DNA of 64,000 bases, taken from contig NW_003314427.1 of NCBI RefSeq assembly GCF_000143415.4, positions 1-64,000 on the forward strand, given 5' to 3'. This document shows, one piece after another, positions 1-64,000 of the stretch; positions within the stretch are counted from its first letter, which is position 1, and each line of letters begins with the position of its first letter. The stretch comes from Selaginella moellendorffii. Its lineage: Eukaryota; Plantae; Lycopodiophyta. The position numbers were made by a program, and so were the translations under genes. Below the pieces are notes generated by a model. That model saw only the letters and a program-made list of their open reading frames with translations, did not search any database and was not told where the DNA came from.

Positions 1-477
1 GCGGAAGACAAGATCCCGGAACTTATCCGATCTTGAGAGTATGAAAGCTTTCATCTTTGTTCTAATTCTTTCTTTCGTTTTTTTTTTTGGTTTTTTTTTG
101 TTTTTTCTTTTTTTTTTTGCATAGAACATCAGCAATGCCGAGGTAGAATCGAAGCTGGAAGCCGTGAGAGGACTGTGGCAGCGGTTTGTGTACCGTGATG
201 CGATCTTGCTAGAGGCAAGGAGGCAAACGAAGGATTGGAATCACTACCAGGATTGGGCTCAGCAATACGAGACGTTGCTCGAAGACGATGTCTTTGCAAC
301 AGTGATACAAGTAAGTATCACAAACAACAGTGACACAAACTCTCAGCTAAAGTTTTGTCTTTTTTGGTTTCCTCTCCCCAGGCATTGCATTACAAGCTTC
401 ACAACGATCCATGGCGAGCAAAGCTCCCGAAAAGAGAGTGGGGAATCCCACCAAGTTGCGGTATCAATCGCGCGTGA
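1..477 (+). pseudogene. 3' end of exostosin-family (GT47, At3g57630-like) glycosyltransferase, copy 1; apparent 1-nt frameshift near position 28
   Basis: Exons 1-38, 125-310 and 382-477 with GT-AG introns give AEDKIPELI/ILR-NISNAEVESKLEAVRGLWQRFVYRDAILLEARRQ...DDVFATVIQ-ALHYKLHNDPWR...*, matching the recalled C-terminus of EGF-exostosin proteins. The gene begins upstream of the window. Confidence 0.75.
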
Positions 478-547
478 CAAACTTTTTTTGTTCTCTCAGA
501 GAAGACCCAAAGAAGGAATTTTTACATGACACGTTTTTAGGGCTTCT

Positions 548-959
548 ATGTTCTTCGATCTTAATGTTTACGGTGATGGCAGCCGAGGCGGGGAGCGCTG
601 GCAGCTGGGATACACCGGCGTCGAAATTCCTCACATTGTCAAGGCCGTGATGCGCGAGGAGTGCCGACTCGCGGCATTGCCTGAGTCTCCAACAAGATCC
701 CATTCCGGCAGTACTCGAGAATCAGAGTCGTGGTCGTGGATCAAGTGCGAGCTGGCGGCTCTCAATCCTTCCAATCCCGTGATTCAATTTTATGATATGG
801 TTGCTGTCCAGCCGATGAACCAGCAAGCGTTTGCTCAAGCTTGCACGACCATGGAGGTAAGAACGAGAATTTTCGATCTCTCTTTTATGGCTTTGTCTCT
901 TGGTTGATGTGATAAGCTTGAAGAAGTTGTCTTTGAGGATCAAATCTTCTCCCTTGACA
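548..959 (+). pseudogene. RPP30: Truncated RNase P/MRP subunit p30 copy
   Basis: Near-identical to 9989-10536 but with several internal deletions and frameshifts; homology stops abruptly at about 959. Confidence 0.85.
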
Positions 960-2850
960 TATAGCCTTTCTTAGTCAATCTATACCTGGAATATTCAATT
1001 ATACTCAATCAAGGTTTAATGCTATGTATCACAGATAAAAACTATCTACAATGACTTAAGATCCACTCAATTGCAGTAACAAATTCCTTGAATCCAAGAA
1101 AATTTTGCCACTTAGAATCAACCCAGTCTTGAGAAGAGGAATTATGACCTCTTGAGAAGAAGAACAGATAGGAATTATGACCAAAATCATTCCATACCTG
1201 CTTGAGATCTGTCTGGGGACACCAAGAATTTCACTGCATCGGTGCTGGTGATACACGCATCCCCATCTGTGGCGAGAATATATTGCTAGCAATGAATGGC
1301 AAAAGCCATCCAAAGCAAACACTATTGCCACCACCACTATCCCTAGCATTACCGCCACCACCACCACCAACAGCACCATTGCCTCCTCACCAGCATCAAC
1401 ATCAACTCTGTGCAATGCTTTCTCAAATTCGCCCCACTCCAGGCTAGGTATTAGGGGACGATATTCTTTATTGGCATGCTCGTGAACAAGAGGGCTGAGA
1501 GTTGCATATTGTACCCAGGCCATCGCCACAAAGGCCAATATGTTTCAAAGTTATGGTTTTTGATGAGGAGGAGCTCGGGAACTGCCACCAAAGAGAACTA
1601 TCAGTGAAGTACTTTTTGATTTTATTGGATTCTGGTTGAGGCACCAAAATGCTTTGGAGAATCAGTCATCTGATACCTAAACCTCTAGAACAGTATCACA
1701 AAATCTCTAAACTCCACATTGCATGGCATTCTCTAGCCCCTAAACAACTGATCGCTAGCTTGACAAGATCATGAGGTGGTGCTCTTGCAAAAAATGTAGC
1801 TCCTCCTCATAACCCCTAGAGCAACCCATTCATGGTTTGGAGGCCTGGGTGCCAACTCACACATATCACTATCCTCTTGTCCACACAAAGCTACTAATTA
1901 CACTATAAAATCTAGTTGGTGAGGAGCACTCTAGCAAGTTTTGATCTGAAAAGAGCTGGCAAAGAGTTGAGGTGTATCTTGCTTTTGATTTTAAAATACA
2001 TTTATCCTAATACTACTCAAACCCAAAAAAGTTTAATGCCATAAAATCTTTAATTGATTAGAAAAGGGTCTTTGAACTTTCTCTCAACCCATACATGTAT
2101 GGCAGGCTAATCCTTTTTTGTTTCCTGTTATAAAATTTCTAAGCATATTTTAAACTGATATTTCCACTGTTAAATTTTTCTTTAATTTGTTTATAATCAA
2201 TGCACCTTATCACTAATACAAACCTTTTGCTAGTAATGTAAATAGAGAAATACTTTGGCCAGATTCGGCTCTTCTATAGAAGCTCACTTCAGCAGAAAGT
2301 ATATCACCAAGCTCAAACTAATGGATCTATGTTTATATGGATGACAATCAAGAATATATGGAGTTATCCCTTCCAAATCCATGGACTTTAGGACCTGTTA
2401 TCACCAATTTAGTATTCTCTAAGTCTAGCTAGATTCACTTAAACACATGAAACTAAATATGCACACTAAAATATTTAGGAATATATTCCTAGGGTTTGTG
2501 ATAGTTGGAGAACACTTAGAAAGAATGTATTAAGCATAATTTCCTTATAGAGGTTGGCTCTAATTGTATAATAGCAGGTTTTTAAACAAAGGTCATTGCT
2601 AGACAATGTTTATTTGGTTGATTCATAGGTGGTGGTGCATTGTTTTCATAGTAGTCACAAGTTTTATAAGACATCAAAGAGAAAAGGATAGTTAGTATAG
2701 TACATGTGATCATGTGATGAGATTTGAATATATTATCACTATGGATTTTTGGACTTGAAAAATAAATTGAGATAAAATAGTGATTAAGGGCTCTCTCATC
2801 AAGCAATTGCCCTTTTTTTAATTGGCTTAAGAGGAGTGTGGACCATTCTA
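960..2850. mobile_element. Decayed retroelement/LTR remnant
   Basis: AT-rich, no intact ORF. 2715-2840 is homologous to the LTR-like segment at 7635-7780 (shared gataaaatag...taagggctct...tcaagcaattgcc). Confidence 0.45.
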
Positions 2851-3339
2851 GAGCTTACGAGTTGAAGAGTTGAGTCCACGAGTTGAGTTCAATTTTCAAT
2901 TGTAATTTAATACAACATTATAAAACTTAAAATATTAAGGTTATGGCAAGCCTAATAATTTTACAACTCTCTATATAGTATATAGATAAAAATATTCTAA
3001 AGGACAATTCTTGGTCTAACAATTTAAATATTAATTAAATGTTATAATAGAGATGTTAGAACATAAAATAAGATTTTTGCAAAAAAAAAGTATTCTTATT
3101 ACTTCTTTAAATCTGTATTTTATATTTTCTAGCTAGTAAATATTAGGTTTGTTAGACTTAAAAAATTATTAAATTTGAATAAAATTCTATATAAAACCAT
3201 ATAACCGTTTGAAAGGTAAAAGAACAACCATTGATATAAGCTTATTACAAATAAAAGAGAGACTTAGTTCTTCTCTAAAATACATTGTTGAGAGGTTTAT
3301 CATAGTATAGTGTTTAGAATTTATGAATTTTCATTTGTA

Positions 3340-5063
3340 TGTAAACAACCAAAGAGAACGACTTGAAAGATGATCCATGAATAATAATGCACCCCCTTTT
3401 TCAATTAATTAAGGGTCTTGGGGGGTTAAGTGTTTTTGAGTTTGAATAATATTGGGTTTGGTGACCTCCTGGGAAGTTCAAACTTAAAAACTTACATTTG
3501 GTATTAAAGTAGTCTCAGGTTCGACTCTATTAATTAGCTAAGGAAATCACACCATATGTTAATTGACATATGATAAGTTCAATTTGCTCCGGCTGAGCTC
3601 AAACCAGAGGGTAGATGTAAAGAACCAACTCGCCGTGGTGTCGTAGGCTAAATGAACCCCAAAAGCATGACCAAAATGACAAAGAGTTCATTGGATGGGA
3701 CCAAGTCGAAGATCGAGTCCAAGGCCGACTCTAGGACCGAGTTCGAGATAGAGTCCGGAATTGAGTCCGAGACCGACTCGGGGACCGAGTTCGAGTTCGA
3801 GTTCGAGACCGAGTTCGAGACGGAGTCCGAGATCTGAAATCGGGTCTGAGACAGAGTCCGAGGTCGAGTCCAAGGTCGGGTCCGAGATCGGGTCCGAGAT
3901 CGAGTTCGAAATCGAGTCCGAGACCGAATCCGAAGTCGGATCCAAAATCGGGTCCGAGATCGAGCCAAAGACTAAGTCTAAATACTAATACAGGTCAAGG
4001 GGTGAAAGCCCAAAGCGTGCGTCTCCCAGGGGGGGGGGGGGGCTGCAGGGGGTTCCAAAAGTATAGTAGGGATAGTGAGGTCCAGGAACCAGTCTTGAAG
4101 GAACTCTCCAGTGGTGCTTCCAAACTGACTTGAGGTTGAAACTGGGGCCCAAAGGCCTTGGGTGGGAGTGAGCATGGGCTTGAGTGGTGCCGGAGGGGCC
4201 ACCCAGGGAAGTGCTCAAGAGCAGCTCCCACTCCCGAAAGGGAAACTGACTACGGTGCTCCCGACTCATGTGGAGTGGTGCCCCACTTGAGTACCTTGGG
4301 GCTCATTGGTCCTCGCCCTTCCTAGGGGCTTGGGCCTTCCCTTCGGGATGGAAGTGGGGGGGTAGAGGTACCCATACCGGGCCGTTAGGCCACGGTGTTT
4401 TGCCCCGACGTCCCGAAGCAAGTGCTGCACCCAAGACTTGGGATTTAGAGGGTCCCATGATCAAGTCTTGGGGTACCAAGGGGTGTTAGGAATCTGGAGG
4501 CTTGGTGTGCTTGGCTGCTTGTGCCTGCGGGGAGTGTAGCCGAACCTTAAGTCCAGTCTAACCAGGGGAGGGGGATTGGGAGAGATTTGGGATATCCGTA
4601 GATGGATGGCTAACACTCCGTTGCTTGTGCAGTGAGTAGCTGAAACCAAGTAGGACCAAGTAGGAGCTGGTACCATAGGCGGGAACCTTGGCGAGGGAAC
4701 TTAGCACAAGCTAAGGCAGAGTTGGTCGAATAGACGAGGTAAGCTGGCAAATTGGAAAGGAAAAATTTGTGGCTTACAGTAGGGTATCAAGAGAGTGAGG
4801 CTCTCAGGAGAGCTATGGCTCTCAACTTCTATTCACAAGAGCGTGAACTTGTAGGAAAATATGGTAGATTATAAGTAATCAAAGAGAACAACTTGAGAGA
4901 TGATTCATAAGGTTCAAATATAGGGGGAAAGAACTTATAAATAAAAGTACATCCCTTTTTCCAATTGGTTAATGGTCTTAAGATATATGGGATTAAGTGT
5001 TCTTGAGTTTAAATAATACTGGGTTGGGTAACTTTTTAGGAAGTCCAAATTCAAGAGCTTACA
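3340..5063 (+). mobile_element. Non-autonomous Cassandra-like TRIM with 5S rRNA-derived LTRs
   Basis: LTR1 3340-3496 and LTR2 4870-5063, both ending TTACA. Decayed Met-PBS TGGTATTAAAGT 3499-3510, purine-rich PPT-like tract 4851-4869, TSD TTGTA/TCGCA. 5S-like 56 nt blocks at 3424-3479 and 4991-5046. No coding capacity. Confidence 0.8.
3700..3980. repeat. Degenerate 6-bp tandem array (GAGTCC/GAGATC/GAGTTC/GAGACC)
   Basis: Directly visible hexamer periodicity; it accounts for the low-complexity ORFs in several frames. Confidence 0.9.
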
Positions 5064-7600
5064 TCGCACTTTTATTCGAAAAGAGGGAAATATACACAAA
5101 CATATATGAATTCTAATGTTGGTAATTTGAACTCTTGTTTTATTTCAATACAAGAGAAAGAAAGAAAGGATAATGAAGATAATGATTACAAGTTGGAGAT
5201 AAATGCAATGACAAAGAGTGCAACAAATTGGGTGAAAAAGAATTCTGTCCTATTTGTTTTAGAAAATTGCAATTCCATGACTTTCAAGAAATGTTTTATA
5301 TGTTTTCTGGCTTCTGGTGGAAACAATGGGAATGGTCAGTATTATGATATATATACTCGTGCGATACACTACAATATCACACACTTAAAAGACTACCATG
5401 AAATATTTTTTGAGATGGTAAAGACAAAAATGGAGACACATGAGTACTATGGGCAATATTGCAAAAAGAACATTTGCAAGTATATGAAATGAAAAAATGT
5501 ATTTTTATTAATTATATAAAGTATAAGAAGTTTATATTATTGATAGAGAATAAACATCAATAGTCTTGGGAAATCTAGTTAACTCCGAAAGTCTTTTGCA
5601 ACTCAACAATGGTAAAGCTTACTTGGTGTATATAAATATCCACTTTAGGATCCTGGTGTAAGATGTTGATAAAAATATAGTATATATGCTTGTAAGGAGT
5701 ATATACTTTCCCATGTTCCTCACGTTTTATAAAGTTTGGACATTTGCAAGAAAGAAAGTCTTGAATAGCAATTGTGTATTCTCCACCTTCTATTTTGATT
5801 ATGTATTCCTTTGCAAGTATAGTGATATACTTTGTGTAGAGAATCTCACACTCAAGCATTTGAGCTAAGCTTATTTTACCCTACTTTTGCTTAGAGATGG
5901 TATTAATAAATTTAATTGCCTTACCTTTTCTTGTTGGCCTCCTATACATCTCTATGAGAACAGTCTTGGTTTTGTTGCTTATGTCTTCAATTCTCCTCTC
6001 AAGATTGAAACAAGATTTCTCACGGTTTTCAATCTCATCTGAGATGAATGCCACCCCATTAACAACCATTCTTTAGGTACTACATTAGGTTTAGTCACTA
6101 TAGTGTCTTCAAACTGCTTTGTATAGTTGGCATTGGTGTTGCAACAATATAACCAACACCATCTCGAAAATCTTGCTTGCTTTTATTCCTCATAGAAACA
6201 TAGGGCTGGAACGGAAGTAAACTTGTCATCATGGATCCAAACCTAACACTTACCTCTCAGAAGTACTCTCACACACTTTATATTGGATTTTGTTAGCATT
6301 TGATAGATTGCCCATTGCTTCAATTCCACACTATAGTAAGCAATTTCAACTTATTGTGATATGCTCTCTTCATTAACTATTTGAGGTGGCTTGGTCTGGA
6401 AGTGGTGTTTTCGAGTAGAATATTAGGTATGTAAGATTTTTTTGCTCCAATGTTTGTACCAATTTTTTCATCAACAAAAGAAAAGCAATATTTTGAACGG
6501 ACAGCCTTCATATCACCAATAGAAGCCTAAGGAGTGTACTCTATAGATGTGTTGTAAATCACTTCCTCCATTGTAGTTACCACTGTTCATGCTGGTAGAG
6601 TCACTTTCTTCTTCATTTGATCGTGTAACATTTTAACTGAAGATTTTGTTCCTATATATCTTCGTTTATTAAATGCTAAGGCTTTTGAATACTACTTTAT
6701 AACATGTATCAAATCCAATAGATGTGCTTCGTATAGACTTTTCTTCCCTTTCCATGCCTCAAAAGAACACTAGCTCCAATACTTATTTTTTGAGAGATTC
6801 ACAATTGGGGTGTATGCAAGATCCTTAAGTGGTTGGTCCTTGAAAAAGATGATATTAAAAAATAATAAAAAGAGAAGAAAAACAAAAAACCAACCTAAAA
6901 AGAGTGATGCCCCCATTAGAACATTTTAACTTTCCACCACCCCAACCATGATTCAAGTTTTGGTAGATAATTTATGTTTATATGGCCATCTTCACACCAC
7001 CACATTTGGATCTTATTTGATTTTGCCTCATGCACTTTTTCAGAATGTGCAATTTAGCAATGTTTGCACAATTCTTTAAATGCTAATTGGAAAACTAGCT
7101 TGATAAGGTGGTTGTGTTGGTTTAGGCTCTAAACCTAATGGAACTCATAAGTTCTCTCACAACATTCCAGGTTGACTATTCCCAAAAATTGGCTGGATGC
7201 CATTCCAATTAGCCTTAGCCCCATTTTCCATGAAACTGTAAAAGTTGGTAGACTTACTAATCCATTTCAATACAATGTTGACTTCCAAAATATTTCCTAG
7301 GCTATCTAGTTTTTTACTTTAAACTTTGTTATTGCAATTGTCAAGTTGGAACGTAACTTATGAAAAGGGCAATACTTAAAAGCATTTTAAGACAATAAGA
7401 AAACATAATTGCTTTAGATTATACACATGAGTTCCCATGGTTGTCCAACTTGATACCCTCTCCATATGGTTAAAATGTATCCATACATTAGTAAAGTCAT
7501 TCAACCTAGACATATCCATTTGAGAGATAAGATCTATACTAGAGGTAGGGCCTATAATAAAGATTTTGAAGATAAAGGGGCGCTCCTACTCACTAACGAC
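5064..7600 (-). mobile_element. Decayed DNA-transposon-like remnant with SWIM zinc-finger fragment (host of the Cassandra-like insertion)
   Basis: ORF 5575-5859 has YTIAI..SCKCPNF...PYKHIYYIF, a SWIM CxC..CxH pattern with C>Y. The sequence continues 3170-3339 across the insertion. Confidence 0.5.
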
Positions 7601-7634
7601 TTGATCTGGGAATAAACTCTGAAAGATAAACTCG

Positions 7635-8062
7635 TAAGGATAAATTTTAAATATACTATCACCACGGATCCTTATAATTTTGGGAGATAAATGGGGATAA
7701 AATAGCCACTAAGGGCTCTATAATCAAGCAATTGCCTCTTTTTTAGTTGGTTTAGTGGAAGAGAGATAGGGTGTATTACATATGGTATCAGAGCAAATGG
7801 CATGGGTTTGATTCCCATTAATTAGTGGCTACTTAAAAATATAATATACCCTTGAACAAGGTATATTCCTACCCCTAAATTTGAAATTATATATTGAGCA
7901 TTCATGCATACGTCCTTCCTTTTGGTGGAGCATCCATGGACAAAGGTATCTATCATGGGACTGCGGTATAGGTGGATGACTAATTGCCTCATATGGAATA
8001 GTTGGTCAAGCAATTGCCCCTTTTCTAATTGGCTTAAGAGGAGAGAAATAGGATGTGCTACA
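7635..8062 (+). mobile_element. LTR remnant/TRIM with perfect tRNA-iMet primer-binding site
   Basis: LTR end ...GTATTACA at 7780, PBS TGGTATCAGAGC 7783-7794, and a second partial copy of the LTR 3' end at about 8005-8062. Confidence 0.6.
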
Positions 8063-9289
8063 CAAGTTCACTTATTTGTTAAATTTTGTATATAATATCA
8101 ATGAAAGCTACTTGAGTTTCATATGGAGACAACAAGCACTATTCCTAAAATCTGGAGAAAGAAACTATGCTTTTTTTTTCCATTCTCAACCAAAGTTTAA
8201 TATGGTTGAATTTATATATATTCACTATTCACTTTCTAGAGTATGGGAGCTAGTTCAAACTTATTTCCATTTTGTATTCTTGCCATTTTCTCCTCATTCT
8301 CTCTTTTCCCACATTTTGAGTCTCTAGTTATCTACACAATTTTCCACTGGTTTTTCTTGTGTCTTTAAACGATAAACTCTTATCCCATCTTTTAATTTCA
8401 TCCCTAGTCACTTTGACTATTTTTAGCTTTCAATTCTCTTGTTCTCTTTGCCATCTTTTTTTTGTTTTAGCAATTATTTACTATATTCCAACACATAGAA
8501 GTTTTTAGGCCATAGCTTCTTGCGTGCTAGAGTCTTGTGCATCCCATTAGGGGTTGCTTATTATGCTGCTATATTATTGCTACTTTGTTCTCGCATTCCA
8601 GCTTTAGAGAGCATAGAAAATATTCTGAGCTCCCTTCATCCTTGTTACAAGAGGTATAGATCTAGAGTTCATCTCTATTTTTTCTTTTGTAATTAAGCTT
8701 GGAGTCGTGAGCATATGGGTATATATATAAGGGAGTAGAGCTGTGGTTGGGGTTAAGAGATGCCCCAACAATGACTTTAGAATATATAAATTTAAAGATT
8801 AAATATGATAATTTTAACATATAAATACATCATGAACTATATTAATACTAAATATACTATATTGCCAACTAAACCATACCTTCCAAAATATTTATATATA
8901 ATATAGTTAGAGTTCTTTGAAAGACATGAAGACTTCTTGCCCAACTAAAGTCATAATCCTTTTGAACGAGAAAATAATTTACATGTTTGATCCTTTGTCC
9001 CTAATGACTCCCTTTTTGGGTATAACTCTGATTAAACCTTGAGCTTGCATTTGCATTCCAATATGAGAAAACTTTATAAGAAATTTGACTACTTGAACCA
9101 ATCATAAGAAGGATCCACTAGTGCTGCTAAATAACTACAGACTAGCTTGTTTGCCACTTATAGCACTCAAGAGAGTTTTATTTTTACCCATGGTAATATA
9201 ATAATAATTTATAATAACTTTATCTCAAAGAGATTCTGGTCCAAGTAACAAGAAGCTTGATAGCTGCAAAGTTTGTTTTCTTAACACTG

Positions 9290-9925
9290 ACAGGCCTCAA
9301 GAAGAGCACAAAACACTTTAATTGAAACCTTGGAAAGGGGGTCTGCCCAACACTCTTATTGATGAATGCAGATATAGCATGGGAATTCACCGGAGAGTGG
9401 CTGAGGAGTTTGGATCAACTCCAAACAATCATGGAAGACTGGGAAGACAAGCAGCTCTAGACATGGTGGTGACACCACAGTGACACTTATGCCAAAGAGC
9501 TGCCAAGTTCTTGGTTTTGTGGAGTTTCTCTTGGCGATGGATGGAGCAGTCGCATGGAAGACGCAGTGTTCCATGGTTCATGTAAAGGAACAAGATCCCA
9601 AGAGTATGGAATCGTTTTTGCGTGGAACATGAGCGATACTGAGGTTGAATCAAAACTGGAAGCCGTGAGAGGACTGTGGCAGCAGTTTGTGTACCTGCTA
9701 GAGGCAAAGAAGGATTGGAATCACTACCAGGATTGGGCTCAGCAGTTGCTAGAAGATGATGTCTTTGCAACAGTGATACAAGTAATTATAAAACACAAAC
9801 TTTCAGCTAAAGTTCTTTCTTTTTAGCAAACGGCGATGATTTGATGAAGATGGAGAGATGATTACCAACCGAACAACTGACCAGAACTCAGGCATTGCAT
9901 TACAAGCTTCACAACGATCCATGTC
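9290..9925 (+). pseudogene. Degenerate exostosin (GT47) fragment, copy 2
   Basis: Remnant motifs YSMGIHRRVAEEFGSTPNNHGRLGRQ, GDGWSSRMEDAV and KLEAVRGLWQQFVY, with deletions, stops and a broken last exon; paralogous to 1-477. Confidence 0.75.
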
Positions 9926-9988
9926 TTTCCAAAAGTGACAAAACTTTTTTTGTTCTCTCAAAAAAGACCTATTTATTTCAGGGTTTCT

Positions 9989-11323
9989 ATGTTCTTCGAT
10001 CTTAACGTTTGTGGCGATGGCGGCAATGAGCAGCCGAGGCGGGAGGCGCTGGCCATGGCATTGCAGCTGGGATACACCGGCGTCGCCATTCCTCACATTG
10101 TCAAGGCCGTGATGCACGAGTCGGATCGCTGCAAGCTGCGGCCAATCAAGCCCGATGTGCTCCTCGCCGCATTGCCTGGGGTTTGTGAGTCTACGAAGTT
10201 CCATCGCCGCCTCCTGGGAGTCTCCAACAAGATCCCATTCCGGCAGTACTCGAGAATCAGCGTCGTGGTGGTGGATCAAGTGCAAGCGGCGGCTCTCAAT
10301 CCTTCCAATCCCGTGCTTCAGTCGTATGATGTGGTTGCTGTCCAGCCGATGAGCCAGCAATCGTTTGCTCAAGCTTGCACGACCATGGAGGTAAGAATGA
10401 GAACTTTCGACCTTTCTTCTATTTTTTTTTTATCTGATAGATCGTTGGATCCTGATTTTTTTTTTTCCAGGTTGATGTGATAAGCTTGAATTTGTCCCAG
10501 AAGTTGTCTTTCAGGATCAAATCTTCTGCCTTGACAGATGCGGCTATAGAGGTGAGATAGTTTTTCCATTTCCTAGCTTTAGTCCTTTGAAGAACTCACC
10601 TTGCCTTTTCTAACAGCGAGGAGTTTTCTTTGAGATCGTGTATGCCCCAGCTCTGGATGATCCAAACGCAAGAAAAGAGCTGTTCATAAACACTCAAGTA
10701 AGGAGTGTGTGTGTTTTTTTTTCTTCTCATTCTGGCACCATCTCGATATCCAGACGCTCGTGACTATGACACGCGGTCGTAACATCATCTTAAGCAGTGG
10801 TGCCCGAAACGCTTGCGAGATCCGGGGACCCAACGACGCGGCAAACCTGGCAACGCTGTTCGGGCTTACGATGGAGCAGGCAAGAGCTGCCATCTCCAAA
10901 AACTGCAAGTAAGGAGTGTCTCCCTCTTGTTTTCAACTTTTCTTTGCTTCACAAACTTCATTTCAACAACACAGCTCGGTACTTTTGCACGGATACACAA
11001 GGAAAAACACGTACAAGGCAGCCATCACTATTGAGACGGTGGAAAAGCCACTGTTTGACGTACCAAACGTCTGGGATCCTCTGGTAACCGAGGAGGACTG
11101 TGTTCTTCCGGAGGCCGAGGTATCCAAGGTGGAGGAGGACTGTGTTCTACCGGAGGCCGAGCTATCCAAGTTGGAGGAGGTTGTGGTGGATCAATCCTCT
11201 GCCGAAAAACAACCGTCCAAGAAGCGAAAGAGGTACAACACTCGCCAGAGCCTCAAAAGCATTTCTCTCTCGATCATTGCGGCAATGAATGGGGATGGCT
11301 CTAAGACTCACCAGAACGGGTAA
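9989..11323 (+). CDS. RPP30: RNase P/MRP protein subunit p30
   Basis: Exons 9989-10390, 10471-10551, 10617-10697, 10754-10908 and 10975-11323, all GT-AG and in frame. Motifs MFFDL, YDVVAVQP, RGVFFEIVYAPAL, NIILSSGA..EIRGPND. The exact 3' end is uncertain. Confidence 0.9.
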
Positions 11324-11477
11324 TAGTTTTTTCCATTTAATGAAACATTTGATCCTTGTGCCCTTCTGCCGGCAGAAGAGTACTAAGAAGGTTTGTTGTT
11401 GACGAGCTACTTTTTTTTCCATCTCTTTCTCACTCCAGGGTTTTGACTAGAAGTTTTCGTTCTCGACGCTTTTGGGA

Positions 11478-12840
11478 ATGAAGGTGGAGGTGGAAGAGAT
11501 CTGCTTGGTTCCTCCGGAGATCAACAAGCCCGGCAAGGCTCTTCTCTCGCCGTTAGCTCACTTCGCCTGGGAGGTACACTATCGCACTCGGTTTCTCTTT
11601 TTCGAGCGTCCTTCAGTCAAGGAAGGTGCTTGTTTTGATGCGCTAGTAGTGAGGCTCAAGGCCGGCCTTCGCAAAGCACTGGGGTCCTTCTATCTTCTCG
11701 GAGGACGTCTTGTTGTCCGAGAAGATGATCTCATGGAGGTGGACTGTAACGGCGACGGCATCATGTTTATCAGAGCCAGCTCCGACGTTGCGCTCGGGGA
11801 TCTGAGCTACAGCGATGGTGATTTCCAGCTTCCTGACGAGGATCTATCGAGCTTGGCACAGACTGCCGGGCATGTTCTCAACTGGCCCTGGCCTTCAGAC
11901 GCCCCTCTCCTCTTCATCCAGGTACCAAATTTCCATTTTTCCATCACTACGGAAAAACACTTTTCCTTTTCCTTTGCAGGCTACTCGATTCTCCTGCGGT
12001 GGTCTGTGCATCTCGATCAAGTTTAATCACCAGGTGATGGATGGGACGAGTGCATGGCACTTCTGGAAATCCTGGGCGGAAGTTTGCCGTGGACAAGAGA
12101 TCTCAGTGTTACCAGTCTGGAGCGACCAGCCGATCAAAGTTCTTCTTCCTCGTCCGACACTTGACAAGCTCGAGATTCCACACTACTTGAGGCGGGCTCC
12201 AAAGCAAGCAGTGCTGTCTGCAACACTAGAAGATCCAACAAAGTATAGCACCAGGTGCTTCGTGTTCAAGGCGGAAGTTCTCGCAAGGCTCAAGGAAAAA
12301 GATCCCGGATTTACAACCTTCCAGCTCCTGACGGCTCACTTGTGGGAGAAGATCACTGTCGCTCGCCAGCTTCATGGCTCCACAGCCATGTTCTTTGCGG
12401 TGAATTGCCGCAAGAGGTTCCGGTGGCTGGATCCGGGTTACGGAGGCCAGGGCGCTCTCATTATCGGCACTACTCCACTGCCAGCGTCTCAAGTAGGCCG
12501 TGATGGACTGGCACTGGTTAGAAAAACGATCCAGGAATTCACTGAAGAGCAGGCTACGCGTTTCTGCGAGCTCGTGGAGATGCTTGCGTCGGACGAGCAG
12601 CACCGAATTGGCTTGACTTTAACCAAGAATGACGTGATTGTGGGGAGCTCGTTCTACTTCCCGGTGTACGAGGACTTTGGATTCGGCAAGCCGGTGGGGA
12701 TGGCAGCTGTGGCGGTCCCAAACGATGGGAGGATTTACTACTTCCCAGGTAGAGACGAGGGCAGCGTTGCCGCGTATGTGTCTTTGAGAGACGATGCTAT
12801 GGACAGACTCTTGGGCGATTCCACGCTCATGAATCGTTGA
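11478..12840 (+). CDS. BAHD acyltransferase
   Basis: HxxxD (HQVMDG) and DFGWG-like (DFGFG) motifs; single intron 11922-11979 at the conserved Q position (FIQ|ATRF). Confidence 0.93.
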
Positions 12841-12959
12841 CAAAGTTATAGACAAGTTAGCATTCTGGATGAAACAGATTATTCTTTAGGGTCATCCTAA
12901 ACCATGCTAAATACATGAGTTGGCATTTGGAAACTTTCAAGATATTGTTTTTTTTTTTT

Positions 12960-14395
12960 GGGTAGTGAATATACCTAAAATATATTTGAATATTATAGGA
13001 TAGTTTATTATATAACGGTTATTTATTTAGATTAATGTTGTATTTATAATTTATAAACATGTTTATAATTTATAAACTTTCTTAAACCCTTTCTAGTATA
13101 TTCTTTTTAGTTCTATCATCTAATAGTTGATATGTTATAAGATTAATCTTGTGTTTATAAATTACAAACATGCTTATAATTATAAAATTTATTTGATCAA
13201 TTGGATTAATAAGTAAGAATAACACTAATTAACATGAGAATAAGTCTTAGGAACAATAACATATAAATTCACTTTATCTATTTCAAATGGAGTTCAATAC
13301 TGGAATCCTTATTTAAACAGAAAGACATTTTCTTCAAGTCAAAAATTTTAACTAATTATATAAACTATTTAAAAATATAGTGAGGAAGCTAGCATTCTAC
13401 AGTTTGATGTACATTTGTCCTTCAAACTTACGATATAAGTTCATCATTTTGCTATAGAGTGGTTAGTTACTAATAGCAGTGTATTGAGCATAACTTTATA
13501 ATTAATATTAGTGATAATAAAAAATAGTATTTGTAAGCCACTAATATTACTGTGCCACTAGAAATTTTGTGTCTTTAGAAATACTACATCAAAGAATGTA
13601 ATGTTAAGAAGACTGAATACACAATAAATTTGATTGTTTTAACTTTTGTCATTCATAGTTGTTATACTAGAAAGTTGTATAAATCTAATTATAATTTGAC
13701 AATTACTTTTATAAAATCAGTTTCTATATTTTTTCTCTTCCATGGTAGCTTTATTAATTTCATAACAAATTCTAATAACTCAAAATTATCAACAACACTT
13801 CTTATAGGTATAAAAAGTTGATTTTTTTTAAGACTAGGATGATAGTGGATATACTTAAAATATTCTTGGATATTCTAGGATATTCTACCATCTATTGGTT
13901 GTTATTCATTTAAATCTTGTATTCATAATTTATGCAAATGTTTATAATTTATAAACTTTCCAAAACACTTCCTAGTATATTTAAGTTTATTTTATTTAAT
14001 ATTTTAATAAATTTTAAGCATTTTTATTATTATAAACTTCAATTGTATTAATAAATAAAATTCAAATTATTTTAAGTACCTCTAAAAAGTAATCCCTTAC
14101 AGCAAAAATTTGAAGTCAATTTTTGGTTTTTTTGAGCAAACCTGGGCAGTAATGAATATATTTAAAATATACTTGGATATTCTAGGATATTCTAACATCT
14201 AAAGGTTGCTATTTATTTAGATTAATTTTTATTTATAATTTAAAAAGATGTTTATAATTTTTAAACTTTCCTACACACTTTTTAATATATTTTAGTTTAT
14301 TCTGGTTGACAATCTTGTGTTTATAAATTATAAACATATTTATAATTATAAACTTCCACTTGATTAATTGGATTAATAAATAGAAATAGCACTAC
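12960..14395. repeat. Three diverged AT-rich ~220-260 bp direct repeats (starts about 12962, 13842, 14148)
   Basis: Shared core gaatata..taaaatat..ttggatattctaggata...tgtttataatttataaacttt; probably a non-autonomous transposon remnant. Confidence 0.7.
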
Positions 14396-14471
14396 TTTTA
14401 AATAAATAAAACGTTGTTGCATGCAACACGCAGCAAATTATTATTTTGGCTTATATTAACCAAGTCCTATC

Positions 14472-16148
14472 TTAATTTGCAAGCATGTTTGCAAACATGA
14501 TGTAGCTTGACCCATCATTCATTTTAGATTTGATGAGATGATGAACAGCTGTTTCAGCAGATCTAATATCACTTTGGTATCTACAAGCAGCAAGAAAACA
14601 CCTCCAATCTAGAATATGTGGAGTGTAAGGCATGTTGTGTATGAGGTCTTTGGCTTGCTCAAGCTCGGATGAACGAGCTAGCACATCGATCATGCAACTA
14701 AAATGCTCAAAACTGGGTGTCACACCATAGTCTAGAGTTAAAGATCTAAAGCAACTATATACACTCTCCAGCTTTCCTAAAGCGCTATAAGCGATTAGTA
14801 CCGATGCAAACACAGAAGAGCTACATCTATCAACCATGTTTGCATTGTAATATGTACTCAATGCATCTCGAGGTGTTGCGTTTTGCGTAAAGGCAGCCAC
14901 CATAGATGTCCATGACACTGTGTCACTCACAGGCATTTCATCAAACAATCTCTTTGATAGTTGCAAGTTTCCATTCTGGGCATACGCAGCAAGCAGGGTA
15001 GTCCATGAGAATTCATCTTTGCGCTCCATTTGATCGAACAAATCCTTGCACTGGGTTAAATCTCCTTGCTGTGCATATGCACTGAGTAAGGCATTCCAGC
15101 AAACTAGATCCTTGAAAGGCATAGAATCAAACACGAACTTAGCTTCCTCGAGATGACCCTTTCGGGCATAAGCCACAAGCATGGAACTCCACGTCGCAAG
15201 ATCAAGCACGGGCATCTGGGATAGAAGTCTTTGCAAGCCTTCAAAATCAGCTTTGGATGAGAACAGATTCAGCATTGCTGTGGACGAAGCTAGATCCCAA
15301 TGAGGCATTTTGTTGTAGAGAGTTTCAGCCTCCAGCTTATTCCCGGTGCGGGAGTATACGCTCAACAAGGTAGTCCATGAAACAATGTCCTGTTCCGGCA
15401 TCGATTCAAAGACTTTGCAAGCTTGAACTTCGCTGCCACTATTCACGTATGCATGCAGCAGCGAGTTCCAAGACAATAGATTCGTCGCCGGCATACGTGC
15501 AAAGAATCGCTTCACATCACCAAGATGCCCGCCATTGGCATATGCAGAAAACATTGCATTCAAGGATACCAAGTTGTATTCTGGCATATAGTTAAACGAG
15601 TTCTTAGCTTCATGAAAATTTCCGCACTGGGAATAAGCGTAAATCATGCAAGTCCATGAAACAATGTCTCTTTGCGGCATGGAACCAAACAACAGCCTAG
15701 ATTCCTCTAGATACCCATTCTGGGCATATCCCGAGATCATGGCATTGCAGGAAACCAAATCCTTCTCTGGAATCGAATCAAAAATCTTCCTAGCTTTGGA
15801 AAGATTGCCCTCCCGGGCATAGGCGTCGAGAAGAACAGTGCAAGAGATTCGATTCCTGTGTGGCATTGTGTCGAAAATGCGCTGCGCTTGCTTGATATGC
15901 CCATTCCGGGCATAGGCGAGGAGGAGGAGATCCCAGGAGAAGGCATTCTTCGTGGGAATCTCATCGAAGACTCTCCGGGCGTGCTCCACGCTGCCACAGG
16001 CAGCGTACATCTCGATGAGCTTGTTGAGGAGGTAGACATCGTCGTCGCGATACAAGCTGGATTGGATCAATCGCTGGTGGAGATCTAGCGCCGCGGAGAG
16101 ATTGCCGCAGGACTGGATCAAATGCAAGCAGTGGTCGCGATTTTCCAT
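14472..16148 (-). CDS. PLS-class pentatricopeptide repeat protein (long 31-aa S/SS array, E domain, no DYW)
   Basis: Intronless 558 aa ORF; repeated MPxxDxVSWxxMxxAYAQxG units; C-terminal HFSCMIDVLAR..MPY..W..FLAAC region. Confidence 0.93.
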   Translation of the reverse strand: MENRDHCLHLIQSCGNLSAALDLHQRLIQSSLYRDDDVYLLNKLIEMYAACGSVEHARRVFDEIPTKNAFSWDLLLLAYARNGHIKQAQRIFDTMPHRNRISCTVLLDAYAREGNLSKARKIFDSIPEKDLVSCNAMISGYAQNGYLEESRLLFGSMPQRDIVSWTCMIYAYSQCGNFHEAKNSFNYMPEYNLVSLNAMFSAYANGGHLGDVKRFFARMPATNLLSWNSLLHAYVNSGSEVQACKVFESMPEQDIVSWTTLLSVYSRTGNKLEAETLYNKMPHWDLASSTAMLNLFSSKADFEGLQRLLSQMPVLDLATWSSMLVAYARKGHLEEAKFVFDSMPFKDLVCWNALLSAYAQQGDLTQCKDLFDQMERKDEFSWTTLLAAYAQNGNLQLSKRLFDEMPVSDTVSWTSMVAAFTQNATPRDALSTYYNANMVDRCSSSVFASVLIAYSALGKLESVYSCFRSLTLDYGVTPSFEHFSCMIDVLARSSELEQAKDLIHNMPYTPHILDWRCFLAACRYQSDIRSAETAVHHLIKSKMNDGSSYIMFANMLAN

Positions 16149-16232
16149 TGCTTCTGAATCGTGGGCAGATCTTAGATTTATCGAGGATAGAAACTTCCAA
16201 GCTTTGGCAAGAGAACAAATCGATCTTCCTCT

Positions 16233-18098
16233 TCATTTAACCAGCGCATGGTTGTAGTCGTGGAAGTGATAGTTCTTGCGGATAAAGCGGGCTGTGTATC
16301 TCGAAGCTATCCACAAGAACACTCCCAAGATCCCCCACCAAGAACGGCGAATCGACGCTACTGCAACTGTGGCTATCGCCGCGATTTGCAAGCCCAGCTC
16401 GGCCAGCTTGAAGGATCTCAAGGCCGCCATGCAAGTCGGGCATCTCTTGACGTGGTTTTCATACCTGGTGGTGATCGCAAGCTTTCAGAAAATCCAGGAA
16501 AGAACGAGGAGTACCTGTCCATGAGCTGCTGCTTTGGAGGAGATGATGGAAGCTTTCGATCAATGTGTGGAGCATAGCCTGGAGCTCCACCCGCGTAAAC
16601 GCTGAGCCACCTTCGAAATCCCAGAACGAATGCATCGGCCGATGTTGGTATGTACTCTCTTTCGTTTCGCTCTTGCTTTTGCTCCTGGAGGATGAAAGGA
16701 TTCCAAGAGTTGGATCATCGATCGATTGCATGAACGAAGCAGCGAAGACTTACCATGATATGGAGAAGATAGAGATCCGAGTCGAGCACCAGCATGTGTC
16801 GAAGGTGAGCGAGCCATCTCGGGGTGTAAAAGTGGATGGATTTTGCGAAGTTCCTGGGGAAGGACCAGAAGGCTTTGCTTCTGCCCGGAAGAACGGGCAC
16901 ACACATGAACACGGTGTATGTGATCTTGTCCGACTCTTCCTGCATTGAGCAATCCAGAGATTCTTAGAAACCAGCTTGCTCCAAAGCTTGCTAAGAACCT
17001 TTTGCTTGGGTGGTATTCTTATCTCCATCACAAACGAGAGAGGCGGCATGAAAACTACGTCCCCTCGTCCTGTGCTACCTTTGAAACCATGCCGATCGAA
17101 TTTGTTCACGGTGTAGCTCACTGGCCCAGCTTTGTTTCTATTCCCCTGATCGAAGAAAACATCAGTGAAAAGAACAAGATGAAACATACTTGGAGCTTGT
17201 GGTGCGCGAATGGAACGTGTGTAGGATCCATGAGGTTCTCTATCAATGCCTCGTACCTTGGAAGAGCATAAGAACTTTGGTGAGAATCTCGAGACCTTTG
17301 CTTTTACCCGTAAGGAACATCACTCGTAGCCCAGTAGTGAACAAAATCAGCGTCCTCGAGAACTGGAAAGAAAGGTGGCTTGATCTGCGAAGACGCGCTA
17401 GCGCTGAAGTTCATCCACAAAATCCCCTGCTGCTCCATGCTAGGATAGACCGTCGCACAAGCGCGAGGCGATCTAGCAGCCTGGAAAGATAAAAAAGAAG
17501 TTTTTGATCATCCAAGAACTTTGGAGAGAAACACGTCCAAGAACTAAACTTTGGAGACAAAGAAACGTCCAAGAACTTTGGAAAGAAACAATCTTACACT
17601 CAAGTCTCCAGGCTGGGCTTGAGGGATCCGAGAGCACGATCCAGTTCCTGGAGCAAATATCCATCCGTGGTAACTGCATTGGATGTGACCATTCTCCCCG
17701 ATTCTGCCCTCGGACAATGGAGCTAGCCTGTGCGGGCACTTGTCACTGAAAACTTGCCAGTTCTTCCCATTGCTATCCCACCACACAACCAATTCATTTC
17801 CAAGAATCGTGACAGCGTGAGGAACTCCCTTGTCTAGTTCTTGCTCGATCGCTACCGGGTACCACTCGCTGTTCCAATCGAACCATGTCGAGCGCTTGGT
17901 TTGCTCTAGAGCTTCTTCTTTCTCCCTAGACGACGTGGCTCTCGTGACTATAGCTATGTGCCTTGGATTCGCTACTCTACCTTTTCTCGTGGTTCTTCTC
18001 AAGAATGCGAGTGGGACGCTATGGTTGCTGGTCGCCCACAAGGATTTCCATGGCCTCTGCCATGTAATATCTGGAGCTAGAACCTCGAGAATCGCCAT
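16233..18098 (-). CDS. PTC52: Chloroplast Rieske oxygenase, PTC52/ACD1-like (PAO family)
   Basis: Rieske CPHRLAPLSEG..QCSYHGW, FDW..WYPV N-terminus and C-terminal FHDYNHALVK; multi-exon. Confidence 0.85.
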
Positions 18099-18251
18099 TG
18101 AAACGTTATCTATAGTATAGACCAGGAACACCAAAGTATGATCTTGGGTGATTTTATCGTTGAACTGGCGGGTAAGCTTAGGCATAGAAAAAAAATTAAT
18201 AAGCTCTCACGCCAAAGATGATGAGCTCCAAAGGGTTTTCTTTGGTTGGAG

Positions 18252-21200
18252 ATGGAAGGCTTTGGTGCCAACAGTGTCGAAGAACTGGATGTGGGCGATC
18301 TCGAGAGCGCGGGGCTAGAACCATCCGAGGCTCTACACTTCTACCAGGAGCTCCAGGTAGCGTTGCAAAGGGCAGGATTTGGAAAACTCGAGTCGATATG
18401 GAGGCTTGTATCTCAAAGTTTGCTCACGCCTCGACATCCTCACACACTCCATCAGCTCATGTACTACTCGATCTACAAGAATTGGGACGAGTTGCAATGC
18501 GGTCCACCACCGTATTGGTTTCCATCGCTGTATAAGTTTTCTTGCATTTTTTTTCTTCTTTTTTTTCTTCTTTGATCGCTCAAACTTACAGGGAGTTCGC
18601 AAGGAGTACGAGCATTGGACAGCTCCTCAAGGCTCGTGGAAACGAACTTCTCGGCAATAAGGTATACGTTGATCCAATCGCGAGCTTTACAAACTTCTAC
18701 AAGTTCTCGGTTCAGCATCCGGAGGTGAAAAAACCATTTCTTTCTCGTTCCTCCATAGCTCTAAACTTTTCATTCCAACTTCTCAGATTTTCTGGTCCAT
18801 TGCGTTTGAGAACCTGAGCTTGCATTTTTCTGTGGAACCCAAACAAATGGTGGACTCGAGTGATTCGTCACGTCCAGCAGGAAAATGGCTACCCGGTGCT
18901 GTCTTGAACGTTGCTCACTGTTGCTTGCTACCAAAGCCGAACATCGGAAAGACGGACGATAGCATCGCCATTATATGGAGAGACGAAGGTGGAGATGATT
19001 TGCCTCCCAGCACAATGAAACTCTCGGAGCTTCGGCACCATGTCAGGTGAATTTAAGTTCCATTCATCCATAGTTTACTAGGAACTTACGTTCTTCCTTT
19101 CTTTCGTTTTCTTTTTTCTCTTGCAGCCGGGTGGCATTCTCGCTTCAAGCTGCCGGTTTCCAAAGAGGAGATCGAATCGCCATCGACATGCCAATGCATA
19201 TCCACGCTGTTATCATCTACTTGGCCATAATTCTCGCGGGCTGCGTGGTAGTGTCAATAGCTGACAGCTTTGTTTCCTCGGAGATCGCTGCTCGCCTAGC
19301 GATCTCCAAAGCAAAGGGGATCTTCACTCAGGTGATTTCCAAAACTTTCACGTTTTCAGCTGTTACAAGAGCTTCTACAGGATGTGATAGTGAGAAGTGG
19401 TAAAACAATCCCGCTGTACAGGTAAAGAGTAAAGTCATATTTTTCGTGTTTTGCGTGATCCGGTTTTGCATAAAGTCGAGTTTTGGGAGCTAAACCACCA
19501 AAGGCAGTCGTCCTTCCATCGGATGGAAAATCAGTGCGTGTTCCAATCAGAAACCAAGACGTTTCTTGGGAGGAGTTCCTTGCAAATGGAAACGGCAGAA
19601 ACAGGTACACAGAAATGATCGAAAACTTTGGAGCATTGTCACTCAGATTCATCTGCAGATCTGGAGACGAGTTCCCGGCTGTGCAATTACCCGTCGAGGC
19701 ATGGACAAACATACTCTTCTCTTCAGGCACTACCGGTCTGAATGAAAAAACTCTCCAAACTCTACAAAGTCGGTGTTGTTTTCTTTTCTGAGATTCGTGC
19801 TTCCATTCAGCCGAGCCAAAAGCAATCCCGTGGAACCAGACAACTCCCATGAGATGTGCTGCCGATTCATGGGCACACTCCGATCTCCAAGCTGGTGATA
19901 TTTACTGCTGGCCAACGAATCTGGGATGGATGATGGGACCTTATCTTATCTCTGCTTGTCTACTCTCTGGAGCAACAATGGCACTCTACAACGGGTCTCC
20001 TCTCGGACGATCTTTCGGAAGGTTTGTCCAGGTGAAAAAATCGATTTTTATCTTCTTTTCTTGAGATGTTTCTGCGCAGGATGCGAGAGTTACGATTCTA
20101 GGAACCGTGCCGAGCATGGTAAAAACTTGGAAGAAGGTCAACTGCATGGATTCACTCGACTGGTCGAGTATCAGGTAATCTATAGGATGACGGAGAGAGT
20201 TTGTGCAACTCTTTAATATATTTTTGCGGCAGATCGTTTGGAACAACTGGTGAGGCTTCTAGTATCGATGACGATCTGTGGCTCAGCGCAAGAGCTTGGT
20301 ATAAACCAATTCTAGAGAGTTGTGGTGGAACCGAGCTTGGCTCGGCTTTCCTTCACGGATCACTGCTCCAACCGCAGGCCTTCGCAGCTTTCAGCACTCC
20401 GAGCTTGACAACGGCCTTTGTTCTTCTTGATGATTCCGGAAGACCATACGTAAGCTTTCATTCCGTTTGTAAATCGATCAGCATAAACGTTTGGAAAGCT
20501 TTCCAGCCAGATGACCAGCCTTGCTCTGGAGAGATTGCTCTCTTCCCCAAGCTTCTTGGAGCTTCATACACGCTGTTAAACGCTGATCATCACAAAGTCT
20601 ACTTCGAAGGCATGCCTGTGATCAATGGGATTGTAAGTACTTTTCAGAAGATTTATCATCGTGAAGTTCCTGAAGTTCTTCGCGTGTCTAGCAACTTCGG
20701 AGACATGGCGACGTGTTTGAGCGAACGGCCGGAGGCTTCTATAGAGCTAAAGGTCGAGCAGACGATACTATGAACCTTGGAGGCATCAAAGTAAGAAAAA
20801 AGAGTCTGTTTTGTTTCGTTTTTCTCCAGGTTCTCTGGTTGATGATCGACTGTTCTTATGACGCAGGTGAGTTCTGTGGAGATCGAGCGAGTTTGCAATA
20901 CCGCGCACAACAGCGTTCTTGAGACCGCAGCCATAGCCATGCCTCAAGGAAAAGGCGGCGGCCCCGACAACTTGATCGTCGCTGCGGTTCTCAAAGGTGC
21001 TCTTCCACCAGGTGAAAATCACCCAGAAATGCTCAAGAGGATCTTCTCGAAGGCTCTCCATGACAACTTAAATCCTTTGTTCAAGGTGAGTGAGCACGAG
21101 AAAAAAAAAAAAGTTCCTTGCGCAAAATTTGATTTTTGTTTTTTTTTTTTTGTTTTGTTTTGCTTGAAAGGTCCATGCGGTGGTTCTTCTTCCGGAATTT

Positions 21201-21269
21201 CCTCGCACAGCGTCAAACAAAATCATGCGAAGAGTCCTTCGAGCACAAATGCCGCGCAGCAAGCTCTGA
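18252..21269 (+). CDS. Peroxisomal acyl-activating enzyme 17/18
   Basis: [34 protein letters not shown] and [15 protein letters not shown] motifs; C-terminal PTS1 -SKL*; many short introns. Confidence 0.92.
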
Positions 21270-21464
21270 GATTTTCCTGCTGGTAGATTTGTTCACCATC
21301 AAAACCAAACTTTTACCATTCACAAAGATATGGCATTACCATCAAAACCAATTTTTTATCATTCACAAAGATATAGTTACATTGAGGAACATGTAAATGT
21401 TCTTGGCATGATATCCGGTTTCTAAAGAACGATGACAGAGAAGAAGAACAAGCGTTATGAGCGC

Positions 21465-22457
21465 TTAGAAAGTGCTGTAAACTTTCAAGTTCGTGAGGAT
21501 GTTGTTCGCGAATGGATCCGCGAGATGATCGAGCAAGTTTTGGAACGGACCGACGCCTGTGAAGGGTGCCTGGATGAAGTAGCCCAGAATCGCCAGCATC
21601 GCCAGCCTCCCATTCTTCACCTCCTTGATCTTGAGCGTCCGCATCGACTTCTCGTCCTTGCCGAATCCAAAAGGATTGAAGATCCCTCCCGGGTACGCTG
21701 GATCCCCCGAGCCTCCCAGGTACTTCTCGAATCCCAGGAAGTACTGCTTCCCCATGGAGCCGGGCTTGTAGAAGTCCTGCGCTCGCCGGTGCTCGGCGAA
21801 GCCCATGAGCGCCATCTCCAGGAAGAACAAGGTGTAGGGGTCGGCCCAGTAGTTGTAAGTTCCAGCGGGAGGGAAGACGCCGGTCTTGAACCACACCACT
21901 GCAGTCTCCTGTGGGATGATCCCAATCTTGCCAAAGATCTCCGGAGCGATGGCTCCCGCCGCTCCCAGCATCGCGTAGCGGCCATTGATGATCTCCGCGT
22001 AGGACAACCAGTTGGGAGTCATGAAGTTTCCAGCTCCCGCCGGGTCGGAGAGGCCCAAGGGATCGAAGCCATAGTCTCCGGGAAGCCTGTCCAGGAATCG
22101 ATCAAACTCTTCATGAAAAGAATGGATTCTAGAGAGCTTACGTTCCATCTAGGTAGGACAAGCTTTGCGACGACGCGAACCACAGCTGCCTATTTGCTTT
22201 CTGGCACACAAGAACGAGCAAATCTCCATCAATCTCTCGAAATTTCCACAATGTAGCATAGCATCGATGAAACAGGGGAAGGATCACATTACCGTGGCTG
22301 GCTTGTCCGATGTGGCCCTCACCACGAATCTGGAGAGCTTGCGCGGCGATGGCAGAGCGGCGGAGGAGCTGGAAACCCTGATGCCATTCCCAAACACCAG
22401 CTGCTGCTTCCAGCTGGTGGCGGCGTCGATCCCTGTGGCCACCACGGCGGCTGCCAT
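21465..22457 (-). CDS. LHCA3: Photosystem I light-harvesting chlorophyll a/b protein type III
   Basis: [40 protein letters not shown] and [10 protein letters not shown]; transit peptide starting MAAAVVATG. Confidence 0.95.
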
Positions 22458-22618
22458 GCTCGATCGAGCGATCGAACGGTGGGAATCGAGAATGCCGGCG
22501 CTAAGAACCCTAGGTAGCGCGAGCAACGAGCTCGTCTTTGCGCGCTGCCCAGCCACAAATTCACTTCTGTGGCATAGTATGAAGATTTCTTTCAATGCTC
22601 TCGGCCACTCGCAAACTG

Positions 22619-22695
22619 CCACGTGGACTTGAGGATTGCCTATTGGCAATTTGGATAGCCTCCGACGTGGCAGGGAAGAGAGGGTCTAGGGTTTT
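22619..22695. promoter_or_regulatory. Shared promoter: G-box CCACGTGG (22619-22626), second ACGT element (~22665), telo-box TAGGGTTT (22687-22694)
   Basis: Motifs lie between the divergent ATGs of LHCA3 (22457) and the mitochondrial gene (22711). Confidence 0.55.
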
Positions 22696-22710
22696 ATTTC
22701 GCCAAGCGCA

Positions 22711-23892
22711 ATGCTAGCGCGGCTATGGCAATTTCCATGGCGCTATCGCCCTACATTGTCGATCGCAAGGTAAGCGAGCAGCTTTTCGGAGTTTCTAGCG
22801 CCTAGGTCTGAATGGATTGGCCGCACAGGTCCATGCGCGGCGCGGTCGCCACGATTCCATCGCCTCTATCACTCGGTATGCGTGAAGAAATTTTTGATCC
22901 AGCCTTAGATATGGATTTTCTTTATTCCAGGCTTTTCTCGCAGCTACTCGCGTAGCGATAGCGAGGATTTCGATGAAGAAGAGGAAGTGGACGACGATGA
23001 GGACTTGGATATCGATCCCGAGGTATGGGACGAGGATCCGGACGGCGCCAAGAATCTGGATCCAACTTACGAGTTCCCGAAGCCTACCACCGAGACAAAG
23101 TTCTACGGCTTTTTCGACAAGAACTACAAACCCAGCTCGGAGTCGGAGGTGGACACGGAGGACGACGAGGACGTGGATTACTCCTTCTCGACGGACTACA
23201 AGTTCTCGCCATTCGCGAGAGCTGGAGTTTCGTACGAGGACTGGATCGAGATGAAGAACCAACACGATTCCATGCCGAAAAAGAGGAAGAAGGACGACGA
23301 CTTGGACGTTGATGACTTCGACGTTGAGAAGCTGCGAGGGGACATACCTTTCGACAAGTGGACGGAGCTCAAGCGCCAGTTTAGCATGACCACGGATGTC
23401 AAGGACGAAGATCTCGACTTTGTGAGGGATCGTCCCAAGGGCCAACGAAGTGGACTGGATCCCAATCCCAACGAGAGCTTGCACTACAAGACGATGCCCA
23501 AGAACGCCACCAGCGAGGAGAGGATGAGATACTTCCGCGGGGAGCTAGACAAGTACTTGAGGATAGCAAACAAGTACGACTACACGCCTCGCTTCTTCTC
23601 CTCGGATCCTCACATCGAGCGAGTGAAAGCGAAGCTGTCGACCATGAAGCCAGATGCGGATGGGATTTACAGGAACACGATCGAGTATATCTCGGACATC
23701 GACGTGCTGCTCTACGCTTACAGGGTGGTGAAGGCCAGAAAGATGGGACCGGGTACAGATTGCACGACGATACCCATCGATAACATCAAGATGGACTGGT
23801 TCTACAAGACGCAGAAGGAGCTGAGAGATGGAACTTACGAGTTTCCAGGTAGCTTTACGGTTTACGTGAAGAAGAAGAGCTTCAAGAAATAG
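22711..23892 (+). CDS. Putative mitochondrial 355-aa protein: presequence, acidic domain, then group II intron maturase RT0/N-terminal segment only
   Basis: Exons 22711-22769, 22829-22875 and 22931-23892 splice in frame. N-terminus MLARLWQFPWRYRPTLSIARSMRG...FSRSY|S. C-terminus GIYRNTIEYISDIDVLLYAYRVVK..GPGTD..IDNIKMDWFYK..ELRDGTYEF..VYVKK. Confidence 0.75.
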
Positions 23893-23920
23893 CGGTTCTC
23901 TACAACGAAAGCTGGTCTAG

Positions 23921-25526
<1,606 letters not shown>

Positions 25527-25966
25527 TCACTTGGAACTAACAGGAGCTCTTCTCCTCTTCGCCTGACCAGTTTTTATACTCGTCGGTGAGTAACGGTAAT
25601 TCATGTGAAGCGTTCCAGTGGTGGCAACCGCCATGCCGGCTGAACGATAGCAGTTAGTTACCAGAATTCTTCTTTAAAAGGAACATTCTTCTTGTATTTA
25701 CAAAAGCCATTAAAAAAAAAGAGCAAATTACACAAAGGAGACAAAGAGAGAAAGAGCTATCGATCAATCAAATCCCACGCAAAACTCTATCTTGTGTGCC
25801 TTTCTTTTTATCCTTGATCGTGAGTGCTTGGCACAGCTCCAAAGGACACGAATCTCTCGAGCTCCTGTTAGTGAAAACATGATTGATAGCTACTGTGACG
25901 ACCAGCGAGTAGAGAAGAGGAAGCAAATCTCTGGAGCTTCGCACCTGAGGAGGACGCGGAGCTAGC

Positions 25967-27375
25967 TTACAGCACCATGGTAGCCTTCTTGGGCGTCACC
26001 ACCGGAGACTTTGTGGGAGTAGTCACTTCTTTGTTGAGAGCCTTGATCTTGGGAGTTGGGAGTGAGAGCCGCTTCTTCTGGAACTCAAGATCCTCGCTTG
26101 ATGGTCTCTGCTTTGGAAGGCTGGATGGTCGATCTTTGCTCTGGTCGGGAGTGCCTGGAGTTTTCCTGGGATTCATGTACCTCGACTTGACCACCGGTTT
26201 CTCGACCCCGTTCACCACCACGTAATTGGTGTAGCCATTGCTCGTCGTCCTGCCTGGAGTGGAATTGACCTTGACGGACGCTGGCGAGCTTATCTCGGAG
26301 GCCGGTGTCGGCTGGAACTTACTGTTAGATTGGACGCTCTTTGGCGAGTCAACGCATTCGCTCTCCTTGGGACTCTTGCTCGGCGGTTGCACGGAGCTCT
26401 TGCTGTGGACTCCATTCTTTAGAACTTCCTCCACGGTGTGATTCTCCCAGGGGCGTGAGGCCATCCAACGCTCCAGCCACCCCCACTCCCATTCAGGATT
26501 CTCCGCGCCTTTCGTTGGTGGTCGAGGATGAGCCCTCCACTGCGAAAGGAGTCAATCAAAACAACATCTTTAGCTTGTGACTTACTTGATGTGAGAAAGC
26601 ATACGCCAAGGCGCGCTCGCGCTTCACAGCCGCTTCGTGCTTCTGCTGGATCCTTGTCTTCATTTCTTCCTTCGTGCGAACTCCATCAGTCCATCCTTTC
26701 TGCGAGAACGGGACACGCTCATCTCAAAGTTGCAACAACAGGAAGCGAAAGCAGACCTCTGGAGTCTTGTCGGTTGGAATCGGACGATGAGTTATGTTAC
26801 GCATTGTGGACGCCTCGTGAAGTCGCGTCTGGCGAGCGCGTTGGACCTTGACCAGAGTCTGCATGCACCGAAGCGTGATGGATGCTTGCTTTCTGACGGT
26901 GCGACCACGGACGAGCGCTTGCAACCGAATGACACCTTTAATGGCACGGAGCGTTCTCCGAGCCTGGAAATCCAAGAGATGAGCAGGAAACTCAAGCAGC
27001 TACTGTGCTTACCATATATCCGCGAAAGGCCGTCTGGATAACAACGGCAGCCCAGTCCTGAGAACCATGGGGAAAATCGGGTTTCCTCACCACCACCTGC
27101 CGCTTGTCATCTGTGGCATGGATAGACGATTTCCAGAACTTCCATTTTCTTCCCTTGGCCTTCTTCGGCTTCTTCTGCTGCAAAGAAAATTTAAGTCAGG
27201 GAGAGCATTAATGAGTGTTGCAAGATGCCAGCCATCTCTAGCCAGCAATTTGGTGCTCAGAGACAGTGCCAAAGACAAGATTGCAAGAAGGAAGAAGAGG
27301 TCTTACATTTTCCTCAGATGAGCTTTTGACTTTGATGATTCCAAGCGATTGGAACAACTTCTGTGATCCACCCAT
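25967..27375 (-). CDS. IQD: IQ67-domain calmodulin/microtubule-binding protein
   Basis: [13 protein letters not shown]|[26 protein letters not shown] with the phase-0 intron inside IQ67; [10 protein letters not shown] and GWGWSWLERWMA motifs. Confidence 0.92.
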
Positions 27376-28181
27376 AGCAGCGCCGCGACTTCAGCAGTGG
27401 TCACTGCAACCGCGGAGCAAAGCAAGCGTCAAATTCGTCCACAAGATCTCGGCCGAGCCAGTACAAGAAGAGGAAAACGTACCATGAAGAAGACAGTGGA
27501 GAGAACTTGCACCAAGCTCAAGCGCGACGAAACAGAATGAGGGAGACAAACCAGATCTAGACCCCTTCACCTCCACACCACAAGAATTGGGAAAGACAGA
27601 CCGAGAAAGGAGAGGAGAAATAGTCTACAGAGCTTGCACGAATCAGGCTACTGTAGAGAGCATCTCCCTTGACGCGACAAACCGCTAACAAAAAACTCTT
27701 TATCACCACCACGCCTAGTGTTCCTAGCTCAGGACACATAGAAACAAAGAAAGCCTATATACATACCATTTCTACATACAAGCAAGGCAAAGCAAGGCAA
27801 AGCAAGGAAGAAGAAGAGACTCGAGAAAAAAAAGGAATTTGGTATGCGAGCGCCCTGTAGCACGTTGACCTGACACCCAATGCGAAATCGGGAAGAAGTA
27901 GCCACGACTGACACAAACAATCACTCAAATCAAAAGGAAGGAGCGAGCGAGCGAGCGAGCAAGCCAGCTACAAACTTTTTTGTCACTGCGATAGAAGAAA
28001 GAAGGAGAAAAAATTTTTAGCCAGCAGCCAGAGAAGATTCAACGAGAAAACGCGCACACAAAAGGAGAGAAAACTGCGCACACGCTCACACACTGTGTAC
28101 ACTCTGTGCGCTAGAGACCCCACCTCCCAGCGACAAACTTTAGACTAAGTTGGCTCAATACTAGCAAAGCTTGAAAGCGCG

Positions 28182-28204
28182 CACACACACACACACACAC
28201 ACAC
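28182..28204. repeat. (CA)n microsatellite upstream of the IQD CDS
   Basis: Direct observation. Confidence 0.9.
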
Positions 28205-29167
28205 TGTGCAATGCGTTGGATGTATGATCGCATCACGGCACAAGCACTACCCCTAGCGCGACCTAGCTAGCTCTCAAACAAGCACAAGCAAGCAAGCACA
28301 CACGCGAAATCCATGATCGCAAAGAAAGGAATCGCGATCCCGCGTTACTCACTCCGGGAGGGGGATCATCAACTCACCAATGCGATGGATCGATCGCTGG
28401 CGAGTGAAATGCGATCGATCGCGTCGAGGATGATGCGCGCCCGCCAAGAAGATGCCCCGCGACGACGACGACGACCCTAAAACCCCCAGATGGTGCCACG
28501 CGGCGCTTTGCTGTCTCATCTTATTTAACGGCCCAGGATCTCTCTCCTCTCTTAAGATCTGACGGCGCCCAGCCAATAAATGAGGACTCACGTACGTTCC
28601 TCTATACTTTAGAGGACCTCCTTTAGAGTACCTCAGAGAAAAAATCGATTTTTTATAGAGACATGGCATGGATGTCCAAATCTTAATCTTCGAATAGCAC
28701 TAGCGATGGAGACAAGCCAACCAACATGGCTCACGGATCAAAGCTCTGGCCATAGTTTTTTCTTCTTTCTCTTCTCGCTTGAGAGCTCATCGTCTTGTTC
28801 GTCTTGCTTGCTTGTTTCTTTGCTTGCTTATCCCACTCCTTCCAGCTGATTGTGGCACTCGAGCTACGCAAACAAAGAGAGCTTGTTGGCAAATTGACCA
28901 CTTAACCAAGCTCAACAGCAGCTCGTCCATGTCACTGCGTGACGATGGTGTCGGGCACACCATCTCCATCTCGGGTCCATCCCCTCCTTTTCACTCTTAA
29001 TTCTAAGCCATATCCGATCCGAGAGAAAACTTTGAAACTACTCACAGGTTTTTTTCTTTGCCTCCCGCTATCTCGTTGATCATTCCATCTCTTTGCCGAG
29101 ACGCAGCACCAGTTTTTGAGTGATTGTACACGCGTGGTTAAAACTCGTCCGTAGCAAGTTGAATACA

Positions 29168-30756
29168 CTATCTAAAAAGCGGAGCCATGACTGCATGCAA
29201 ATCGATATCAAGAGATTCGATGTCCCTGCAAGAGAATACAAGTTTTATCAGCACAGATAAGGAAATCGCTATGCTTCTACCTGCAAATTGTCTGCCCCTT
29301 GTCAACAAAACTAGAAATAAACCACGCTCTTCTCAGCGACGGTGCCTCCAATTGTACGAAGAATCCGTCTGACTGTGTGTGTTTCCACTTCCGACTGCCT
29401 TGGCCCTTCCACACCTGTGAGTAAAAGATCGTTTTTTTTACAAGCTGAAGTAAAACTCAGAACTTCTTCTTACCTGTGGATAGGCGATGCTTGCTTTTGA
29501 CACCACCACGCAAGCGCACTCTGAAGCTGTATCTACAGCATACTGTCGTAGAAAAGACACACAACTGGACAATGTGTCCGGAGACTCGAAGGCCTTAAAA
29601 CAAACGAAAGTCAGTTTGAGAACGAGGAAGAAGAGCTTCGTGTATACCTTGGAAATCGAGACGAGCGTTGCAACCTCCTCGGCTGGTGGCTTTGGGGGAT
29701 TCCCGACGGAGAAACGAACAGCTGGATCTAGTTTTCCATGGTTTTCGCTCCATTCCCTCATGGCCGATTCAATAACTTCCTTGACAAAGTTGTAAGACTT
29801 CTTCTCGATATCTGTGTCGCCCTGCCAAATCGAAAATGAAAGACTGTAGTGTAGCGGAGAATTCTATACTCACAAACTCGGTCTTGATCTTCTCCAGTGC
29901 CGAGCTTGTCGTAGTCCCGTTTGATTTTGCCAGTTTCTCTTTGGCACGTTTTCTGTCTCTGATCAACTGCGAGAGCCTTTTGATTTTACTGGTAACTTCT
30001 GCGCTCTGGGGATTTTGTTCCAAGGCTTCTCGGTACGCCGCAAGCGCCTGCGCAAGCCAAGGCATCAATAAGTGACAGAGTATATCGAGGCACTAGGGAC
30101 GTAAAGCTTACATCATCGTAGCGATCCATAGCTTCTAGTGCAGACCCTTTCCTGAAATATCCCTGTAGAAACACCCGAGGCATTGTTTATGAGTGATCGT
30201 TGCAAGATGATCCACTCAAGCAAAAATCCTACTAGAATGAATGAATGAGACAAGAGCGATAGTTGGAAGATGAACAAAAAGCCTTTAGAATGATGGAAAG
30301 GATGCAAGATGATCCAATCAAGCAAAAATCCTTGAAGTGCTACTAGAACGAGTAACTGATCGTTACAAGATGATCCACTCAAGCAAAAATCCTTGAAGCG
30401 CTACTAGAACGAATGAATGAGACCGTTGCAAGATGATCCACTCCAACCTGGGAGAGAAGAAAGAATGCAAGAACCTTTTCCCATGTCGGATTGAGCTTGA
30501 CGGTCGTCTCAGCGTCCGCGAGAGCTTTGGTAACTTTGAGAAGATTTAGAAACGCCGCCGAGCGATTGCTGCAGTTGCGCACCAAGAACGAAAAGGAATG
30601 ACGCGATCGAAGAAGAATCCAGCCCGTTTCTTACCTGTAGAGCGTGGCATTGCCGGGATCGGCCTTGATCGCCTGCGTGTAGACCGCCGCCGCCTTGAGA
30701 TAGTTCCCCGACTTGAAGAGCGCATTCCCTTCCTCGCGGAGCTTCCCCGCCTCCAT
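29168..30756 (-). CDS. Carboxylate-clamp TPR protein (At1g04190/TPR3-like)
   Basis: LREEGNALFKSGNYLKAAAVYTQAIK..YSNRSAAFL..WEKGYFRKG TPR triad; C-terminal IAYPQVWKGQGSRKWKH..DGFFVQ domain. Confidence 0.88.
30195..30445. repeat. Intronic minisatellite (4 units, core gcaagatgatccactcaagcaaaaatcct)
   Basis: Lies within the 312-nt TPR intron 30163-30474. Confidence 0.85.
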
Positions 30757-31101
30757 AGCTCGCAGCGCTAAGCTAGGGTTTTAAAACATTAGGGCGGACG
30801 TGGCGGAGCCAGGTGGCGTCCGCCGTGGGAGCCGGAAGCGCCACGTCGGATTCGGCCGGCATAGCAGCCCTTCGAGGGGCGGCGAGCGATGGGAGGGAGA
30901 GATGCCAAGCGTGGCGGCGGTGATTGGCTGCGCGATCCAAGTCCACAGCACAGTGAATGCTTGGAGGGCGATGGGGTGCGTGAAGAACCCCAAGCGTTTT
31001 CCCACAGGATCGGCGGTTTCACCCAGTGGCTACTGCTGCTGATCATGGATCGATCGAGCTCATGCCCTTGCCGGGCATGCTGATCCAATTGGGCGCCCGC
31101 G

Positions 31102-34100
31102 ATGAGAGCCAGGAGTGAGATGCCGCTGGCCATCGTCGCCCCGGGTCTCAACTCCAAGAGGAAGAAGAAGAGGAGGAAGAAGAAGAAGGCCGTGTGTGGC
31201 TACATTCGCGTGGATCTCTCGTGCTGCCGCTATCAAATCCTTCGCATCGTGCTGCGAAAGCTGGGCTGGGAGGTGACCACCGATGATAGCAAGCCATGGC
31301 ATCTCATCTGGACAGGTGATCTAGAGCTAGCTCCATCTTTTTCTTTGCGAAACTCATCTCACGCTCGTTTTCTTCTTTCTTGGAAGAACAGATTGTTCGA
31401 TCGGTCCCGACAAGCTCATGATGCTCAAGCGCGGCCAGAAGATCAACCATTTCGTGGGAATGCTGGAGATTTGCCGCAAGAAGGCGCTGGCTCGCAACCT
31501 CTCCATGATGCGCAAGTAAGTTCTCGTCCATGTTTCGCAAGCTTTCGCTTTGACAATCTCTTTAAGAGTTAGAGAACTATTTCTCGTTTCTTCCGTGATC
31601 ATCGGTAACTGTTGCTTTGCTCAGGCACTTTGATATTCTATGTCTACAGGATCTTTCCTGCAGCATATAAGTTCTTCCCGCGCGCTTTCATCCTCCCCAA
31701 CCAGCTCACACAGTTCATGGCAAGATTTAACACTCCCAAGCCGCGAACTTACATTCTCAAGCCCGACACTGGCTCCATGGTAACTTCACTCTCTCTTTCT
31801 TTGGATTCTATAGCGTGAAGATCTGCCATTTGATCTCGTCCTCTCCACAGGGCCGAGGCGTTGTTCTCGTCCAAACTTCCGAGGAGGTGAAGAACGCCAT
31901 GAAAGGTCTGCATGGAGCAAACTTCGTGGCACAGAAGTACCTCACCAAGCCGATGCTGCTCAATGGCTACAAGTTTGATTTGCGGATTTACGTGTTGATA
32001 CTGTCGTGCAATCCACTGCGACTTTACTTGTACAGGTAAGTCGTCCTGTGTTTTCTATACGTTGTTCCATGGCTGAATCCATCGTTTGCATTTGCAGAGA
32101 AGGCTTGGCTCGATTTTGCACGGAGAAGTACATGAAGCCCGACCACAAGAACATCAAAGTGAGCCGGATGCACCTCACGAACTACTCGCTCAACAAGTAC
32201 AGCTCCAAGTTTGAGTTTAACAGCAGTACCACCGAAGTGAACAAAGGTAGCAAGTGGACACTCACTGCGTTGTTCAAGGCTTTGGCAGCGGAGGGCTTTG
32301 ACACCAATCAGCTCTACGCACAGATCAAAAGGATGGTGGTCTTGACTATCATCGCCATCGTCCCAGTTCTCGCTCACAGCTACAAGACGTGCCTCAACGA
32401 GGACGACAATGGACGCTCGTGTTTTGAGCTGCTTGGCTTGGATGTTCTTGTCGACGAGAAGTGCAAGCCGTGGCTGCTAGAGGTAGTGTAACCAAGGTTT
32501 TACTTTTGCCGAGCATGAGTTTTTGACTGGGAGATTTCTCTAGGTGAACCATTCTCCTTCGTTTTCTATAGACACTCCGCTGGACTACATGGTGAAGGAG
32601 GCACTTATCCTCGACACTTTGAAGCTCGTCAACATCGATCCCACAGGAATGAGCAAAGTTAGGATGGAAGAGAGACGGGACTCGCAGCTCAGGCTCTATG
32701 GGAAGCTGGTCGAGGAATGCGAAGATTCTGACGTAGCCGAGGAAGTCAGTACAAAGGAAACTCGCGAGAACCACGTCGAGGGCGAAACCAGGGGCAGCTT
32801 CGACATGATCTACCCGACCGAGGAAGCCAACTTGCAAAAGTTCTACGACCGGTGCCTAGCCGGAGCTTCCGAGCTCTTCACGCACTCTTTCGACATGAAA
32901 GTGAAGAAAGAGATCGCCAAAGTCCAGGAGGAGAAGAGGCAGGAAGAGGTGGTGAGGCAGGAGGCCGAGAAGCGGCGGGCAGAGCTGGAGCTGCGAAAGA
33001 GAGCTCGTGAAGCGGCCAAGAACGTAGCGATCCTGAGGAAAGAGGCACTGAGCCAACGTGCTGCTGCTGCTGCTGCCGCTGCCGCCGCCGCCACTGCTTG
33101 CCGAGTGAGAAACGATGGACAAACCGCGACAACCACGACCACGACGATGACCGCCACCACCACAACCACAACCAGGACGACCACTGTCAAGCGCTCGTCG
33201 AGCAGGCTCGGAAAGAAATCGCCATCGCCGACAGTCTCCCTCGTGTCCATGGCAATGTCACTGGTTGGATCTCCCATCACCTCTCCCGCGACGTCGACGC
33301 CAAAGTCGAGAGCGATGGAGGTGGAGGAAGAGATTGTCCAAGTGGAAGTCGAGGAAGCTCCAGGCGATCGGGAAGAAAGCGTGCAAAGGCTGGTGGAGCT
33401 CTTCGACGAGATACCGGAGCGAGTTGGCGGGAGAAGGCCCGACTCAGCCTCAGCTCGAAGCTCGGCAGTGGACGAGGCCACTACGACACTCAACGACATT
33501 CTCTTTCCCCGGGTGGAAGCACAGCCATGCCCGAAGATCCCGATCCACCATCGCAGGGAGCACTCGTCGGAGCTGGAAACGACGTCGTCAAACTCTCCCC
33601 AGCAGCAGCAGCATGATCATATACTTGGTTTCGGCAGCAAGACCATCTCGGACTTCTTCACCACCAAGAAGCTTAAAGGTAGCACCATCGGGCAGCAGCA
33701 GCAGAACCACCACCACCACCACCACCACCACCACCATCGCCACCAACACGACCACCAGGATCACTGCTTCACCACCCGGGGCTACGTCAAGAGCGTGAGC
33801 GGACTTCCAGCCGAGACCAAGTGTGCTCACTGCCAGAGACACCAGGGACGAGCTCTGGCGCTCAAGAACGCCAACGCGCTCCCCATGACGCTCCACGAGA
33901 TGACAACGCTGGCGTCGAGCTTCCTCACGCACAGATGGGAGCACGACAGGTCGTCGGCCAAGTCCATGCCGCTCAAGAAAACCATGGGAGTGTCCGAGAG
34001 CATGAAGGCACAGTTCCGGTCCAAGCTTCTCAACTTCCAGCGCACCGGGGGATTTCTCGCCAATCCAAGCTTGCTCAAGCCACTGCAGCGGATGCCATGG

Positions 34101-34178
34101 GACGCTTCCACGAACTCCAACCGTCACAGGCAAAAGCTCAACATCATGCTCGAGACAACGCAACTGGCACCATCTTGA
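31102..34178 (+). CDS. Tubulin polyglutamylase, TTLL6/7/13-like
   Basis: WHLIWTD, QKINHFVGMLEICRK, YILKPD, QKYLTKP..NGYKFDLRIY, MHLTNYSLNK and FELLGLDVLVD..KPWLLEVNHSPSF. Long low-complexity tail with poly-A, poly-T and poly-H runs. Start codon uncertain. Confidence 0.9.
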
Positions 34179-34899
34179 TGATGATCCATGGATCAACCAG
34201 GAGGATATTTTGGAGCAATAGCTTTAGGATGAAAAAGGAGGGACGGGGTCCCAGGGAGAGGCAATGAGAAGACAAAAAAATTCAGTTTTTGGAGATTGAA
34301 ACAGTACATTTTTAGCTGTAGATTTGACAAATCTCTACATTGACTGTCTTATTACTACTTTGTTTGATGGATTTTACAATATTATTTAGATGCATGCTGA
34401 ATATTCTTCTAGTAAGAGCATTTTAAACTGGATTTACATTAAATGACTTTTGTAGCAATCTTCTTATGGATTAATAGTCCTCTAAAATATATAATGGTAG
34501 CAACTTTGAGAAAGGGATCTGCAAAAATGTTTTTCATGAGTTGAAAAAAATCCATACTATGAGAATATTATTTGCAGAATATGATAGATCAGGTCCTCAA
34601 GAGGAGAGGCTTATGGGGATTCCTATTGTGAAGCAGATGAGGAGATCTTTGCTTCTCATAGCTTGATTAGATAAAATCACAGTTTGATAGCATTTTTATC
34701 AATTGATGCTAGTAAAGAATCAGAGAGTTATTTTAACTAGAAATGAATACTAAATACTTTTTAATTTTTTTAATATTCTATATTTATGTTCTTATTATTT
34801 CAGTTATTTTTTAATTTACAATATTTTGAATATGCGCATATGAAGATATATGTTTTTATTTTCAATTGCATACAAAAATATTATGCACACAATTACATT

Positions 34900-37700
34900 T
34901 GGATTGCTATAATAACAATCTAAACTTGATTGTGTGCATAATATTTTTTGCATGAGACATGCAGGGCATAGCACTGAGACTTTCCAGACAAAGTGATGTC
35001 ACCAAGAATATTCCTAATGTGCAGACTTTAATGGCCATTGGCACAATGGCATTATACCAATTGAAGAGGAGCTTCACAAGTGGCCAGGAGTATGGCAAGC
35101 TTTAGGTGGTTAATTGCAAGCCACTTGAATGAGTACTTGTATCCTAGGGAGATCTTAGCACAGCTCAAGGGGCACCAAAGGCTCCAATTCTGCAGCAGGA
35201 ACCATTAGAAGATCTTTCCTTAGATGGTGACTAAGACACTATTGAGAGCATGATAGTTACCAGCATGATTGCCACCACCACCATCATCACTACTAGGAGG
35301 AGAGCTTGGACTACAGCTCCAAGTTGCCAAAATTCCAAAAGAATTTACCATATGCATGAAGAGAGCTTGGACTATAGCTCAAGAAAATGTGCCAATGGCA
35401 AAGTTGGGGAGCATATTGGAGGTCAGAAAGTTGAGGAAGCTATTGAGAACTTTGGGATCAATCTCAAACCTCTTAAACTAGGGGTTGTTAGATTGCATAA
35501 TCTATTTCATTTGAGAGCATCCAAACTTCCAGCTGCTCTGAGGATGATTGCTCAACCAAGACTGTCAGTGTCATGTAGGTAATATTGTGGGTTTCTGTTT
35601 TAACTCAGTTGTTGCAAACATGTAGCAATAAAAGAGAGACCTTTGTCTGGAGGCAACAATCGATCAAACTATGTGGCTGGCTAGCTCTTCTAAAACTCGG
35701 GAATGCCAAAGTTTAGGCATTTATCCATGAAGAAACATAAGATAAATGGTGAAGACTCTATCAATTTTACTCTATGACACATTTATTGAAAGAGTGTCCG
35801 ATAATAGAATTTAAAAGAGCCTGAACCTTGCTTTCTATGAGTCTATTTTTTAATTCTTAAGTAGGTTTTACCACCCTCGTTACTATTTGTGTCTGCAATA
35901 CATCATACAAGTGACATAAAGAGCCATTCTCCTTGCTTTTGAAATGGATCTTTTGGCATTGCTAGCAAGAAGGCAATTGTCCCATGAGGGAAGATTGATC
36001 ATATGGCCAAGTTAATTATAGTGTTTCATTTTCTTTTCTTTTAAAAACACACTGAATGGTCTTGTCAAGGTTTGTTAAGATGCAAAAAGTGTGGAACAAA
36101 GATCATTTATTGTAAGTTATAAATGGAAAACCAAGACATAAAGCTTCCATTGCATGTTTGTGGAGATCCATGCATCTAATGGGAGACTGTATGCAACATC
36201 TAGAATAAAGTAGATGGCAAGCCTTTTTGTTTTTCTCACTCAACATTTTATTTGCAAATCTATGAAAGAACAAGATGTCCAACCATTTGGTCTAACTACA
36301 TAAAACTATTCATGCGTAAAACAATGCATATTTGTCTAGTGGTAAAAATGTATTTGTTGATTGTATCAAAGATCGGTCTGGGTCATGTGGTGTGAGCTCC
36401 ATGGCCTCCGATGCCATCCATGACAACATGGCTGATGAAGAATCCCTCCACAGCAGAATCATGTGATCTATGAAAGATACTCTCACAGATTTTAGCTTCA
36501 ATTGGAGAGAGAGTGTCTCTTGATCAACCTAGGTCACCATCACTTGAGCTCCTTCTGGTACAACACCATTGCCCACTAGGAGAAGATTGATGGAGATTTT
36601 CTAACTGATTATTTTTTATTTGTCTCATTGAGTGTGGATTTTGAGCATGCAATGGGTAGTAATGCAGTAGCATTATTTTGTAAGTCACACATTATTGTGT
36701 GTTTAAATAATTGAAGCATATATATGTTTTAAATTCATATATCTTGCTGTACTATACATTTTTGCATACAACTTAAAATAAACAAAAAATACCAAAATTT
36801 GTATGCAAAAATAATTTACTATAAGATATATAAATTTAAAACACATATATCATTCAATTATTTAATTTAGTTTGACTTACAAATAAGATTTGGAGACAAC
36901 GTTTTTTTAAGGCATGTATATATTGGCATAATTAGTGCCACTTCATAAATCTTGATAAAACAACTATCAGTCAAGTATTCCATAATCCATGTCAAGCTAT
37001 TTTGCTGGAGTTTAAGCTGCAAAGTTCAGGACCACAAACAAAAAAAAGCTTTTATTATGTTTGTAAATTCTAAAATATTTCAGAATCCTCATATGTTTTT
37101 AATTTAATTTATTAATGGATGCTCTTGATTATTAATGCACCCCCGCAACAGTAAGCTAGCATCCGCCATCTACAAACTTCTTCATTAAATGACCAAAGCA
37201 TAATGCCGTGTTCTATGGGATTAGCCAGCATAAACACATAAAACATTCAACTGAACAAGGCATTATACAAGTATCAATGAATACCAAATCCATAGAATTA
37301 GAGATGATGACAAACCTAGCTCAGGAACCTTTCCTGATATTGATCTCCAGATGATTATGAGTGAGTTAAACTGTCTCAAATCTGAGGCCATTTTTCACTC
37401 ACAAACATCTACAGAATTACTATCGCTCAAGCTCTGAGATCTTTTAGCCTTGCTCTTTAGACAGCTCAATGACAAGGATGACAATGACGCTCTCAGAAGA
37501 GATTTCCCAGGACACATGCAAAGACAATCATGCAAGAATAAAGTATTTCTCTGAAAACGAAATGCTACCCTATTGCTCTGCGTTCCAACCTTATCTCATG
37601 GTTGTGCAGATGGAAGTCAAGGGTAATTTGACAGTTGCTCTTGGTCATTACCACTTTTATCGAATTGTTAATATAAAATTGTTTTTCTAACCAAGAAGCT
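34900..37700. mobile_element. AT-rich decayed region with gene/TE fragments
   Basis: No intact ORF; short internal duplications (gagagcttggacta.agctc twice). Family not identified. Confidence 0.3.
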
Positions 37701-37789
37701 CTTTTCTAATTCTGTTTTTTCTTAAATTAAAAATTTCAGCCTAAATTTACACTGTACAGAAATTGGTTTTACATTAGCCGCCAGATCCT

Positions 37790-38940
37790 GATTCGCATCT
37801 AGACTCATATCGACGGAGGAGGAACCTCGGATGCTCGAGAGCTTCGTGCAAGCTCAAATCAGTATTTTTGAGGTCATAGACACCAAAAATGCGATTGAAT
37901 TTCATTCCAAAGCAAGAGATCATCGACCGTCCGAGCTGTGCGTGTGGAGGGAATACCAGGCCCAGAATCCAGCAGAGTTCCGTGCTACGTCCCGCAAGCT
38001 GCTGTTCCACCACTGCTCTACGAGCCTTTCTCCAACCTCGCCAACAACCTCAAGCATGGCCAGATCGAAGCTACGGATCTCAAGTTTGCCAAGAGCTTTT
38101 GGGAGATGATCCCGAGTACGTGACGGAGCGGTATACGAGATCACAATCAAGCTCTTGGCCAAATGCCTCGGGGAGGCTTTTAGACCATACGCGGCGCTTT
38201 CTGGAGGAGTGAAAGCCGATATGGGCCACGAAGAGAGTGGGACGTCTCTTCCTGGACTGGAAAGCCCCAATGCGCTCGCGATCAACGTGGAAGTCCTGCA
38301 TGTCCTCGCCGCATCGATGGAGAGCGACCACAGACTTTGGACCGAGCCCGTCGCAGTGACGACGTGCTATGGAGACTTTGCATGACGACTGGGGCCATTC
38401 GCATCTTCCTGGAGGAAGCGGAGAGAGAAGAACTCATTGTGAGGCGGCAAGGCGCGACCATCCCTTGGCCGCTGAGGAATCTTGACAACGTTGTGCAGCC
38501 GGATGACCGAAGGCTCTTCGCTCAAGGCTGTGAAGCAAACCAACATGAACTGGTGGATGGTAAGCATAGGTGACGCTGGGTGGGTGTCAGCAGTGGACGT
38601 GGTAGAGGGTGCTCGCGAAGACGCAAATCATCTTGCCAAGCTCAAGCCCTGCATTGCTGCCACGGGCTACTCGAAAAGCTTTGTGCATGGGGACCTGCGC
38701 CTGTGCAACGTTATGCTGGGAGCTTCCGCGATCAAAGACGAGGACGCGCCAGAGTATGAGGTGCATATTTTCGACTTCGACTGGCAGGAAAGGAAGGAGC
38801 AGCTGTGCATCCTCAACTGATGAATCCTGATGTGGAGTGGCCGACTTCGGCATGCCGATCAAGCAAGAGCATGATGTTTTCTTTATAGACAAAATGGTGG
38901 AACAGCTCACAAGCAAGCGGTTCTTGTGCGTACTAGTCTT
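37790..38940 (+). pseudogene. Frameshifted atypical kinase of the fungal/Crinkler-associated type
   Basis: FVHGDLRLCNVML..IFDFDW, then after frameshifts AGKEGAAVHPQLMNPDVEWP and GMPIKQEHDVFFI; intronless and broken. Confidence 0.65.
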
Positions 38941-39251
38941 GTTGCAGTGCTGCTCTCTCGCAAAACAAGTTCATGGTTCCTTTGAGAGCTTCATGAGCTG
39001 CATTTGTTTTTATAGGAACTGAATTATGAAAACAGATTTGAGTTTTCATTCAACTTCATTATGAAAACAGATTTGAGTTTTCATTCAACTTCATTTTATT
39101 TGCTTTTGAATTACAAAAAACACATTGGTTAATCCTTTTCTAGCAGGTGCCATGATTTATGTGCGTGTGGGCACTGTTTGGTGCGGTGGAGCTCTCCGAA
39201 AAACAAATATTTTACTGGCCCAACTTACCCGAGTATATTCTCTCGAATTTC

Positions 39252-39277
39252 CACGTGCGGAAATCGATTAACACGTG
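39252..39277. promoter_or_regulatory. Twin G-boxes (CACGTG) spaced 20 bp upstream of PEAPOD
   Basis: CACGTG at 39252-39257 and 39272-39277, both followed by CG. Confidence 0.55.
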
Positions 39278-39365
39278 CGCTTTAGTTTGTCCGCCATAGC
39301 CAGCTCTAGCTACTGAGGCGAGCGAGTTTTAGGAGGAGCCCCTCGGTGGAGGATCCTAGCATGAA

Positions 39366-40370
39366 ATGTCTAGCATGGTCGATTTCCTGGGGATCGAGGA
39401 GAAGGTGTCCACCAGCGTCAGCGCCGAGAGGTTGAAGAAGCTGGAGGAGCTCACGGACGAGGACGTGATGCAGCTCACTCGGGAGGATTGCCGGCGCTAC
39501 CTCAAGGAGAAGGGTATGTGAGATTCTTGTGCCTGCAACGCTCTCGACGAACTTTTTCAAGAGTTTCGTTCCAGGAATGCGTCGTCCGTCTTGGAACAAG
39601 GCCCAGGCCGTGCAGCAACTTCTCTCGCTCAAGAGCCTGTGCGATCCTTCCCCGGCTTCCAGTGGAGCCGCCAAGAGGAGCCCATCTCCGCCGCTCGACG
39701 AGGCTCCAGCGAAGAAACCCATGGCAATGTACGTGGAGTTTTACTTTCTCTCTAGAGAACTACTTGAGCCTTCTTCTTCCCTTTTGGTTTTGGTTTTCTC
39801 CTCTTTGTCTGTCTCTCTTTGGGTGGCAGGACAAGCATCGATCTCAAGGCTGCCGCTGCTGTGGACGCCGCCAATCTTACGATGTTTTATGATGGAGCAG
39901 TGTCCGTGTTTGACGACGTTTCGCCAGACAAGGCATCTCTTTTCCCTTTGGTTTTGCAACTTCTAGAGAAGTTCTTGTCATAGGCTTATGCGATCATGCT
40001 CCTGGCCGGGAATGTGAAGTCGTGGCCTTCGATCAACGTTGCTGCTAACACCAACAAAGTTGTGATCTCTTCTTATGGTACGAATTCACTGCTTGGGCGA
40101 TCTTAACACGTTCGTTTTGTTTGTTCTCCCAGAGTTGCCACAGGCGCGAAAGGCATCACTCCAGCGTTTTCTTCAGAGACGCCGTGAGAAGTGAGTAGAC
40201 TCTCTCGCTCTTTTCTTGGAACCGTGACGATGTTTCACAGAACTGCGAAAGAGGCAGCATCCAAAGGGAACTCTAATAAGTCGCCTTGTCATGGCGAGAG
40301 CTCGGGGAAGCACGCATCGGATGCTACTGATCCAGCCACTTCTCCCTTGCTCACGGAGGTCTCTTCCTAG
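39366..40370 (+). CDS. PPD: PEAPOD (TIFY4) transcriptional regulator
   Basis: PPD domain LTDEDVMQLTREDCRRYLKEKGMRRPSWNKAQAVQQLLSLK, TIFY LTMFYDGAV and Jas-like RKASLQRFLQRRREK; includes a GC-AG intron 39933-39983. Confidence 0.93.
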
Positions 40371-40660
40371 CTACACCTCCACGATACGTCTATGCCTTGG
40401 ATGAACTTCCTGTCTTTGATTCTATTCTAAGCTGACCTTTGCGATTGTCATCGAATTCTTTCTTTCCAAAAGTTCCTGTAGACTCACCTTTACTTTGTGA
40501 AGAAGTACACGATAAGCTCTGACAATTCAACATGGAATTTCATGTGTATTCCATGACATTAAATATTTGGTTTCGATCTCTCGTGGAGAAGTTATGGAGC
40601 ATCCTGAAAAGTAGTTTTATTCACAAAAGAAGAACTAGTGCTGTGCCACATCAAATCCTT

Positions 40661-43353
<2,693 letters not shown>

Positions 43354-43798
43354 GGATCCAAGATCTCCAACACCAGCCCTAGCTAAATGATCCCAAATAT
43401 TTTTTTAGGGTTGTCAAGATAATAGGAGATTCCACGCGTCCAGCCATAGAAATGCACAGCAAAAAAAGAATTTAAAGGTTTGTCCTGCAATTGGTAATAA
43501 ACGTGTAGATCAATCTTGAACCGTTGGATGTGGACAAGTTTTCCCTCCAAATTTTCGTGACAAGCCCTAGTAAAGCCCTAGAGATATAGAATAGAATGGC
43601 GGGCGTGATGGCACGATCGGTCACTTCCATCGCCTCGATACTCGCCGCGCCAGCGATCCATATCCATTTGGCGCGGCGGCTGGGGTTTCGAGGCTCCTCT
43701 GGCGGCTGCTTCTCCGCGGACAGGGCTCGATCGCGCAAGTGTTGGAGCCTTTCGCGAGGTAAGAGCTAGGTTCAAGAAATTTTTATTTTCCTGCGCGG

Positions 43799-46500
43799 GT
43801 GTCTGCGATCCAATGGAAGTCTTTCCAATCCAGCGCTCTTTTCAATCTCATTGGGATTACGTCCGACACGCAGCAGCTGAGCTTCGTGGAGAAGGTGTTG
43901 CTCACTCGAGCCGATCTCTTCAACACGCTGGCTCCTGGATCGATCAAGTCATCTTCTAGCGGCCGCTGGATCCTGGAGCTCTCTCTTTTGGACAGCTCCT
44001 TTCTAGCCACTGTGGGTCTTTTACGGGAGCAAGCGTATAGTGGCCGAAGCTCTTCTCCACCACTGTCAACTTCCAGACGAAGAAGTAAAAGCCCTTCGAG
44101 AGGATTTGCTATTGCTTAGACTCTATGGAGCACTCTCCGTGGAAAAGCTTGTGCTCTTCTACTGGCACCCGGACAAGAAGTTCTCGGCTGCACGACGGGG
44201 TGACTTATCTTGCAACTTCATACGTTACCTCCTGGATCTCTGCCACACGGTCTACTGCTGCATTGACGTTAAGGATGGCAATGGGAAGTTGGGACCGAAG
44301 AAGAACCGGACACAGAAGCTGCAGATATCCATTGTCAGCTTGTCGGAGAAAGATCTCGCGGTGGTTCGAGGCTTCGAGCTGCGGATGACTTCCGGTGTTT
44401 CTTCTCCTCTCTCGAGTGGAGGTTTCCATCGGTGTGCTCTGCTTGTTCCTGAGAAGTACACTCCTGCGACCAAATACCAGGGTGACGAGTGGACCACAAG
44501 TGACGTTCCAGGGAAAATGAAGGAGTGGGGGAATGTCGGCCTCGCCTTTAGCCAGCTCAGTGAAGATACGCAAGCTGTGTTGAGCTTGAAGGCTTCAAAG
44601 ATCTGAGCACGAAGCTCAATGCGGTTGAACAACGGAGGTCCTAAGAGAACTCTTCAACAACGAACAGCACCTGATGGTGATGAAGATGGCAGTGTTGAAG
44701 GTCTTTGCAGACCGGCTTATGGCTTACCTGAGGCGACACTGTCCTTGGGAAGAAGGGATATATTCGAAGGAGCATGGTCAAGGTGCAGCTTTTCAACTAA
44801 GCGGTCCCAGTGTTTCTCGACTACACGAAAAATTCTGGCACGTCTACCACGGATCAGGACAAACGAATTCTGAAGACTCTGGAGTCGAGGCTGAACAGCG
44901 TCTTGACAGGTGATAGCAGCCGGGGCTTCATGCTGTTCGTTGGCTCGAGAGTGGTATTTGATGGCGAAAACACTTACACCAGACGGAAGTCTGGCACCCG
45001 AGAGTCCGGGCTCGTGCTGTATGGAGAATGGCTTTCCGGAACCAATGACAATGGTTCACAATGCATCTTCAAGCTCACTAGCAGTGGTTGCGACAAGAGT
45101 CCAGTGTTCAGCAAAGGCACTTTTACGTGCACCGTGGACAAGCACTTCTGGATCTTCTGGAGAAGCAGCAAAAGCCACATCAAGTTCGACACTGTGGTGT
45201 CTGGATTCTTGACTTGGCTTGGCTTCCATGGCAGTGTAGGCCTTGAGGGAGAGGCTCGTTTGCTGAATTCGTAATCAGCCACAAAGCAGAGCTCGGGATT
45301 CTCGAAGCAGAAGATTAGGTACTCTTCACAGTTGCGCTCGCAGGCAACGATCTCCTGTTCCCGTTTGTGACGAGGAATGCCACTCTATGCGAGAAAATGT
45401 GGCACGAGATATTGACGGGGGAAGAAAACACAGAGTTCGTGGCGGGGAATGCAGTAACTTCCTGGGCGGGTGTAATCTATGAGCACAGGCGACTTAAGTT
45501 TCTGAGAGACGTTTTCGAAGACGTGGACGAAGTGTTCTTGAGAAAAGTCCGAATTGGTGGCAGAATACAGGTCGGAGCTCTCTAAACCCGGGGCCTCATG
45601 CCCGACAATCACGATTACTCACTGCGAGAAAAGATACAACGGCCAAGTCAGAGTTATGTTCAGGTGAAACGTACCTCAGAACGAGCGCGTGTCGTGGAAA
45701 GCAGTCGAGCTCGTACCCGCAAAGAGGACTTGGAAGCGCAGGCCCAGAAGTTCGAACATCTGATTTTTCCGAGGTTCGCTGAGCAGCGGGAATTTTTCGA
45801 CATGGATTCGTCTCAGTTCATGCTCCTCAAGTCAGGCCAGGTGCTTGTTTTCATCAGAGATGTCCTAACTTCCCGTCTGGACATACACCTTATCGGCTAC
45901 TTTGGAGCACGTTCGACTGGACCGCCGAAGACATTCAACAGAGGAGCGGATCTTCTCGCGTTTGACGAGTCTTTGAGGCTTCTAGCTCTCTGGAACTTCC
46001 TTCTTTATCGATCAAAGTTTTCAGATTTGGCGAGTCGTTCCGGGAGTTAACTTCGAACGGAGTCACCATTCAGCTTGGGGGCTATAGGGGCAGCAGAGAC
46101 ATCACCTGGATGGAGTTTGTACCGGGCAAAGAGGAACTTCTCGTCACCGACGTAACACGCTGTGTTCGGGTTTTTGAAGTGGTGCAGCCTGCCATGATGA
46201 AGGCTCGAGTCATCCAACTTCCGCCGTCCTTTTTGGGGCCTTGTTTGACGTCGGACGGGCTCTGCCTGCTTGCAGTGTGCGGAAGTCCTTCAGAAGATGG
46301 GGTGGCACTTTCGGCTGAAGTGCATAGGCTAGACGACAGTTTGGAACATATGAAAACCGTGGATCTGGGACTAGCAGTCCGAGACGGGAATAACTTCCAG
46401 CTCGCGACTTATCCAGCGGCTGGAGGTTGACAAAGGGAAAGACTTCTCGTTTCAGCCTTCAGTTCTTTGGAGACGAGGCTGCTCAGATCGAGCCGCAGGG
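43799..46500 (+). pseudogene. Relic of the N-terminal part of a giant fungal-type protein (full-length family members recalled to carry C-terminal GBP-like GTPase and vWA domains)
   Basis: Collinear fragments in shifting frames: FVEKVLL..TLAPGS..VG(F)YGSK, LFYWHPD..NFIRYL, LLAFDESLRLLAL and FVPGKEELLV..RVF..SDGLCLL; intronless with many stops. Confidence 0.55.
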
Positions 46501-46599
46501 TATATTTTAAGTAAAGAAAGATCTATAGTGGTTATGTTTTTCATCTCCACTTTATTTTGTAAATTCAAAAAAATTGGGAATGAAGAGAGATAATTTTTT

Positions 46600-49500
46600 C
46601 AAAGTGCATTATGAAATTATAAAAGAAAATTGCCATCTTCCTTGGATATCAAGGCTAGCTCTGAACATGCTAAACTCCATGAGATGCTGCAAGCTAGATT
46701 ACATTTCGCTCAATTAGTTCATGTGTTTCTATCAATCTCATCCAGCATAGTCAGTGTGTTGTGCTGTAAGTCTTCATCACTCAGAACAACATGGGCAAAG
46801 TCATTGAGCTTACATTGAATCTCTTCAAAGTGAGAGTTTGTTCCTGTAGGAGATTAAATGTGAAGTTAATCCTTATGTATGTTGAGTGGCATTAGTAATA
46901 GCATTGCTTACCTTTGATTTGAAGCCCTCGCCAGCTTCTCCTGGACAAAGTTGGCCACCTCTATGCTCGTCCTCTTGCCGGATGAGACCATACAAGTGCA
47001 CGAATTGCACGAGGAGGGACAAGTACCAGATGCTGGCTGGGAACGATGAGATCGTCAAGGATGAGTGATTGACCCACAAGAAGATCCATGCAAAGGTGGC
47101 AGAGAGGAGATTTCTAGAACTTTTTCAATGCTGGCAAGGTGGCAAGATCTAGAGTGTTCCAAAGCTGCAAGCATAAAGTATTAACCTTCGAAGTGTATAA
47201 TTGCAGCAAAATTATGAGTAATCTAGAAGAAAAAAAAATAGTAAAGGAGGTAAAAGCATTAAATATGGAAAAACCTCTTCATTTTTATGCTGCTCCAATA
47301 AGAAGCATATCTTCCATCTTACCTCATCCTCATGAAATCCTCATCCCCTCATTGGAGAAATAATTGTCATCCTCCACATATTGATTCTCTTCATTGCTGT
47401 GCTTTGGATCTCTGGTCACTTGGAGATGGATTCATGGCCACCTTGAGCTTCTTGAGGTGCTAACTCTTCTCAGGACAATAGCCATAGCTCACTCCCATAG
47501 CATAAATGCAAATTTTCTTAAAGATTGCAAAAGCTTCATGATGAAACACAACAAGTAGAAAAATCGAAGCAAGTAACAAAAACCATACAAAAACTCACAA
47601 AAGAGATCAACTAAAAGCTTTCACGAGATGTAAGCAAAGGAGTGTCCGTTTTATAATTTCTCACAAACCTCTTTCGCAGGATACTATCAACTTTGGGACA
47701 CTTGGGAACATGACATCAGTCTGAGCAAAGAAGTAATGGTCTAAACTTTTAGGTTCTTTAACAATATTTAATGTAACACAAACTTCTTTCCAGGACTTAT
47801 ATGAGTTGAATAACGAACTCTCAGGAGTGTCCAGTTCGTGTAGAAGATACACTTGGCAAACAAGTGGAAAGTTCCAAAGGATGCATTGGTCCAGTGAAAT
47901 TTCCATAGTATGGTATATGTAATTACGTTTATTTAGTTTTCTTCCTTTAACTAATAGACTTCCCAAACACGAAAAGGAGATTAGCTCTACAGCTGGATGG
48001 TGTTTGGAATTGTGATCAAAGGTCGTGTTTGTGGGAATCAACCATGGTATGAGCAATGTTATGCAATTTAAAACCCTTGTTTCCATTTCTTTTGAGATAT
48101 TTGATTGTCAAAAGTAGCTATGAAGGTGATCATTAAGGACCAATACCTACCAAGTTTGAAATTTATCACAGCTAGCTAGTGTTTCATTTGAGAATGTTAA
48201 GAAGCTCAAGGCTTACTTGAAGCAATTGCATCCCCTTTGCCCACGCTGTAGTGAACAAGAAAACTTTGATTACTTCAACAATCATTGTGCTGTCCAATGC
48301 TATTATAGGTGTTGTAGCAACACACATCACAAGTTCATATACAGTGGCACCATGAGGCCCAAGAAGGATTGCAATGTCGACATGAAACACCCCAAAAAGC
48401 GGACCAAGAAGCAGCAGCAGCAGCAGCACAAGCCAAGCAGGCCTGATAGTGGCAAGAAAGACATAGTGTTGGTGAGTCAAAGCTCTAGTAGCGATCAGTC
48501 ATTTCCAGTCAGCAGTGAGCTCTAGAGTTTGATTGAGTCTCTCATAAAAGATAGGGAAGATAGGCACATGTCCCAACACACATGTGGCACAAGTGGGGAG
48601 AAAGTCCACATAAATTCCAGTGAGGAGGATGAGGGTCTCAAGGAATTTGTCAAAGATTTCAAGGTTGATGAGGGGGATGATAGTGATCTCTTGTTGGGTC
48701 TCCATGGAGTGAAAGAAAGTAGCGATCCACAACAAGCCCAGGATCTTGTACCTGACCTGGACAGTTTTGCCATGGAGTTGGAGGAGCAAATTGAACTAGT
48801 GGATGAAGAAGAATGTGACTTTGCTTTGGAATTGAAGGAGGAAATAGAGCAAGAAACTGCAGTAGTGAGGGAGTAAATGATGTTGGTGTGGAAGGATGAG
48901 GTGAAGAAGATCAATTGTAAATAGAGACGACCTGATTTCCAACTCAAATCGTGGGGGTGCACAAAATCTTGTGCTAATTCATTAGCAAAAATGTCATTTC
49001 AACAAATATATTTTCATAATTTTATTAACCAATAAAAATGTGCCACATGTGCTGGTGAAGTACCGTCAACGCGTACTCGCTCATCTTGTGAAGGTGAACC
49101 TAAGCAAAAATCCCTTCCATCACCAGGGACCAAAGCAACACACACGCATGAGTGCTGGCGCAGCGAAGCCGCTGAGATCGCCATTCAAGAACCCTAACAA
49201 AATGCCTGTCTATGGAGGAATGGAATGCTCTGATCGATGCTACCGCCACGTGAAGAAGTTCCAAGCAGCGCGCTGGGATTTCCGATGCCATGCGTGGTCG
49301 CCGTAGATGCTGTGGATCACGGCTAGAAGAGAAAGCTCACTGCGTTCTCGTGATCTTCGCGATTCTCTTCCGGAAGGACAAGTGGAGGAATGTGCTTTGC
49401 CACGTTCGTGACGCTCATGGTAGGATCGAACTTTCCCAATGGCCATCTTCTCTTCTCGTGGATGATCCTGGATCATGGCATCCGCCTCCACTACACCTCG

Positions 49501-50400
49501 GTCGTCTATCTCTTGCGAAAAAACCATCGCCCAGTAGAGGCAAAGGTGTTCCAAACTGGGATCTCGCGAGCAAGACAATCTCGGGTCGAAAATCCACCAG
49601 CTGCTTTGTGATCTTATTCATGTTCATGATAATGAATGAATTGTCATTTTTCTCGTGACTACGCGTGCTTGCTTTCCTCTACCGAAGGTCGCTCGCTCCT
49701 CGAGTATTTCTTGTGATGGTCTGGGGATTTTTGCATGCGCAGCTGGATGGATTCCAGAAAGCTGCCGACACTCGAGATAGCATGTGGCGGTGTATCTGTA
49801 AGTGTTCGAATGGTTTCGCGCAGCATCCCAGCTGGTGAAGAAAAATCGGGTAAGTCTGTACTTCCCTTTCTTCCTCCACGATCCTGACAATTTGTTGGTT
49901 TGAATCACAGTGCCGACTTCACGTGCTTGCGAACAAGAGGGGCATTTCGTTTGCCAGTGCTTCCATGCGGGTCTGTCAATGGGAACCATGATTGCTGGGT
50001 ATGTGCTGTTTTCTTTTCGTTATCTTCTGAGTTTTCTTCTCACATCTTGTCATTTGATCCAGGGCCCGTCGCTCTTTTCCGTTGATAGCGAAGGTGGAAG
50101 AACGAAAGGAACTCTCGTTGGCTCTAGGTCTACTTAACGCTTATGGCACGTACGAGCGATCTACCACGCGTGGAGTCAGCGGAGGAGTTGCGAGCGGCAA
50201 GCTTGTTTCTTTTGTTTTTTATGATCTGAGCTTGTTTGCTTCCAGTTTATCACATTTGTCCCCAAAATCTCCAGTGACAGTGACGATGTCAGTGAACTAC
50301 ACTATCAGTACTATCCTCCGGAATCTGGGCAATATGGAGTTGTGTAGGAGGTGGAGAGCTTGGATTCGAGCCAAGATTCATGATTTTAGGCGCTGAGAGC
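46600..50400. other. Mosaic of decayed TE and spliced gene fragments, unidentified
   Basis: Cys-rich fragment 48217-48525, acidic fragment 48529-48876 and exon-like pieces with GT/AG borders at 49200-50400; no coherent ORF. Confidence 0.25.
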
Positions 50401-51259
50401 TGCAAGATATCCACATTCTTATATCCGGATACGTGCTTGTCAGTTCAGTGGTATTTTTTTGAGAGTTTTTGCAAAGATTTTGCATTTTTCTTTTCAATGA
50501 AGTAGATGTATTTTCGTCCAATATTCCACAAGTTTGAGCTCTTTTGAGCTTCACATTGCCATTATTTATGGTTTGTCTTAAAGCTTGTTAAATGTGTTTG
50601 ATTGTCTCTCATCTTGGTCATCTCCTTGTGTTAAGTGACTTTTGTTGAGCCGAGAGCTAATTTTGACACATAGTGAGTGAAGAGCAGAATAGAGCATGTG
50701 GGAGCAGTGCTCTTTAGTACCTGGCAAGCACAACATACAAGATTTGGCAGTTTATTTGGCTCTTTTTATAAGTCCCAAGACTAAACATTTGTGGTGACTT
50801 TGTGTGTTTCATGCTTGTCCACCCAACTTTAGCTAGTTTGAATGTTAATATAATTGTTAACTAGCAAATCTTTGAATGTAACACAAAACACATAATTTAA
50901 TTATTAACACCATCTTTATCAATATCTAATAAGATATAACTAATCACCAACCATTTGAATCATTATATATGGAAAATTTAACTTTTTTTAATATACCCAT
51001 ACCTATGAAGAAACATCTTATTTCATTTCAATCCCAAACTACAATTCAAAACATATTAATATCATAATAAATTATATAAAAAAGTGAATCACCATATCCA
51101 AGACTCAATGCAATCTAACACCACAAATTAAATGCAATAAAATAATATCAATAAAGTAGAATTGATATGCCAATATAAGAAAACCATACAAACTTGTTTT
51201 TTGTCTTACTTTCAACATAGCCAATGAGGTTTTTTAGAATAAAAAAAAAATTAAAATTT

Positions 51260-51500
51260 AAAATAAGATTCTATATAAGGCTATGTAACCATTTGAAAGG
51301 AAAAAAAAAACAATTATTGATGTAAGCTTGTTACATATAAAATAAGGACTTGGTCATCCTCCAGAATACATTCTTAAGGAGTTTGTTATAGCATGGTGTC
51401 TAGAATTTATAAATCTTCACTTGCACTCTCATTTGAAAATAGAGAAATGTATATAAATATCTATGGATTTTAGTGTTGGTAACTTTAATTTAAGTAAGGT
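51260..51500 (+). repeat. Uninterrupted paralogue (empty site) of the repeat flanking the 3340-5063 insertion
   Basis: Aligns to 3180-3339 joined to 5069-5135, with a single TTGCA at 51421-51425. Confidence 0.8.
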
Positions 51501-51599
51501 TTTTTTTGCCTATACTCACATTTTTGCCCCTACCTTCAAAATAATGATAAACAAATAAAGACCAAAACATAGAGAAGAGAAGAAGATAAAAAGAATGAA

Positions 51600-54500
51600 A
51601 AGAGAATAGAAGAAAACTTAACCTTAAACCCTAAAGGCGTGAGTAAGGATAAATATATGTGACTCTCTTAACTTTACTTTGCACAAATAATCATAAGTAG
51701 GAATTCAATACAAATGCATATAACAATGAGTGGGGGTTTTTTCTAGTATATTTAAATGCTATTTATATACTATATGATTTTATAACCATTCTTAATTGAT
51801 TCTCGCTTATTTATGATGAACATTGCCTAGATTTGATCTTTCTTCTTTAGATGCCTAAGCTTAGATATAACTCTATAGCTATATTCTAACATGCAACTAT
51901 GGTAGATCATATTGACTCCAAACACATGAAAACCCTTCAAAGAGTGTAGAGTGTACCTCTATTGCTAGTGCTAAGTGCTAGTAACTAAGTGAAATAGTAA
52001 AACTCTAGAAAATAAATTGGAAAAAAAAAGAAAAAGGGTAGGTGTGAAGTTTGAAGACAAAGATAAAACCTAATGGGAAACCTTGTAGTCAAACTAGACC
52101 TTGATGTAAAAGAAAAAATGAAGAAAAGTGTGAAAAGAAAAGAAAAATAGAAGGAAAAAAAGTGAGTACCCAAAAAATTTAATTCATACTTGGATTTAAA
52201 GTGTAATATGCAAATGTAACCTCATAATAACTTTAAGTATGCTTTAAGGATTGGCCAAAATCAAGAAAGAAAGAGAGGTAGAAAAGGGCATGCATTGCCT
52301 AAGGGAGGTAAGTGTAGAAATGATGAAAGATGGAGTGATATGGTGGAATGCCGAGATGGTGGTGGCACTCTAAGAAGGTGGCCATTTTTAAAAATGTCAG
52401 GCCTATAGTCTGATATGTCAGATTGAGGAAAACCATAGCTAAAATGGATGGCATAGTCACTAGCTCATTGGTAAAGAAAGTTGCATGTGTCCATTAAGTG
52501 TTGGAGCAAGAGAAGATGCCTTTGGCTTCTATAGCCTCCCCTAAGGACCCACCTAAGTGCCTTGAGTGAATAGGTTCACCTGGTTGGAAGAAAGTCGCTC
52601 TAAGAAAGTTAGTATGTCGTTGGCAAATGGTTGTAATCATATCTCAAAAACAACATGTCCAAATGAGGTGATGTCTTTTGCTATTGGTGTGTGTATGTAT
52701 GTCCATAGTATGGTGTAAATATGACTTCAAACAGAGATGTGGATGATGGTGAAAGAATGAAAGATGCAAGATAGGCATCTAAAAATAAATATGCGCAATG
52801 CTACTGTGAGTGATTAGTGATGGATCTGTGAGTGTAGATGATATAAAATGTATGGAATAGAGTAATGGTAAGGGAAGGGCCAAAGAACCTAGAATATAGC
52901 CTAAGCCAAGTGAGGAACCTCCATAACAATGGCAATGCAGCCTGAGCATGAAATCCAAGGCAAGAGCCATGGTCCAATGAAGAAACACCTTCTGAAAATA
53001 AGAAAAGAAACTATGAAAGTAAAGTGAAAGAAAATAAGTACATGAAAAAGAAGAGAAAAGGAATGCCTCACCAAATGAAACATTTGAAATAAGAGTGGTT
53101 GTGAGCATGTGGGAGCTTATGTCCATTAGCATCTACTAGCACATATGCTCCACCTCTAATGTGTCATTAAACATAGTAAAGCCAGTCCAACAAGGAGATA
53201 ACTTCAAAGCTGGCAAAGGAGAGAATGTTGTTATCAAACTTGGGGCCTTCATCCCTTGCTCTCTCTACTTCTGATGCTCTGAGTGTGTGATTTCCAATGT
53301 AAGGACTGAAGCCAAGTATTCTGCTAATGAAGGAAGATCCTCCACTGAAGTCAAGTCTAAGTTTGGGGCTAAATCTTCAATGTAATACATTTGGGTCTAT
53401 ATTGGGGGCTCCACAGTAGAAAACTCTGAATTTAAAGAACTATAACTCACATGCAACACGTCTGATTGGCTTGATTTTTGCTGCCAGCTGTTTGCCTGAA
53501 TGTTACCTTTTGTCTCCAAAAAACGGCATGGCAAAATATGCCCAGAGTCGTTAGGTAAAGCAATTTTTGTGGGAAGATGCTAGCTGTGTGACACTTTAGA
53601 TAGTTGTTGAAGAAAACTAAATTCGGCTGCATAGAAGTCCATCCTCAATCAGGAAACACTCCAAAAAGCTAGATGTGGAAATCGACACAATGTAAGCCTT
53701 GCCATCAAATAAAGAGGGTGTGGCTAGAGGCTTGGCCTTACTCTCAAATAAAGAGAGTAAGGTTGAGAGATGTCTAGAGCTGTCTGACTCACCTCCAACA
53801 ATGTTGATCACATTGCATGAGAAAGCGTCCATCGCATAAATGGTCGACCCCACTACCAACTAAGGGAAAATCTCTGTAAGCTAAGGAGGAAAGTATGCTG
53901 TGGAGACCGTCTTAACTTGAGCCTTCTAGGCGAGCTGAAAAATAGCTCTACCATAGGTGTTGAGAAAGTTGGTACTATGAATTCCATCATTAATTTCCAT
54001 CTTGCCTTTTGCACTGTCGATAGTGCAATAGACTTGCCATGAGTGGCCGAGGATGATAGAGTCCTTTAAAGAGGACTTTCCAAGATGCTAGTAGTCAACC
54101 ACGAGGAAATCTATTACAGAAATAACACCCTACATCGAGACCTTGACACCATAGCAAATGCCCGCTAGAGGAACAATGTGATTGGTAAAGGTCTTGAGCA
54201 CGATGGAAGAGCTTTTAGTGATCTACAATTGTGCTAAAAGGGCAGTTTCAAGCAAGATAATGTTGCTCCTAGAACCAAAGTCAACCAAAGCATCCATCTT
54301 ACAAGAGGAAGTACAAATCTGCACCGAGACAAAGAATGGACCAAGATCTCCACTATATCTTGTCATGTCGACAATGTGCACCTCTTGAGGAGTCCTAATG
54401 AGGGTGCTCTGTGGTGTTCCTAATCATGAAAACTCCTCCAAATGCTAGCCGAATCTAGGGACAAGACACAACATTTCTTGGAGTGAAAAGGTGATAGTAG

Positions 54501-55700
54501 TGTCAACTAGTTGTTGAAGAACTAGTTCCAAAACATGAATAATTGTTGGTGAGATCCTAGGAGGAGAGGAGAGTAGCAACTTGAAGGGGAGCTTTCAAAC
54601 CAACTTTTGTGTCACTGGATAAAGATTCACTCTCAACCAATGCCAAGGGATCCACAAACAGGCTGAGCAGCCACCTTCTTTTTCTCTTGGGCTCGAGTGG
54701 TTGTGGTTTGCTGTTACTATTTGTAAAGTTCCTTAGCTACCAAAATCGTGTTGATCAATGAGGTTGATGCTTTGCCTTTGCTTGACGAAAGGGCTGCCTC
54801 GATTGCTTATTACTCCAATTGCATATTCAGATGTGTAGTTAGAAAGGACATATTGATCGAGCATATGATCCTTCTTGCTCATCATGATTATTTCACCCTT
54901 GTTGTCTAAGTGAAAAATCTGAGCAAACTAGGTGAGTCTAAAGGGATGGACTTGCTTGCAAAAGATAAATGTATACTCCATTGGGTACACTTTTATATGA
55001 GCTTAATCCTTTGCTTGATTGATATTTCTCCTTTAAGCAACTTTGCATAAGTGAGTAACCCAAAAGTATTAAGCCAAGATTTGTCACAGAGAGAAAGCAC
55101 AAGCTCCTTAGACAGCTTCACTTGGCTATAGTCAAGCTCTTTGTCGCTGGACTAGATTTCCTCCACATGCTCATTTTTCTTAGGCATTTATGCTATCTAT
55201 GAAGATTTATAGGCAAAACACTTACTGTTAGGTGACTGGGAGATATAGTGCGGTGTCGATAGAGGTGCCTAAGTGAGATCTTGTGTTAATGGCACTTCAA
55301 GAGTGGAGTTGACAGTTTGTGGCAATGGCATGGGGACAAAATCACTTTACCCAATTGAGGGTGTGTTTGATTTAGTAAGCTACAGTGATGGTGTTTGCTC
55401 TTGCACAGCTCTAGGTGGCATTTGAGCTGCCATACAAAGCTTTAGAGCTATGCTTGGAGTGTTGGCACATCTTGATGGAGGTGTAGGCGTAAGTATAGAG
55501 TGAGTGAGAGGGAAAGAGCGAGAGAGAAAAAGGAGCTCCTTAGTTACCTTTAATTTACTTAGGTCGTCTTGCTTTAATATGTTAGCTCTAAGCTTCAAAT
55601 CTTTTTGCCTTTGTTTGCTTTTGTAGGCAAATATATTGTGGAATTTTTTTTTCCTTTATTGGCCTAGTAATCTTTGCTCATTAATCTTTGTGGTTTGCTA
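51600..55700 (-). mobile_element. Old decayed Ty3/Gypsy-like remnant
   Basis: Minus-strand aspartic protease relic KMDALVDFGSRSNII at about 54255-54300; otherwise stop-riddled. Boundaries approximate. Confidence 0.55.
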
Positions 55701-58565
55701 GCAAAGATTATTGAATGGGGAAAGAAAAATGTAAATATTGCTCTTAGAGTATCCACCCCTTCTTTTTTTACCTCTAAGTCTTGCATTGATTAGAGAGGCC
55801 ATACCATCAAGATTTTGAGGGAAGGCCTACTCCAGAAAAAGAAATATTTGTCTAATGTATCCCTTGATTTCTTTTCTTGGAACTTCCCCATAAAAAAAAA
55901 CACTCAAATATATGAGTGTCTGTCTAGTATAAAAATGAATTTTCCCAATGAACATGTATTTTCCCTTTGTTCTAGGTGAATAAATTCTTGTCTGATCTTA
56001 TCAAAAAAGACTACTCTTGCTATCTAATTCCATTGATATATCTCTATAGGGAGATAAAAAAGCTTGGAAATAAGATTCTAAGTGATTTTAATATCCCATT
56101 CATCTATTTTGAAAGTCAATTTTATAGGATCTTATAATTTAAGAACTAGTCTAGCTTCCTGTGGTCCTATAAAGTTTGATGTAGCTTTGTAAAATTTTTC
56201 TAGATCTTTATCCTTCATTCAATTGGCATTTGTGCACTTAGGTAGCTTATTACAATAAATCCTTGCAAGGGCTTCATCCACGAGCTTATCCATAGTTTTG
56301 TACCTTAAGATATAGATAATATTTATGCTTATATCTTCATGGTACTTTTTTAAACAATTTAAATTTACTATTGTACTATTGTCCCTGTTTAAATGTGCAC
56401 TTTAGTCGTTCCTGAGGTTGATATTTTAGACAAAAAGAATAGATTATTCTATTTTCTCTTGAATTTATTTCTAAGAGCATCTAGTTTGCCCTAACCAAAG
56501 AACCTTATCTTTTGGTTTAAGCTCGCAAGAGATTTTCAATTGTCTGTCATGCTTAACTTATTTAGCTTTTTGAATTGTATGCAGGGTCTAGATTGCTCCA
56601 AGCTTAAGCTCGTTTAAGTTTTCTATTTTGGCAAGTCTTTGTTGAAGAGCTTCTTTTTTGTCTAAGCTATTTTTAATTGTAATACATAAAAAGGGAATTA
56701 TAAATTCCATAGGCATTATAACTTCATGGCCATAAGTAAGATTAAATGGTGTTATGCTTGTGAATATTTTATATACAGTTCTATAAGCTCACAAAACATT
56801 TAAAATTTTCTTATTCTAGTCTTTTTAATTGTCCATTACAATTTTTTTCAAGAAATGTTTAAGCATTTTCTTAGTAGATTCAATTTACCCATTCCCTTAT
56901 GGATAATATGGCATGAATTTTTTATACTTAAGGATAAATTCTTATATAAGAATTTTTATTGTTTCATTGATTAAATGAGTGCCTCTATCTATAACGATCT
57001 TCTTCATAAACTAAATTTTACAATGATATTTTTATAAAGGAATTTGGCAGTGTTAATAGTTGAGGCCTGCTTTATAGGTATAGCTTTTACTTATTTAGTC
57101 ACATAATTAATGACAATTAAAATATATTTGTTCCTCTTACTACTTGTTACTATAGGTCCCACAAAATCCAATCCCCATTTATGAAATGCTTCATATGGAT
57201 AGATAGGATTTAGTTCATGGATTTGCTTTTTAGACAGTAGTTTATACCTTTCGCAAATATAACAATTTTTGTAGAAAATTGTTGTATTTATCCAAAGCAT
57301 AAGCCACAATAACCCTACTTATAAGAATTTTCTAGCAGTTATTTTATTTGTAAAATGGCCTCTTGATATGTCTAAGTGAGCTTCCCTTGGGATTTCATTT
57401 TTTTCTTCTTACCTATTAATACATCTTCTTAGTATTCCATCAATGGCTAATTTATATAGGTACTCCCCCACAACAAAATAAGGTTGTGTTCTCAAACACA
57501 CAACTTGTTTTTCTTTGACAAATTATAGTAAAGTGGAATGGTGTATATAGAATTTATATATCTTCCAACCAAGTGGTAGACATAAAGATTGCATATAAGT
57601 GAGTATCTAAGAGTTTGTCTACCTTAATATTAGGTGGCTCTTTTGTAATGATGTGGCTCAGACAATCAATCTATTCTTAGAATTTTCCAAATCTATGTAC
57701 TATTTCAAGATTATATTTTTGTAATAGTAAAAACCATCTAGTTAGTTAAGCAGATATCTATGGCTTATTAATAACATATAAAAGAGCTTTATGGTTAGGA
57801 AAGATAATTACTTTTGTTGCCAAAAGATAATGCCTAAATTTTTGTAAAGCATAAACTATGCCTAAAGCCTCTTTTTTAGTCATTGTGTAGTTATGCTCAG
57901 CAAGATTTAAGTGTTTACTGTCATAATAGATAAGATGATCTTTTTGATCATCTTATATCTTAGACAATATTGGACCTATGGCAATATAAAAAATACCTAT
58001 TTTTAGGTGAAACTCTTTTGTCCAATCTAGCTTAATGTTTATAAGTGTCTTTTTGAGGCATTTTTTAAACTTTAAACATGCTTCTTTAAAATTTTTATTC
58101 CTTATAAATGGAGTATCTTTCTTTAAAAGATCAGTAAATGGCTTAACAATCTTTGCATTGTGAGGGCCAAGTGTACGGCTACGATGCCGTATACTAATAT
58201 TAGCGTAGTGGATTTTGGTAGCCGTCGGATTGGTTTCAATCCGGACCACTCGCTCCTGTATATAAGCTAGGGTTTTTGGGTTAATTGATATGCACATTTC
58301 TGTATTCCCTTTCCATATTCCATGCACTCACATTGGTGGAGGTGAGGGGCACCTTTGATTGTCCCTGGGGAGTGCTTGGATTTGGGATTTCGGTTTAGAT
58401 CTAGCTTTTGCATTGTCTAGATCTAGCTTTTTCCATTTCCTTTCTTTTGTTCTTTCCTTTCAGGATTTTGGTTTAGATCTAGCTTTTTGCATTGTCTAGA
58501 TCTACCATTTCTTTCTAGCTTTTTGTCATTTCTCTTCTTTTGCTCTTTCTTTCTCATTCATTTTC

Positions 58566-59498
58566 ATGGCCGATCCGCAATCTCCTCCTTTGACTCTAGA
58601 GCAGCAGTTGGTTCAATTGCTTGATGCTATGCGCCTGCAATTGAACAACCAAACTCAGTTGATGGCGGCGTTCACGGCACATGGTACAACTCCTCCTGCT
58701 TTTGGTGCCAATCCTCGCGTTCGGCCGGAGTTCTTTCGTGGGAATCCTGGGGATGATGTGTACCATTGGTTCGATCACTTCACGGTGATTGCCACATATC
58801 ATTCTTGGGATGATGCTCGGCGTTTGCGTGAGTTCCCCACATGTCTTCAAGGGACGGCATTGCAGTGGTATAATGGATTGAGCGCAGCTACTCGTGGCGA
58901 TTGGAGTGTTCTTCCGGACGTCTTCAAACGCGCCTTCGGACACGCCGACGATTGTGATGATGCCTTCCAACAATTGCATCGTCTTCGCCAAGGGCCATCT
59001 GAGTCGGTGATGCAATTTGGCGTTCGTTTCCGAAGTCTTTTGCTTCGTGCGGAGCCAAATATGTCGGAGCGGATCAAGCTAGGAATGCTGTGGCCAGCAC
59101 TTCGTCAAGATCTTGTCGGACTTGTGCATGCACTTGCTCCTGCCACTCTTGACGATGCTCTTCGCTTGGCACAACGTTATGAGACGTCGCCTCTTCCACT
59201 TCTTGCTACACGTCCTTCAGCTCCACTTCCTATGAGTGATGGTCCTGTTCCCATGGAGGTTGATGCTGCTGCTACTCGAGTCCAAGGACAAGGGCGAGGA
59301 CGTGGTCGTGGCCGTGACATTCGTTGCTGGGCGTGTGATGAAGTTGGTCATACTTATCGGCGTTGTCGGCGCTTTCTGGATTGGCGACCTCCATTTCCTG
59401 GGTGGAGACCTTGGCGTCAGCAACGTCCCGTTGGTGCTGCTGCGGTGGAAGGTTTGGATACCGAGGTGCATTCGGGAAACGAGGAGTCACGCGAGTAA
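58566..59498 (+). CDS. gag: Gag with CCHC zinc knuckle
   Basis: Capsid-like LRQGPSESV, PVPMEVD and CWACDEVGHTYRRC. Confidence 0.92.
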   Translation: MADPQSPPLTLEQQLVQLLDAMRLQLNNQTQLMAAFTAHGTTPPAFGANPRVRPEFFRGNPGDDVYHWFDHFTVIATYHSWDDARRLREFPTCLQGTALQWYNGLSAATRGDWSVLPDVFKRAFGHADDCDDAFQQLHRLRQGPSESVMQFGVRFRSLLLRAEPNMSERIKLGMLWPALRQDLVGLVHALAPATLDDALRLAQRYETSPLPLLATRPSAPLPMSDGPVPMEVDAAATRVQGQGRGRGRGRDIRCWACDEVGHTYRRCRRFLDWRPPFPGWRPWRQQRPVGAAAVEGLDTEVHSGNEESRE

Positions 59499-62400
59499 TG
59501 GAGGGACCTTGCGCGAATAAGTTAGTGACCCCTCCATCTTTCTTTCGGGAGTATCATCAAGGGGTTCACTCGGCACCGGTTCATCCAGTGTTTACTTTCC
59601 AAGCTCGTTTTTATAACAAGAGGTCTCCTATTCTTCTCTCCGTGTTGGTTGATACAGGTTCGAGTTTATCTTCTATTGCTCGACCTGTTGCCACACGTTG
59701 TCGTCTACACTTGCGTCGTGCGGCGGATCCAGTTTTCATTCTTTATGGCAATGGCCGTACACATGCATGTGCACGAGATGAGGCGGACCTGGTTGTGCGT
59801 GTGGACGATCTCGAGCTTGAGTTGCAGTCGTTGCGGGTGGTGCCGAGTTAAGCTTTTGACCTCATTCTTGGTATGGATTGGTTGCAGCACAATCATGCCA
59901 AGTGTGACTTTGAGGCTTTTCCCCCTTGTCTCATACTTCCTTATGTTTCATCCATTCCTCTCACTTCTGTACCTCTTCGTCCCTCTACTTCTACCTCTGC
60001 TTCCATTACTTTTGTTCCCCCATTATTTCCTCTTGTGTTTCCATCTTGTTCTGCTCTTCCCTTTTCCGATCCCTCCGATGATCTTTGTGTTGTAGCTGTT
60101 GATCAGCTCATGAAGGAGTATTCTGATCTCTTTGAATTTGACCTATCGTCTGGGGCCAAGATTGCCACACGTCATCCCATTCCAACCGGGGATGCTTGTC
60201 CAATCAAGGTTCCTGTTCGTCGTCGGTCACCCAAGGAGATCAAGATTTTACGTGCAAACGTCAAGGAGATGTTGGAGAAGGGTGTTATTCGGAAGTCGCG
60301 GAGTCCTTGGGCATGTGAACCTCATCTTGTGACGAAGCCTGATGGGAGTATTCGTTTCTGCATCGACTATCGTCCGTTAAATGAAGTGACGATCCCGGAC
60401 GTGTACCCTCTTCCTCACACTGCTGATCTCTTGGATCGTCTGGGGCGAAGTCGTTGGTTCACCAAGCTAGATCTTGCTTCTGGGTATTGGCAAGTACCGA
60501 TGGCTGAAGACGATATTCCTAAGACTGCTTTTCGTACACCATTTGGTTTGTACGAGTTTTTGGTGATGCCGTTTGGTTTGAACAATGCTCCAGCAACTTT
60601 TCAGCGAATGATGGACGAGGTTCTTTGCGATATGCCAGAGGTGACAGCTGACTTCATTGATGATGTCTTGATCCACTCGGAGGGGATGTGGGAGGAGCAT
60701 GTTCGTGATGTTTGTAAAGTGTTGGATCGGCTACGGGACGTTGGTTTAAAGCTGAAGCGGTCGAAGTGCGTGTTTGGGTCCAAGGACACAACTTATCTTG
60801 GGTACCGTATTTCTCGTGAGGGTTTGCAAGTTGATCCTGACAAACTTGTGGCTGTTCTAAAGTTCCCTACTCCGAAGTGTGTGAATGATGTGCAGCGCTT
60901 TTTGGGTAAGGTGCAGTATCTCGGTCGTTTTGTGGATCATCTTTCCGATCGCACTTTACCATTGCGAGCGTTGTTGAAGTCATCAACGTCATCTTTCATC
61001 TGGTCTCCCGATTGTGAGTGGGCGTTCGTGAATCTCAAAGAGCTATTGACGACTCCTCCGGTTTTGGCATATCCTGACTACACTCGACCTTTTATTTTGC
61101 GCGTGGATGCTTCTGATATTGGTCTTGGAGGTGTGTTGATGCAAGAGAGCTCGAGTGTGCCTGGTCAGCGCCATCCCATTGCATACATAAGCCGTACATT
61201 ACAACCAGCGGAGATGAACTACTCCACGACGGAGAAGGAGTGTTTAGCAGCAGTCTGGGGTTTCGAGAAACTTCATGCCTATCTACATGGTTCTCGGACG
61301 TTACTTGAAGAAGGTGACCATGCTGCTGTTACTTCATTATTGAAGCGGAAGAACCTGGTTGGTCGTACGGCTCGATGGGCTTTGAAGCTTCAGATATATG
61401 ATTTCGATGTTGTTCATCGCCCAGGGAGTTCTATGGCTGATGCTGATGCCCTTTCTCGAGCTCCTCTTCCTTCTCCACTCACTTCTCATGTTTATGATGA
61501 ACCTGTTGTTCCAGCATCTGTGGATTTTCTAGATGAGGATTCTGTGCCGTCGGCGGTTGCTGTCCTTGACGTTCAGTGTCCACAGGGCGTAGAGCAAGAT
61601 CTACCTTCTCTAAATGAGGTTCGCGAGGCTCAAAAGATTGAGCCATGGATTCGAAGGCTTCGAGATGGGTTTGAGAATCCTGCATCACTTGCTGATGACT
61701 TGCCTTTTCGGCATTTACATTCTCAATATCGCCTTGAAGATGGCCTTCTTTATTTTGTGGGGACGGATCCTGATGCTCATTTACGGCTGGTGGTGCCTTC
61801 GGTGTTTATTCCGCGGTTTCTCCATGCCTACCATGATTCTCCTATTCTAGGTGGGCATATGGGACACCGTCGTGTCACCGAGAAGTTGCGCAGATCTTTC
61901 TATTGGCCAGAGATGCGACGTGATATTATCCGGTATGTGCGTAGCTGCGTTTGGTGCCAAGCTCGTAATACTCCCCCTTGTGCTGCGGAAGGACGATTGG
62001 AGTCAATTGCAGTTTCTCGTCCGTTTGAGTTGGTGGCGTTTGATCTTATGGGACCTTTTCCGCGATCGACTGCTGGCAATGAGTATGTTATTATTGCTTC
62101 TGACTACTTGACTCGTTGGGTGGAAGTTGGTGCTCTTGCTAGTGCCTCTGCAACTGCTGTTGGATACTTCCTCCTCAATCGAGTGGTGTTCCAGCATTCT
62201 TGTCCAGAACGGATTCTTTCGGATAATGGTCCTGCATTTATGGCTGAGGTATTTCATGTTTTGACATCTCGGTTGGGGATACGCCACACTTTTACGAGTG
62301 CTTATCATCCACAATCAGACGGTCTGGTGGAACGGCTCGTTCGGACATTCAAAGGGATGATTGCGAAGTATGTGAACTTTCAACATTCGGATTGGGATGG

Positions 62401-62964
62401 TTATTTACCGTCTCTTCGGTATGCTTATGTCACAGGGGTGCAGAGTTCTGTTGGTGCTTCACCATATAAACTTCTATATGGTCATGATCCAATATTACCA
62501 ACAGAGCTAGGTTTACCTTCGCGATTGCCACGAGCTCCTGATGCTAGGTCATGGGATCAATATTTGACAAGCATTCTTCCACTTGTCCGAGCAGAGTCTG
62601 CTGAACACTTAGGCCGCGTACAAGTGGGACAACAACGGCGCTACAATTCCCATCATCGTCCACCAGCGGAGTACAAAGTGGATGATTTGGTGTTAGTCCG
62701 TTTTCCCCATCTTACGGTGCGTGGTTTATCTAAGGGGCTCCTTGCGCAGTGGAAAGGACCGTATCGGGTATGCGGCAAGTTGGACCACAAGTTTATGAGG
62801 TTCGGCATGACGTTCAGCAGGCTGATCCTCCGGAGATTGTGCATGTGCAGCGGTTAAAACGCTTCATACAGAGGGATCAGGAGCAGTTAATACCGTCTAC
62901 AGATCCACCGATGCCTCCTCCTGACGTTCCTCCAGATCCCGGCCCATCTACAAGAGAACCCTGA
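59474..62964 (+). pseudogene. pol: Pol (PR-RT-RH-INT) in the -1 frame, with an in-frame TAA at 59849 and a frameshift near 62775
   Basis: LVDTGSS protease, MPFGL..FIDD RT, VDASD RNase H, HHCC and DDE integrase; the WKGPY tail continues in a shifted frame (VYEV..VHVQRLK). Confidence 0.9.
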
Positions 62965-64000
62965 CGGCCTTCCATTATTCCGAGAGGAGGGGATGATGTG
63001 AGGGCCAAGTGTACGGCTATGATGCCGTATACTAATATTAGCGTAGTGGATTTTGGTAGCCGTCGGATTGGTTTCAATCCGGACCACTCGCTCCTGTATA
63101 TAAGCTAGGGTTTTTGGGTTAATTGATATGCACATTTCTGTATTCCCTTTCCATATTCCATGCACTCACAGCATGAGTTTTTATAAATCACTTATTATAA
63201 CTAACTTTCCCTAAAAAGTAATAAAGACTTTTTAAGTTATATGGTGAAGATATTATTTAAATCACTTGAGTTTTATCTTTGTTTACAAGGATACATTCCT
63301 TACATATAATATAACCTAGAAGTATGCTAGAATTTACAAAGAAATTATACTTCTCTAGATTAAAAGAAATGCTATAGTTTTTGCATTTTTGAAAATATTT
63401 TTGTAAAAAAACTAAATGTTCTATTTTGGAGTTGAAGACACTAAAATTATTCATAAAAATTCTTATAAAAGTAGTTAAATATTCTTTGAAAATGTTTATA
63501 ACAACTCTTTGAAATGTAAAAAGAGCATTACATAGGTCAAAAAGCATTTTGTAATATGTGTAAGGTCTTTATAAACTTATATAGCCATTTTGTATTTATT
63601 TTTAGATATTACTTCCACTTAGTTATAACTAGAAAATCCATCTAAAAATAAATATATCTTATGGCTTGCTACTGAATTTAGAATTTCATCTGTGAAAGGA
63701 ATAAGGAACATATCCCTTTTTGTTGTATGATATAACTTTTTGTAATTCACACAAAATCGTAATTTACTATTTTCCTATATACAATTACAAATGGTGAAAG
63801 CCATTGAGCATTTTAGATAGGATAGATGAATCTTGCCTGAAGGAGTTTATCGATTTCCTCTTTAACTTTACTATAGTAATTAGGATTCATCCTATAGGGC
63901 ATTTGCCTTTTAGGCATATTTCCCAAGAGTATCTTAATGCAATATATACAGAGTTCTTATGGGATACCTTTTAAATCTATGTAGAACTAGGCAAAAATGT

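Follow-up and report, generated by a model that had tools for sequence, protein, structure and literature searches.

Land plant mitochondria need MatR and four nuclear maturases (nMAT1-4) to splice their 20-plus group II introns; in these proteins RT0 is missing or degenerate, and how such factors find their RNA is an open question (PMC9321910), one that has likewise been raised for MatK (PMC13172542). RT0 of bacterial maturases contacts intron domain IV through basic residues, whereas MatR and MatK are without RT0 and the nMATs have a degenerate one (see PMC9321910, PMC13172542). Reviews name MatR and nMAT1-4 as the sole maturase-type factors of plant mitochondria, and the MatK complex includes a protein of unknown function, EMB3120/SWL1 (PMC13172542), a conceivable relative of the family described below.

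The described systems closest to the gene reported here, LOC112343584 of Selaginella moellendorffii, differ from it in the parts of the maturase that they retain. Like LOC112343584, nMAT1-4 are nuclear, derive from mitochondrial group II intron maturases and have a homologous RT0, and their added N-terminal organellar leader has a predicted counterpart there; unlike it, they retain (degenerate) RT1-7 and the X/thumb, with En as well in nMAT3 and nMAT4, while LOC112343584 retains RT0 only. Judged by the descriptions of the nMATs, it is further set apart by the long acidic stretch that separates its leader from RT0 and by a size of about half theirs or less. MatR (mat-nad1i728g2) and MatK, which act on several introns, are also plant organellar maturase derivatives with ancestral parts missing, but they form the mirror image of LOC112343584, since RT0 and the N-terminus are gone while X and the later RT motifs are kept (PMC9321910, PMC5174742). 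Their genes are in the organelles and LOC112343584 is nuclear; the mitochondrial DNA of S. moellendorffii has no matR (PMC5654404). The nmatRT and nmatRX genes of Pelargonium are a precedent for a plant maturase divided over separate nuclear genes that each hold part of the domain set behind their own targeting leader (PMC5174742). The Pelargonium pieces, however, comprise RT II-IV in one gene and RT V-VII plus X in the other, and their origin is recent and limited to one genus, whereas the family described below has RT0 and the start of RT1 and was found in lycophytes, ferns, a conifer and angiosperms. In the full-text literature open to our search, no RT0-only or mini-maturase protein is described. 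The family reported here is derived from a maturase and has a minimal, RT0-only architecture.

LOC112343584 lies on the S. moellendorffii nuclear scaffold GL377731.1, the first 64,000 nucleotides of which (the window) were analysed under identical numbering. The gene, its parts and its neighbours are as follows.

about 19711-21269, + strand: AMP-binding/acyl-activating enzyme gene, upstream of LOC112343584
21465-22457, - strand: LHC (chlorophyll a/b-binding) protein gene, upstream neighbour of LOC112343584
22687..22694, - strand: telo-box AAACCCTA, 17 nt upstream of the LOC112343584 ATG
22711..22769, + strand: exon 1, ATG at 22711; aa 1-20, the first part of the basic, acid-free N-terminus; next intron in phase 2
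22770..22828, + strand: intron 1, GT..AG, 59 nt
22829..22875, + strand: exon 2, aa 20-36, the remainder of the presequence-like region; next intron in phase 1
22876..22930, + strand: intron 2, GT..AG, 55 nt, 3 codons ahead of the RSY motif
22931..23892, + strand: exon 3, TAG stop at 23890-23892; codes for the entire presumed mature protein
22939..22950, + strand: RSY/S (the slash marks the cut), a -3 Arg motif of mitochondrial processing peptidase type, predicted cleavage after Tyr41
22948..23589, + strand: acidic middle, aa 42-255, 29% Asp+Glu, net charge -30
23590..23889, + strand: C-terminal domain, aa 256-355, RT0/N-terminal extension and first RT1 residues; net charge +6, Lys-rich end
23921..25477, - strand: alpha-tubulin gene, convergent neighbour, stop 28 nt from the LOC112343584 stop
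25967 onward, - strand: IQ-domain gene, neighbour beyond alpha-tubulin

A brute-force search through splice combinations yielded a model whose translation equals XP_024523073.1 (P0001, 355 aa) letter for letter, and the gene model of an earlier note on this DNA, with its two short GT-AG introns, is therefore correct. The "intact 355-aa frame" of that note stands as regards the intact gene, but 355 aa is the length of the complete spliced protein and the open frame of exon 3 has 320 codons. The basic N-terminus ending in FSRSY/S and the Asp/Glu-rich middle that it had described are both present: residues 1-44 include no Asp or Glu, with a net charge of +6 over residues 1-40, and leader, middle and C-domain together show net charges of +6, -30 and +6. 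The telo-box counted there as an argument against debris is also present, but is weak evidence by itself, only its position being suggestive, since the window holds 6 matches where 1.9 are expected. Gene order on the allelic scaffold GL377665.1 is the same as around LOC112343584. The stops of LOC112343584 and the alpha-tubulin gene (23890-23923) are so close, 28 nt apart, that the two 3' UTRs must overlap as antisense transcripts.

We regard it as nearly certain from the sequence comparisons that the C-terminal ~90 residues share their ancestry with the N-terminal extension/RT0 region found in group II intron maturases. In an exhaustive phmmer search of 1.84 billion representative proteins with the last 130 aa as query (cut-off E <= 1e-3), 16 proteins matched, true maturases among them at E 3e-6 to 7e-4. 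RVT_1 is carried by six of these matches (P0008, P0010, P0013 and P0015, with the maturase X domain in addition, and P0016 and P0004, with RVT_1 alone); in P0008 the maturase is joined to a cox1 exon and also includes an HNH endonuclease domain. The maturase matches span 70-90 residues and end where RVT_1 starts:

Maturase P0008: residues 241-317 matched, RVT_1 from 316
Maturase P0010: residues 60-147 matched, RVT_1 from 146
Maturase P0015: residues 230-315 matched, RVT_1 from 310
Maturase P0004: residues 103-185 matched, RVT_1 from 181
Maturase P0016: residues 37-122 matched, RVT_1 from 118

An hhalign comparison of 15 family C-domains with 10 maturase N-termini gave a probability of 99.5% and E 2.6e-22, over an alignment that spans aa 267-354 of the LOC112343584 protein and reaches the RT1 opening "RRVxIPK". 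By these scores the match is well past chance, and the RT0 assignment of the earlier note is upheld. Neither the LOC112343584 domain alone nor the angiosperm family profile matched any PDB sequence, and no family member therefore sits in a solved complex; the mixed family profile had a sole sequence match there, to residues 33-97 of LtrA (E 0.12). Pfam gave no domain in the LOC112343584 protein even at E <= 10, hence no RVT_1 or X/thumb, nor any in six relatives, which shows no more than the absence of the family from Pfam.

Predicted structures appear concordant with the sequence evidence and weaker than it. The ESM Atlas model of aa 258-355 reached TM 0.67-0.71 (query-normalised) to group II RT/maturase clusters. 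When the AF2 model made for the Diphasiastrum domain (pLDDT 80) was compared with 48,161 PDB chains, the group II-like RT G2L4 ranked first, through its N-terminal residues 1-64, at a VIA-align wide Z of 4.4, which is below significance (rmsd 3.3 Å over 51 residues, 22% identity). With VIA-align wide Z at or below 4.4, this first rank is merely weakly supportive, and it is not independent evidence because the alignment for the second AF2 model contained maturases. Foldseek searches of the PDB with the two AF2 models (pLDDT 72 and 80) returned nothing below E 2.

In group II IEPs and IEP-like proteins (LtrA 33-97, T.el4h RT and G2L4 1-64), the N-terminal extension/RT0 and first RT1 residues align with the LOC112343584 C-domain, and the RT0 region of all three contacts intron domain IV or the template. 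Unlike group II IEPs, the LOC112343584 protein is without polymerase, thumb and endonuclease and is encoded by a nuclear gene with spliceosomal introns rather than by an intron; its acidic domain has no counterpart in LtrA, T.el4h RT or G2L4. By these comparisons the C-domain (~100 aa) descends from a group II intron RT/maturase of mitochondrial type, from which it keeps the RT0/N-terminal extension and RT1 as far as its first half.

LOC112343584 is one member of an old unnamed family rather than a Selaginella oddity. The phmmer search and two later profile searches that started from it found members in lycophytes, ferns, one conifer (Cryptomeria japonica) and >340 angiosperm clusters (90% identity), whose range takes in Acorus and Araceae as well as Proteaceae, legumes and Asteraceae; one of the searches gave 345 clusters. 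Bryophytes and algae yielded no member in these searches, which could have missed one, and no Arabidopsis or rice orthologue occurs among the 120 listed of the 345 matches. Almost all named members are annotated as uncharacterized or hypothetical, with spurious automatic names for a few, and members carry no Pfam domain except for one gene model fused to its neighbour. Some (P0139 from Malus, P0112, P0130 and P0043) are called methionyl-tRNA formyltransferase or GatC; P0139 at least is a fusion model with an adjoining Formyl_trans_N gene, and such names look like annotation artefacts.

Members share gene structure and layout as well as the domain. S. moellendorffii has a paralogue (LOC9642249/LOC9634708; 342 aa) with two alleles and the same exon plan, located at L002 3001-4159 (GL377565.1) and at L007/L008, which is nearer the family consensus than LOC112343584; the member from Diphasiastrum complanatum has 273 aa (P0003). 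Two leader mini-exons followed by one large exon, with introns in phases 2 and then 1, make up the three-exon plan of P0001, its paralogue P0002, Diphasiastrum P0003 and Telopea P0037, and in the last three the phase-1 intron has a position equivalent to that in LOC112343584, shortly before the presumed start of the mature protein. The charge pattern of plus, minus, plus recurs in all nine members examined (LOC112343584 and 8 others). As in the other proteins of the 15-member alignment, the RT0 module of LOC112343584 breaks off inside RT1, and a Lys/Arg tail comes after it. The RT0 regions of 14 family members and of 10 maturases, plant nMAT and matR clades not among them, fall on opposite sides of one branch in a maximum-likelihood tree (support 89/86), a split found in 87% of bootstrap trees; branching order within the family follows plant phylogeny, with the two Selaginella paralogues as sisters.

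Two variations within the family may be recorded here. Ferns (Ceratopteris and Adiantum) have two subgroups, one of which retains "V.VPLPKRK", the equivalent of the RT1 opening, and a poly-Lys tail, while the other ends earlier, after "GTY.F" (the sets compared were P0012/P0021-23/P0027/P0029 and P0014/P0020/P0024-26/P0028/P0030-33). The acidic middle of seed-plant members (e.g. aa 90-170 of P0037) is more than low complexity, since it contains repeated, near-invariant Trp-acidic motifs, LW(T/S)GSD(E/D), with a column conservation of 0.8-0.94.

Plant mitochondrial presequences of the -3 Arg class end in R-x-Y/F/L followed by A or S. Leaders of the family have a median of 0 acidic residues in the first 30 (117 full-length members), and those of angiosperms typically start MARR.C.RL. 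RSYA is found at about position 54-60 in 58 of the 117, in the place that matches RSY/S of LOC112343584. The leader, which is basic, free of acidic residues and little conserved, has mini-exons of its own and closes with a conserved RSY(A/S), and this is the pattern of an organellar presequence. It fits what is expected of plant mitochondria, which are the likely predicted destination, and looks mitochondrial rather than plastidial. The LOC112343584 protein may instead have a plastid, dual or nuclear location, and its Lys-rich tail could equally be a nuclear signal.

Our data suggest an RT0-derived, nuclear-encoded protein that would be imported into organelles and act in trans on group II intron ribonucleoproteins (RNPs), a reading that we favour by a modest degree when taken as a whole. 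The leader would carry the protein into mitochondria and be removed after RSY; the RT0 helices and the Lys/Arg tail would then bind organellar RNA, much as bacterial RT0 binds domain IV of the intron, and through such binding the protein would probably act in trans on group II intron RNPs. It may anchor RNA on behalf of plant maturases that have no RT0 or a degenerate one, or it may modulate such maturases, while the acidic region would probably provide protein contacts or self-masking. Since RT0 contacts domain IV in bacteria and is absent or degenerate in plant maturases, a free-standing, conserved RT0 with a Lys/Arg tail is best read as a putative RNA-binding partner or modulator in trans. 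A conserved, nuclear-encoded RT0-module protein would be an obvious candidate for the missing RNA anchor or for an RNP regulator, and we suggest a role in splicing tentatively within this reading. We know of no protein in which an isolated RT0 module binds RNA. The family is also a clean case in which one sub-domain of a retroelement protein has been domesticated.

Of the other explanations, the one that survives best, though we think it somewhat unlikely, is that the RT0-derived domain was co-opted for work unrelated to group II intron splicing. The protein could be a general RNA/DNA chaperone, an organellar ribosome-assembly or nucleoid protein, or an acidic protein of the nucleus or nucleolus, with the basic tail serving as nuclear localisation signal. 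Such variants would suit the combination of acidic tract and basic tail, which recalls nucleolin-like and histone-chaperone-like proteins ("nucleolin" is the automatic annotation of some members), and would suit the retention of two paralogues in a plant whose mitochondria are without matR (PMC5654404). They sit less well with the presequence pattern of the leader, and the family has no match to any PDB chain, plant mitoribosome chains being assumed to be included. Nucleic-acid binding within group II intron RNPs is, moreover, the sole known function of RT0 (PMC9321910).

A bolder possibility, which we judge improbable, is that plant organellar maturases are two-piece proteins, with LOC112343584 and its relatives as the imported, nuclear-encoded RT0-RT1 half that pairs in trans with MatR (RT2-7 plus X) or perhaps MatK. 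The end of the LOC112343584 protein inside RT1 is consistent with this, as are the absence of the N-terminal RT0 region from MatR and MatK (PMC9321910) and the complementary boundaries of matR, which has RT subdomains II-VII plus X (PMC5174742). In Pelargonium, matR persists, and is transcribed, as two separate nuclear genes (PMC5174742), and all members of the RT0-only family that were found are from vascular plants. In S. moellendorffii itself, however, the mitochondrial DNA is without matR, and nad4L takes its place in the nad1i728 intron (PMC5654404). If this explanation were true, gene fission and nuclear transfer, rather than plain loss, would explain the "missing" N-termini of MatR and MatK.

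Selection and conservation bear on whether the locus is functional at all. The allele on GL377665.1, compared up to window position 23919, shows 19 differences over 1068 exonic sites and 10 over 395 non-exonic ones, and its dN/dS is 0.18 (Nei-Gojobori; 11 synonymous and 8 non-synonymous changes); half of the non-synonymous changes (4 of 8) fall in the leader and one, a conservative Lys to Arg, in the RT0 domain. Alleles of the paralogue have a dN/dS of 0.28. Column conservation across 96 full-length members from angiosperms rises from 0.26-0.47 for the leader to 0.90-0.97 for RT0 domain and tail; the mature N-terminal part is mostly at 0.72-0.94 and falls to 0.40 around residues 101-120. LOC112343584 is the faster-evolving of the Selaginella paralogues (branch 0.88 vs 0.35), departs from the family at three near-invariant positions of the domain alignment (Pro23, Arg26 and Val33) and has ~80 additional residues in its middle region. 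Its role may thus have been narrowed or altered, though the allelic dN/dS still indicates constraint.

Signs of expression are indirect. Between 27 and 58% of the 31-mers of the locus were present in 20 runs from seven studies (at least half of them in 13 runs), which are small contig sets taken to be RNA by guess. Relatives from one angiosperm and one fern occur on contigs of 1.0-1.5 kb that hold an uninterrupted, intronless full coding sequence plus flanks and look like spliced mRNA.

By the family and allele data, LOC112343584 is very improbable as a decaying fragment of a transferred maturase gene whose frame is open by luck. A pseudogene would account for the survival of just a fragment of the ancestral protein and for the long branch of LOC112343584, but it is already contradicted by the family, in which architecture and gene structure are kept across vascular plants and angiosperm members, among the matches listed, are 64-89% identical to the Telopea protein, and by the allelic dN/dS with its single conservative change in the RT0 domain. 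By these measures LOC112343584 is a nuclear gene that is intact and spliced and evolves under purifying selection, in agreement with the earlier view that it is not simple debris, and the lycophyte and fern homologues looked for under that view exist.

The remaining points concern where the protein ends. Its stop falls after VYVKKK, which aligns with the RT1 opening "RRVxIPK", ahead of the "RPLGI" part. Thus, the earlier statement that the protein stops just where RT1 would begin is right as to its RT0-only extent, while the actual end lies inside RT1, after its first half. We searched the entire window by tblastn with seven maturase proteins (five with RVT_1 plus the X domain or most of RVT_1, and two N-terminal fragments), with 24237-24277, inside the alpha-tubulin gene, masked as N. 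Only 23635-23868 matched (E 1e-7 to 2e-11); the remaining matches had E > 0.3, and no other RT1-7, X or En sequence was found in the 64 kb. Together with the empty Pfam result, this bears out the claimed absence of YADD, X and En. The adjoining tubulin gene, with its stop 28 nt past that of LOC112343584, leaves no space for downstream RT exons, and all relatives in the 15-member family alignment terminate at the same point.

That LOC112343584 is an ordinary nMAT with overlooked RT1-7/X exons, reached for example through the GT that follows CAG at 23849 (CAG/GTAGC), has a negligible probability and is ruled out by the tblastn result, the adjoining tubulin gene, the common end of the family and the homology of the residues past 23849 to the RT1 opening/first strand; with no such exons in the window, that splice route is unsupported and the distinction from the nMAT1-4 type, drawn at the outset, is sound. 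Elsewhere in the window, AT-rich parts contain long open reading frames at 59873-62857 (+ strand, 994 aa) and 14472-16148 (- strand, 558 aa), which could be transposon genes.
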